Both the position numbers and the translations under genes were made by a program. The notes under the pieces were generated by a model, which was not told the DNA's origin, made no database searches, and saw only the letters and a list, made by a program, of their open reading frames with translations. Below are positions 1 through 64,000 of a stretch of 64,000 nt of DNA, piece after piece. The stretch comes from Octopus vulgaris. Lineage: Eukaryota. Position 1 is the stretch's first letter, and each line of letters begins with the position of its first letter. The stretch is from positions 40,114,001-40,178,000 of the forward strand of contig OX597837.1 of assembly GCA_951406725.2 (NCBI GenBank). The letters run 5' to 3'.

Positions 1-225
1 TTGTTCTCCCTGTGTTTAGCCCCTTGTGGGTAGTAAAGAAATAGGTATTTCGTCTGCCGCTGTATTGTCACATTCACTCGCACTATATATATATATCTTG
101 CCATGTTTTCTCGAATATTTCACATGTATCCTAATGTTAGCTCTTAAATTATATACATATTGTTCTGTTAGATCATATCTGACACATCAACCGCCACAAT
201 AGCTCGTAAATTACACATGTTTATA

Positions 226-630
226 GGCGCAGGAGTGGCTGTGCGGTAAGTAGCTTGCTTACCAACCACATGGTTATGGGTTCAGTTCTACTGCGTGGCA
301 CTTTGGGTTAGTGTCTTCTACTATAGCCTCGGGCCGACCAAAGCCTTGTCAGACGGAAACTGAAAGAAGCCCGTCATATATATGTATATGTATATATATG
401 TATATATGTGTGTGTGCGTGTTTGTGTGTCTTTGTTTGTCCCCACACCATCACCTGACAAGCGATGCTGGTGTGTCTACGCCCCTGTAACTTTGCGGTTC
501 GGCAAAAGATTCCCATAGAATAAGTACTAGGCTTACTAGGAATAAGTTCTGGGGCTGATATGCTCGACTAAAGACGGTACTCCAGCATGGCCTCAGTCAA
601 ATGACTGAAACAAGTAAATTAGTAAAAACA
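226..630 (+). mobile_element. tRNA-derived SINE family A (internal TA/TG microsatellite, CR1-like 3' tail)
   Basis: Head GGCGCAGGAGTGGCTGTGCGGTAAG...GGTTCAGTTC (A/B-box-like), tail CCAGCATGGCC..GTCAAATGACTGAAACAAGTAAA; many similar copies in window. Confidence 0.85.
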
Positions 631-769
631 GAATGGTATGTATACTACACACGTATCGCTGCGTTAGCTCGTACATTACACCTGTGTTACTCCGTTAGCA
701 GGTACATTTCACACCTACCGCCAAGGTTAGCTCGTATATTAAACATGTATCACTACGTTATATCATGCA

Positions 770-1149
770 CTAACAGTATCGCCCGGCGTTGCTTAGGTTT
801 GTTTTGACCCTTTAGAATTGGAATTTTTGAAGAGTAGACATTTTGCATTATGTAGCTTGTTATTCTCTTTGGGTGAACATTTTTCTGGTTGAAATACACC
901 GAAAAATGGCGACACAGCAGTAAAAAAATCGGGATTTTCATAGAAAAGAAGCACCTTTTTGATTTAAATAATTTTTGGTCTTAACATGATCCGATTTAAA
1001 TTTTATCTTCTACGGAAGGAAGAGAAAGCCTTCTTCTATCACACTGTCAATTTTGGTCAACTTGCGTCTAAGGGTCTCGAAGGAGATAGTGTTAGTTAAA
1101 GGCTACCAAACCTGCCACACACAGACAACTTCAGCTTTATATATATAGA
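770..1149 (-). mobile_element. Non-autonomous Helitron (Lep1/HINE-like)
   Basis: Minus strand starts A|TC-TATATATAAAGC, has TGTCTGTGTG, ends with GC hairpin (GCAACGCCGGGCG) and TTAG|T; same termini as 4623-5005. Confidence 0.7.
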
Positions 1150-1780
1150 TTACGCATGTTTTGCCACGTTACCTGCTGCATAACATATCTATAGCCACGC
1201 TAGTTCAAACATTACACACAAATCTCTACATTAGCTCACTCATTACGCAAATACCACCACGTTAGTTCGTCTTAATACACTGAAATCTTGTTACATGTAC
1301 CGCCGTCACCAAAAAGAAGCGGTCGATTTACAAATCATTTTCCAGTGAAAAATTTTCTTTTGATAAATGACTTGCAAGTCACGATATCTCTGTAATAGTA
1401 AAATTACCGTGTTTCTTACTAGTTTATTATTTACAATAAATTCGAATAAAGAAGATTGCTAAATAATTAAATTACACAGTTAATATTATATTGTGTTTGT
1501 AGTAGTTTACTCAAGACTTTTAAACTGTAAGTCGTACGATTCTTTCTGCCAATTTAGTCAAAATTATTTCTAAAATCCGATTACCAAAGCAAAATGCAGT
1601 TCATTTGATGGATAGAAATAAAATGCAATAAAATCAGTTTAATTATATAAATTCTGAAGTGTAACTGCAGACTTAGAATATTCACATCCATATTATTCAT
1701 GTGTGTGTTTTGCATTTATTTGGTAAATGAACATCAATGATCTATTTAACATCTGATGGTCGGTCGGACACGTGATCACG

Positions 1781-1822
<42 letters not shown>

Positions 1823-1826
<4 letters not shown>

Positions 1827-2116
1827 CGTGATCACGTGTCCGACCAGACCATCAGATGTTGTTACACATCGCTGGTTACAATGCGTTCGCATTGTTTTTT
1901 TTAGCCTTCGAATGACGCCACCCCGCTGGCTAAGCGAGCAGGCCAACAAAAGAAAGAGTGGTGAAAGAGTACAGCTGGGATCACGACCCACTGCCGGAGC
2001 CTCCTGGAGTTTTGAGGTGTTTTCGCTCAATAAACACACACAACGCCCGGTCTGGGAATCGAAACTGCGGTTCTACGACCGCGAGTCCGCTGCACTAACC
2101 ACTGGGCCATTGCGAC
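1823..2116 (-). mobile_element. SINE family C, tail variant 2
   Basis: Minus head CAATGGCCCAGTGGTTAGTGCAGCGGACTCGCGGTCG..GTTTCGATTCCC; tail ..CATCTGATGGTCTGGTCGGACACGTGATCACGT; homologous to 60731-61032. Confidence 0.8.
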
Positions 2117-2117
2117 A

Positions 2118-2187
<70 letters not shown>

Positions 2188-2189
2188 CC

Positions 2190-2600
2190 TAGAGGGCCTT
2201 GTCCCGAATTTTGGCATTGAAAGTTACCCCAACAGCAGAACGGGGCCCCAATGCATGGTGCGAAAGATTCCAACATCACCATCAAAATACAGGAACAGAT
2301 ACTGCAACACCTTGGGTTTCCAGGGCACCACAGCTCTTCAATATCCTTCCTAAATGCCTGAGAGACCTGCTTGGTGTGGATGTGGGTTGCTTTAAAACTA
2401 AACTGGATCTCTTCTTGTCGGGGGTCCCAGATGAACCTACCTCTCCGCAGGAAACACAGATGCGGGTAGCGGCGTCGAAATCCCTTGTTGACCAAGTGCC
2501 ACGTATAAGAGGTGGTTTCACATACTAGTGTATCACATTCAACGGTGGTGCCCCAGCATAGCCGCAGCTTTCGAGCTGAAACATTTTAAAGAATTAAAGG
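2190..2600 (+). mobile_element. CR1-like LINE, 3' end fragment
   Basis: APQLFNILPKCLRDL..FKTKLDLFLSGVPDEP, typical C-terminal motif after CR1-group RT; homologous to 17030-17405. Confidence 0.8.
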
Positions 2601-2642
<42 letters not shown>

Positions 2643-2906
2643 CATGGTTCTTCACCACTCTCTGAACTGCCCTGCGTTGCCCATGCATCATCCACGCGTA
2701 ACATAGACAGCACGCGACAAACATACATTAGTTGCATGAAGGCGCACATTGGGATGATCGTCCGGTGGGGTTATGGCAATTTTGTTTCTTTTAAAGCGAA
2801 AACACTGATGGACTTGCTTAGCACAAAACAGATTCACTTAGAATTAGTGTTGTCACGAGGCCAAAGATACATAAAACCGGAGCTTTAATCCGGGTTTCAT
2901 CCGAGC

Positions 2907-2942
2907 TTTAATCCGTACCTCCATATGGAGGTACGGATTAAA
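2907..2942. repeat. Perfect 36-bp palindrome
   Basis: TTTAATCCGTACCTCCAT|ATGGAGGTACGGATTAAA. Confidence 0.9.
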
Positions 2943-4622
2943 AATCCTGTAAGGGGAAGGAAAATAATTAACAGATCCATAAACTGAATTAAGGTTGTAA
3001 AGAATATGACCTCAAATTCAGACGAGGTGTTTTCAAATATTTGATATATGGAAATATTATTATTTATAAATTAAATACGAGTTAAGATAGAGATGAAAGA
3101 TGAAAAACGAAAATCAAACAATCAAACAAAAAAACAAAAAAATGGAAGATGAGAAACAGTTTGAATCTTGTATGACTGCGGCTACGCTTCGAATTTTCTA
3201 TTACTAAATTAATTTATTACATTTTATGTTTGTGCTTCAATGATCTGCAAATTTACTTTCATAACCAAATGTTAGAAATAATTTCTAAATTAAAAGACTT
3301 GAAAGACCAGTTCTAGCTTCCTGGGACTCTAGATTTATTTAGTATTAATAATTTTAAGGGAAGGTGGGGTACTCGAGTAGATCAGTCACAATATTTGACG
3401 GGTACTTTATTTTATCGACGTGGGAGGAATGAAGAACAAGTTGACCTCGGTTGGTGGTGAACACAAAATGTAAAGAGCCGAAGGGCCACAAGGAATTTTG
3501 GCCGACGGTCTAAAGATTTTTCAACCCACAAAGTCCAACCTTTATTTCGTTGTTATGACTTGTGTCCCCGAGCGCTGTCTCATCGGCGAGCAAGCTTCTG
3601 GTAAGTCCTCCCATGCTGAACGGGTCATACATATCAGGACCTCCTATTTCTAGAGGCGAGAATGGATTTCGTGGGGGCCAACAGATCTACCGAGCAACAT
3701 GTAAAGTTACAGAAGCTTCGGTGACAATTCAAAACCAAAAAGACCCGGAGAGGGAGTCGTTACCTTCCCTCAGGGAGGCGGGGTACAAGCACAGATCTGA
3801 AAAAGCAGGGACCCAAATTGAGAGAAGAAAATAACCCAAAGTCGAGAACAGGGAAGAAAATTCGTTGAATGTCTAATGCTCAATGGAGAATGAAGGGCCT
3901 AAGTAAGTCAAAAGATTTTGTCATTTTACCGCGCTTAATTAATATCAATAATCACACATCTGATAGCATTGTTAATGCAGTAAAACCAACATGTCTTACT
4001 ACATTAACATACCTTAATCGTAAGGTTGGTGGTAGATTCTAAAAGTACAACTACAATGGTATTTTAAATATCTGGGACAGAGATTTTGTTAAAGAGTGGC
4101 AATTTCTAAATGTGTTTCTTTCTTCAACCTGATCAAGAGAACTATTTTTTCACGTCAATATCTTCTCATTTCCCGAATTTTGAGCGGTACCGATACATCA
4201 TTTTTGCAAGAGTCTAGTATACTCAAAGAGATAATGCTTCAGTAAATTCTTCATTGCTTCTAGTAACCATATTGGTTCCAATTTAGTTATTGATGACGTT
4301 GTTATTCATGTGTTGTTATGTTTTTTTAACTTTTGCCCTGACATGGTATGCAAGGGGTTATCTGGTTTTTATTTTTGTTTCGTATGTATGTCTAAAGAAG
4401 GTCACTCACAGACACACAAAAGGACCCAAGGTAGATAAGGTCCTTCGGCCATCAATGATGAGGTAAAATCACACACATCGTGCATCCTGATAACTACTGG
4501 GATCAGAGCACTTCTTGCACCAAACCAACACAAGTTTCAAGGGCGAGAGAGAGAGAGAGAGAAAGACAGAGCCTGTACAAACTAGTCTTACTGCATTTTT
4601 TATTTATTTATTTATTTATTTA

Positions 4623-5004
4623 CTAGCAGTATCGCCCGGCGTTGCTCAGGTTTGTAAGGGAAATAACTATAAAGCATTTTTAGAGAGTTATAGCAAAAAA
4701 ATAGCAAAAAAAATGGAAAAAAAATGATGGTAAATTTTTTTTGAGAGTTAAAAAAGGTGGAGTTGCGTCCCCTAGACGGTCTGTGGTTTGGGCTTCTGAT
4801 TCTCGACCCCATGACGAATTTATCGATTTTTTTCAGAACTGGGGGAATTTAAAATTTTCGCTGCGTTAGTTTTGAATTATGACATTGGGCTATGTGTGTG
4901 TCAAGTTTCATCAGAATCGGTTGAAAGCCGTGGTCAGGGTGAGGGTACAAGCAAACAGACACACAGAAACACGCACAGACAAACTGCCGTTTATATAGAG
5001 AGAG

Positions 5005-5005
<1 letters not shown>
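4623..5005 (-). mobile_element. Non-autonomous Helitron
   Basis: Minus strand A|TC start, subterminal hairpin CCTGAGCAACGCCGGG, CTAG|T end, no TSD. Confidence 0.75.
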
Positions 5006-5073
<68 letters not shown>

Positions 5074-5078
5074 TATTA

Positions 5079-5330
5079 TATATTTGACTTTTGCTTTACA
5101 TTTGTACAAGTTGCCTCCAAGTCTCACCCAGAGACCTCAAGAAACAACAGGTTGGAAGTTCACGTTGTTTTTATGCTTAGTGTGCCATATATTTGGTTTT
5201 GTACATAGTGTTGTACTAGTGAATGTCAAAAAAAAATCATACGAAAATCAGGTTTGTTTTAAAACTTGAGATTACATAGAAAGTATTTTGCGTAGGATAT
5301 GAGCAGTTCCCATGAGCACCATCTTTTGAA
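5079..5330 (-). mobile_element. R4/Dong-like non-LTR retrotransposon, 3' end, within (TAA)n
   Basis: Minus frame QKMVLMGTAHILRKILSM* plus 3'UTR homologous to 23178-23428; (ATT)n on both sides. Confidence 0.8.
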
Positions 5331-5386
<56 letters not shown>

Positions 5387-5722
5387 GCAAATATACCCAC
5401 ATACACTCTATTGATTCGTCACTCGTTTATTACTGTTCTTAATATAAGTGAAATCTTTCGTCATATATTTATGATCTCTTCGGCGACATTTTCCGTCCTC
5501 GTATATCCTCCTGCTCCGCTTAGTCCATACAGGTGTGTGACGCAAGATTTCCTGACAGTGGACATCAGTTAAAATAAGAAAAGTAAAAAAACGAGTGAAG
5601 AACGAATATATAGCACGAATGTTTATTTGGCAAAAAAAAAAAGAGAAAAAAAGTTACCATCCCGAAATGTAACTCTCACTCTGTCTCTGTCTCTCTCTGT
5701 CTCTCTCTCTCTCTCTCTCTCC

Positions 5723-5761
<39 letters not shown>

Positions 5762-5763
5762 CG

Positions 5764-5811
<48 letters not shown>

Positions 5812-6997
5812 CATATATATATAAACACACACACATGTGGTGGTTTTACAGAAAGCTGTATATGTAGTGGCTGAGACAGAAAACGAAAGACATTTGCTGA
5901 TTAGAAGATAATAATTTCTAAGCATATCCTTCTTTTCACTTCTATGGAAAATTTTCTGTTTCAAAGAGTGAAAAAAGTGAGAAGAGCCTACATCTTATTG
6001 CAGATAATTCTAATTCTTTTATTCTTATTCTTAGTTTTTTTTTTTTATAATGTTATACGTGTATGTGAGTGTGCGCGCGTTTATTTCTGTCTGATATTGT
6101 AATGCGCAGCTTGCTTGATTTAAGATAGTGGGATGCGATTTGAAAGAGATTTGAATACGATTCTTCGTAAGATTAAAAAAAGCCGTATAGGATAGGCTTC
6201 CTTCTTTGATTCGTTCACATTTCATTTTAGAACTTTTAGTATTAAAATGACATTTAATTTATTCCTAAGATATATTTACGAATGAAGTCTGATGTTTTTG
6301 CCCGGAGCTAAATATAGTTGGAAAAAAAGATAATTCATTTGATTATAAAGTAAATAACATGGCGCAGAGTTATAAACATGTTCGTTCACTTTGCTGACTA
6401 TAAACACCCTTTGGCTATTAGTTTCATTTTGGGATCAGGGTGGTGGTGGCAGCAGACTATTATGGACATCAGTTTCTGGTTTCGTCCTTAATCTGCAAAA
6501 CACCAGCGTTTCCCAATTCGAAAATAAATATTTTAATATATAATGTGTGTTGTGACATAACGTAAATTATGTTATTTTAAAGAAAATATTAACGTCTTCT
6601 TTCTTTCTGAGGACAATTTCTGGTTTTTCAGTCTGATATATTGATTTAAAAATCTTTTGCAAAACTGTCTGGTCCATTGAACCTCATCGAATATACTTAC
6701 ATATATACATCCATCCAAACATACATACATACATACATACATACATACATACATACATACATACATACATCATATATATATATATATATAATGCATACAA
6801 TCATATATACATATATGTATATATACTTATATATATATATATATATACATATCTATATATGTTTATGCGTATGTATATATATACATATATATAAACATAA
6901 ATATATATATACATATATATAAACATAAATATATATATACATATATACATATATATATATACACACACATATATATATATATACATATATACATACA

Positions 6998-7035
<38 letters not shown>

Positions 7036-7207
7036 CACACACAAGCACACACGCACACACACACATATATATGTATATATGAATACAAATACATGCATAC
7101 ACACATACATACCTATACATACATGCATACAGACATATATATATATCTACATACATATAAACATACATACATACACATACATGCGCACATATATAAATAA
7201 ATAAGTG

Positions 7208-7254
<47 letters not shown>

Positions 7255-7480
7255 CATTGAAGAAGTCATACGAAGACATAAATTATACATTCATATATTT
7301 AAGTATTTTCATATACAAATACATATCCGTATTTCTAAGTGTACATTAGCATACACACCTATATGATTATATACAGGCAGACGTACTTATGAATGTATGT
7401 ATATATGTTTTACATGTATGTACGTACGTATATATTTGTGTATGCATATATCTATCTATCCCTCTATCTAACCTTCCATC

Positions 7481-7543
<63 letters not shown>

Positions 7544-8173
7544 TATACATATATACATATATACATATATATACATATATACATACACATAAATTTAATT
7601 AAGTTGCATGAATGTGTACTTATATACATATATGTCCGTATTCAACGAAATTAGAAAAGCGCTAAGTTGTTATATCAATATGGCGTACGAAGAATTTGCG
7701 ATTCAATTTTTAAACAAACTCAACATTCGACCAGAGGCTGTTTTAATAGCCAGGTGATCGATAATATGAAAATAAAAATAAAAACATAAAAAATAAATAA
7801 AACAAAACAAAATAAAAAAGCCTCAAACAAATAAGCAAAATCAGATACGATATGTTTATCGATGTTATTTTCGTGGTAAGCGTTGTCATCTGTCGAAGTT
7901 TGATAAAATTGCGCGTTTATTGATTTGAGCGACAAACAGACAACGATAAACCGGATTCTCTCTTTAATCTCAAAAACCGGTTTTTTGGCTCTTTTATATT
8001 TTATTTCCCTAATTTGTACAACGACGTAAACGCACATGCGGTATGTACACGGTGTCGCATTACGATAGGTGATGTTTTATTATATTTACTATAATTTACC
8101 AGATCATGGGTCCGTTGCCTCTATTTAAACGTGCTTGTTTCAGTCCTGGTTGCTTCCCTTTAAAATGTGTAAC

Positions 8174-8890
8174 GTGAAGGCGCATGAAGTGGTGGTTAGG
8201 GAGTTCATATCTCGGTGGTAACGTCGTGAGATAAGGCGGTGAGCTGGCAGAAATTTTAGCACGCCGGGCGAAATGCTTAGCGGTATTTTGTCTGCCGCTA
8301 CGTTCTGAGTTCAAATTCCGCCGAGGTCGACTTTGCCTTTCATCCTTTCGGGGTCGATAAATTAAATACCAGTTACGCACTGGAGTCGATATAATCGACT
8401 TAATCCGTTTGTCTGTCCTTGTTTGTCCCCTCTGTGTTTAGCCCCTTGTGGGTTGTAATGAAATAGGTATTTCGTCTGTCTTTACGTTCTGAGTTCAAAT
8501 TGCGCCGAGGTCAACTTTACCTTTCATCCTTTCGGAGTCGATTAAATAAGTATCAGTTACGCAATGAGGTCGATGTAATCGACTTAATCCGTGTGTCTGT
8601 CTTAGTTTGTCCTCTCTGTGTTTAACCCCTTGTGGGTAGTAAAGAAATAGGTATTGTCGTGAGATCGGTCCCTAGCGGCGTGTTGTGTCCTTGGACAAGG
8701 CACTTTATTTCACCTTAATTCAGTCCACTCAGCTGTCAAAAGTAAGTTGTACATATAATTTACATTGAGAGTCACGGTAAATCTTTGTGAGAACCATGTT
8801 AAGGACACACGCGTCTGAGTAGTGCTCAGCCACTTGCAAGTTAAATTTGAACTGGAACCCTCATCGTCGTCATCGACCAAATGCTTGTTA
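8174..8890 (+). mobile_element. Old tRNA/CORE-like SINE interrupted by a SINE-B dimer
   Basis: Head at 8174-8232 resumes at 8656 with GTGTTGTGTCCTTGGACAAGGCACTT; GTCGTGAGAT duplicated at 8223-8232 and 8656-8665. Confidence 0.65.
8233..8655 (+). mobile_element. SINE family B, head-to-tail dimer
   Basis: GGCGGTGAGCTGGCAGAA..GAGTTCAAATTCC..GTCGACTTTGCCTTTCATCCTTTCGGGGTCGATAAA; body repeated twice; 10-bp TSD. Confidence 0.85.
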
Positions 8891-8924
8891 CCTGGACACT
8901 GCTGTTTCGATTCCTAGCTCTTAT

Positions 8925-9160
8925 AGTGCCGGTAGCCCGGTTTCCATGGCATATCTGTGAGCGAGACCTTAGCATTCCTCTACAACGGAACGAGACGCCA
9001 ATCTGCAGCCGGGTTGCTCATTTACAGCTGAGTGGACTGGGCCGAGAGAAATGAAGTGTTTTTGCTAAAGAGCACCACACACTACCGGTATCGGGAATCA
9101 AAATCACGACCATACGATCGCGATTGCAACACCCTAACCACCTGACCACACGTCTTCACT
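8925..9160 (-). mobile_element. Degenerate tRNA/CORE-like SINE
   Basis: Minus GTGGTTAGGGTG..GATTCCCG..CCAGTCCACTCAGCTGTAAATGAG..GGAAACCGGG. Confidence 0.6.
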
Positions 9161-9493
9161 TAATCATTGAGAGTGTCTGTGTATCGAAAAACAGATTCTA
9201 TCTTTAATCTTACCAAACCATTCTTCATCTTATATATCCCATTCATCTAAGTTTTACAACGGGACGGACACACATATTCTACAAACGGAGCATGGGCCGC
9301 AGTTTAACAAGAAACAAGGATAAGAAAAGACAAACGATTAAAGATACGTTGATATTGCTTGATTGTCCTTCATTGGGATTCTATTTCTGGCAATAGGAAT
9401 ACTTGTTTAGGGTTCACAGTTTATGGAAGGGTTTTTTGTGTATACATTTTCAAGAGGAAACCAAGATCACTAAGATTCACCTTTGTACAGCGC

Positions 9494-9707
9494 TTACTCT
9501 TTTACTCTTTTACTTGTTGCAGTCATGTGACTGTGGCCATGCTGGAGCACCGCCTTTAGTCGAGCAAATCGACCCCGGGACTTTTTTTTTTTTTTGCAAG
9601 CCTAGTACTTATTCCATCGGTCTCTTTTGCCGAACCGCTATGTTACGGGGACGTAAACACACCAGCATTGATTGTCAAGCGATGTAGGAGGGACAAATAC
9701 AGACACA

Positions 9708-9743
<36 letters not shown>

Positions 9744-9933
9744 TATATATATATGTATGTATATATGCATACGACGGGCTTCTTTCGGTTTCCGTCTACC
9801 AAATCCACTCACAAGGCTTTGATGGGCTCGAGGCTATAGTAGAAGACACTTGCCCAAAGTGTCACGCAGTGGGACTGAACCCGGAACCATGTGGTTGGTA
9901 AGCAAGCTACTTACCACACAGCCACTCCTACGC
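9494..9933 (-). mobile_element. SINE family A
   Basis: Full-length reverse-complement match to 226-630 and 13570-14030. Confidence 0.85.
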
Positions 9934-12636
9934 ACTCACGATCACATGGTCGTGATTTCGATTCCCGATACCGTGCTGTGTTGTGCTCTTGAGCGAAACA
10001 TATTTTATAGATATTTCGCTTGATAAACAGATGAGCCGGACAGATAGTATTTGAACTTAGATTTCAGACGAATTGGAAGTAAATACCATAACATTTTTTT
10101 TTTTTTCAACATTTTATCGATTCGACTACTGAAGTGAAATAAATATTGATTTTTAACTTTGGCAAAAGGCCACAATTTTTTTTTTCCTTTTTGTTTTTGT
10201 GTGGAAAGGTGTATTATCGATTAAATGAAAAAAACTAGAAGAATGATGTTACTTATCTGATCAACTTTGGAAGAATGGCAGGTTTCGGTGAAAAAGAAAA
10301 AAAATACAGAAAAAGAATCTCGTACACCAACTTGAACTCAGATTGTAAGTGTGAGAAATATTTCATCTCGTGTTGTAATGGATTTAATGAAGTTGCCATT
10401 TCGCCAGAATGAAGAAGAGATCGATTTTATCAATACCAGTGATCATCCCGGGTCTTATAATTCTATTAACCCAGCGAAAATGAAAAGCAAAGTCGAGTTT
10501 GGCGGAATTAGAAGTCAAAGGGTAAGGAACCGGTAGAAATACATTTTACAGCGACCCAAGGATACTGACAACACGCTAGAAAAGAAGGCACGCAGTGGGA
10601 CTGAACCTAGAACCATGTGGTTGGGAAGCGAAACTTCTTACAACACAGCCACACCTTAGCCTATGTTTGATTTCGGAAAAAAAAAAAAAAAGGTAAAGGG
10701 TAATATGGTCTGTTTGATTAGATCTGACCTGGTGGTAAACACATTCACCGCCACCACCACCACCGCAATAACAACACTAATAACAACAATGACAAATAAA
10801 TCTATCACATGTTCCGAAATGCTTAGCTTCACAAGAATATACAGGATTTATTTGTTGCCTTTAAAAGAGAAACCATACAGAAAGGAAAAACGAAAAAGAA
10901 AGGCAGCTTTAAGAAACAACACCAAAGTACCACCACATCAATCCCACTTGTGTTCTAATCATCAGAATCACTAATAAAATTATCATTTTTTTCTAACGCT
11001 AGGTGGGCATTAATCTACAATGCTTTGATATTCTTTGTATATCCATCAGAGAATTATATCTAAAGGAATTATGAAGAATCAGTACAGCATTATGATGACA
11101 ATAGCAAAATAACAATTTCGTGTTATGTGTACGATTTTTAGCAGAGATGAAATGAAAGTTGTTCTATAAAGGCTTAGATTTTCCCCTTGGAAAAAGGTCG
11201 GTCAATTTGGACATCTTGACACAAAGATTCGTTCTTCAATATGCAGACCCTGTTTAAACAAGCTTAAATTCCTTTACTAGCAAACCTAAAGGTGCAGATT
11301 GCCTTCATGTAAATCTGTATAAAAGAATGGTTGAAAAGAAGGTGAATGCAATTCATGTTTGCAGAAAAAAAAATTGCTGCTACCGTCTTTTATCTAAAGC
11401 TTAGGCAGAGATCGAAGAGAAACGGTTATAAACTTTCGGCAGAAATTACAAGATTGATAAGGAATAAAAGATTCGATGTGAATACAAGAGTTAGCGGTTC
11501 CGGTATGCCAAAGATCAGTCATTGAGATCAGGCTGTGATATGAAAATAGGTACGATCCAGCAAACGGTTTTTCAATACTGGGGTCGAATCATTTGAGAAA
11601 AGAATTCAAGGTGGTGCCCCAGCATGGCCGTAGTCAAGTCAGTGAAACAAGTAAAAGATTAAATCATGTTTGTCTGTTTGTCTGTGTGTCTGTATACATA
11701 GACATAAAATAAGTATAAGAAGTGCCTACATATGTTTCAATCTGGTCACTATGTAAACAGTGCTTCGGAAGGTTCGAACCAGATTAAGAGTTTTAGATGT
11801 AAAAAATTCCAAAGGTGACCAGATTTCTTCAGGGAAGTCTCGTGCAAAACGCTAATGCTAACATATTTTTTCACAGGAATTCGTGTTGGTGGCATAAAAC
11901 TTCCTTGATAAGATGGATGTGGTCTACATATTCATAATCTATATTAGTTTGTTAGAAAAGTAAGAGGGGGCGCCGAGGAAGTAATAGTGGGAGGTATTAG
12001 CTAATCAAAACTTTCTAAAAAAAATCTATTAGGGATTTGAGAAAAGACGGTTATGTGTTTTGAGGGACAATATATATTTGATTTAAGAGAAAATATAGAC
12101 GTTTAAGGGTTATGAGAGACATTATGTAATTTGGGTAAGATATTGTGAAGACGATAAGTAAAAAGACTGGATTGCAGAGAAAAGACAGGGAAATAGGGAG
12201 AGATAAGGAAAAAATATAAAAAAAGTAAGAATATAGAGAGAAATAAATTTGCTGGAGGAAAGAATAACGAAATAAGATTATAGTTAATTGAAAGGAGCTG
12301 TAAATAACAAATGTGCAGATTTCAATATTTTTGAAGTTATTGCTAAAAAAGAATAGGCCATATTGTACACTTGGGTAATTCTAGAGCAGGAATTAAATTA
12401 AAGGTTCATTCGTAAAGGAGTGTATATTTTTTTTACTTAAGATCAATTAATAGTGGAGGGTATAGATGTAAAATAAAATTTAAAGATACAGATTTATCGT
12501 TAGGTTATGAAGAAAATTTTTATTAAGTATTTTAAAGAAAGATTAATGCCTTTAGTGTTATCTGGCATTTCAATACATTAACAGATATATTCAGTTGTAC
12601 AGAAAAATTATGTGGTTCCAAAAAATTATATCATAA

Positions 12637-13199
12637 TGGGTTGTCCGGAAAGTTCGTGCCGTTTTATAGTAGCTTACCTCTCGACTTATTTTAGAACATA
12701 GTTGAGTCCATAAAATAGCATTTGACTACACCTCCATTTAGAGCACAGCTTAAGCTATCTTTTCGTGGAATAAGGTTTATGTTCCTATAACCTGTGTTAA
12801 TTCTGTAACCCTTTAAAATGGAAGATAAGCAAGTTCATTTTCGGCACTTGATGCTTTGGGAACCAGACAAAAATTGCTGCAACTCGGCTGGGATGTGTTA
12901 TCCCACCCTCCATATTCACTAGATATTGGGCCTTGGGATTTCCACTTATTCAGGTTCTGCAGAATAGTCTTAATGGTAAAAATGTTAATTCCTTGGATGA
13001 CGCAAAAATATATCTTGATGAATTCTTTGCCATGAAACCACCTCAATTCTGGGAAGAAGGTATTTTCAAGTTAAAGGAAAGATGGAGACGCATTGTGCAA
13101 CAAAATGGTTCATATTTGCTTGATTAAAAATGTAATGGCAAGTATTTATTGACCTTTTTCTTTCCTTTAAAAATCTGCACGAACTTTCCGGACAACCCA
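12637..13199 (+). mobile_element. Internally deleted mariner transposon
   Basis: 23-bp TIRs TGGGTTGTCCGGAAAGTTCGTGC / GCACGAACTTTCCGGACAACCCA; MEDKQVHFRHLML (12818) joined to LGWDVLSHPPYSLDIGPWDFHLF...KLKERWRRIVQQNGSYL. Confidence 0.9.
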
Positions 13200-13569
13200 A
13201 CACATACTTCTATGAGGAATTTAAGGATTTGTGCAAAATCAACGAAAAATATAAGGTACTTACATATTTTTTGAAAAAAAGAAACCTCGCTTCTTATTCT
13301 AAAATAAATGTTATAATCAAGAACAACTGGTTATCTCCCTTTGTCTATTTAGGTGAAAATAATTGGATTAATTGACAAAACAAATTTAGAAAGAAGTATA
13401 TTGAGGAAATAGAGAAGAATGAAAAAACATTTTCCAAGCGAAGCCCACTGTAAGTATGAATATAAACTATGTGTATGATACAGATACATGCGCATGCACA
13501 TATACATACAGATACATACTCGTATACATATATGTACATACATACACACACACACACACATATATATAT

Positions 13570-13737
13570 AGGAGTGGCTGTGTGGTAAGTAGCTTGCTAA
13601 CCAACCACATGGTTCCGGGTTCAGTCCCACTGCGTGGCATCTTGGGCAAGTGTCTTCTGCTATAGCCCCGGGCCGACCAATGCCTTGCGAGTGAATTTGG
13701 TAGACGGAAACTGAAAGAAGCCTGTCGTATATATGTA

Positions 13738-13797
<60 letters not shown>

Positions 13798-14030
13798 AAT
13801 ATATATGTATGTATGTGGGTGTTTGTGCGTCTGTGTTTGTCCCCCTAGCATTGCTTGACAACCGATGTTGGTGTGTTTACGTCCGCGTCACTTAGCGGTT
13901 CGGCAAAAGAGACCGATAGAATAAGTACTGGGCTTACAAAGAATAAGTCCCGGGGCCGATTTGCTCGACTAAATGCGGTGCTCCAGCATGGCCACAGTCA
14001 AATAGCTGAAACAAGTAAAAAGAGTAAAAG
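13570..14030 (+). mobile_element. SINE family A
   Basis: Near-full copy with internal (TA)n and GTAAAAAGAGTAAAAGA tail. Confidence 0.85.
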
Positions 14031-14047
14031 ATATATATATATATATA

Positions 14048-14380
14048 TGGCTCAGTGGTTAGAGCGTCGAGCTTACGATCGCGAGGTTGTGAGCTCGAAT
14101 CCCGGACCGGGCTGCGTGTTGTGTTCTTGAGCAAGGCACTTTATTTCACGTTGCTCCAGTTCACTCAGCTGTAGAAAGGAGTTGCGACGTCACAGGTGCC
14201 AAGCTGTATCGGCCCCTGCCTTTCCCTTGGACAACATCGGTGACGTGGAGAGGGGAGGCCGGTATGCATGGGCGACTGCTGGTCTTCCATAAACAACCTT
14301 GCCCAGACTTGTGTCTAGGAGGGTAACTTTCTAGGTGCAATCCCATGGTCATTCATGACCGAAGGGGGTCTTTACCCCTT
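14048..14380 (+). mobile_element. tRNA-derived SINE family D (CORE-like centre)
   Basis: GGCTCAGTGGTTAGAGCG..GCTCGAATCCC head; TGTGTTCTTGAGCAAGGCACTT centre; tail fragment again at 28770-28880. Confidence 0.8.
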
Positions 14381-14712
14381 TATACATACATACGTATACA
14401 TATATGTTATTTTATATAAATATGCAGGTGAACTTACCATATGTAGATTCAAGTAGAGCCTCAATTTTTATTGATGCAGGTAGAGTGTCAATTATTATTG
14501 ATGTTCTGGTATAATTATACGATCAGGAATATAAAAATATATTTAATAGTAGAGAGTTGTGGTAGTAAAAGAAATATGTTCAAATAGCTAACTAAAGTTA
14601 GTGCTGGTACATATAATATATGGAATGTATATATGTATATATATATTGTAATTAAGTGGAGTATACAGAAAATATGAGTATAATTTTGTGGATGTGATAT
14701 ATATATATATAC

Positions 14713-14947
14713 ATGGAATTTTATGTAACTTTAAGTTCATATGTGAGTGAACTTGCAATATTTAGGTACACATGTGTGTATATATATATATATATGTATA
14801 TATACATGTACATATATATATGTATGTATATATATACATGTATATATATATGTATGTGTATGTACATGTATATATGTATATACATGCAATTTTATGTAAC
14901 GATATGTACATATGTGGGTGAACTTACAATATTTAAGTACACGTGTG

Positions 14948-14986
<39 letters not shown>

Positions 14987-15108
14987 GTATGTATATGTAC
15001 ATGTATATATGTATATACATGCAATTTTATGTAACTTTAAGTTCATATGTGGGTGAACTTACAATATTTAGGTAAACGTGTGTGTATACATATATGTATA
15101 TATACATG

Positions 15109-15173
<65 letters not shown>

Positions 15174-15375
15174 GAAAAATACAAACTGGGACAAGAACGT
15201 AAAACATTTAGAAGACGATACAAATAACACGGACGGGACATTCGAAGCCTTCAATCTTCAGTCAAGAACCGGATCATTCTAGCAATTTCGGCTGATATGT
15301 ACATATATATATATACGTGCAATTTTATGTAACTTTATATACTTATGGGGGTGAACTTACAATATTTAGGTACAT
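14713..15375. repeat. Four copies of an about 60-bp unit separated by TA/TG microsatellite
   Basis: ATGCAATTTTATGTAACTTTAAGTTCATATGTGGGTGAACTTACAATATTTAGGTAC-like at about 14713, 14884, 15019 and 15317. Confidence 0.8.
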
Positions 15376-16164
15376 ACAGAGTTTCAGTTGTTTCCGATGT
15401 TATGTTACAAGTGTAAAATCAAATAAATAAATAGATGGTTAAAGTGGAAAATGCATATAGGGCAATTAACACTGAAAGGGTTATTTTATATAATTGCATG
15501 AAATTAATATAAATTGGTTTGAATAAAATTTTTGAAATTGTTATTTAAAAATTTATAGATTAAAAGTTAAATATTAACGATTGCAAATTAAATATTAACG
15601 ACTAAAAATTAAATATTAAAGATTTAAATAATATTATGCGTATAAGAATATAGGTTATAATCATTTCTCTAATAAGAAATGATATTAAGAGGCTTATACT
15701 AAATGATAAATGATATTTAGAGAGTATAAAGGTAATACTCATCATAAATTCCTCCTGTTCCCGCTTCTCTGTCCCTCCTTTGTCTCTCTCGACACCTACC
15801 TCTTTCCCTCTCTCTTACATACCTTTCTCTTTTTCTCATCTCTTTCCTCTGTATGTATTATCACAGTTGTTAGCTCTATATAGAATATATTAGGGTATTT
15901 ATATGAGAGGTATTATATATTATTATAATTTTGCGGCAAAAAAATGCGGTGAATTAATGATATTTTAATTATATATATTTCTGTACATGTAAGCATTGGG
16001 AAATTTTCTCAGATCTATCATTTAAAATTTCATGCCTAGAGAATAAAATGTTGTATGGCTCATCCGTGCAAAGTGAACAGGTTTTGGTCTGTACACATGA
16101 GCGTTGCTTAAAAATTTCCATTTAATTTCATAACTTATATTGCTATATTTTAGTTTCCAGGTAT

Positions 16165-17405
16165 TTTAACTCAACAACTCAAATGTGGACATAATATACC
16201 TTTTGATAAAGAGAACCATGTTATGATATGGCACAAGCTACGTGATCTTGGCATAGCTGGAAAACTTGGAGTGTGGTTACATCACTTTCTGAAAAATAGG
16301 AGTCAGGCAGTAGTGGTTAATGGAGCCACCTCAAAGAAAACACAAATAGTGAGTGGTGTTCCACAGGGTAATGTCTTGAAACCACCGCTTTTTATAGTGG
16401 CCCTCTCATATATGCCCTCAGCTACCCGGATATCCACCCTTACTAACTACTCAGACGATACGAATGTCCAGCAGAAAATACAGGACCTCCGCGAAGTTGC
16501 ACATTTGCAGCAGGAGTTGCACTCAAATTACAGATGGACTGAGGGCAATAATATGCAGTTTAATGTCGGAAAATACCAATCCCTGCGCTACCGGCACCCA
16601 AAACTGATTATAATACTCACAGGTTATACTGGCCCACAGGGACTACAATCTCATATCCTAAATAATTGTGAGACCTGGGTATCGACATGAATGATGATGC
16701 ATATTTCCAAGTACACATTACCAGGATGGCGACAAAGTGCAGACTGGCTGGCTGGATTCTGATAACGTTCAGAACCAGAGAGAAGGAAACCATGATGGTC
16801 TTCTAGAGAACATTCGTCCTTAGCCGCCTGGACTACTGCTACCAGCTATGGTCACCCAACAGTGTAAAATTAACAGCGGACTTTGAAGCTTCACAAAGAA
16901 GCTCATCTCATGCAACAGCTCAGCTACTGGGATAGGCTGAAACAACTAAGACTCTACTCCCTGGAGCGAAGGCGGGAGAGATATGCAGAAATATACATCT
17001 GGACGGTACTGGAAGGAATTGTGCGAAATTTTGGCATTGAAAGCTACACCAATGCCAGAACGGGAAAACACTGCATAGTGCCATAGATCCCAGCAACTCC
17101 ATCGCGCTTCAGGACCAGTTACAACAACAGCCTGGGTTTCAGGGGCCCACAGCTTCTTAATTTTCTCTCAAAGAGCCTGTGGAACCTACACAAAGTGGAT
17201 GTAGAAGTTTTGAAATCAAAGCTTGATCTCTTCCTGTCGAAAGTCCCAGATGAACCTACCTTACAGCAGGAGGTGCAAATGACAGTAGCAACATCAAGCT
17301 TCCGTATTCCTCAAATGCCACATCTTAGAGGAGGCTCTCAATAAGAACAGTGTAGCAAAACGGCGGTGCCCCAGCATGACCACAGTTTCGAGCTGAAACT
17401 AACAA
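16165..17405 (+). mobile_element. 5'-truncated, decayed CR1-like LINE (RT C-terminal half plus 3' end)
   Basis: VSGVPQG, YSDDT (YADD-like), NNMQFN, LYSLERRRERY motifs across frameshifts and stops. Confidence 0.9.
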
Positions 17406-17499
17406 AAAATATATATATATATACACACACACACGCCTATACATCCCCCCACACACACAAACACACACACACACACATATATATATACATATATATACA

Positions 17500-17720
17500 C
17501 GTTGAAGCATATTTTATTGTGTCTGGGGAGGCTCATTCTGTTTTAATGCTTTATTAATTAACACACACACCGGTTCGATTTCCACTCATTTACTTATTTA
17601 TTTTTCTAAAATTTTCGTTGCTTCTTGCAACCTCTTTGAAGAGGTTGCAAGAAGTCTGCTAATTAAGAAGGCATTAAAACAGAATCTGTCTCGCCCAGAC
17701 ACAATAAAATATGATTTAAC
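17500..17720. repeat. Head-to-head inverted pair of a short repeat with a truncated hammerhead-like motif at the centre
   Basis: 17621-17636/17639-17654 perfect hairpin; 17500-17560 inverse to 17660-17720; minus strand AAGA-G-GTTGC..GCAAC-GAAA. Confidence 0.65.
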
Positions 17721-18013
17721 ACTCGAGTTCAAATAAAGAATCTTGGAAACCCAATACAAGGATGAAATACACACACACACAACACATACACACACACAAA
17801 CACAAGGTACGTTATATAAGTGCTGAATTAGTGTGTTTCTACAGCATGAAACTATTAATAGCTCATATTAGAATATTATGTATATTAAAATTTCATTTCT
17901 CTCTCCCTCTCTCTGTCTTTCTGTATCTCTCTGTCTCTTTTCTCTCTCTTTCTCTCTCTCTCCCTCTCTCTCTGGATGGAGTATTTTTTGTTGATCCTAC
18001 CTATAACAGAACA

Positions 18014-18044
<31 letters not shown>

Positions 18045-18646
18045 TACTCACACATACATACATACATACATAGATACATACATATAGATTGATAAATAGA
18101 CACGAGACAGTTATATATATATATATATATATACATACATACATACATACATACATACATACATGCATAAATACATACATACACCACCCACAAAGACGCA
18201 TAATGTATGTTAACATGCCTCTTGCATGTGGACTGCAAGCAAACATCGTGACAGTAATATCAGGCTGTTTACCCATCGGCATTTTAAAGTTAAACATTAA
18301 ACACAGAGCAATTCAAACATGTCCGTCCCTGCCAAAAAACCCTAAACTTTGAAATGCTTTTAACATTGACGTTTCGTGCGAAAATGAAATTTACTCATAC
18401 ATCGATCATTCGCTACTGCTCTTGCTGATAATCTGGGATAAGAGATTTTGAAATACGGTTTCCCAGCCTCTATGGTTTTGTTTGAATTTCCTGAATTCAA
18501 ATAAAATATTTTATAATTTATTCTATGTCTTAATTCTTTCATGTCATAAATCTTTACTTTAAACACTGTGGCATGTATCAGAAAGTATACGTAGATCACA
18601 CTTTGTAGATTATATTTTGTGTGTGTGTATGTATGTATGCTTGTAT

Positions 18647-18688
<42 letters not shown>

Positions 18689-18701
18689 ATATATAAATAT
18701 A

Positions 18702-19290
18702 CAGGCTGCGGTGAATAAACTGTCGTCTAAATTGCGCAAAAATTGCAATAACACTGACATCTCATTTTAACAGATATATTTAACCAAAATTACATACAAA
18801 TATATTGAAATAGTAAAGAGTAAATTTATTCAATAAGATCGCCATTGGCTTCAACCACAGCCTCCAGACGATTTCGGAACCTCCAGCAATTCTGGACGGT
18901 TTCCTTGTTAAAGTTGGTGAATGCTGCCATAATCCTTGCATTCAGTTAATCATTGGTGTTACAAAGAGTTTTGTTCGTCTCTTGCTCATCAGCATCCGGC
19001 ACCTAATATTCAAGGGAGTTGCAGTCAAGGGACTTTGGTGGCCAGGTTTAAGGAGTAATGTGGTCGCTGAAATTGTCTGACAGTCATGACTGAGGTCTCT
19101 TGCTTATGTGGCATGGTACAGATTCCTGCTGCCAGACATAGGGTCTTGCAGCAGCCACCCATTTGATCCAGGGCAGTACCACCTCCTCCAGGCACTTGAT
19201 GTAGGTCTCCATGTTGAGTGTAAGGCCGTGTGGGAAGATAGATGGTGGCATAACGTCGCTGTCACTAGTGGTCACTTCAAACAACCTGAT
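18702..19290 (-). mobile_element. Decayed Tc1/mariner-superfamily (maT/DD37D-like) transposase remnant
   Basis: YIKCLEEVVLPWI..YVWQQESVPCH..WPPKSLDCNSLEY..FRNRLEAVVEANGDLIE* with stops. Confidence 0.8.
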
Positions 19291-19610
19291 GTTGACTGGA
19301 TGTTTGATTTTTTATCACTCTCGGTGCGACGTTTATCACTTCCGGTGCGATTTTTATCAATCTCGGCGCGATTTTTATCACATTCAGCACGAATGCCAAG
19401 AAGTACAGCATGTTGTCTCTATATTTCTGGCAGAGTGAATCGCGTGACGATGTTGTTTTTCTCAAAGACTTGTGTCTAGAGTAGGAAAGAATATATTAAA
19501 AAGTTTTAACTTATCATCTGTTTTCCTCAGGGGTAATTTCCTTGGGAGGGGGGAGGTTATTGTTCATAGGAGATAAATGTCCTAGACCCCATATTTGATA
19601 TCTTAAAGTT

Positions 19611-19690
19611 TTATCTGAAGATGGTGGTTTCTATGTTATCATATATTCTATGAATACATCAATAAAATTCTACCGAAACAGCTGTCGTTA
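19611..19690 (+). ncRNA. Type I hammerhead ribozyme candidate (weak stem I)
   Basis: CTGAAGA-t-GGTGG...CTACC-GAAAC-AGCT-GTC. Confidence 0.55.
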
Positions 19691-20452
19691 ATTTTAAACG
19701 CCATTTCTGTTTTCTTTATAGGATTTTAGTTGGAAAAGATTTATTTTTTTTATTATGTATGTTACTTCTTCTAATGGTTCTTATTTATAGCGAACCATTT
19801 GGTCGCAGGAATATAAAGAAATTAACAAAGGTTGTCAAGCGGTAGAGAGCGTGACAAACACAGATAAAGAAACAAATGCACACATGAAAGATATTGATCA
19901 GCTCGAGGTCAACTTTACCGTTAATCTCTCCGGCATCGATAATATAGAGTACCAGTTATGTACTGAGATCGATGACACCCTTCAAATTTATGGGCTCTTT
20001 TATCGTATTTAGTAACAATTACATGCATGCACTTTTCTCTCTGTCTCTCTATTTCCCTATACATCTCTCTCTATCCCCTCTTCATTTATCCAGTACTCAA
20101 TCTGTTGTGAAGCACATACGTAAACACCTCCTGTATTTTCTTATAGGTTGTTCTTTAATCAAGCCAGTCTTTCGGTGTTCGTCTAAAATCACGTATCTTT
20201 AAGGATGGGATCTTTTTTCCCCTTCACGGTTTTATGTTTGATTCTTAACAGTGTAATGCATGCATAGAAACACGGAGCACAAAGGCGAAATTATTACATA
20301 AATAAACGAAGAAATAAATATTAAAAAAATAAAGTAAAGCAAAAGTTGGATGAGGAGGAATATATAAAGGAGAAGAGATTAACACTGGATATAGGTATGG
20401 ATTATAGAAACCTGTGTGATGAATATTTAGCAGCAGGATCTTCGCCATTCTG

Positions 20453-20493
20453 CTAATAACAATAAATAATAATAGTAATAATAATAATAGTAA

Positions 20494-20550
<57 letters not shown>

Positions 20551-20566
20551 TAATAATAATAATAAT

Positions 20567-20618
<52 letters not shown>

Positions 20619-20636
20619 GTAATAATAATAATAATA

Positions 20637-20675
<39 letters not shown>

Positions 20676-20690
20676 GTAATAATAATAATA

Positions 20691-20743
<53 letters not shown>

Positions 20744-20762
20744 GATAATAATAATAATAAAG

Positions 20763-20814
<52 letters not shown>

Positions 20815-20831
20815 TAATAATAATAATAATG

Positions 20832-20890
<59 letters not shown>
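20453..20890. repeat. (TAA)n/(TAG)n microsatellite
   Basis: Direct reading. Confidence 0.95.
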
Positions 20891-20892
<2 letters not shown>

Positions 20893-21483
20893 GAGCAAAA
20901 ACAACACCAATTTCTAGAGCAACAGCGGCAATACCAACAATAGCGACAACAGCGATAATAATAATGATGATCCCTCCCATGGATTTATGAAGGATGTGTG
21001 GATGTTGAAGGAAAGGATTTTTACCAAAAACAGGGATTATAAATAAAAGATGCGGCATGTAAATATCCCCCTCTCCTCCTCCTCCTACTACTACTACCAC
21101 CACCAACACCACCACATCCACCACCACATGCACCACTTTTGTCTCAAAAGATTAACCCTAAACAGACAGATCCGTCCCCTAATGCCAACGTCCACGCTCG
21201 TCATGCCTCAATGATAACGAAGCCAAATATGAATCGAGAATCCGTCACCCGGGTAATCAAGGACCGCATACCCGAGTGATGAGCCAGACTGGGTAGGAAA
21301 AATCAGCTACTGGATAAAATCTTTCCGAAACACAGGAGCTGGAAGTACCCCACAACCGGAATATTCCAACAGATGGCCATCCATGCTCATCATCAAATAA
21401 CCAAAAGAAAAAGTAAGAAAAATGGTCTCGGGGAGATAACAAAGAAGTTCTTAAGGCCTTCTATCATGCCATGGATTTCCCCA

Positions 21484-21709
21484 TGAGCTGGCAGAATGGT
21501 TAGCACACCGGGCGAAATGCGTAGCCGTATTTCGTCTGCCGTTACGTTCTGAGTTGAAATTCCGCCGAGGTCGACTTTTCCTTTAATCCTTTTGGGGTCG
21601 ATAAATTAAGTACCAGTTACGCACTGGGGTCGTTGTAATCGACTTAATCCGTTTGTCTGTCCTTGTTTGTCCCCTCTGTGTTTAGCCCCTTGTTGGTAGC
21701 AAAGAAATA
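21484..21709 (+). mobile_element. SINE family B inserted in the Dong-like element
   Basis: 11-bp TSD GGATTTCCCCA at 21473-21483 and 21710-21720. Confidence 0.9.
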
Positions 21710-22552
21710 GGATTTCCCCACAAATAAGTCTAATACTGTACACACCTACTTAAACTGATGACAGAAACACTTTGAAGTAAGAGTTTACATATACAGTAAC
21801 ATACTTGCCAACATCAGAAGAAATATTATGAAAAAGAAGTTACTAGCTGAATTAGAGGTTGACGAAATTAAACAGCGAGTAAGGGATAAAAGGAACGAAG
21901 TTGCAGCTACAGAAGATACTACAGAGGAAATAATTATAGACCAACCCAGATCTGATGAAAATGCAGTAATGATTGAAAGAGTTAATGTAACTGATAAGCA
22001 AAGCGAAATACTCTCTGAACCAACCATAAACACTAAAGCAGATGAAAATCGAATAGATGAAGAAAGTCGCACAGAAATTGACCCAACTGAACTACATGAT
22101 CTAAAAAGATCAAATCACGATTGAATGGCTGAAAAATAATGAGACCAGCATGAATGAAAGTGAACTCGACCAAAAATTCGCAATTCTAACCAAAACCTGA
22201 AAGTAATTGCTAAAAATCCACCTTGCAATTAAGGATATAATTTCAGCTAATGATGTTGATATTATAGATCTCTTCCACCTGTACTCTGCATCCGCGAAAA
22301 ATCTCAACGATTCAATGTAGTGAAGAGATTAGAAAACGACAACATTCCCACAAAAAAGCCTACGAGGTAAGAGCTTATTCAAAACCTAATTTAGCTACTT
22401 TGGTTTGACAGAGAAAGTTTTAAAAACCTGTAGTTTGACAAGACTATCAAACCAACAAAAGTCCGAAAATCTTAAGAACTATATAAGACGAAAACCATAC
22501 TTGACATCGATACTACCATAGAAGCCATCAAGCCCTGACTCATCAATGGTTA

Positions 22553-23236
22553 GTGTCTTCTGGCTTAAAATCAGAAACAGAAAGAGTTTTTCATAGTAGC
22601 CCGAAATCAATGCCTACCTACCAAGCCAACTACCAAGCCAACATATTAATGAATGGCAGTAGCGCAACATGTCGTGTATGTCAACAACAAAATGAAACCA
22701 TTGATCATGTTGTCTCCAAGTGCAGTCTTCTTGCGCCTACAGAGTATCTCAACAGGCATGATAGATCTGTACAATATATTCACTGTGTAAGCTGCAAAAA
22801 CTTGGAGCTGCCCCATAAAAAAAACTGGTGGGAACATGAACCACCCCCAGTGCTTGAAAATGACCACATCTCACTCCTCTGGAACTTCACCATTCAGATT
22901 GCCAGAAAGATAGATGCAAATAGGCCAGACATCATATTGAAAGACTTCAGACAAAAAACATGCCTCCTCATTGATATGACTGTCCCAATCGATATAAACG
23001 TATCTCTCAAGACCTACCAAAAGCTGAGCAAGTCTAAAGATCTTGAAATAGAAATTGGCCAAATGTGGAACCTCAAAACTAAAACAATACCTGTTGTCAT
23101 AGGCGCCCTAGATGTGATAGCAAAAGAGGTTGATTCCTACCTAGGGCAGATACAAGGACACCCCAAAACGGCAGAAATTCAAAAGATCGTGCTCATGGAA
23201 ACTCTCCATGTCCTACGTCAAATACTGTCGATGTAA
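22553..23236 (+). pseudogene. CCHC plus restriction-like endonuclease domain of an R4/Dong-like ORF
   Basis: 227-aa open frame with CCHC, RHD, PD-(D/E) motif, IPVVIGAL. Confidence 0.85.
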
Positions 23237-23428
23237 TCTCAATATTTAAAACAAACACATACTTGTCTTGTTTTCTTAAACATTCTGTAGAACAATACTA
23301 TGACCAAAACCAAATATATGACACCCTAAGTATATCGCCAACATGAACTTCTAACTTGATGTCTTTTGAGGTCCCCGGGTGAGACTTGGAGTCAACTTGT
23401 ACAAATACAAAGCAAAAGTCAAACATAT

Positions 23429-23780
<352 letters not shown>

Positions 23781-24601
23781 TAGTGATTTTTTTCTATTTG
23801 CTACTAGGGCGGAGAATGAGGGTGACAGCATAGAGACGGACATAAAGTGTGGAGGGTTTACATATAATGAAATAATAATGATAATAATAATAATAATAAT
23901 AGTAAAGAGAAAATTGGAAAGCGAAATGGTTTCATCTAAACCTCCGAGTAAACTAGTTGATGATGAAATATCTCCATTTTACCTGAAGCAAATCAAAGCA
24001 GAAAATGAACTGAATACCTCTAACGAAAAAACATTTATCTTAGGTTATATTTCAAGTGGAGAATGTAAGTTTAAAAATTCAGGAAAAGATTTCAATCTTT
24101 TGAAGATTTTTGCGAGGAGGAGGGAAACAAGTTCTGAGATTGCCAAGAAGATAAAGGAAGCGTTGAATAGAAATAGCGTTTCTTGTAGGCGTGAAGTATA
24201 TAAGACAACGGTGTGAATATGGCGGATCTGTACAAGTGAACGTGTGAGATTTTATTTTATGAAAAGGATCCACTCGTTGTTTTCTCACCTGTGGATGCCG
24301 TCTGATCGTGAGTTCAGTCTCTCTGCGTGGTACCTTCACCAAGTGTCTTCTGCTATAGCCCACGGGCCGATCTAAGCCCTGTGAGAGGATTTGGTAGACG
24401 GAAACTAACATATAAATATGCATATACACAAACACACACACGTATAGGCAAAAGCATGGTTGAGTGGTAAGTATTTTGCTTCTCAGTTACACAGTTTCGG
24501 GTTCAGTTACACTATGTGGGACAGTGACCCCTAACATAGCCACGGACCAACAAAAGCCTTGTCATTGGATTTGGTAGATGTAAACTGAAAGAAGTCCGTT
24601 G

Positions 24602-24785
<184 letters not shown>

Positions 24786-24903
24786 TGTATATAAATAAGG
24801 ATAAGATCGATATTTAAATACCGATCGTATCAGGTGGCCAGCATGGCAATAAAATTTTCAAAGGTAATAATTATTTAAAATTATAATTTAGGGTTTCTAA
24901 AAG

Positions 24904-25033
24904 ATACCACCACATTGGAAATAGCAGCCAAAACTTGACTCTAAAACCACATTAAATGTTCATACATTTAATGTATGAATATTTAATGTGGTTTTAGAGT
25001 CAAATTTGGCTGCTATTTCCAGCATGGTGGTAT
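24904..25033. repeat. Fold-back inverted repeat, about 60-bp arms
   Basis: TGGAAATAGCAGCCAAA..CTCTAAAACCACATTAAAT / ATTTAATGTGGTTTTAGAG..TTTGGCTGCTATTTCCA. Confidence 0.85.
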
Positions 25034-25153
25034 GTCTATATGTATATATACGTTTATATATGAATATGCGTACATGTGTGTGTATGTGTGTGTGTGTGTG
25101 TTTGTCTTTCACCATCGTTTGACAGCCAGTGTTGCCTTGTTGGTTTGTTTATG

Positions 25154-25205
<52 letters not shown>

Positions 25206-25449
25206 CGTGTGTGTGTGTATATATATATATGTAGGTATATATTATGTATATAGTAACCAACCTCAAATTTATTACGGTATTTAAATACCACTTACTACAA
25301 ACAGAGCTATCGCTCCAAAATCACCAATTACTAATAGAATAAACATGGTAATAATACTTAATTTAAATATGTGTGTGTGCGTGTGTGTGTGAGTGTGTGT
25401 ATACATATATATTCTCATTTATATATATATATATATGTATATATAAATG

Positions 25450-25501
<52 letters not shown>

Positions 25502-25517
25502 CAATAATACATGTCTG

Positions 25518-25551
<34 letters not shown>

Positions 25552-26824
25552 CAAAGTGGAGTTGTAAGGTACCGCACGAGTGGAAATATATACGAAAGAA
25601 GGTTTGAAAATGCAATTTTAAAATATTTTATTTACTTTACCGGTTTCACTCTTTAGAAAAAGTTTGTGAAAAGTAACATGTAAGAGTTTGGTTGTGTTAA
25701 TTATTGGTTGTCACAAAATACTACAATACATATATACATTCTTTGGTAACAAGAACATGTTAAGAATATAAAAAACTTTAACAAGTTCATTAAAATATTG
25801 GGCACAAAAGATTACAACATATATATATACATTCTCAAGAATATGTTAAAGATAGTTTCCAGAAGGAATTATAAAAAAGTTCAGTGGAATATTGGTATAT
25901 ACGCACAGAATATTATGAGTTCAAAAAAGCTTACATTATAGTAGTAGGGAAGCTCAAACCGACCTGGTCCACCATGTTATCGTAAAATACTATTTACTAT
26001 TTCAAGAGACACTGTAGGTGTGTTTGGGTGGGGGGTGGGGGAGGAAGAGTAATGTGGAGCTGAAAAGAATTTCTTCTTACCCAGTCACACGAAGGTCTGC
26101 ACAGAAATTTCGTCAGCCATATTCATTTACATAGCATTGTTGAGTCAGTGCCTGCATTACAAGATACCTGCTCCAGTTGCCGCGCAAGGAGACCGAACGC
26201 AAAATCACATGGCAGCAGAACAACCTTCTTAACCACACGCGTATGTATAATGGGTTCCCATGTACTGCAACAAACATATGCAAAATGTATGTGTGGATGC
26301 GTATATATATTAATGTGTGCGTGTGTGTGTGTGTATACTTTTATAGACGATGTAATTAATCCTTCAAGTATATCATCATTAATCCATTAATCTCTTATCT
26401 ATCTGCGATAAATTGGCGTTCTTCTCTTTGATATTTCTCAAAATTTCGCCTTGTATAAATTCTATCGAGTAGAGCTATCAATTAACCTAACGTTGGTGGA
26501 ACTACCGACTTGGCTGTTATTAATTAACATACTTTGTGTGTTACAACCAGATATACACAGACACATACCACACTCACACACCCACACACACACAAACACA
26601 CATACACAAGCACACAAGCACATACAAACTCACGCAAACACGTACATATACGTACACACATAAACACACGCGCAAACACGCGGCCACACAACACACACAC
26701 ACACACATACTCGCACACAGGCACCCATGTATATATATTTCTGTACACATTCAATAATATATATATGCACTCATATTTATACTTATATATTAATGTATAT
26801 ATATATACAACTATGTATATATGA

Positions 26825-26855
<31 letters not shown>

Positions 26856-26871
26856 CATTAACATATATATA

Positions 26872-26928
<57 letters not shown>

Positions 26929-26955
26929 GCAGATATATATATGCTTATATATGTC

Positions 26956-27017
<62 letters not shown>

Positions 27018-27249
27018 CATATATATATACATATATATATATATACATATAAATACGTGTATATATTCATGAATATACGATTACATGTACATTAAATTAT
27101 AATTATGGACCTCCTTTCGCAATGTATCACATAACTTCCACTCCTCCTGCCACTACAACTACCGCTACTACTGCCATAATTATTAGTATTATTATTGATA
27201 TTTTGCTAAAATTATTTTTATTATTATTTTATTATTTTTATTATTATTA

Positions 27250-27287
<38 letters not shown>

Positions 27288-27893
27288 GAGTGAGAGAGCA
27301 GTTCATGCCATCAAAGTGACACTGGGGTAAAATATACGAAGCCCAATATACCCATCATGACTACCCGTCTGATAAGGGCACACCAGGCACATGCATCACA
27401 ACCATATGTGCGCGACATGGTGATCTCATATCAAGATAAACTGCACATGACCTTGCAGGTGGGGCCCAGTTAGAATTTTCTTCAGGTTGAGTAGCCCATC
27501 CCGCTCAAATGGTCCCTGAATAAGGGTTGTTTAAGGATGTTGAAAAAACCACCCCAATCTCCAGAGGTAAATTATTCAAACCCCAAAAAATCCCTCTCAA
27601 CACATGGCTATGATGCTCCCCCACTACTTCTGCTCGTGATTAGAGATGCACATATCGTCAGCCACTAGGGGACATGCTCAACTGGTTAAGGTCAAGCAAC
27701 TAACAAGCAAATCTGTGGTATTGAGCAGAATATTTGCTGTAGCCCATCTTTTATACTAAGACAAAACAATGTACATGATAACACTTCCAATCAGTTAAGA
27801 TGAGAAGCCATAAGAGCCACTGCCTGGTACTGCATCAGGGCATTTATACTGCATCAGGGCATTGGTACTGCATCAGGGCATTTTAGGTACTGC
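27288..27893 (-). mobile_element. Probable non-coding retroposon embedded in (TAA)n
   Basis: GC-richer 600-bp block with (TTA)n on both sides; TACTGCATCAGGGCA x3 at one end; no ORF recognised; strand inferred. Confidence 0.5.
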
Positions 27894-28650
27894 TATTATT
27901 ATTATCATTATTATTATTGTTATTATTATTAAAATAATCATTATTATTATTATCATTATCATCATTATAATTATTATTGTATGGTTATGATCCCCGTTGA
28001 ACAAAATATTTGATCCTTCACAACTCTGAGAACCGCCATGTTACACATCTTGCTGTCAACGATTTTACGTCTTGGAACAGGAAAAATAATTAAATATTGC
28101 AATTGTTTGCCCTTGACGACGTTCGTTAACTTGAAGAGAAAGAGAAAGAGAGAAGCAGAGTGAGGTAGGCTGTTGTCGTTGTTGTTGCTGTTGCTGATGT
28201 CGGTGGAGATAAGATGTTGCCATCTCTGGAATGGAATAAATTCCAGAGTGTCCCATCTGCATGGATTTTAATGAGCAGATTTCTTAATGAAAATCGACAT
28301 GAAATTCATTATAACATTTTATGCCTTAAAGGCGGCGCGTTCGGTAGAATTGTTAGCGCGTCGGATCGAACGTTTAGAGTTATTTCGTCCGGCTCTTTTA
28401 CATTCGGTGTTGAAATCTCACCGAAGATAAATTTGCCTTTTATTTTTTTTTTCTGGATCAATAAATTAAAGTGAGAGTTAAGAACTGGGGTCGATGTAAT
28501 CGTCTTTTCTGCTCCCATAAAACCGCTGGCCAAAATAACCCATATTTCATGCATTAAGTCACATGATCTAACGGTTGAGGAATTTGATTTGGAAATAATG
28601 GTCCTGGAGTATGAATTTGAATGTTTCTTTTTACCTCGTTTTTGGACAAA

Positions 28651-28768
28651 CCTATTTCTTTACTACCCACAAGGGGCTAAACACAGAGGGGACAAACAAG
28701 GACAGACACACAGATTGAGTCGATTATATCGACCCCAGTGCGTAACTGGTACTTATTTAATCGACCCC
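28651..28768 (-). mobile_element. SINE family B 3' fragment
   Basis: CCTATTTCTTTACTACCCACAAGGGGCTAAACACAG.. Confidence 0.8.
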
Positions 28769-28991
28769 TGGTATACATGGGCGACTGCTGCTCTGCGGTA
28801 AACAACGATGCCTGGACCGGTGCATCGGAGAGTACTTCCTAGGTGCAATTCCATGGATATTCATGACTGAAGGAAGTCTTAGTATACTTATGCACACTGA
28901 TTTACACATACATATATACATACATATTTACATATATATATATATATACATACATACATACGTACATATATACATACATATATATATATAC

Positions 28992-29048
<57 letters not shown>

Positions 29049-29154
29049 GAGCGATAGATAGGTAGATAAATAGATATATATAGGTGTATATTGGTGTGTA
29101 GGTGTTTGTATGTATACATATGCTATATGAATACTCAGACCAGCATTCATATAC

Positions 29155-29250
<96 letters not shown>

Positions 29251-29444
29251 GTACACATTGAAGCACATACTCAGGTCTAACATCAAAGGATGGATATATA
29301 CTTAATAGTTAAGAACAATAAAACTTCGAAACCAAGGCAACTGTTAATGGTCTCCAACGGAATAAAAAAAAAGCCAAATCATAATTAAAAAAAGAAAAGA
29401 GTGTAAAAACATTTAATTTATTCATATATCATTTTTAGTTTATA

Positions 29445-29730
29445 CTTTTTATTATATTTTTATTATATTTATTATATGTTTTTATATGTTTTATTATATT
29501 TTTATTATATTTATTATATGTTTTTATATGTTTTATTATATTTTTATTATATTTATTATATGTTTTTATATGTTTTATTATATTTTTATTATATTTATTA
29601 TATGTTTTTATATGTTTTATTATATTTTTATTATATTTATTATATGTTTTTATATGTTTTATTATATTTTTATTATATTTATTATATGTTTTTATATGTT
29701 TTATTATATTTTTATTATATGTTTTTATAT
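29445..29730. repeat. 42-bp AT-rich minisatellite, about 6.5 near-perfect copies
   Basis: Unit TTTTTATTATATTTATTATATGTTTTTATATGTTTTATTATA (14-aa periodicity in ORF track). Confidence 0.9.
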
Positions 29731-30039
29731 TCTGGTTAATTCGGTGGATTAAGTGTGCTCAGCGGTTTTGTGCCGCGACTTTAGTATGTGAGTGTTCAGC
29801 GATGTGTGAAGTGTGAAGCGTTGGGAGAATGGTGGTTGTGAAATGAAGCGAGAGGTTGTAATCTGCGGGGAGGAAAGAGAAAAAAAAAAATTCTGTCGTG
29901 TTCTAGAAAAGGAAGAAATCAGCCAAGGACGAAACGCTCGGTTTGGTAAAGTAAAAAATTGAGATGGAATAAGTAAATTGAAAGGACGAGGATATGGCGA
30001 TGGCTGCAGAAGGACAAAGTCGATAGTGATATTGATGAT

Positions 30040-30766
30040 GGCGAAGGTGATGGTACTGATGATGATGATGATGAGGAGGAGGATGATGATGATGGTGGTG
30101 ATGGTGGAGGTTGTGATGATGATTGTGGCGGTAGTGATGTTGAAGACGATGATAATGATGGGGATGGTGACGTTGTTGTTAGTATTAGTGGTGGTGTTGA
30201 TAAGGATAATGCAGATAGTGGTGGTGGTGGTGAAGGTAGCGGAGTGGTGGTGGTGGTGATGATGATGATGATGATTATGATGATGATGATGATGATGAAT
30301 GTGGCCGTGATGATGAAGAGGAAGATGAAAGTGAAGATGATGCTGATGACTTACGACGACGAGGAATAAGAGGACGACGATGATGATGATGATTTTGAAT
30401 ATGACGTTGGTGATGATGACGATGATGATGGTGAATGATTTGTGTGATGATGACGATGATCACAGCAGTGTTGCTGCTGCTGATGAAGCTGAAGTGGAAG
30501 TTGATGTTGACGATGATGATGATGATGATGATGATGATACCTATAACAATAATGGGTGAAGCTGATGATGAAGATGGAGATGATAAAGATGATAATGGTG
30601 ATGATGATGATGATGACGATGTTGATGATGATGATGACGGCGAGGTCGATGACGATGATGATGATGATGATGATGGAGATGATGATGATGACGATGATGA
30701 TGATGATAATGTTGATGATGATGATGATGATGGTGGTGATGATGATGATGATGATGATGGTGGTGG

Positions 30767-30864
<98 letters not shown>

Positions 30865-30940
30865 TCGCCCTCAACGATACCCACCACCACAACGATGACA
30901 AAGGTACGGAAAACGATGACGATGTTGATGACGACAACAA
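30040..30940. repeat. (GAT)n-rich low-complexity tract
   Basis: Direct reading. Confidence 0.9.
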
Positions 30941-31502
30941 CGGTGGCAGTGGTCAAGAAGCTGACAAAGAGGTCTTCGAGGATGTAGATGTGCAAGAGAG
31001 TTCTTGATGATGGCGGCTGAAGAGATACCAACTTCGCCTTCCAGAAAGAACTTAAGAGCCATTTACATAGAGTCTATCGATCTGTTGATTGATTGAGCCA
31101 TGATCGATGGTGCAGTTCCTCACACCAAACTACGATAGCGTAGTTTCTCACGTAGATTCTGACACGTAACACCGACACTCTTTCCTATTATTTCGCAGTT
31201 TGGTTTTGCAGATATTGGAATCATTTCTCAGACAAAGAGGGAAGTATCGGGAACTGATATATTGCAATCGTAGAAGAATTGTTTGATTGCCACTGCAGAA
31301 GGTTTTGAGGTGGTCGATAGAAACGCTAACAAGAGGGTCAAGCAACCTTCCCTCAGAACATACCTTATTGTTTTATATATATATATATACACATATACCG
31401 GAGTAAACACATAAATGTGAAACAAGGTGGAAAAAAGGGTACTCAAATACCAGTGGTAGAGTAATATGCTTTATTTAAAGCAACAGAAAATTACAACAAA
31501 AC

Positions 31503-31540
31503 CTGTTACTCTGAGTTTCCCGTTGCCGTTCATCGGACAG
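31503..31540 (-). ncRNA. Minimal hammerhead ribozyme candidate (inverted twin of 31556-31593)
   Basis: Exact reverse complement of the plus-strand motif. Confidence 0.65.
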
Positions 31541-31555
31541 TTTTTGTTAGAAAAA

Positions 31556-31593
31556 CTGTCCGATGAACGGCAACGGGAAACTCAGAGTAACAG
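31556..31593 (+). ncRNA. Minimal type I hammerhead ribozyme candidate
   Basis: CTGT-CCGATGA-ACG-GCAA-CGG-GAA-ACTC-A-GAGT-A-ACAG. Confidence 0.65.
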
Positions 31594-31604
31594 GTTTTGT
31601 TGAA

Positions 31605-31657
<53 letters not shown>

Positions 31658-32737
31658 ATATATATATATATTACTCTTTACTCTTTTACTCTGTTACTTG
31701 TTTCAGAGAGGAGTAATGTAAGATGTCACGCAATGAGATTGAACTCGGAAATATGCAGTTGGGAAGCAATCTTCTAACATAGAGCCCCACACATACACAG
31801 AATCATAATCACACCAATATTTACATATATACACATACATCGATTGAATATAAGCATATATTTCACAGGATCTAGCGAGGTTGAGCTGGAACTGAACGAC
31901 AACGCCACCAACACTAACACCACCACGACCAGCAACACCACCAGCGCCACCATCGGCAAACAGAACAACGACAATTACTGCAATATCATTTTTAAGATCC
32001 ACTCGTTTTCCGAAACATCATCTCAAAATATATAAAATAAGTAAAGTTGACGTTTGGACGGCCGTCTGTTGCTTGAAGGTAAGAACTCAATTTACAGTGT
32101 CTACGCGATCAGAAGTGACCCGTGGCTAAACAAAATCAAGAACAAGAACAACAACAACATCAGCAATAATAAGTGCCAATAATAGCATCAACAGCAGCAG
32201 CTGTAACAACAACAACAATAACAACGAGCAGAAGAACAACCTCAGAAATCGCCATGTTTGTCTATATCGTAAGTGAAATGTTGGAGTTAGTGTATATCTT
32301 AACGTTAGTCTTCTTGCTAAATGACGGTACATATAATTACTACATACATATTTCTGTCTGTCTGTGTAGTCAGCATGGAGACGGAGGTATGTGTGCGTGT
32401 GCGGGGGATTTAACAAAATAAATCAAAATTCCAAATATTATAGATTTTTTTTTTTGAAGTATGTGCGTGCATATGTGTGATGTGTGTATACGTGTGTGTA
32501 TATAAAATTATAGGTTTGTATATATGTATGTCTGTATGTCTGTATGTATGTACGTATATATATATATATACATATATATATATTATATATATATTATACA
32601 TTTATATACATATGTAAATACACACACACACGCACTCACACACACACAATCAAACATTCAATAAAAGATGTACACAGGCCCATACACACTTTAGACACCT
32701 CTATATATAAGCATATACACGCACTTGTATATAAATA

Positions 32738-32783
<46 letters not shown>

Positions 32784-32821
32784 TATTTATATATATATAT
32801 GTATATATATATGTATACATG

Positions 32822-32853
<32 letters not shown>

Positions 32854-33420
32854 TATATTACATTTATATGTATACATATGTGTATATATATGTATATATA
32901 CCATAAGTACATACATGAAGTTACGTATTGAGGTCTATATATTATATGTATGTATGCATGAATGTACGTATGCATGCATGTATGTATGTATGTAAGCGTG
33001 TATGTATAAGTCTAAATGGATATATGCGTGTGTGTATATGAGTACAACATTGTGTGTGTGTGTGTGTTTATTCGCGTTTGTTTTTGTATTCGTGTTGATG
33101 TGCGCATTTGTGTAGTCATGTGCGTGTTGTGCGATTTCTGATACCGGTTTTCCAAAGGGAGAGGAGAGAAGAGAAAGAAAAACAACAACAACAACAACAA
33201 CAAGAACAACAACAAAATAACAGAATCTTTCCATTTATTTATCTGCAAATATGATTATCCTAATATGTATATTATTGAAGCATCAAACAGAAATTATCCG
33301 ATGATACGATACGAGTGAGGATTAGAAATCGATGAAAAGATAGATCGGGGGAAAACGTGTGTGGGACGGCACGAAAGATAAAAAAAAACACACACACAGC
33401 TATTTTACACCGATACCATA

Positions 33421-33422
<2 letters not shown>

Positions 33423-33509
<87 letters not shown>

Positions 33510-33658
33510 GTATATATATACATACATATATATAAACACACACATATGTATGTACGTATATATGTATATATATATGTATATATATATATGAATATATATA
33601 TGTATATATATATTTATATAATTATATATATGTATATATGTATATATATAGATATATA

Positions 33659-33715
<57 letters not shown>

Positions 33716-33856
33716 AAATATATACATATGTATATATATATATATACATATTCATATATATATATATTTATACATGTATATATATATGTATATATACATA
33801 TTCATATATATATATATATTTATACATGTATATATATATATATGTATATATACATA

Positions 33857-33898
<42 letters not shown>

Positions 33899-33932
33899 CA
33901 TGTATATATATATATATATGTATATATATTTA

Positions 33933-33980
<48 letters not shown>
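33423..33980. repeat. Long (TA)n-rich microsatellite
   Basis: Direct reading; similar tracts at 6720-7590, 26790-27060, 28900-29250 and 34660-34915. Confidence 0.95.
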
Positions 33981-33981
<1 letters not shown>

Positions 33982-34576
33982 GCATAAATACGTTAATACG
34001 CACACAAACACAGTTAATCATGAGTTAGAAAGAAGCTGAAAGTCGAAAAAGTCGAAAATAAAATGGCGGCTAAAAGCAGTTAGCTAATTGGGGAGGTTCG
34101 GCAGGACTTTGTAGCTTTCCCTATACCCGCCAAAATGGAAGTGAACCATTGAAGCGTTGCTTAATTTTCGCTCATTATTCTCTGTATAGAGGAGTTTACA
34201 ACAGCATCTATGAAGATATCAGGAGTATATTGGTGTATTGGTGCTTCCATATTTTATTCTATTCAAACTTGCAGCTATCGTTTTTTCTAGACTTCCTGTC
34301 GTTTCTTGTTAAATCGTAAAATTGGAGAAAAAACATCTATAATTTCACATGCGCACACCAAACATACATACACACAAGCACACTCACACTCACACAAACA
34401 GACGCACAGACACACACAAACACACACATGCGCACACGCACGCTCGCACACACAGTTGCAGATATATACAAATATAAACTCTCACTCTCACTCACACATT
34501 TTATCTTATATCTCCGTCGGTTTCCCTCTCTCTCTCTCTCTCTCTCTCATATACATGAATTCATACATACATATAC

Positions 34577-34610
<34 letters not shown>

Positions 34611-34661
34611 GTGAGTGTGTGTGTGTGTGCACATACATACATACACGTTTACATACACATG

Positions 34662-34832
<171 letters not shown>

Positions 34833-34833
34833 T

Positions 34834-34922
<89 letters not shown>

Positions 34923-35151
34923 GATGTCCAAAAACGTCCTTATCTGTATACTTACATATATCTGTTAATCTATTAGTATGTGTATATTCGAGTATGTGTG
35001 CGCAGGAATATATTTATGTATACATACATGCTTATATACGCAGATACATACGCGCATATAGACACGTATATGTCTGGCGCTACTGGATGCGTTTTGTATC
35101 TAAACAGATTGGCTTCTTATATTCTCTGAGATAGGTCAATTGATGCGGACA

Positions 35152-35192
35152 CCTCTGACGAGACCTCAATAAGGGTCGAAAATCGATTGAGG
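35152..35192 (+). ncRNA. Minimal hammerhead ribozyme, probably inactivated (G17)
   Basis: CCT-CTGACGA-GACC..GGTC-GAA-AA-TCGA-TT-G-AGG. Confidence 0.6.
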
Positions 35193-35327
35193 CTGTTCAT
35201 TATTTTTTTTCATTCAACACGGAAATAGTTAGCTTTGCCATGATTATATGTCTGCTACATAGACTGACTTATATTATATCATACCTTGTTATTGTGTTGA
35301 CTAAAATACCCGTCAACGAGTAACTTA

Positions 35328-36045
35328 TCTACATAGATAAAAGCGAAATTCTGTCTGTCTGTCTGTGACTCTTATATCTCAGTGTACATTTGGTCTACAA
35401 AGACATATTATACCTTTTTGGAATAATGATGACCTCTGGAGTAAAAATCTGCATTCTATTTGGTTCTCGAACATCCAGCATTGGGGGCTGTTTTAAAAGC
35501 ATTTGGGTTGCTGTTTCTAATAGGTAAAATTTGACCGATCCTCTCCATCTTGGTTAGTGTTTGTCAGAGGACGTCAGAAACCAAGGGAGAGAGAAATGAC
35601 ATTCGCTTCGTTACTTTAATGTCAAGATAAGAACTTTGGGACAAATTGGGCAACAGTCGGAATTCGACTTCGGGCAGGAAGAATAGAATGGTTACATTAC
35701 AGAATTAATTCTCATTCGCCCTTAACGTCTGATCAAACGCTACTGGAGTATATTTTCATGACAGACGTATTGCAGTCATGCTGTTTAGCTCTCTTTAGTT
35801 TGGGACTACAGACCAAATATCTTTCTGTACGAGCTAGAATGAAGGTCTGTACGGAGTGCGGGTTTTGCGCTGGAATCAAATAAAGTGATGGAAGCTTAAT
35901 GTATGCAAATTGCTAACTTCAATTCTTTGAAGCTATTGGTTTTGTTGTGTATATAAACAATTTGGCTGCCTATGTTTGCTGAGTTTGGTCAAGGGAAGTA
36001 CACTCCTGTGATGGAACCCAGTAAGAGTGGACGGGTGTCCAGCAT
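35328..36045 (+). mobile_element. Probable degenerate non-autonomous Helitron
   Basis: A|TCTACATAGATAAAAGC..(CTGT)n start like the other Helitrons; 3' end uncertain (GGACGGGTGTCC hairpin). Confidence 0.4.
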
Positions 36046-36660
36046 TTATTAATCTATAGGGAAATAGTTAAATTTACCATTTTTGTATCTCTACTACAAA
36101 TTGGCAGTTTTGTGGGTCTGTGTGTGCATGTATGTATGTGTGTGTGTGTTCGAGTTCTTTTTACGCATCCTTTTCTTCGCCTGAGGTAGATTTATTCGAC
36201 TAACTCTGCAATTCGATGCTCCAGCGTGGACGCAATTGAATGACTGAAAGATATAAGAGAGAAGTGATGTAATGGTTCGAAATTAATTACGATAATTACA
36301 GACATTTAATGGAGAATTCAATAATAAATAAGTTAAGAATCTTTAAAGATTGAAATTTATTGGAATTATAACCAAACGAATGCATCTTATCTCGATATGA
36401 TGGAAGCTGCAATGGCCTTATGTTTCCATAGTAACTAATTAAAACCAAAGAAATTGAAACCGTCGTGAGCGATCGACTGGAGAAGCAGCATGTTAAAGCC
36501 AAACCAGTTGTGACTACCACGAGAGACGGAGCGGCGAATCCACTAAGTTCTGGGAGAAAATAAAAGATCAAAGGCGATGCATGAGGCATGGCTGGGTGGT
36601 TAAGAGATTCACTTGGCAAACACGTGGCTCCGAGTTGGGTCCTACTGAACAACAACAGCA

Positions 36661-37013
36661 GGAGGCGCAATGGCCCAGTGGTTAGGGCAGCTGACACGCG
36701 GTCGGAGGATCGCGGTTTCGATTACCGGACCGGGCGTTGTGTGTGTTTATTGAACGGAAACACCTAAAGCTCCACGAATCTCCGGCAGGGGTGGTAGTGA
36801 ACCCTGCTGCACTCTTTCACTACAACTTTTTTCCTGTTTCTGTTGTACCTGCATTTCAAAGGGCCAACCTTATCACAATCTGTATCACTCTGAGTCTCCC
36901 CGAGAACTACGTTAAGGGTACACGTGTCTATGGAGTGCTCAGCCACTTGTACATTAATTTTACGAGCCCGTTAATTTTTTGGAACCCTCGTCGTCTAACC
37001 GACGGAATGCCAC
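36661..37013 (+). mobile_element. SINE family C, tail variant 1
   Basis: GGAGGCGCAATGGCCCAGTGGTTAGGG head; tail GGAACCCTCGTCGTCTAACCGACGGA; homologous to 58804-59193. Confidence 0.85.
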
Positions 37014-37849
37014 AAGAATTTCTCAGAAAGGGCGGAGATCTGGCCGAATCGTTACCACGGCAGGGAAGATATTTACCAGTTTTTGAGTCCGTCATTACTT
37101 TCTGAGTTTAAGTTCCGTCGAGGTTGACTTTGCCTTTCATCATTTCGGGGTTGATTAAATAAATACCAGTTGAACACAGGGGGTGGATGAAACATACTCT
37201 CACCCTCCCCTGAAACTGCGGGCCTTGTTACAAATTTTGAAACTATTATTAATTTCTCAGAAATCAAAAAAGAAGAAAAAAACACCGTGACTCCAAAATC
37301 AAGAGACAAAAACACGAAAACGGCACCTTCTCATAAAGTCATGACGGCGTGCAGAAAACTAATAAATGTGAGTGACTAAAATTATGAAATAATGTCCATC
37401 TTTTAAAGCTTTGTAACTTTTATTTATTATCAATTTCTCAATAAAATGGTTGCGATATTTCACAATTGTCATGAAAAAATATAGCTGACTAGAAAATTTC
37501 CAATTAATTCCAAAGAAATGTGGTAATCAGAAATGATCCCGAAACAATATTGAAAACTGGAAAAAGAAAAAAAGAAAGAAAAATTAAGTAAAGATCGGAA
37601 TTAAATTCAGATTAGATTAAGTTATAAAGAACGGCTGAAATATTTAATTAAGTTAGTAATACTAACGTATGTTAATAAAGTTGAGAATTTTCGTTAACGA
37701 AATAAAATGACAGTTATTAAATAGAAGGATAGAACTTACACTCGAATGGTACGAGCAGTCTTAAACATATCTTTGGAGATCTCATCTCACCAAGAAACAG
37801 CTCTATGGAGGCGGCGAGCAGGCAGAGACCTTAGCACTCTGGGTGAAAG

Positions 37850-38602
37850 GCAGACGAAATACCTATTTCTTTACTAGCCACAAGGGGCTAAACACAGAGA
37901 CGACAAGCAAGGACAGACAAACGGATTAATTCGATTATATCGACCCCAGTACGTAACTGGTACTTAATTTTTCGGCCCCAAAAGGATATAAGGCAAAGTC
38001 GACCTCGGCGGAATTTGAACTCAGAACGTAGCGGCAGACGAAATACCTGTTTCTTTACTACCCATAAGGGGCTAAAGGCAGAAGGGACAAACAAGGAGAG
38101 ATAAACGGATTAATTCGATTATATCGACCCCAGTACGTAACTGGTACTTAATTTATCGACCCCGAAAGGATGAACGGCTAAGTCGACCTCGGCGGAAATT
38201 GAACTCAGGACGTAGCGGCAGACGAAATACCTATTTCTTTACTACCCACAAGGGGCTAAAGGCAGAAGGGACAAACAAGGAGAGATAAACGGATTAATTC
38301 GATTATATCGACCCCAGTACGTAACTGGTACTTAATTTATCGACCCCGAAAGGATGAACGGCTAAGTCGACCTAGGCGGAAATTGAACTCAGGACGTAGC
38401 GGCAGACGAAATACCTATTTCTTTACTACCCACAAGGGGCTAAACACAGAGAGGACAAACAAGGACAGACAAACGGATTAAGTCGATTATATCGACCCCA
38501 GTACGTAACTGGTACTTAATTTATCGACCCCGATAGGATGAAAGACAGTCGAAATACCACTAAGCATTTCGTCCGGCGTGCTAACGTTTCTGCCAGCTCG
38601 CT
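37850..38602 (-). mobile_element. Tandem array of about 4 SINE-B bodies (about 182-bp period)
   Basis: GGCAGACGAAATACC..GGGGCTAAA..ACGGATTAA..GTCGACCTCGGCGGAA repeated; single head at about 38550-38602. Confidence 0.85.
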
Positions 38603-39193
38603 TTCTATGAACGACAGAATAAGGACAGACCTTATGAAAAGTTATGTCGACAACCAACACACGCCATAGACCTTCATTTACCTACTACAAGCCAAAGACT
38701 TCATTTTAATCTTGATAGACTGGAAGGAAAGGAGCCTGGATTAATGATTAGGGAATTTGGCTCATAATCGTAAGGACATTCCCGACGGCGCGTTTTGTCC
38801 TTGAGCAAGACACTTCATTGCACGTTGCTGCACACCACTCCGCTCGCAACATTAAGTAGTACCTGCATTTCAAAGGGTTATCTCTGTCACATTCTGGGTC
38901 ACGCTGAATCTCCCTGAGGACTACGTTATTAAGGGGACGTGTGCTTGTGGACTGTTCAGCCACTTGCAGGTTAATTTTACGAGCAGGTTGTTCCGTTGAT
39001 CGGAGCAACTGGGACCCATGTCGTCGTAACTGACGGAGCAACATGAAATTGAATGCCTTGCTCGAGGTCACGACGCGCTGCACATTCAAGTAATTGAACC
39101 GACGGCATTGTGGTCGTGAGCCACGCACTATAACCACTACGCCATACAACTGGATTCGAATTTTATCTATTTATTACAAGTTATTCCTACATC

Positions 39194-39781
39194 ACATAAG
39201 GGGCATCAGCCATCTGAATGTGGCTAGGGACAGGGCGGGGTGGTGGGGGTGTTACTGATGCATTTAGCCCCAGGCGATCATCGACGTCACCAGGAGGGCT
39301 GACACCATAATGCATCAGTAACACCCCCACCACCCCGCCCTGTCCCTAGCCACATTCAGATGGCTGATGCCCCTTATGTTATAGAGCAGTTACTGTTTAT
39401 ATCTCGTCTAGAGATTTATTATTGTTTTCGAACGGTTTTTCTACATCAGTGACTGTGTTTACTGTGAAAATCCTTATATATATGGCCTGTAGAGAGAGTC
39501 ATTCGTCGGAGAACGGTGCTTACCATGCGTTGATAAGAGGCAATTACCTCGAAACCTGGTCCGTATGTAGTATCCGTATCTTCGGGGAATGATCTCCCTT
39601 TGCAGGCTAGAGGACACCGAGATGGTGTCAGCCCTCCTGGTGACGTCGATGATCGCCTGGGGCTAAATGCATCGGTAACACCCCCACCACCCCGCCCTGT
39701 CCCTAGCCACATTCAGATGGCTGATGCCCCTTATGTTATAGAGCAGTTACTGTTTATATCTCGTTTAGAGATTTATTATTG
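39194..39781 (+). mobile_element. Hammerhead-carrying non-coding retroelement (retrozyme/Penelope pLTR-like): 357-nt period, 1.3 copies plus 115-bp inversion
   Basis: TSD TATTCCTACATC at 39182-39193 and 39782-39793; 39309-39425 repeats as 39666-39782; 39194-39308 is the reverse complement of 39622-39736. Confidence 0.75.
39524..39567 (+). ncRNA. Type I hammerhead ribozyme candidate, U3-A8 core variant
   Basis: CATGCG-TTGATAA-GAGG-caatta-CCTC-GAA-ACC-T-GGT-C-CGTATG. Confidence 0.75.
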
Positions 39782-40165
39782 TATTCCTACATCGTTTTTA
39801 CTTTAATAAAACTGTCTAGAACCAACCTTCTGAATGGCGGGTGTCATATTCACATAAAAATAGTAAAAATTTGTGATAGACAAGAAGGAATCATAGAAAT
39901 GAGACTTTGTCTGATAAATTCATCATCTCCGGATTTAAATTTGTTTAAAGATTAACATCTGGTTATTTCTCCAGCGTATAGCATGTGTGTTGCACCTGTA
40001 CCTTGAGGGTCGATTTGTAATTTTCTGTTAATAAAGATTCTGGAGATAATCTTCGATAGATGAGATGTTTTTCGAAAATTTTTGTTTGAAATTTTTTTTT
40101 TATGAAGTGGTTGTCTGTATGTCTAGTGTTTCTTGTAGTGTGCTGTGTTCTTCATATACAAATAC

Positions 40166-40204
<39 letters not shown>

Positions 40205-40342
40205 CTCTCTCTCTCTCTCTCTCTCATACACAGACATATAAATTTATCGGTGTGTGAGTGAATATGTCTATATATAGATCACAAAAAAGACATATAAACC
40301 TATGTGCATACATGTGCGTATATATATATATATATATTCTCC

Positions 40343-40673
40343 CTTTACTCTTTTTTACTCTTTTACTTGTTTCAGTCATTTGACTGTGGCCATGCTGGAG
40401 CACTGCCTTTAGTCGAGCAAATCGACCCCAGGACTTATTCTTTATAAGCCCAGTACTTATTCTATTGGTTCTTTTGCCGAATCGCTAAGTTATAGGGACA
40501 TAAACACACCACCATCGGTTGTCAAGCGATGTTGGGGGGACAAACACAGACACACAAACATACACACACACACCCATACATATATACAACGGGCTTCTTT
40601 CAGTTTCCATCTAGCAAATCCACTCACAAGTCTTTGGTCGACCCGAGGCTATAGTAGAAGACACTTGCCCAGT
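40343..40673 (-). mobile_element. SINE family A, 5'-truncated
   Basis: Reverse-complement match to family A body and tail. Confidence 0.85.
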
Positions 40674-40745
40674 GTCGTTATGCAGTGTTCATTATGCATC
40701 AGATTAATGAGAGAGGGAAGATGGAAGATATGAGAATTTTTATTA

Positions 40746-40860
40746 ATCACGACAATCGTTTCGACACATCTAGCATCAATCCTTCACGGGTCGGATACTT
40801 AACAACTGTTTCAGAAGCATCGGATGGTGCAACTGTCGGATGCAACTGTCTTCGGGTGAT
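40746..40860 (-). ncRNA. Hammerhead candidate, ATCAC/GTGAT family (5' arm of stem II lost)
   Basis: Minus ATCAC-CCGAAGA-...-AGATGTGTC-GAAAC-GATT-GTC-GTGAT. Confidence 0.5.
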
Positions 40861-41520
40861 AAATAGATACAACACGTTAAAATAACAGTTCAGCAATGTA
40901 TCTTTCCATTTCGTGTAAGATCAAAAATACAATAAAAAATTCTAAAAAGAAACGAGCACGCAATACAGCGAGAAAAGTATAAAAATAACCGTTAAAGTAT
41001 ATGGATGCATAAACGCCCTCGCGTAAGCTGTTTGGTGCAGAATGTACACTCACTCATACAAGCATCCACGAAGATGTAAGCACATGCAAACGTGTGGTTT
41101 GGCTCACACACGTTCACATAGCGAGATAAACAGCTGCTTGGTGTTTATAAGTATGGGCAAGTTAATTCATCCATTCCTTAAAATAAATTATGTGAACAGT
41201 AAACCCAAATTCATTCCCATTGCATTGTGCGAAAGTACATTTATACGCGTGTAGGCATCTTGAGAGTATTTCAGATATTCTCTTAATGATCTTCTCATTG
41301 GTCCACAGAATAGAAAGGGACTCCTCGGAGCAGTGTCGGCATCTCCTGGAAATTATATTTTATGGTTTTGCGTGCCTTACTGTGGAGCATCTTATATTAT
41401 ACTTAATTTTATCTTCCTTCAGTCGCCCACAAAATTGGCCAAAGATGTTGAATATCTCTCATGAGAAGATAAATTGCGGAAGTGTTTTTTTTTTTTTTTT
41501 TTACCGAGTTGTATCTATTT

Positions 41521-41626
41521 ATCACCCGGAGAGACACATCTCCACCATCGGATGATTGCTAACCTGTTGTTACGTATCGCAGCCTTGAGTGATCAATACT
41601 AGACGCGTCGAAACAATCATCGTGAT
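41521..41626 (+). ncRNA. Hammerhead candidate, ATCAC/GTGAT family (decayed)
   Basis: ATCAC-CCGGAGA-GACACATCT...AGACGCGTC-GAAAC-AATC-ATC-GTGAT. Confidence 0.5.
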
Positions 41627-42062
41627 TACTAAAATTCTCGTACCTTCCATCTTCCGTCTTTCATTTACCGCGGCCACTAACGTTATTATTTTTTGGAATA
41701 ACAATGTTCTCATATATACACACACAAGGAAAGAGAAAGATGAAAAGATATACATTTGATTTATACGACTAAAGGATATATTCGTGTAAAACAAATTTGT
41801 TTTTTCGTCTTTTCTCTTTCCTTGTATATTCAACCACGTGGTATTAACAGCCATATTTTCTGTCTCATATTGATATAAATATTTCGCCCGGCAAGCTAAC
41901 GTTTCTGCCAGATCGCCGCCTTAATAAATGTATTATATTCGTTTCTACTCAAGGCAAATGCCTGAAATTTTGGAGGAGGGGGGCGGGTCGATTAGTTCGA
42001 TCCTAGTACACAACTGACACTTAATATATGTCTATCTATTTATCTCTCTGTCGGTCAGTCTG

Positions 42063-42142
<80 letters not shown>

Positions 42143-42152
42143 TGTCTGACTC

Positions 42153-42198
<46 letters not shown>

Positions 42199-42519
42199 TA
42201 TATATGTATGTATGTATGTACATATAGGGTTAGTAGATTTGATGATACAAACAGGAATTTAGATTTCAAGAAATGGGTCTATAATTTTTGTATTAATAAC
42301 CAACATATATTCAGTGTTTTGTGCGTTTGGCAATTGATAATTGCAAGCGGGTGAAACTCTCAGCTACAAATATCAACGAGCGCGCGCGTGTGTGCATAAG
42401 TGTATGTTTACATGTATAATTGTATGTCTGTGTATATTTGTATTACAAAATTAGTTCTGAGTGAAACAATAAATTTTTCCCTCACGGGTTATTCAATTTG
42501 GTAATAAATTTCTTTTCAA

Positions 42520-42969
42520 TCATACATACATACATATATGCAATCATACATACAATCATACATACATACAATCATACATACATACATACATACAATCATA
42601 CATACATACAATCATACATACATACATACATACATACATACATACATGCATACATACAATCATACATACATACATACATACATACATTCATACATGCATA
42701 CATACATACATACATACATACATGCATACATTCATACATACATACATAAATACATACATACATACATACATACATAATACATACATGCATGCATACATAC
42801 ATACATTCATACATACATACATACAATCATACATACATACATACAAACATTCATTCATACATACATACTTACATAAATACATACATACATACATACATAT
42901 ATACATACATACATACATACATGCATACATACATACAATCATACATACATACATACATACATACATACG

Positions 42970-43003
<34 letters not shown>

Positions 43004-43015
43004 CATAAATACACA
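42520..43015. repeat. (TACA)n microsatellite
   Basis: Direct reading; opposite-strand equivalents at 51925-52112 and 52958-53265. Confidence 0.95.
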
Positions 43016-43313
43016 CATAGAGAGCCGGAGAAGAATCGTTCTAAGAGAAGTAAAGCAGCATTTCATTATGCAGGAGCAAAATTCCAATACAAGACCAAAA
43101 AAAAAGGTTAAAGATGTATGACGGATGGTTGAATGGGTAAAGAAAGAAATTAAAGATATTGGAAGGTCAAAAAACGACAACTTAATTAATGGAATCGCCC
43201 GGGTTTTATTTCTATAGAATTTATTGAGGTTAAGACCATGGATATTAAAGAAATTGTCAATTGGCGTGTATATATTTGTTTTTGCGTGATGGTGTTTATA
43301 CACAGTCTCACAC

Positions 43314-43366
<53 letters not shown>

Positions 43367-43432
43367 TGTGTATTGTTATATTTCGGGACGGTCATTTCTT
43401 TTTTGCCAAATAAACACACGCACTATATATAT

Positions 43433-43662
43433 ATTTCTTTACTGCCCACAAGGTGCTAAACATAGAGGGGACAAACAAGGATAGACGAAGGGATTGAGTC
43501 GATTATATCGCCCCCAGTGCGTAACTGGTACTTTATTTATCGACCCCGAAAGGATGAAAGGCAAAGTTGACCTCGGTGGAATTTGAACTCAGAACGTAAC
43601 GACAGACGAAATACCGCGAAGCATTTCGCCCGGCGCGCTAACGTGTCTGCCAGCTCGCCGCC
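43433..43662 (-). mobile_element. SINE family B
   Basis: Full reverse-complement copy. Confidence 0.85.
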
Positions 43663-43676
43663 AAACAATGTGCTAT

Positions 43677-43758
43677 GCTTACTGCACCTAGGTTTCCCAA
43701 GCGGTCACCCATCTAAGTACTGACTAGGCTCGACGAGAACCGGTGCTTTCAACGTGAT
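43677..43758 (-). pseudogene. 5S rRNA pseudogene with internal deletion
   Basis: Minus ATCACGTTGAAAGCACCGGTTCTCGTCG|AGCCTAGTCAGTACTTAGATGGGTGACCGCTTGGGAAACCTAGGTGCAGTAAGC resembles metazoan 5S rRNA minus the box-A segment. Confidence 0.8.
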
Positions 43759-43799
43759 TTCGTTCTTCACTCTTCACTCTTTTATTACCGCTCTAGCAA

Positions 43800-44620
43800 A
43801 GTCTTTAGCACGCTGGACGAAATGCGTAGCGGTATTTCGTCTGCCGTTACGTTCTGAGTTCAAATTCCGCCGAGGTCGACTTTGCCTTTCATCCTTTCGA
43901 GGTCGATAAATTAAGTACTAATTACGCACTGAGGTCGATGTAATCGACTTAAACCGTTTGTCTCTCCTTGTTTGTCCCCTCTGTGTGTAACCCCTTGTGG
44001 GTAGTAAAGAAATAGGTATTTCGACTGTCGCTACGTTCCGAGTTCAAATTCCGCCGAGGTCGATTTTGCCTTTCATCCTTTCGGGGTCGATAAATTAAGT
44101 ACCAGTTACGCACTGGGGTCGTATAATCGGCTGGTCCCTTCCCACAAACTTCGAGCCTGTAATAGAAAGGATTATAGTTGTCATTAAAAAACCGGCGATC
44201 TGGCTGAATCGTTAGCACGCCGGGCAACATGCTTAGCAGCATTTCGTGTCGTAACGTTCGGAGTTCAAATTCTGCAGAGGTTGCTTTTATCTTTCATCCT
44301 TCCGGAATCGATAGAACAAGTACCAGTTGAATACTGGGGTCGGTTTAAATGACTTATTGTCTTCCTGATCTTGCTGGCCTTGTGCTAAAACTTGAAACCA
44401 CTCTCATTATCATTAAAGCAGTGAGTTGGCACACTTGTTAACGAGACCGAAAAGAAAATGTCTAACGGCATCTCTTCGGGAGCTTTACAATCGGAGTTCA
44501 AATGCTGTCGAGGCCGACTTTTGTCTTCCATTCTTTCGGGGTTGCTTAAAGTAAAAGGAGCAATCAGGAAGGGACCTCTCCCTTCCCTCAAAACTGCCGG
44601 CCTTGAGTCAAAATTTGAAT
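43800..44620 (+). mobile_element. Cluster of SINE-B and older B-like copies
   Basis: Four successive GAGTTCAAAT..TCATCCTT-type bodies of decreasing identity. Confidence 0.75.
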
Positions 44621-44627
44621 CCCTTGG

Positions 44628-44664
<37 letters not shown>

Positions 44665-44727
44665 AACTACTGCTACTGCTACTGCTACTACAACAACTAT
44701 TACTACTATTACTACTACTACTACACT

Positions 44728-44769
<42 letters not shown>

Positions 44770-44910
44770 ACTTACTACTACTCACCACATTTACTAAAGC
44801 ACCATGATACTCCTGCTGCCGCTGATCATGCTGCCGCTGTTACTACTACTACTACTACTGCTACTACTACTACTACTACTACTACTACCACTGCTGCTGC
44901 TGCTGCTACC
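44628..44910. repeat. (TAC)n/(TGC)n microsatellite
   Basis: Direct reading. Confidence 0.9.
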
Positions 44911-45499
44911 GCCTACTTTACCTTGTCTTTGGCTAAAATAATTGCTTTTATCGTAAACAACACTCAAAAATTTTGTTGTTTTTTTTTCCTCTTTGCATAT
45001 GACAGAAATCATTCTGTTTTGTTTTGTTTTCTTTTTAGCTTTCTGCTTGCAACTGCATCGCGTTCCTTAGAAACCATTATAAGAGGAATCAATCGGAGAC
45101 GTTAATGAAAACATCTCTAGGAAGAATCTCTGAAAACCTCTTCGCTTGATGGTAATGATATTTGCTTGATGGTAATGGCCACAATGTAAGCCCACTCCGA
45201 AATTCAGTTTTTATGACAGGTATAATGGAGGACGCCATTATAGGCTGGATAGTCGCGTAGTTTTACAAAGCCCTACAGCATAATGTTATCAACCTTGTAA
45301 GTTAAGAAGACATTTAACACAGGTTTTATTACAGGCTGTCGTGTTCAATTCTCTGGATGAAAGACATTCACATATTCACAACTGTGGAGTTTAATATATA
45401 ATGATTGAATTATTTTGGCTTCTCAAGCATTCAAGATGGTGTAACTTTTCTTATCCTCGGAGACGAAGTGTCTCTGATTATTTTGTCCTTGAAGAAGAT

Positions 45500-45530
45500 T
45501 CTCCGATGAGACGAAAGTCGTAACGTCTGG
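45500..45530 (+). ncRNA. Decayed minimal hammerhead-like motif
   Basis: CCGATGA-GAC-GAAA-GTC-GTAAC-GTC (GAAAC mutated to GTAAC; weak stem I). Confidence 0.35.
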
Positions 45531-45962
45531 CTACGTTTTAGATTGGAGATTTGCACATTCGTTGCTGAAATTTTCCATGAAGCCTCACATTCATATATAA
45601 ATGTACACACCAGCATACATACATACACACAGACACTCAGACACGTACACAAATATTCTGGGAGGGTTATTTTTCATTATTTTTTCTAAAAATACTCTAG
45701 TCAACACGGTTATAGAGCGAGCATACAGATGTAAGCATTGGCAAAAACACACATTTAGTGCATATAAGTAGTCTCTATCATTATATATAATTTAAACTTT
45801 AATTTCCTTTATATTTAACATTCACTATTGGAATCCCTACTCTTTCTGTTAGCTACTTATGACGTTATATCATATAACGTTTTTTTAAACAATATTAATA
45901 GCGTTCTGTCAATCATTATACAAATCCATCAATGTCTTATTGACGAGTTTCGTTTTTTTCAC

Positions 45963-46044
45963 TTTCCCGAAGAGAAGATTGCATTGTTTATACCATTTAT
46001 TCTTTTGAATAGTATCAGTAGAATTTTCGAAACATGTGTAGAAA
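45963..46044 (+). ncRNA. Type I hammerhead ribozyme candidate
   Basis: TTTC-CCGAAGA-GAAGATT...AATTTTC-GAAAC-ATGT-GTA-GAAA. Confidence 0.65.
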
Positions 46045-46246
46045 AAAAAGTAAAAATACTTGTTTAAACCTGCGTTAAAATCCATTTATTTATTCATATA
46101 ATATTCAAAATATTCCACGTAAACACGAAGTTTCTTCCTTTATAAACAAGGAGTTACAACATCTTTACTTGTGAGATTTTTGCTAACCTGGTAACTATTT
46201 ATTTATTTTTTCCGTGTTTATTGTTAACAAGGTAAAAATACACTCA

Positions 46247-46284
<38 letters not shown>

Positions 46285-46738
46285 AGTGTGTGTGTATATG
46301 CATATGTATTTATGTGTGTCACTCTTCATGCGTGTGTTTGTCCCCTCACCATTGGTTGACAACCTATGTTGCTGAATTTAGATTCCATAACATAACGGAT
46401 CGGCAAAAGACGCGAGAGAATAAGTAGCAGAGTCACAAAGAATAAGTCCTGGGTTCGGTTTCGTCGACTAAAACAAAAAAAAAAACTTTTAATACGGTCC
46501 TCCAGCATGGCCGCAGTCAAATGACTGAGATGCGTTAAAGAATAGAAGATTAAAAGAATACATGCGTGTGTATGTGTGTGTGTGTGTGTGTGAGTTTTCG
46601 TGTGCTTATTTTTATAACGAAGTCCAGGCAGTCATTGTCCGCGGGGTACAACTCCATGCAGTATATATATCTTTGGAAATTTTATGTGAAGCCGACAAAG
46701 TCAATTCCTTTAAAATATAATTAAATTCCAAATATATA

Positions 46739-46903
46739 GGTGCAGGAGTGGCTGTGTGGCAAGTAGCTTGTCTACCAACCACATGGTTCCGGGTTCAGTC
46801 CCATTGCGTGGCACCTTGGGCAAGTGTCTTCTACTATAGCCTCGGGCCGACCAGAGCCTTGTGAGTGGATTTGGTAGACGGAAACTGAAAGAAGCCCGTC
46901 GTA

Positions 46904-46957
<54 letters not shown>

Positions 46958-47160
46958 TGTGTGTTTGTGTGTCTGTTTGTCCCCTATCATTGCTTGACAA
47001 CCGATGCTGGTGTGTTTATGTCCCCGTTACTTAGCGGTTCGGCAAAAGAGATCGATAGAATAAGTACTGCGCTTACAAAAAAAAAAGAATAAAGGCGGTG
47101 CTCGAGCATGGCCGCAGTCAAATGACTGAAACAAGTAAAAGAGTAAAAAGAGTAAAGAGT
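46739..47160 (+). mobile_element. SINE family A
   Basis: Near-full copy. Confidence 0.85.
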
Positions 47161-47322
47161 ATATATGCTATGCGCATTTTCAACTCTGTTTCTTCCCTGC
47201 CTCCACTTGCTTGGATTTATAACAATTTACATACATACATACATACATACATATATACATACATATATACATACACACATATATATATACTTTATTCAAA
47301 AGCAGCAAAAATTCAACAACAG

Positions 47323-47360
47323 CTGTTACTCGGAGTTTCACGTTCCCGTTCGTCGGACAG
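47323..47360 (-). ncRNA. Minimal type I hammerhead ribozyme candidate
   Basis: Minus CTGT-CCGACGA-ACG-GGAA-CGT-GAA-ACTC-C-GAGT-A-ACAG; same family as 31556-31593. Confidence 0.7.
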
Positions 47361-47366
47361 TTTTGT

Positions 47367-47401
<35 letters not shown>

Positions 47402-47616
47402 ACTCTTTACTCTTTACTCTTTTACTTGTTTCAGTCATTTGACTGCGACCATGCTGGAGCACCGCCTTTAGTCGAGCAAATCGACCCCGGGACTTATTCT
47501 TTGTAAGCCCATTACTTATTCTATCAGTCTCTTTTGCCGAACCGCTAAGTGACGGGGACGTAAACACACCAGCATCGGTTGTCAAGCAATGCTTGGGGGG
47601 GCAAACACAGACACAA

Positions 47617-47680
<64 letters not shown>

Positions 47681-47843
47681 GACAGGCTTCTTTCAGTTTC
47701 CGTCTACCAAATCCACTCACAAGGCATTGGTCGGCCCGGGGCTATAGCAGAAGACACCTGCCCAAGATGCCACGCAGTCGGACTGAACCCGGAACCATGT
47801 GGTTGGTAAGCAAGCTACTTACCACACAGCCACTCCTGCGCCT
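47402..47843 (-). mobile_element. SINE family A
   Basis: Full copy, tail-to-tail with 46739-47160. Confidence 0.85.
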
Positions 47844-48469
47844 ATATATACAAAGACATGTAAAATGGCCGTTTGGTTGTGCAATGAATATGATAACGAG
47901 GCAACACTGCGGCTTGCACATCATCTTAGTGTTAAAAGCAGATAATGATCGTGGTCTTACGAATAAGTTCTGACAGAGTTCAGTTCTTGACTTTCGTGAG
48001 TTTTTTCTTTTTTTTTCTTTTCGGTTTTGGCACTCAATACTCTCATATTTAATAATTATCGATTATTTATCTAAGAAACGTGGCCACAAGGGTGTTAACA
48101 ACATAATTATTGCTACGCGCGGGAATTACTATATACAGTTCGCAAACTCAGTTAATAACGGAGAGTGTTATTGATTTCTTACAAATTACTTCAAGGGTTT
48201 ACCATTATTCTTCTAACGGTGAATTGGTATCGGTGTGATTACTGTCTAATTCTTGTATCATTATTGCTTATTATAAATGCCCTGCGTAAATTATTGTTGT
48301 TGATGTCGATGTTGGTTAATCTTAATCTATCGCTGGTTGTATAAATCTGCCAAAAGATTTTCCAGCTGTGAACATCCTAGATATAAAAATTCGAGACGTT
48401 TTCCGTTGTGTCTTTCCAATTTCGGACATGTTTGGCTATTCTTATTCTACCTGGGAATCAACTAGCGCC

Positions 48470-48760
48470 GATGATTAGGGCTTCAGTTGGTCCATCCAAT
48501 CAACGGAACAGCCTGCTGGGGAATTTAACGGACACCACAGGCATTTGTATCCTTAACGGAATTCTCGGGGAGATTCAGCGTGACGTAGAATACAATAAGG
48601 CTGGCCCTTTAGACTGCAGCTACAACTGACTTTTGCCAGAGGAGAAGACTGGAGCAACGTGATATAAAGTACCTTGCTCAAGGACACGAGCCGCCGAGTA
48701 TCGAACAGACGACCTCACGATCGTAAGCCGAGGACCCTGACCACTTAGCCACGCACCTTT
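48470..48760 (-). mobile_element. Degenerate SINE (CORE-like centre with C1-like tail)
   Basis: Minus GTGGCTAAGTGGTCAGGG..GTGTCCTTGAGCAAGG..CAGCAGGCTGTTCCGTTGAT; similar decayed copies at 38750-39150. Confidence 0.6.
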
Positions 48761-49097
48761 ACTCTACTATTATCAGCAGTACAAAAAACAACGTAGTAGT
48801 AGCTATCTTTTGTAGTCTAGTAGCTTCTGGCCTTAATTGGGCGCACCGTGATCAGGGAGGTAGCTGCATTAGCATTGATGTGATTAATATCTATATCTGG
48901 TGTCACTGCTTATTGTAGATGTTCCGTGTATCACTACTGTTGTTGTTCTTGTTGTTTATGGTGATGGTGGTGTTGATGTTGAGTAGCCCTTCTTCATTGG
49001 CGATTGTGTAGAGCCATGACCGTCCAGGCTTTTAATTCTAGACGACGTTCCCACGCGAATCTTTCCCAGTTAAGGAAAATTTGTTTTGTTTTTTCCT

Positions 49098-49392
49098 TCC
49101 TTCTCGAGCCATTCCTGGCCCACTAGGGCCGGTTTCCCGGTTTCCTTGGCGTATAGGTTCCCCACCTGGACGGGACGCCGGTCCGTCGCAGGTGAGCTGC
49201 AAGATGCAGGAGGAAAGAGTGAGAGAAATTAGGGCGAAAGAGTCAGCAGAAGTTCGCCATTCCCTTCTGCCGGAGCCGCGTGGGGCTTAGGTGTTTCGCT
49301 CATAAATACACACATCGCCCGGTCTGAAATTCGAACCTGCGATCCCTCGACCGCGAGTCCGCTGCTCTAGCCACTAGGTCATGTGTCTCCAA
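49098..49392 (-). mobile_element. SINE family C, tail variant 3
   Basis: Same head/body as C but tail CCTGCGACGGACCGGCGTCCCGTCCAGG..GAAACCGGGAAACCGGCC. Confidence 0.75.
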
Positions 49393-49493
49393 GGAAAATT
49401 TAAGCTTTGTTAAAACAAGTGGTCTATCAGAAGTCCTAGATCGTTGGACAAAATGCTTAGCAGCATTTCTGCCGACTCTTTACAAGATAAGAA

Positions 49494-49738
49494 GGCAGCG
49501 AGCTGGCAGAAACGTTAGCAAGCCGGGCGAAATGCGTAGCCGTATTTCGTCTGCCGTTACGTTCTGAGTTCAAATTCCGCCGAGGTTGACTTCGCCTTTC
49601 ATCCTTTCGGGGTCGATTAAATAAGTACCAGTTACGCACTGTGGTCGATGTAATCGACTTAATCCGTTTGTCTGTCCTTGTTTGTCCTCTCTGTGTTTAG
49701 CTCCTTGTGGGTAGTAAAGAAATAGGTATTTCGTCTGC
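49494..49738 (+). mobile_element. SINE family B
   Basis: Full copy. Confidence 0.85.
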
Positions 49739-50202
49739 GTGACCATCCCAGCTTAAATTCTAGACCAAATCTTGTGGGTTTTTCCAGGTTGCGGTATGTG
49801 GATATTTGGCTACTATTATTAGCAGTAGAAACGACAGGGCAGTGTGTTGCGCTCTTTTCTAGGCTAATATTTCCAACTCTCAATCGAGCACAGACATGAT
49901 GGTGAGGGGGTAACAGCTGTGACAATCACTCGTCTTGCGACAAGCTTGTATGATTGCACTGTCCAATAATGTACTTTACTTAAGAGGCTAGGAGTATGTT
50001 GACACAACGTGACTGCTGTTTCTATTGTTAACGACGATGACGATGATAGAGATGATGATGATGTTGGTGCTGGTGGCGGAGGTGGTGGTGGTGCTGGTGG
50101 TTTTGGTGGTAGTGGTGGTGGTAACAGAAAGATAAAAACATACATAAAAAAGAGGGACAGGGGAAATTAGAAATCATAACCGAAGATAGACACTGAGATA
50201 GA

Positions 50203-50284
<82 letters not shown>

Positions 50285-50477
50285 TGGTAAGGCAGATGGA
50301 CAGTTGCATACATGAAGGTACATAAAAACATACGTCTTCGTTTCTCTTTTTGTCATCTGTGATTTTATTTTTGGTCTTCTATATAAATGGAGATATTTCC
50401 TCCGTCTGGTTGCTTTTCTCTCTAAAAAACGTAAAGTTACATTGCGGAACAGGCATTTTCACGAGTTGTATTCATTT

Positions 50478-50583
50478 ATCACCTGAGGAGATACATCTGC
50501 ACCACCGGATGCCCCTGAGCCAGTTGTTGAGTGTCCCACCCAAAAGGAATCGATGCTAGATGAGTCGAAACAATTGTCATGAT
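50478..50583 (+). ncRNA. Hammerhead candidate, ATCAC/GTGAT family (best preserved core)
   Basis: ATCAC-CTGAGGA-GATACATCT...AGATGAGTC-GAAAC-AATT-GTC-ATGAT. Confidence 0.65.
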
Positions 50584-50624
50584 TAATGATATATTCTCAT
50601 ACATTCCATCTTCCGTCTTTCATT

Positions 50625-50669
<45 letters not shown>

Positions 50670-50951
50670 AATATGCCCGAGGTTACTGTGGTCTTCTCGT
50701 AGGTTTTTCTTTCCACAGATAAACCTCCCTATTTCTTGGGAAACTTTTTGTATTATTTCGACATTTTTTCCACATATTCCCAACGATTTCGATCCATTTT
50801 GATCGTTGCCCCCCCCCCACTTTCTTCGCCCCCTCGAAAAGAAAAACTCTACATTGTAATTGTGCCCTCTGTGTTTAGCCCTGTGTGGCCAATAAAGAAA
50901 GTTATCTTTCTATCTATCTATCTGTCTGTCTATATGTCTGTCTATCTGTCC

Positions 50952-51026
<75 letters not shown>

Positions 51027-51049
51027 TATATCTTTCTCTCTCTCTCTCA

Positions 51050-51082
<33 letters not shown>

Positions 51083-51152
51083 CAAATCTGTGTTAAATGG
51101 ATGTATGCACACACATACACACATACATACACACATGTATGCATTTTCATGT

Positions 51153-51353
51153 AGTTAAATATATGTCCGGTCACAGAGTGACCATTGGTCTCGCATCCAT
51201 AAAGCGCCTAAATTTATAGAAGACTTGTCAGACTCGACAGCTTGAAGAGAGTTTATATTCCCGTGGCCATTGGAGTGTTACGAGTCATCCATAAAGCTAA
51301 GCGTTTTATGAACGCGACGCTATTGGTCACTTTATGAACGGACATATTTAACT
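51153..51353. mobile_element. MITE-like imperfect fold-back, about 80-bp arms
   Basis: AGTTAAATATATGTCCG..GTGACCA.. / ..TGGTCAC..CGGACATATTTAACT. Confidence 0.6.
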
Positions 51354-51437
51354 CAAAGTAAATACATTTCTGCTCTAAATCTTTTTACATTTCTTTTCTA
51401 ACTCTACAATTCTTCCCACCTTGTTTCGCATGTATAT

Positions 51438-51671
51438 TATTTCTTTACTACCCACAAGGGGCTAATCACAGAGGGGACAAACAAGGACAGAAAAACGGAT
51501 TAAGTCGATTAGATCGACCACAGTGCGTAACTGGTACTTATTTAATCGACCCCGAAAGGATGAAAGGCAAAATCGACCTCGGCGGAATTTGAACTCAGAA
51601 CGTAACGGCAGACGAAATACGGCTACGCATTTCACCCGGCGTGTTAACGATTCTGCCAGCTCGCCGCCTTA
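51438..51671 (-). mobile_element. SINE family B
   Basis: Full copy with TSD TGTTTCGCATGTATAT on both sides. Confidence 0.9.
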
Positions 51672-51921
51672 TGTTTCGCATGTATATACCTACTTGTGTA
51701 TACATACATACATATGTATGTATGTATGTATGTATCTATGTATGAAGAAAAAAAAATTTGTCGACAATTTTTTGTTTCGGCATATTTGGCATTAGAATTA
51801 TTCTTCTGCCCTTATCCTGTAATTTATTTATAAATTTAACCTTTAAAGGTATTTTTTGATATGCTGGCCATTGATAAAATTTTTTTTTCCAGAAAAAAAA
51901 AATTTTTTATCCTACTTTAGT

Positions 51922-51953
<32 letters not shown>

Positions 51954-52118
51954 TGTATGTATGTATGTATGTATGTATGTATGTATGCATGCATGCATGT
52001 ATGTATGTATGTATGTATGTATGTATGTATGTATGTATGTATGTATGTATGTATGTATGTATGTATGTATGTTTGTATGCATGTATGTATGTATGTATGT
52101 ATGTATGTATGTACTGTT

Positions 52119-52350
52119 TACTCTTTTACTTGTTTCGGCCATTTGACTGCTGCCATGCTGGAGCACCGCCGTTTAGTCGAGCAAATCGAACCCCAGTGCT
52201 TATTCTTTGTGAGCCTAGTACTAATTCTATCGGCCCCTCTTGCCGAACCGCTAAGTTACAGGGACGCAATCGGTTGTCAAGCGATGTTGGGAGAACAAAG
52301 ACAGACACACAAACATATACACACACACATATACATACACACAAACACAT

Positions 52351-52409
<59 letters not shown>

Positions 52410-52583
52410 CATACATATATACGATGGGCTTCTTTCGGTTTCCGTCTACCATATCTACTCACAAGACTTTGGTCGGCCCTAGGCTATAGTAGAAGTAACT
52501 TGCCCAAGGTGCCACGCAGTGGAAATGAAACCGGAACCATGTGGTTGGTAAGTAAGCTACTTGCCACACAGCCATTCCTGCGC
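52119..52583 (-). mobile_element. SINE family A
   Basis: Full reverse-complement copy. Confidence 0.85.
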
Positions 52584-52593
52584 CTATATAATT

Positions 52594-52940
52594 GATAAAC
52601 TTCTGGAAAGTTTTACAGATTTTTACAGTTCCAGTGACGTATTGGATCTGTAGTCTTCGAATTAGCTTTCTCCTTTCTGGTTTTGAGAAGCTCAATTTCT
52701 AGGGCCCCAATAATTACAGGTATAAACCTGAAATTGTAATCTGGATGGAATAACTGCAGATTTCTCAATAAGTAGTCTCGTTTTTCACTGATCTACAGCT
52801 TCATGTTAACATCTTCTGGGCAGCTAATTTCCACAACTTTGCACTGTTTCTCTTCTCTCCCTCAAATCATTATATTTGGTCTGTTCTGCATACATTTTAT
52901 AGAGGTCTTTACTGGGACATTCCACCAGTATTCCTTTCTA
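52594..52940 (-). mobile_element. Second RLE-type non-LTR retrotransposon C-terminal remnant
   Basis: Minus WWNVPVKTS..NRPNIMI..KVVEISCPEDVN..FIPVIIGAL..GTVKICKTFQKF with lesions. Confidence 0.7.
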
Positions 52941-53268
52941 TTGTGAGAGGCTTTGGTTTGTATGTATGTATGTATGTATGTATGTATGTATGTATGTATG
53001 TATGTATACAAATATATGTATGTATGTATGAATGTATGTATGATTGTATGTATGTATGTATGTATACATTTATGTATGTATGTATGTATGTATGTATGTA
53101 TGTATGTATGTATGTATGTGTGTATGTATGTATGTATGTATGTATGTATGTATGTATGTATGTATGTATGTATGTATGTATGTATGTATGTATGTATGTA
53201 TGTATGTATGTGTGTATGTATGTATGTATGTATGTATGTATGTATGTATGTATGTATGTATGTATAAC

Positions 53269-53470
53269 TACGAGCGGGGTTGAAAAGTTCCCGGCTTTAA
53301 GTCCGTCGTGAAAGGCCTGTTCGGAAGGCCAAAATTCTGAGTTATTTTACAGAAAATAAATGCACTGAATGGCCACTGTGAATCTTAGAAGATAATATGT
53401 TGGATAAAATCATGAATAACTGATGCTTTATTTTCTTTTATCCGAAGCCAGGAACGTTTCAGCAATTCTA
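53269..53470. mobile_element. Mariner-type MITE/remnant
   Basis: TA-CGAGCGGGGTTGAAAAGTTCCCGGCTT / AAGCCAGGAACGTTTCAGC imperfect TIRs. Confidence 0.55.
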
Positions 53471-53687
53471 ATGTGTATATGGGTACATATGTGCATATAT
53501 ATATATATATATATATAATTTATAAAAATATGGTAAAGAATTCACTTTACCACACACCGAACTTTTCAGAAATAGCAGCCAAAAATTTTCAACTGCAAAT
53601 AAAAGTCTCCAGACAATGCATACTCAGAAAAATAACTCACATAGGTATAAGGGAAAAACAATGAAAGATCACATCCATATACGATAC

Positions 53688-53747
53688 CCGAGGACAGTCT
53701 GTTTCTGGATTTGTGGGTAAAACGCCACTTTTCCTTCATCAGCTCAG
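53688..53747 (-). ncRNA. Hammerhead candidate (inverted twin of 54243-54302)
   Basis: Reverse complement of the plus-strand motif. Confidence 0.7.
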
Positions 53748-54242
53748 AGATTTCTTCTGATTTAGATTTGAAAATACTAAGAATCAAACATACCCGTCCG
53801 ATATCTGTAACATCGGACAAACCATGCCAGACACCCAGTACTAGCGAATCCAAAAATACGAATGAGATCTATTATTCTCCCTGTCCGCCCACGTGAGTCA
53901 TAGAGCATTCCATTTCTACAGAGGTAAAAACTGCAGTTCAAATTCTTGGAGAGAAAGCATTATATTGTTATCAAAAAAGGGGGTCGAATTAATTAATTGT
54001 TAATAAATTCGACCAAGCAGTATTCGGTATGTAAAGACCATTTACGGTATATTTGAAGTATTAATTTATAAAAATATGGTACGGACAGGGAGAAAATATG
54101 GGCGGACAGGGAGAATAATAGATCTCATTCGTATTTTTGGATTCGCTAGTACTGGGTGTCTGGCATGGTTTGTCCGATGTTACAGATATCGGACGGGTAT
54201 GTTTGATTCTTAGTATTTTCAAATCTAAATCAGAAGAAATCT

Positions 54243-54302
54243 CTGAGCTGATGAAGGAAAAGTGGCGTTTTACCCACAAATCCAGAAACAGACTGTCCTC
54301 GG
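54243..54302 (+). ncRNA. Type I hammerhead ribozyme candidate
   Basis: CTGAG-CTGATGA-aGGA...TCCa-GAA-ACAG-A-CTGT-C-CTCGG. Confidence 0.7.
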
Positions 54303-54481
54303 GTATCGTATATGGATGTGATCTTTCATTGTTTTTCCCTTACACCTATGTGAGTTATTTTTCTGAGTATGCATTGTCTGGAGACTTTTATTTGCAGTTG
54401 AAGAAATAGCCAAATTTTTGGCTGCTATTTCTGAAAAGTTCGGTGTGTGGTAAAGTGAATTCTTTTTCTTTACCATATTTT

Positions 54482-54524
<43 letters not shown>

Positions 54525-54779
54525 ACTAAATAGTTTTGAATGGTACAACAATGAACTATAATACAAACAATGGGCTAGACTCCATCTAACAATACCTGAA
54601 GAAGGAATTTTATTCCGAAATATCATCAAACTATGGATGACTAAGTTACAGCAGGTATATAACCCATTGTTTGTATTATAGTGCATTGTTGTACGATTCA
54701 AAACTTTATATTCTTTACAATCAATACACAATGTTTCAAGCAAACTACAATACACTCCTATATATATATATATATATAT

Positions 54780-55117
54780 ATTCTTTGCAAGTATGGTACT
54801 TATTCTATCAGTCTCTTTTGCCTGCCGAACAACTAAGTTGCAGGGACATAAACTCACTAGCATCAGTTGTCAAGCGTCGGTTGGGCGGGGGGGACAAACA
54901 CGGACACAAAGAGACACACATACACACACAGACATATATATATAAACTTAGACTTAGATAAACTTAGATATAGTTTATATATATATATATATGTATGTAT
55001 GTTTGTATGTATGTATATATACGATGGGCTTTCAGTTTCCGTCTATCAAATCTACTCACAAGAATTTGTTCTACCCGAGGGTATAGTAGAATACACTTAC
55101 CCAAGGTGCCACGCAAT
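54780..55117 (-). mobile_element. SINE family A, internal fragment
   Basis: Degenerate match to family A body. Confidence 0.7.
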
Positions 55118-55121
55118 GATC

Positions 55122-55155
<34 letters not shown>

Positions 55156-55391
55156 AATTTGCTTTCGTATATAATACCTTTGCAAATTTCCTTAGTTTGA
55201 ATAAAATCCTTCTTCAAAGTTTAGAGGTCGAATTTTATGTACATACATGCATTAATAAATAAATAAATAATCAAATACATGTGTACATGGAAACATGAAT
55301 ACTTATATATTTGAATATAGAGCGATAAATATCGTTACACGATATGTATCTATTTGCAAACGAATATGACATACATGCATACATACATACA

Positions 55392-55437
<46 letters not shown>

Positions 55438-55640
55438 CTACAAAATTAGAGAATGGAGAAACATACTTAAATCAGTAAAACATCAACTATCCGATGATAC
55501 TCAATCCATACTTTAATACACCATTACATATGAGTAAAGGCAATATATAAAATGAAATGAGATATACAGTAATAGTAAAAGTAAAAAGATAAAGAGATAT
55601 AAGTAAAAAATTTCAAATATAATATGCAAATAAATCAAAA

Positions 55641-55748
55641 CTGACAGCTGTTTCGGCAGTGAGGACAGTCATACCTCATTTAACCTATAAGCCATAAAGG
55701 CAGGTATAAATGAGGCATTAACAAGGATGCCCCACGGCCTCTTCAGAG
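55641..55748 (-). ncRNA. Hammerhead candidate (weak stem I)
   Basis: Minus CT-CTGAAGA-GGC...GCC-GAAAC-AGCT-GTC-AG. Confidence 0.55.
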
Positions 55749-56088
55749 AATTAAATTAAATTTGTTATAATAGTGAAAAATATTATATAATCATATACAT
55801 ATAAATATAAAAATATAAAAATGTAAAATATAAAAACTTATACATCATAATGCTACACTTATATAATATAATACACATTTGTACAAAAAGGAAGGTAAAC
55901 AGAACAATATAAAACAAAATATATAACAGTGTATATATTAATATTAATAAGTACCGATATTATACATATTTGGCTAATAGTTTTTTTTATAAAAAAAAGG
56001 GCTAACACATATGGAGATGAAAAATAATAATTAAATCCGTGGTACAGTTCATAAAATTCTAAAGCTATAAAAGTTAATAAAAATTACT

Positions 56089-56140
<52 letters not shown>

Positions 56141-56329
56141 TAATAATAATAAAAAAAAAAATACTAAAAATAGATACAGTTAAGTTATCACCAAGTCCAT
56201 CCTTTCAACATACTGCAATGCATACATGCACTCACACAAGCACACACACATACGCATGCGTGTACGTGTAGTGTTCTTGTATTTATAATGTAGTCATATA
56301 ATTATTCTCTGCTTGATTATGTCCATTGT

Positions 56330-56570
56330 AATCATCGTCATCATAATCGTCGTCATCATCATAGTTAGTACCGTCATCACACGAACCAACACCCCCCGCC
56401 GCCGCCACTACCGAAACCACCACCACCACCACCACCACCACCAGCACTACAATCATAATCATCATCCTCATCGTCATCGTCATTTTCAACATCATCACTG
56501 TCATCATCATCATCATCATCATCATCTTCCTCCTCCTCCTCCTCCTCATCATCATCATCATGATCATTAA

Positions 56571-56633
<63 letters not shown>

Positions 56634-56672
56634 AAAAATCATCATAATCATCATCATCATCATCATCATCAT
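56330..56672. repeat. (CAT)n/(CAC)n microsatellite
   Basis: Direct reading. Confidence 0.9.
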
Positions 56673-57329
56673 AAAACTCCTCAGATCGATATCGATCTCT
56701 GCGCTTATTGACCGTGAGCTTTATTCCTCACAGATCCCCGATCCTAGCTTTTCATTTCCAATTTCTTTTTGCTTCCAAGTGAGCCCTAATCGACCGAATC
56801 TGTGATCAAAGGGATTTCAGCCATTAATCTCTGAGACCATTTTCTTTCTCTCCTCTTTTAACTCCCAGGGGTCCACTGCGGTAGTTTAAATCAATATAAT
56901 TCGCATGATAAACATAGGGCATGGTCAGTATTAAGAGCCCCGCCCTGCTATTACACAACACGAGACGTGGGAGTTAGGTGTGGCGTATTTTCTATGACAA
57001 TTATCTTCACCTCTAAGATGTAATATGATTATTTCTAATTTTGTTACAAGGCTAGCAATTTGGGGCTGAGAGAGGGCAAGTCAATTAAGTCGATCCAGAG
57101 TTCAGCTGGTTCTTATTTTATCGACCGAGAAAGGACGAAAGGCAAATCGCCATGGGCGATATTTGAATTTAGAACGCACGAAGATGGGAGAAATACCGCT
57201 AATGCATTTTGTCTGCCATTTTGTCGCATTCGGATATGATGATGATAATGGATCATCTCGTCTCTGTAAGGCAGCAAACTGGCAGAATCGGTACCGTGCT
57301 GGACGAAATGTTTCGTTCGTCTTTACGAA

Positions 57330-57985
57330 AGGCGGTGAGCTGGCAGAAACGTTAGCACGCCGGGCGAAATGCTTAGCGGTATTTCGTCTGCCGTTACGTT
57401 GTGAGTTCAAATTCCGCCGAGGTCGACTTTGCCTTTCATCCTTTCGGGGTCGATAAATTAAGTACCAGTTACGCACTGGGATCGATGTAATCGACTTAAT
57501 ACCTATGTCTGTCCTTGTTTGTCCCCTCTGTGTTTAGCCCCTTGTGGGTAAGAACGAAATAGGTATTTCGTTCGTCTTTACTAAAGGCGGTGAGCTGACA
57601 GAATCGTTAGCACGCCGGGCGAAATGCCTAGCGGTATTTCGTCGGTCTTTGTGTTCTGTGTTCAAATTCCGCCGAGGTCGACTTTGCTTTTCATCCTTTC
57701 GGGGTCGATTAAATAAGTACCAGTTACGCACTGGGGTCGATATAATCGATTTAATCCGTTTTTCTGTCCTTGTTTGTCCTCTCTGTGTTTAGCCCCTTGT
57801 GGATAGTAAAGAAATAGGTATTTCGTCCGTCTTTACGTTCTTAGTTCCAATTCCGCAGAGTTTGACCTTTGCCTTTCATTCTTCGGGGGTTCGATAAAAT
57901 AATTACCAGTTGAGTACTGGGGTCGGTGTAAGCAACTTACCCGTTTCTTCAAAATTTCTGGCCCTGTACTACAATCCGAATGGGA
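57330..57985 (+). mobile_element. Tandem SINE-B copies nested in an older B-like SINE
   Basis: Two full heads at 57330 and 57585, each preceded by TTTCGTTCGTCTTTAC; older host head at about 57268 resumes at about 57820. Confidence 0.8.
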
Positions 57986-58297
57986 TATTAGACTATCTGT
58001 GTATTTGATCAAGTAGTTAATTTATCGAAAATGGAAGACTGTAAGACAAAGTGGACCACGACTGAATTATCTTTGAGTATACATTGTCTGGGAGACTTTT
58101 CTTATAGTAGAGGAAATAGCTAAAGTTTTTTGGCTGCTATTTCTAAAAGTTCGGTGTGTGGTAAGGTAAATTATTTTACTGAACCCTAATTATATAACGT
58201 AATGTTTTAACTATACCGTAAATGGTCTTTTTACATACTGAACACTACTTGGTAAAATTATTAATTAATAATTAATTAATTTTACCCTTTTATTATT

Positions 58298-58344
<47 letters not shown>

Positions 58345-58424
58345 ATATATCGCCATGTTGATTCGCTAGCTTCTGCACGCATTTTTTTCTCTCCTTGCTT
58401 CTCTCCGTGTTTCTTTTCTGTGTA

Positions 58425-58462
58425 TCTTTCTGTTGAAGAGCGTAGGCCCGAAACGTAAAAGA
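58425..58462 (+). ncRNA. Atypical minimal hammerhead-like motif
   Basis: TCTTT-CTGTTGAA-GAGC-gtag-GCCC-GAAAC-GTA-AAAGA within repeat 58330-58560. Confidence 0.45.
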
Positions 58463-58803
58463 CTTGTTTTATTTATATTCCTGAGCGCCATACTAATACA
58501 ATTGTTTATTTGTACTCCACCTGCCTTCGTCTTTTGTTTATTTTCGTAAAGCTTCCCGTTATATATATATATATATACCACCTATATAAATGTTTGATGC
58601 TTACTAACTTCCTGCATGAAATTCGTTGCTTTGTACTATATATACATATATGTGTGCCTTCATGTGTGTATACGTGTGTGTGTGTGTGTGTGTGAATATA
58701 TCACCTTTCTTATATATGTATATATGTATATATATATATGTATACACCCATACACACACGCACATAAACACACACGCACACACCTATGTATATATAAGAA
58801 CTG

Positions 58804-59193
58804 GTGGAGGCGCAATGGCCCAGTGGTTAGTGCAGCGAACTCGCGGTCATAGGATCGCGGTTTCGATTCCCAGACCGGGCGTTGGGAGTGTTTATTGAGC
58901 GAAAACACCTAAAAGCTCCACGAGGCTCCGGCAGGGCATGGTGGTGATCCCTGCTGTAATCTTTCACCACAACTTTCTCTCACTCTTACTTCCTGTTTCT
59001 GTTGTACCTGTATTTCAAAGGGCCGGCCTTGTCACTCTCTGTGTCACGCTGAATATCCCCGAGAACTACGTTAAGGGTACACGTGTCTGTGGAGTGCTCA
59101 GCCACTTACATGTTAATTTCACGAGCAGGCTGTTCCGTTGATTCGGATCAACCGGAACCCTCATCGTCGTAACCGACGGAGTGCTTCCATTCC
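58804..59193 (+). mobile_element. SINE family C, tail variant 1, full length
   Basis: tRNA-like head; TSD ATATATAAGAACTG at 58790-58803 and 59194-59207. Confidence 0.9.
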
Positions 59194-59563
59194 ATATATA
59201 AGAACTGTTCTCACTTGCTATTTGTTAATTATAACACCTGCTCTAAGGAGCGGAGTGAGTTTCAATACATCAAGAATTTATAAGGCAAGGAATTTAATAT
59301 ACCTGTATCTGTCTTTGGTGCTGATATATATATATATATATATATATATACGCCAGTGGCCTCTTCGAGATATCTCTTGTTTTCTTGTCGTTGCTGTTGC
59401 TGTTGTTGTTGTTGTTGTTATTGTTTCATAATATGCTCATTAAGAAGAAATGGTAAACGTTTATCCGAGAAATCTACGACGACAATGTAAATATCAGATA
59501 CGAAGAGAATGAAAATAAGAAAATTGGAAGGACAAGAAGAGAGGGAGAAAGTGATAAAGACAG

Positions 59564-59601
<38 letters not shown>

Positions 59602-59657
59602 GAGCTTGAGATGGCTGTAAAGATTTATAAATATGTGCATAAAACTATGTATGAGGT

Positions 59658-59702
<45 letters not shown>

Positions 59703-59773
59703 CATTCCGAATTCATTTGCTCATCAATCTAGACCCGCAGCGATTTTCACATATTTCCCTTTTGTGTATTTCT

Positions 59774-59817
<44 letters not shown>

Positions 59818-59979
59818 TTGTATCTACCTTTTATCTTAATATATGTATGTATGTATATATATATATATATATATATGATATATATGATATATGATATATA
59901 TATATATATATATATGACGCCATGATAAATCGTTAGCCACTACACACATTTTTTTCTCTCCTTGTTTCTTTCTATGTCC

Positions 59980-60015
59980 CTTTCTGTAGAAGAGCGTAGG
60001 CTCGAAACGTAAAAG
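59980..60015 (+). ncRNA. Atypical minimal hammerhead-like motif
   Basis: CTTT-CTGTAGAA-GAGC-gtag-GCTC-GAAAC-GTA-AAAG within repeat 59915-60108, homologous to 58330-58560. Confidence 0.5.
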
Positions 60016-60104
60016 ACTTTTTCTATTCCTGAGCGTTATACTAATACATCTGTTTGTTTTATACACCACCTGTCTTCGTTTCTTTTGTTTTTCTCGTAAA
60101 CTCT

Positions 60105-60151
<47 letters not shown>

Positions 60152-60315
60152 CGCCGCGCTTACGCGAATACTCTGAGCATTTTCACTCCCTTACCTTTAC
60201 TCCCTCGCCTCACTTAGCGATCATTCAAATAACCCTTTTGTCTTAATAACGGTCAATCACACAGTAATTTCCCTTTGTTTAACGGTAATTTTCACACCAT
60301 TTTTTCCGATGGTCG

Positions 60316-60376
60316 GATAACTGAAGAGATGTCGGCGTGGGTTTCCGCCCCGACATCCGAAACTCGGAGTTTTATC
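60316..60376 (+). ncRNA. Type I hammerhead ribozyme candidate
   Basis: GATAA-CTGAAGA-GATGTCGG...CCGACATC-c-GAA-ACT-CGG-AGT-T-TTATC. Confidence 0.75.
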
Positions 60377-60478
60377 ATGGCTACTGAATAATTGTCACAT
60401 ATTATAATTACAGATAAATTCCTCTATTCACATACTATCGAGGTCTCTTTCATTCTTTTGTTTTCCTACCATTTCTAT

Positions 60479-60512
<34 letters not shown>

Positions 60513-60516
<4 letters not shown>

Positions 60517-60720
60517 AAAGCTCCATGAGACTCCGGCAGGGGTGGTGGCGATCCCTGCTGTACTCTTTCGCCGCAACTTTCTTACACTCTTTCTTCTGTT
60601 GGGTTGCTCGCTTAGCCAGCGGGATGGCGTCATTTGAGGCTAAAATAACGCAAAAAACATTGTGACCAGCGATGTTTAGCAACATCTGATAGCCTGATCG
60701 ATCACGTGATCACGTGATAT
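60513..60720 (+). mobile_element. SINE family C variant 2, 5'-truncated
   Basis: Body and tail ending ATCACGTGATCACGTGAT. Confidence 0.8.
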
Positions 60721-60730
60721 ATATATATAT

Positions 60731-61032
60731 ATCACGTGATCACGTGACCGACCAGACCATCAGATGTTGTTACACATCGCTGGTCACAATGCGTTCGCAT
60801 TGTTTTAGCCTACGAATGACGCCACCCCGCTGGCTAAGCGAGCAGGCCAACAAGAAAGAGTGGGAGAAACAGTGATGAAAGAGTACAGCAGAGATCACCA
60901 CCCCTGCCGGAGCCTCGTGGAGCTTTTTAGGTGTTTTCACTCAATAAACACTCACATCGCCTGGTCTGGGAATCGAAACCGTGATCCTGCGACCGCGAGT
61001 CCGCTGCCCTAACCACTAGGCCATTGCGCCTT
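60731..61032 (-). mobile_element. SINE family C variant 2, full length
   Basis: Tail-to-tail with 60513-60720 across (AT)n. Confidence 0.85.
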
Positions 61033-61977
61033 CATTATATATATATATATACATTTATATACATATATATATATATGTATATACGAGGATAATCCCATAA
61101 GGAAGGTCTCCAAAGGGTTGGGGACGCGGGGAAGCTGTGCGTGCAGCTATTGGCAACACTGTTTGTTGTACATGCGCATGCGCCTACCACTGCCCCTGCG
61201 CCTGCTTCATGCTTTCGACATTTCCGAATTTTCATGCCATAAACTCTCGCTGGGAAGAATAAGGTTTCTAAAATGAATGAGGAATTCGAAGAGTTACATT
61301 GATACAATGCTAGAACACCTGTGAAGTCTACAGGAAATGTGTCCTCCAGGAAGCCTCGACTTCTACTACCCTAACTGTTACTTATAAGTCTGTCTCCTAG
61401 AAATTCACCGTCTCATGAATTCCATATCTATCTATTCTATATCTATATATATATACAGAAAGTATTCCTATACATAGATACATGCACACGTACACACACA
61501 CATACGCACACATACACGCATATATTTTCACTTCTGCATCACCAATCTATATGTAATAATATAACTAATATTAATAATCTTCATTAAGTTTAATTAATAT
61601 TGTATAAATATTTAAACTAATTAGTATTATCTTTGTTTAATTCGGAAATGATTAAAGATATTTCATATACATCTAATGATATTTTTATACTTATGGAAAC
61701 ACATACATTTATACACACATACATATAACATTAATATATATTGATTATGTAATTAATAGAAATTAATAGAAACAGTTTTATTTTATTTTAAATTATATTA
61801 TATATTTAGTATTATTTGTTTTTTATTTTTATATTTTACACTTATACTATATTGTAATTTTTTTAATATTACTTTTTAAAATTATTAGCATACACACAAT
61901 AAACATATATTTCTTAATTTTCTTAGTTTATTGATAAAATCCAATCCATCAACATGTAACTCTTTCTATTGTCTTCT

Positions 61978-62089
61978 AGCCCTGATGAGATTCTACCCAA
62001 TATCATGCTATTGTATTCTAATCTTCGGATTTATTTCAATCTTTGAATTTGCAATTATATATCGGACTGAATTGAAACGTACGTAGGCT
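61978..62089 (+). ncRNA. Type I hammerhead ribozyme candidate
   Basis: AGCC-CTGATGA-GATTC...GAATT-GAAAC-GTAC-GTA-GGCT. Confidence 0.75.
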
Positions 62090-62164
62090 TTATGTGGCTG
62101 TATGTTAATAAATTAATTTCATATCCTTACCAACTCTCCATTCACCTTTTTTAGTCATATATAT

Positions 62165-62272
62165 ATATTGTTATATTTCGGAATGGTCATATTGCCAGTT
62201 TAGCCAATAAAAACACACGCACTATTTTATTGGCTAAACTGGCAATATGACCATTCCGAAATATAACAATAT
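62165..62272. repeat. Perfect 48-bp-arm hairpin
   Basis: ATATTGTTATATTTCGGAATGGTCATATTGCCAGTTTAGCCAATAAAA, 12-nt loop, reverse complement; arm plus loop resembles 43371-43425. Confidence 0.9.
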
Positions 62273-62325
62273 CTGTTTCAACACACGACTTCACATAAAA
62301 AATCTTGCACAACAAATATTTAAAC

Positions 62326-62386
<61 letters not shown>

Positions 62387-63284
62387 CGCATGACATCGAG
62401 TGTAGGTGTATTTACGTCCCGTAAATTAGCAGTTCGGCAAAACAAAACCGAGCGATTAAGTACCAAGCTTGTAAAAATAAGAACTTTCGTCGATTAAACT
62501 TCTTCGAGGCGCTGCCCCAGCCTGGTCACAGTGTGATAATTGAAAAAGCAAATGTTAAAAAAATGTTTCCAATAGAACGATTCAAATGATTAAATTGTTT
62601 AAAATGTTTCTCATACTTTGCCGCATAAATGCAGATCTACTTCATATACAACTATTAGCATTTATACAATATTCAAGCTTACAAATACTTACTATACAAA
62701 GTTTAAAATATGTTTAATTTTAAACTGTTTACAATAAAGCAACGTTTATAATACAATTTCTTTCTTTTTTTGTCATGAGTCTGTTCTTAACGTTATTATT
62801 TACAATTGAAATGATTTAGTTAAAGCTGTAGACACGGAAGTGAGGTTAATATCGCATTGCAAACATGTAACTGCGAACTTGGTTACACTGTCTGACATCT
62901 CGGGCAGGGCTCTTGCGCCATAGATTCGGACAGGCTTATGCCTCATGTATGAAATGTGGTAAGCAGAACTGTATAAAAACTTGCTGTGTGTGTGCGTGTG
63001 TGTGCATGTGTGTCTCGGTCTCTCGCCATTTCTGCACTACCGGGCATTCATAACTACCGTCGTTGTCTGTATTGTCTCCGCACAGGGACCATCCAGACTC
63101 CCGCCTTCACCGTGAACAGGAATTTGATCTTCTCTCTTCGCTCCTTTGCGCCACATGGGCTCAACTTCCTTCCTCTCTTCATCTGACACCTACGTCCTCT
63201 CTTCACAACTACCCACCTTCTCTCTTCATTGATACCCCCCAAACCCCACCTCCATCCCCACCCCCTCATCCGCACACCCACAAA

Positions 63285-63322
<38 letters not shown>

Positions 63323-63819
63323 TGTACATTTATATGTATATCAACGGCGGGCTTTCAAGTAGTTTCCATCTACAAGTTTCATTGACACGTCAGAGACTGA
63401 ACCACGAATCACCTAGATGCGAAGCGAGCTTCTTAACCATACGCCCACGCTTACGCCTATAACCAAATTTCGTTACATAGGAAGAAAACCGAATGAAAAA
63501 TGTGGTGGCCATCAATTGGTTAGTAATGAGCATAAACCGTTCAAAAAGGAATGGTAATTTACTTTGTCATGAAGAATTGGCAAAATAAAATGTCGCTGAC
63601 AAAAGCTTTCATCTTGGAGGAAAACATACTTTCTAATGGCGCCGATTCTACGATGTCATAAAAAAAAGATAAAACTATCGGACGGAGACATTTTTTTTTT
63701 CATTTCGTCACGACAAAACAGATTTATTCTTTTGTTTCTACTAAATACTATACTAGTAGATACTTTGACCAGGTATGTTTAAGCAACACTGCTTCCTCTA
63801 CTCTTGTTTGAAAAATATG

Positions 63820-63881
<62 letters not shown>

Positions 63882-64000
63882 ATATACTCGTACCTGACGA
63901 TTTATTACTGAAAGAAGCAACGTGAATATTTGTTTGAACAAAGACATGGAAATTGTTTCCAAAGCGTATAAGTACAGTGCTAGTTTATGATCTTATAGCA

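Follow-up and report, generated by a model that had tools for sequence, protein, structure and literature searches.

A 357-nt retrozyme family with Penelope-type insertion ends in Octopus vulgaris

Described retrozymes and Penelope-like elements

Metazoan non-LTR retrozymes are presented in the main text of Cervera and de la Pena 2020 (PMC7229834) as ORF-less units within 170-400 nt and with GC contents under 50%, which carry one type I hammerhead each, form tandem copies flanked by target-site duplications (TSDs) longer than 4 bp, produce strongly self-paired RNA and share their genomes with Penelope-like elements (PLEs), mussel units being about 350-390 bp long. The family described here, represented by an insertion in a window of 64,000 nucleotides of Octopus vulgaris DNA (contig OX597837.1, positions 40,114,001 to 40,178,000 of assembly GCA_951406725.2), shares these traits and, as judged by every feature that can be tested from sequence, is a non-LTR retrozyme. 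Two differences must be considered. Expression, cleavage and circles were demonstrated for the retrozymes of that paper, whereas the octopus family is known here from its DNA alone; besides, octopus copies as a rule show inverted arms and two fixed termini, while the word "inverted" is absent from the main text of PMC7229834.

PLEs were proposed in the same paper as helpers of metazoan retrozymes, and the enzyme that mobilises animal retrozymes is named as an open question both there and in a recent preprint (Li, Clavereau, Pollet 2026; bioRxiv 10.64898/2026.07.22.740005). Like the present analysis, that text regards retrozymes as non-autonomous PLE partners, on the basis of co-occurrence and of pLTR homology and phylogeny, mainly in Xenopus. 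By contrast, the case of the octopus family rests on its integration signature, no pLTR-wide homology to a local PLE having been found. Local amplification is discussed in the preprint as the source of tandems, whereas octopus arrays were apparently made at insertion, and the word "tail" does not occur in the preprint's main text.

Regarding EN+ PLEs, PMC8557442, PMC3846280 and PMC11167929 describe insertions formed by partial tandems, with an adjacent inverted and 5'-truncated copy, a 30-40-bp tail at one end, a bias towards AT-rich or microsatellite targets and TSDs near 10 bp, while PMC4209133 reports palindromic helix III and the U3:A8 variant in their hammerheads. The octopus family resembles them in all these aspects, and is unlike them in that its unit lacks an RT or GIY-YIG ORF, measures 357 nt instead of kilobases and has a tail of 45 nt, exceeding the published length. 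Non-autonomous PLEs of Chlamys, such as MRC1 (PMC8557442), are also pLTR-forming and appear as multicopy head-to-tail insertions; according to that text they generally resemble autonomous families at their 3' end, whereas in the octopus family just a short tail motif resembles one candidate helper and, in contrast to the MRC1-type elements, a hammerhead is present. How Penelope elements make tandem, inverted and tailed ends is stated as an open question in PMC8557442.

The octopus family joins this question and that of retrozyme mobilisation through the mechanics of insertion, not through co-occurrence, and the resource it offers consists of young copies in the hundreds, exactly defined start sites, a substrate of 357 nt and a candidate helper that is intact. 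No report of a PLE tail or of paired termini in a retrozyme was found in a literature mostly devoid of subscription papers and supplements, nor one of a cephalopod retrozyme in the same literature, repeat databases lying outside it. The preliminary description of this DNA had seen here its best candidate for an undescribed element family; this holds for the family, not for its class, which is already described (PMC7229834; bioRxiv 10.64898/2026.07.22.740005). The family, probably unannotated so far, is a member of that described class rather than a new class.

Anatomy of the insertion and its hammerhead

The insertion is bounded by the direct repeat TATTCCTACATC, present on the forward strand at 39182-39193 and 39782-39793, with exactly 600 bp from start to start, as initially noted, and with no extension possible on either side. 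Its reading as a 12-bp TSD also holds. Among 84 family loci, 19 are not placed in (TA)n, and eight of these have TSDs of at least 8 bp (8-15 bp), versus 8 of 342 mismatched flank pairs, an excess which indicates that the direct repeat is not due to chance; the other 11 of the 19 have no TSD, and the mode of TSD length in the family is 12-13 bp.

Two arms lie between the repeats. The inverted one (39194-39308, minus strand, 115 nt) matches 39622-39736 in reverse complement, 114 of its 115 positions agreeing, while the direct one (39309-39781, plus strand, 473 nt or 1.32 units) repeats with a period of 357 nt, 39309-39424 recurring at 39666-39781 with two mismatches in 116 positions (39317 and 39408). 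Both the inverted segment and the periodicity had been recognised in the preliminary description, which placed the end of the direct arm at 39782; the arm stops at 39781, and the 357 register persists for one further base past the repeat and then breaks within the TSD. A single monomer, taken from 39309-39665 (plus strand), provides the numbering 1-357, whose phase is arbitrary. In this numbering the inverted arm covers positions 314 to 71 and its 3' end is the fixed terminus T1 (position 71), whereas the direct arm covers 1 to 116 and its 3' end is the fixed terminus T2 (position 116). The 45-nt stretch from T1 to T2, here called the tail, is found at 39737-39781 (plus strand), with a second, internal occurrence at 39380-39424, and is the best conserved stretch between the window family and its sister family F2. 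With arms that meet head-to-head at 39308/39309 with zero gap and zero overlap, the window copy is a clean case of a 115-nt T1 arm, a 473-nt T2 arm, a blunt junction and a 12-bp TSD.

Six-frame translation of the doubled monomer yields no stop-free stretch above ~90 aa, in agreement with the earlier remark that the insert holds no credible ORF. An autonomous EN+ PLE was considered as its identity and discarded, no RT or GIY-YIG ORF lying inside the element. A TATA-like run followed by an initiator-like TCATT (39475-39503, plus strand) is a weak candidate for a promoter and is poorly conserved among the other subfamilies.

The single hammerhead that had been perceived inside the insert is a type I-like motif at 39524-39567 (plus strand), backed by covariation. 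It comprises stem I (39524-29/39562-67), a UUGAUAA core with U3:A8 (39530-36), stem II (39537-50) and GAAA (39551-54), all on the plus strand, together with a 2-bp stem III with a near-palindromic loop, and its cut is predicted after C39561 (39561/39562). A predicted long imperfect rod (39483-39609, plus strand) would prolong stem I, and the pairs adjacent to this stem covary across families. U3:A8 takes here the place of C3:G8, a covariant also described for PLE hammerheads (PMC4209133). The 117 motif matches collected, which may contain repeats from overlapping loci, distribute into 74 U3:A8, 40 C3:G8 and 3 U3:G8 cores, and 101 of them show a palindromic stem III, the mark of hammerheads thought to work as dimers (PMC4209133).

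Changes on both sides were observed at 12 of the 28 predicted pairs among 13 natural units, a result reached by 0 of 500 shuffles and collapsing in slid controls, under a control that is lenient in that the related sequences aligned for this count also supplied the structure. The monomer folds with z = -4.3, none of 100 shuffles being as good; the isolated hammerhead motif is predicted to adopt a form other than the catalytic one. In Rfam, the window hammerhead has no match at gathering score or at E<=5, the sub-threshold matches at E<=5 being mostly miRNA models on the hairpin of the inverted arm. Two or more same-strand hammerheads occur in at least 6 of 53 loci of contig C1. The presence of two or more consecutive ones is the criterion for "active" in bioRxiv 10.64898/2026.07.22.740005, where cleavage failed in 8 of 9 Xenopus retrozyme dimers. 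The window copy has a single hammerhead and thus cannot excise a monomer alone.

Some further features of the locus deserve mention. A high-copy interspersed repeat, presumably SINE-like, occupies window positions 38750-39040, ~150 bp left of the insertion. If read through, the head-to-head arms at 39194-39379 would give a hairpin with a ~71 bp stem, to which miRNA models give weak scores, and double-stranded RNA directed against the retrozyme family could arise from loci of this kind. The empty-site joint was not found in contigs from eight sequencing runs, which by their nature cannot show absence. Two such contigs span 39753-40100 with 5-6 differences, but include only 29 bases of the element, too few to count as bridging it, and offer just a hint that the window insertion may be present in other samples.

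Paired termini and the template of the arms

The insert belongs to a family of ORF-less copies dispersed in the genome. Searching the genome with the monomer returned 1,645 first-look candidates, 40 of which were scored, while one monomer 20-mer has 1,012 exact matches (control 0) and the tail pattern 1,444 (control 0). These many dispersed copies answer the genome-wide check that had been suggested, and genome copies support the initial view of a young hammerhead-bearing retroelement with a self-contained 357-nt unit and more-than-unit arrays. Counts given below for contig C1 come from a sample free of score bias, formed by every locus (55 in total) to which the first 100 pattern matches belong and covering most of that contig, and rest on 53 loci, duplicates L235 and L236 having been removed beforehand.

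In this sample, the termini T1 and T2 account for the ends of 75 of 83 arms, and TSD boundaries fix them at about 70-71 and 114-117, respectively, ~45 nt apart. Arms form 27 head-to-head pairs, mostly with junction gaps within ~9 nt; both ends are canonical in 21 pairs, 20 of which have one arm at T1 and the other at T2. Such alternate use of T1 and T2 by paired arms implies that what had been called a 5' inversion is in reality a second, separately primed arm, begun at a fixed site that lies 45 nt away from that of the first, and not a random inversion. (TA)n adjoins 59 of the 75 ends, as well as 65 of 84 loci in a wider set, both being raw counts without a genome-wide background. Arms exceed 357 nt in 25 of 75 cases, the longest reaching 2,019 nt, and they pass every monomer position, with up to 5.6 turns, never leaving the unit. 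In vitro, as reported in PMC11167929, the PLE tail corresponds to what lies between two internal start sites of the RT, and cleavage and extension affect both strands of AT-rich target DNA.

The preliminary description had opposed a retrozyme to a Penelope pLTR. The features of both are there, and the two options are not alternatives, since the insert is a retrozyme bearing a Penelope integration signature. We are strongly confident that it is a PLE-mobilised non-autonomous element, and confident that it is a non-LTR retrozyme copy likely written by an RT/GIY-YIG enzyme of Penelope type that acted in trans on unit-repeat RNA. According to this proposal, (i) tandem source loci would be transcribed, paired hammerheads would cleave the transcripts after GUC and circles of 357 nt would be closed by a host ligase, (ii) the PLE enzyme would nick both target strands ~12 bp apart, each nicked 3' end priming reverse transcription at T1 or T2, and (iii) each cDNA would proceed upstream around the unit and halt at random, after which the two cDNA ends would be joined and repair would create the TSD. 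In the window copy, the 115 nt from T1 would have been copied at one nick and the 473 nt from T2 at the other.

As for the template, the cut site is reached by 41 arms and crossed by 38 of them, and this read-through excludes a single pass over a linear cleaved monomer. The early suggestion of reverse transcription on a circular or multimeric RNA stands in this respect, a circle being plausible. Close to the cut, five 5' ends were seen versus 3.6 expected, the overall distribution fitting a uniform stopping rate, and no pile-up of 5' ends was found at the cut, at the putative start site or at the partner terminus (one of 21 bins with p = 0.045). Units in one locus diverge by 1.5% in tandem and by 2.2% across arms, and loci by 8.1% on average; however, the nearest other loci are as close as the units inside one locus, so that within-locus identity proves nothing by itself. 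Variants offer a finer view. Across 50 loci, those occurring in more than one unit extend to every unit in 38 cases and to just part of the units in 7, 182 further variants being private; among the former, 27 extend across both arms and 10 are absent from all five nearest loci. These all-unit variants indicate that both arms and all turns usually come from one unit sequence, which would match the prediction for a circle, and which a homogeneous multimer would give as well.

The longest array, at L226:2746-4764, has 5.6 units plus 1.8 inverted. In it, a two-base variant recurs in two of five tandem units (units 1 and 3), suggesting a mixed or dimeric template or a later duplication, and thus arguing against a pure circle, as a single homogeneous circle leaves it unexplained. 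Separately, a recurrent "G>C" variant at monomer position 281 was rejected as an alignment artefact. If mobilisation by a PLE is granted, the chances that the template was a circle are even, an uncut multimer is quite conceivable and template jumping is improbable.

The alternative that survives best maintains the same PLE enzyme and makes the template an uncut linear multimer from a tandem source array, with hammerhead and circles as side products or as part of another step; we regard it as a tentative but serious possibility. Uncut RNA is the main PLE substrate in vitro, where hammerhead mutants insert normally (PMC11167929), and the confinement of the L226 variant to part of the units also agrees with it. 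Moreover, young source arrays would be homogeneous regardless, and multimers could come from those loci, at least 6 of 53, that hold more than one same-strand hammerhead. Nonetheless, random 5' truncation should shorten arrays at every round, yet units of 346-362 nt persist across families that are ~60% identical; the ratio of 38 all-unit to 7 partial variants needs a single-unit bottleneck at some step; and the hammerhead retains compensatory changes.

Local Penelope families and related repeats

Young RT/GIY-YIG PLEs, intact ones included, are present in the genome, where families A, B, C and D were distinguished; the helper search scored 150 of 6,136 GIY-YIG candidates, and other PLE families may exist. 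Family A has a 781-aa RT/GIY-YIG frame, at least 16 of the 150 matches listed and pLTR pairs that are 99.3-100% identical. It targets (TA)n, shows two termini ~38 nt apart and contains a hammerhead-like motif with a UUGAUAA core. Its tail resembles the F1 and F2 tails in a CUCG/GAG hairpin and then UUAUUAU two bases before the terminus, a short likeness spotted by eye among 20 comparisons (shuffle p = 0.003 for each of F1 and F2, uncorrected). Nothing similar was seen between the B and D tails and those of F1 and F2, and the F3 and F4 tails do not match that of A. The best partner candidate may therefore be the intact family A with its similar tail, a weak and post hoc choice, and we consider its role as helper possible, at somewhat less than even chances.

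A bolder reading, in which ~355-nt ribozyme RNA circles would parasitise the family A enzyme by means of a tail mimic, one circle templating both strands in rolling-circle fashion from two start sites, seems rather unlikely to us. If true, it would prove at the genome level the circle-to-tandem cycle proposed for retrozymes and would give a minimal natural substrate for explaining tandem and inverted pLTRs in PLEs.

Beyond nested retrozyme copies, no homology between the monomer and PLEs was detected in 30 GIY-YIG loci, 47 PLE regions and 20 family D loci. In a further alternative, the insert is the 5'-truncated end (pLTR plus inverted pLTR) of an autonomous Penelope with tandem units in its 3' region, close to the pLTR fragment of an ORF-bearing Penelope contemplated at the outset. 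The anatomy is indeed textbook PLE (PMC8557442 and PMC3846280), and the local family C has a duplicated ~290-nt unit behind its ORF. However, arms that cover all monomer positions for up to 5.6 turns stay inside the unit, and none of 34 free 5' ends matches proteins of the four local PLE families, joins PLE coding sequence or has a common fixed upstream junction, nor does any of 20 tail-variant loci match those proteins. Furthermore, units in one locus differ by 1.5%, against ~12% for the family C duplicate, and the monomer profile has no match in the pLTRs of families A-D. The explanation is therefore very improbable, and the fragment claim does not hold.

TSDs of 8-15 bp, like 5' inversions, are also produced by L1-type insertion. 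A short element mobilised by a LINE through L1-type twin priming, compatible with the TSDs and inversions found, or a satellite spread by DNA-level recombination, in favour of which one locus shows later tandem amplification of a 119-bp end fragment, can nevertheless be dismissed as having hardly any probability: both arms stop at fixed internal sites and lack poly(A), their sequences overlap instead of abutting, 5' ends are not in excess at the partner's start site, and dispersed, TSD-flanked and randomly truncated copies do not fit a satellite. The amplified fragment, at L259:1829-2543, is a 119-bp minisatellite of about six copies, each composed of the retrozyme 3' end plus (TA)12, a DNA-level amplification seeded by insertion.

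PLE fragments do appear near a few retrozyme loci, convergent or separate in those inspected. At L013:1501-2377, an arm stops at position 248, with five bases left before the ribozyme cut, and a decayed PLE endonuclease fragment follows it in the same orientation, an arrangement that may reflect a template switch or a later rearrangement. The local PLEs have peculiarities of their own. In family A (L287:4768-8471, L284-L292), a second long frame of up to 479 aa from stop to stop lies upstream of the RT/GIY-YIG ORF and overlaps it, without convincing match in Pfam, canonical PLEs having a single ORF. Family D (L237-L256, L277-L283) is very young and abundant, with 21,167 candidates, 137 scored at 99-100% identity, frames of up to 1,214 aa, (TA)n ends and only one 3' terminus in the copies seen. 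The duplicated unit of family C (L070:3428-4000, L143, L150) is AT-rich and lies after the ORF; the hammerhead pattern was not found in it.

Sister families F2-F5 are whole-unit homologues of the window monomer. At least four such families were recognised, whose units are close to 350-360 nt in length and which share the layout of the window family and, in the cases where these could be seen, its paired termini. In F2, F3 and F4 the units measured span 346-360 nt, F2 being 60% identical to the window unit and returning 3,016 first-look candidates in the genome when used as query. F2 is represented by L073, L084 and L091, F3 by L149:2808-3366, F4 by L067:437-990, and F5 and others by L192:383-831 and L243:108-251. 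Finally, more hammerhead-like motifs occur in unrelated small repeats near PLE loci, at L134:526, L144, L145 and L147.

Follow-up and report, generated by a model that had tools for sequence, protein, structure and literature searches.

The element at positions 53516 to 54488 of a 64,000-nt stretch of Octopus vulgaris DNA (contig OX597837.1; here, the window) is very probably a young, non-autonomous, hammerhead-bearing insertion of the retrozyme-like kind, built from a unit of ~546 to 562 nt and mobilized in trans by a Penelope-like reverse transcriptase (RT)/GIY-YIG protein. It represents a new family of a known kind of element and not a new mechanism: Penelope-like elements (PLEs) with this architecture have been in the literature since at least 2013, and non-autonomous units bearing hammerheads since 2020.

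Dust-masked BLAST and exact-match scans of the window for repeats and inverted arms resolve the locus into two head-to-head copies, whose 3' ends point outward into runs of TA. The left copy contains a complete, noncoding unit of 546 nt (53516-54061, or 562 nt in the indel state of the right arm), with a GC content of 36% and with the minus strand as its sense strand. The unit is defined by a 20-nt direct repeat, 53516-53535 being identical to 54062-54081 at a spacing of 546, and the second occurrence (54062-54081, minus strand) constitutes the final 20 nt of a preceding tandem unit, i.e., a minimal pseudo-LTR (pLTR). Within the unit, the left arm (53518-53891, 374 bp, minus strand) forms the 3' part and the spacer (53892-54061, minus strand) the 5' part. 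Beyond a 17-nt templated insert (54082-54098) lies the right arm (54099-54488, 390 bp, plus strand), an inverted and 5'-truncated second copy that starts from unit position 171 and has the same 3' end as the left copy to within 2 nt. The arms are 95.6% identical over 390 columns, differing by 1 substitution and by gaps of 10 nt and 6 nt, both of them in the left arm, and their longest perfect stretch extends over 244 bp. An earlier reading of this DNA, made from the letters alone (the sequence-only reading), had described near-perfect inverted arms of about 375 bp and a 546-nt unit with 20-nt terminal redundancy, and both descriptions are borne out.

The insert at the junction had been missed in that reading. 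It consists of 13 nt identical to 54103-54115, at the start of the right arm, followed by a short re-copy of the end of the left piece, after which the right arm runs from 54099; a 21-bp duplication is thereby created, with microhomologies of 2 to 3 nt at the switches. Because the first duplicate keeps the letters of the unit at the join and the second keeps those of the arm, two joins with microhomology are indicated, and later slippage is disfavored. There is no palindrome at the inversion junction (the 54082-54098 region).

An older, 5'-truncated copy of the unit lies at 58063-58306 (plus strand); it is ~78% identical, has no remaining hammerhead, and ends in (TA)n at 58301-58341. It matches the right arm (E value of 1e-29) and, farther along and in the other strand orientation, the spacer (E value of 1e-17), confirming the earlier claim of a diverged copy that reads from arm into spacer, although its extent is slightly wider than the 58075-58300 first given. 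This copy is colinear with a head-to-tail unit junction over 195 of 249 columns, with a score of 261 versus scores of 174 and 134 when aligned to the element in its actual layout, and past the 3' end of one unit it continues through ~100 nt of the next. Since the old copy crosses the unit junction, we regard the unit, which also shows terminal redundancy, as having once been head-to-tail or circular. The 10-nt and 6-nt stretches missing from the left arm are present in both the right arm and the old copy, and we take the bases that the right arm has kept to be ancestral.

Beyond the old copy and a shared 15-mer, no match to the unit was detected in the 64-kb window, and no autonomous PLE with this sequence was found there. 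The 15-mer, located near the 3' end of the unit, has 5 exact matches in the window versus 0.16 expected; capture of a fragment of another repeat by the unit may explain this, as may a shared binding motif. The same 15-mer occurs in the arms of a 130-bp palindrome at 24904-25033. Several regions were considered as family members and rejected: alignment scores at 20100-20340 and 28560-28900 were not above those of shuffles, and the score at 24790-25160, a candidate based on the shared 15-mer, was marginal (47 versus a shuffle maximum of 45). Directly after the TA run of the old copy, another repeat is present in 2 copies (58330-58560 and 59894-60100, 77.5% identical), the first of which has a degenerate hammerhead-like core near 58432-58460 that was spotted by eye and is unscored by the descriptor applied below.

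The TA runs at 53495-53517, 54487-54521, and 58301-58341 are abutted by sense 3' ends in 3 of 3 cases, versus 0.7% of non-run positions, noting that the two ends of the element share one target and are non-independent. The (TA)n flanks previously noticed on both sides of the element are confirmed. On the left, the target reads (AT)11 followed by AA (53495-53518), and these 24 nt recur at 54499-54522, overlapping the right target run (54487-54521). The repeat is a possible target-site duplication and is nearly all TA, so the length of any duplication is indistinguishable within (TA)n.

Each arm bears a type I hammerhead-like motif, one at 53687-53748 on the minus strand (core from 53742, predicted cut after 53693) and one at 54242-54303 on the plus strand (core from 54248, predicted cut after 54297). 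Applying a strict descriptor (canonical core, stem I of at least 6 bp, and stem II of at least 3 bp) results in 2 matches in the window, those in the two arms, and in none in any of 200 dinucleotide shuffles; looser descriptors result in 3 matches (shuffle mean of 0.025) and 7 matches (shuffle mean of 0.63, maximum of 4). The hammerheads assigned to each arm, on both strands, by the sequence-only reading thus stand as hammerhead-like motifs, on the strength of descriptor and shuffles and without an Rfam match. Rfam searches yielded no hammerhead at the gathering score, nor at an E value of ≤5 over 5.2 kb or of ≤10 over 121 nt, and the matches listed were all low-scoring and below the gathering score, the best ones falling on microsatellites.

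Stem I of the motif spans 6 bp; stem II, with an A-A at its base, comprises 3 bp and 4 bp on either side of an internal loop; and stem III is near-palindromic and has 2 bp. Three features of the motif, namely the additional base that follows A9, the G10.1-C11.1 pair, and the weak, near-palindromic stem III, are described as traits of metazoan PLE and retrozyme hammerheads (PMC4209133). Stem III is predicted to pair with itself as a dimer at -8.3 kcal/mol, a mode described for metazoan type I hammerheads (Cervera 2014, PMC4209133), and the axolotl hammerhead HHR_Amex2 is active with a mismatch at this same place, the base of stem II (Cervera and de la Pena 2020, PMC7229834). For the same 62 nt, the canonical hammerhead fold (-7.7) is predicted to be less stable than the free fold (-13.2). 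The predicted pairing probability of stem I in a 71-nt fragment is 0.94 to 0.97 for five pairs and 0.59 for the sixth, and it is ≤0.11 in every longer context tried. The ribozyme may be weak or dead, given the extra A before G12, which is atypical. Among predicted Xenopus retrozymes, 8 of 9 are reported to show no cleavage in vitro (Li et al. 2026, bioRxiv 10.64898/2026.07.22.740005).

As RNA, the unit is predicted to adopt an imperfect internal rod of ~370 nt (53579-53949, minus strand), in which its 5' and 3' halves pair and the hammerhead is a side branch. The predicted fold of the sense unit has an energy of -166.4 kcal/mol (z score of -7.57, with 0 of 100 shuffles as stable; -6.5 when circular), and that of the antisense unit has a z score of -2.3. 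Of 17 control windows (10 shuffles each), 14 have z scores of -2.0 to +3.2, and the 3 that fall below -15 each overlap another repeat. DNA-level alignments of the rod halves contain G-U-type and A-C-type mismatches at ratios of 9:2 in 1 of 4 settings and 12:2 in the other 3 (P values of 0.033 and 0.006, respectively), and the ratio is 12:1 in the inner hairpin of the rod; this excess is suggestive of RNA-level selection or editing, although strand composition could contribute in part. A separate AT-rich hairpin in the spacer (53982-54014, minus strand) is kept in the old copy at 58251-58286, where a comparison of these 2 sequences finds 14 pairs, 2 compensatory and 0 broken.

Overlapping AP-1-like, E-box-like, and GC-box-like motifs occur at 53885-53900 (minus strand), together with an Inr-like motif at 53865, and we take them, from consensus motifs, to be a candidate internal Pol II promoter. 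This is the only such cluster in the window but was found post hoc. The unit appears to encode nothing: its longest stop-free frame is 100 amino acids, Pfam returned 0 matches for both of the 2 element frames, and a comparison of one element frame with a protein collection, confined to near lengths, produced 1 candidate and no significant hit. An ATG within the hammerhead core opens a short frame. We considered and rejected an autonomous PLE, no ORF for a telomerase-like RT with GIY-YIG being present (no frame above those 100 amino acids, no Pfam match for the 2 element frames, and no homologue for the one frame compared). Nor was any remnant of a PLE protein recognized among the 141 stop-to-stop frames of at least 90 amino acids in the window, of which 5 (2 in the element and 3 elsewhere) were scanned with Pfam and the others were judged by eye.

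The anatomy of the locus agrees with the PLE pattern feature by feature, which is the basis for a PLE-type reading. PLEs are described as forming partial tandems with an adjacent inverted 5'-truncated copy, an optional tail of 30 to 40 bp, hammerheads in their pLTRs, and a bias toward microsatellites (Craig 2021, PMC8557442), the same features being restated by Goubert 2022. In particular, the element resembles the endonuclease-positive PLEs (Penelope/Poseidon, Neptune, and Nematis; e.g., Pen2a_Av; PMC8557442 and PMC3846280) in its partial tandem, head-to-head inverted 5'-truncated copy, type I hammerhead, AT-rich or (TA)n target, and variable 3' end. It differs from PLEs in that it lacks an ORF, has a tandem overlap of only 20 nt, shows no tail difference between its ends, has a junction with a templated 17-nt insert and no palindrome, and includes an inverted copy long enough to contain a hammerhead. 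The absence of the optional 30- to 40-bp tail at one end counts against a PLE-type reading, since the two ends lie within 2 nt of each other; the corresponding extension is ~100 nt in the old copy, longer than the usual 30 to 40, and 45 nt in the comparison element considered next.

This comparison element, from an unrelated family, occupies 39182-39793 (plus strand) and is bounded by a 12-bp target duplication (39182-39193 and 39782-39793), between which lie an inverted copy of 115 nt (39194-39308) and 1.3 direct units of 357 nt (39309-39781), with a 45-nt tail. It has a single hammerhead-like motif (39530-39561), with a U3-A8 core variant known from Schistosoma PLEs (PMC4209133), and its unit folds with a z score of -3.9. 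The sequence-only reading had credited this element (39194-39781) with the same architecture and integration mechanism as the studied one but an unrelated sequence. Their sequences are indeed unrelated (best E value of 0.86). The general plan is common to both, but the short inverted arm without a hammerhead, the 12-bp duplication, and the tail set the comparison element apart, and on these sequence features we regard it as the more textbook PLE-type case. A shared integration mechanism is supported, but that mechanism is the already published PLE pattern. At 39475-39504 and 39641, the comparison element has TATA-like and Inr-like motifs ~30 to 55 nt upstream of the hammerhead, and also CRE-like and GC-box-like motifs, all labels that we presume from consensus. 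One Inr-like hexamer is common to this element and the studied unit.

The element likewise resembles the animal non-LTR retrozymes (PMC7229834; Li 2026), also defined in a 2020 review, which are noncoding, have type I hammerheads and GC contents below 50%, are strongly self-paired, have head-to-tail ancestry, and are presumed to depend on PLEs; Li 2026 ties retrozymes to pLTRs. At 546 to 562 nt, the unit exceeds the 170 to 400 nt of the tested circRNAs (PMC7229834), yet it falls inside the range of 51 to 972 in Li 2026. It departs from an "active" retrozyme, which by Li 2026 has at least 2 consecutive hammerhead units, in having one sense hammerhead per strand, and the locus is at best a monomer-type retrozyme offspring. 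In the available text of Cervera 2020 (PMC7229834), inverted insertions go unmentioned, the word "inverted" having 0 occurrences. Hammerhead pairs on opposite strands, 100 to 700 bp apart, are described for PLEs (Cervera 2014, PMC4209133), and the minimal PLE hammerheads of Schistosoma (PMC4209133) share with those studied here a placement on opposite strands ~500 bp apart, an extra base after A9, and a palindromic stem III. Those of Schistosoma differ from the present motifs, which have a 6-bp stem I, an interrupted stem II with the extra A before G12, and a 2-bp stem III.

An annotation of the Octopus vulgaris genome reports 31 recently active PLE families, and in its accessible portion hammerheads are never mentioned. 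Among the matches listed by searches of the open literature (outside subscription journals, Repbase, and Dfam), none directly reports double or twin priming by PLEs, inverted retrozymes, or a hammerhead survey in cephalopods, and the accessible portion of a paper on W elements (PMC8490949) holds nothing relevant.

Five more hammerhead-like motifs, of unrelated sequences, occur at 19615-19686, 60321-60371, and 61982-62085 on the plus strand and at 55746-55643 and 11832-11727 on the minus strand. All have a long stem II as well as a stem III that is self-complementary (dimer duplex of -9.0 to -12.5 kcal/mol), and from their sequences they are probably remnants of other PLE families. Together with the motif at 39530, these make six more hammerhead-like motifs of other sequence in the window, and elements with such motifs are therefore common in it. 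Downstream of the 61982 motif is a 108-bp palindrome (62165-62272, 90.7%), which has a partial match at 43371-43426.

The window as a whole consists of animal DNA that is rich in AT and dense in microsatellites, and SINE-like repeats and LINE fragments are dispersed through it. One SINE-like repeat, at 37849-38552, 8282-8660, 57311-57946, and 43432-44356, forms partial tandems (periods of 184 and 255 nt) and direct-plus-inverted clusters, and no hammerhead was found at these four sites. Retroelement or transposon remnants are present at 16154-16690, 22505-23236, and 12852-13127 (all plus strand), with matches to RVT_1 (E value of 1e-5) and zf-RVT (E value of 6.5e-4) that are both below curated cutoffs; the third, 12852-13127, is mariner-like by eye and has no Pfam match. 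AT-rich, minisatellite-like arrays lie at 14698-15164 and 29439-29730, with periods of 135 to 171 nt and of 42 nt.

Returning to the studied element, its insertion under the preferred PLE-type reading would proceed as follows. RNA from a source locus elsewhere would take the form of a head-to-tail multimer or be processed into a circle; that the unit has a head-to-tail ancestry is apparent from the terminal redundancy and the old copy. A presumed endonuclease would cut within the (TA)n run that is seen as the target. RT primed from the plus-strand end of the target would copy one unit plus 20 nt of the next, yielding 53518-54081, and a second cDNA, primed from the minus-strand end of the target at the same RNA position, would yield the right arm of 390 nt. 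Joining of the inner ends would follow a single aborted template switch, which would account for the 21-bp duplication present in the sequence; RT jumping and host polymerase-theta-type end joining are the options for the enzyme.

We give an about even chance to the right arm having come from a second target-primed cDNA (double priming) rather than from fold-back self-priming. The right arm holds both stretches shared with the old copy, so it was not copied from the present-day left arm, and the lack of a junction palindrome, combined with ancestral bases that are present in the right arm and absent from the left, favors two templates. The two-step templated insert at the junction is likewise compatible with priming of reverse transcription from both target strands. 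Twin priming of L1 also gives head-to-head inversion, with both target strands primed and microhomology at the junction, the second primer being internal on the same RNA and no sequence being duplicated. The element is like L1 in its head-to-head inversion and in the microhomology at its junction; unlike in L1, the two copies here share a 3' starting position, and the duplication spans 374 bp. Purified PLE protein is reported to nick AT-rich DNA, to extend both strands, and to start internally on RNA, and it is predicted to be a dimer (Frangieh 2024, PMC11167929). In a fuller form, which we advance tentatively and rate below an even chance, the PLE protein would have double-primed on two molecules of an unusually large (~560-nt), viroid-like, rod-shaped circRNA, and the cDNAs would have been stitched together by template switching.

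The same family could instead have gained its inversion by fold-back self-priming, in which an antisense RNA or a first-strand cDNA would loop back across the 190-nt spacer, a rival to the second-cDNA step only and one that is quite possible without being probable. Head-to-head inversions in rotifer Penelope elements have been read in this way, with an antisense template, from palindromes at their junctions (Arkhipova 2013, PMC3846280); the junction here lacks such a palindrome, although it shows a 3-nt microhomology between the end of the left piece and the inner end of the arm. Just 1 substitution separates the arms, as self-priming would have it, but left-to-right copying could supply the ancestral stretches that the left arm lacks only if both deletions were later events, and two deletions of at least 6 nt versus one substitution would be an unusual neutral ratio. 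The deletions in the left arm could have arisen after insertion or by slippage in later copying, which would rescue self-priming, and microhomology deletions are known in Penelope copies (Arkhipova 2013, PMC3846280).

We consider it unlikely that the unit is a solo pLTR plus the 5' region of a heavily truncated or deleted autonomous PLE and not an independently amplifying retrozyme. PLE insertions are often 5' truncated (Craig 2021, PMC8557442), Xenopus retrozymes are described as sister to pLTRs (Li 2026), and the PAc ORF begins at its hammerhead (PMC11167929), much as the core ATG opens a short frame here. Against this, the unit closes upon itself after 546 nt in two copies that are ~22% apart, the rod involves the whole unit, and its frames have neither a Pfam nor a protein match.

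A non-autonomous DNA transposon with terminal inverted repeats (TIRs), either a Tc1/mariner-type MITE or a foldback element at a TA site, would account for the long terminal inverted repeats and for the TA on both sides, and we judge it very improbable. The sequence-only reading had proposed that mapping the unit to the TIRs of such a transposon would overturn its interpretation. That condition did not hold: the ends are not fixed, and the old copy continues past the supposed terminus and on into spacer sequence. The IR/DR organization of the Tc1 type is characterized by direct repeats placed internally in each arm, but the terminal 18-mer has no inner copy in either arm (7 mismatches in 18 at best), and such an element would not be expected to have hammerheads, a rod on the sense strand, or a templated junction.

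Still less probable is an assembly or library chimera, such as a fold-back read. Near-perfect palindromes within a microsatellite-rich assembly invite this explanation, and PLE inversions are known to trouble assemblies (Craig 2021, PMC8557442), but the two arm indels track an independent old copy, the junction insert is templated in two steps, both ends halt at the same unit position in a single TA target, and the plan recurs in the unrelated element at 39194, whose 12-bp duplication is clean. A non-autonomous DIRS-type element can hardly apply, since the internal 18-mer complementary to the right terminus and the lack of a clear target duplication would fit it, but the left terminus has no such internal complement, leaving an internal region that is not bipartite, when a DIRS element needs two parts complementary to both termini (Goubert 2022).

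For the PLE-type insertion that we prefer, the present layout has consequences at the RNA level. The sequence-only reading held that a transcript of either strand would contain a ribozyme and its antisense; this applies only to read-through from outside, whereas initiation within the spacer or from the Inr-like site of the arm would yield a transcript with no more than the sense ribozyme. Given the head-to-head arms, read-through always transcribes the antisense arm before the sense arm. The read-through RNA is predicted to form a duplex of approximately -710 kcal/mol, in which the hammerhead stems have a predicted pairing probability of 0.00. The duplex of ~375 bp is thus predicted to block the ribozyme, and it would feed small-RNA or editing pathways; the model points to silencing as a by-product and not to a designed ribozyme/antisense switch, and there is no sign that the sense/antisense pairing is functional. 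With one sense hammerhead per strand, the locus has no way of freeing a unit-length RNA through two cuts, and the element is best read as now being a dead end.

Published accounts treat the way in which tandem and inverted PLE insertions form as an unsettled matter (Craig 2021, PMC8557442; Arkhipova 2013, PMC3846280), and the value of the element is that of a mechanistic witness: young inversions with differences between the arms that are diagnostic of subfamilies allow one-template (self-priming) and two-template (double-priming) models to be separated from genome sequence alone. Double priming, if general, would explain the head-to-head inversions of PLEs without antisense self-priming, and, were it true, every such insertion would plant a long hairpin that silences its own family. 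The element would also add a large, rod-like retrozyme family to a cephalopod genome.
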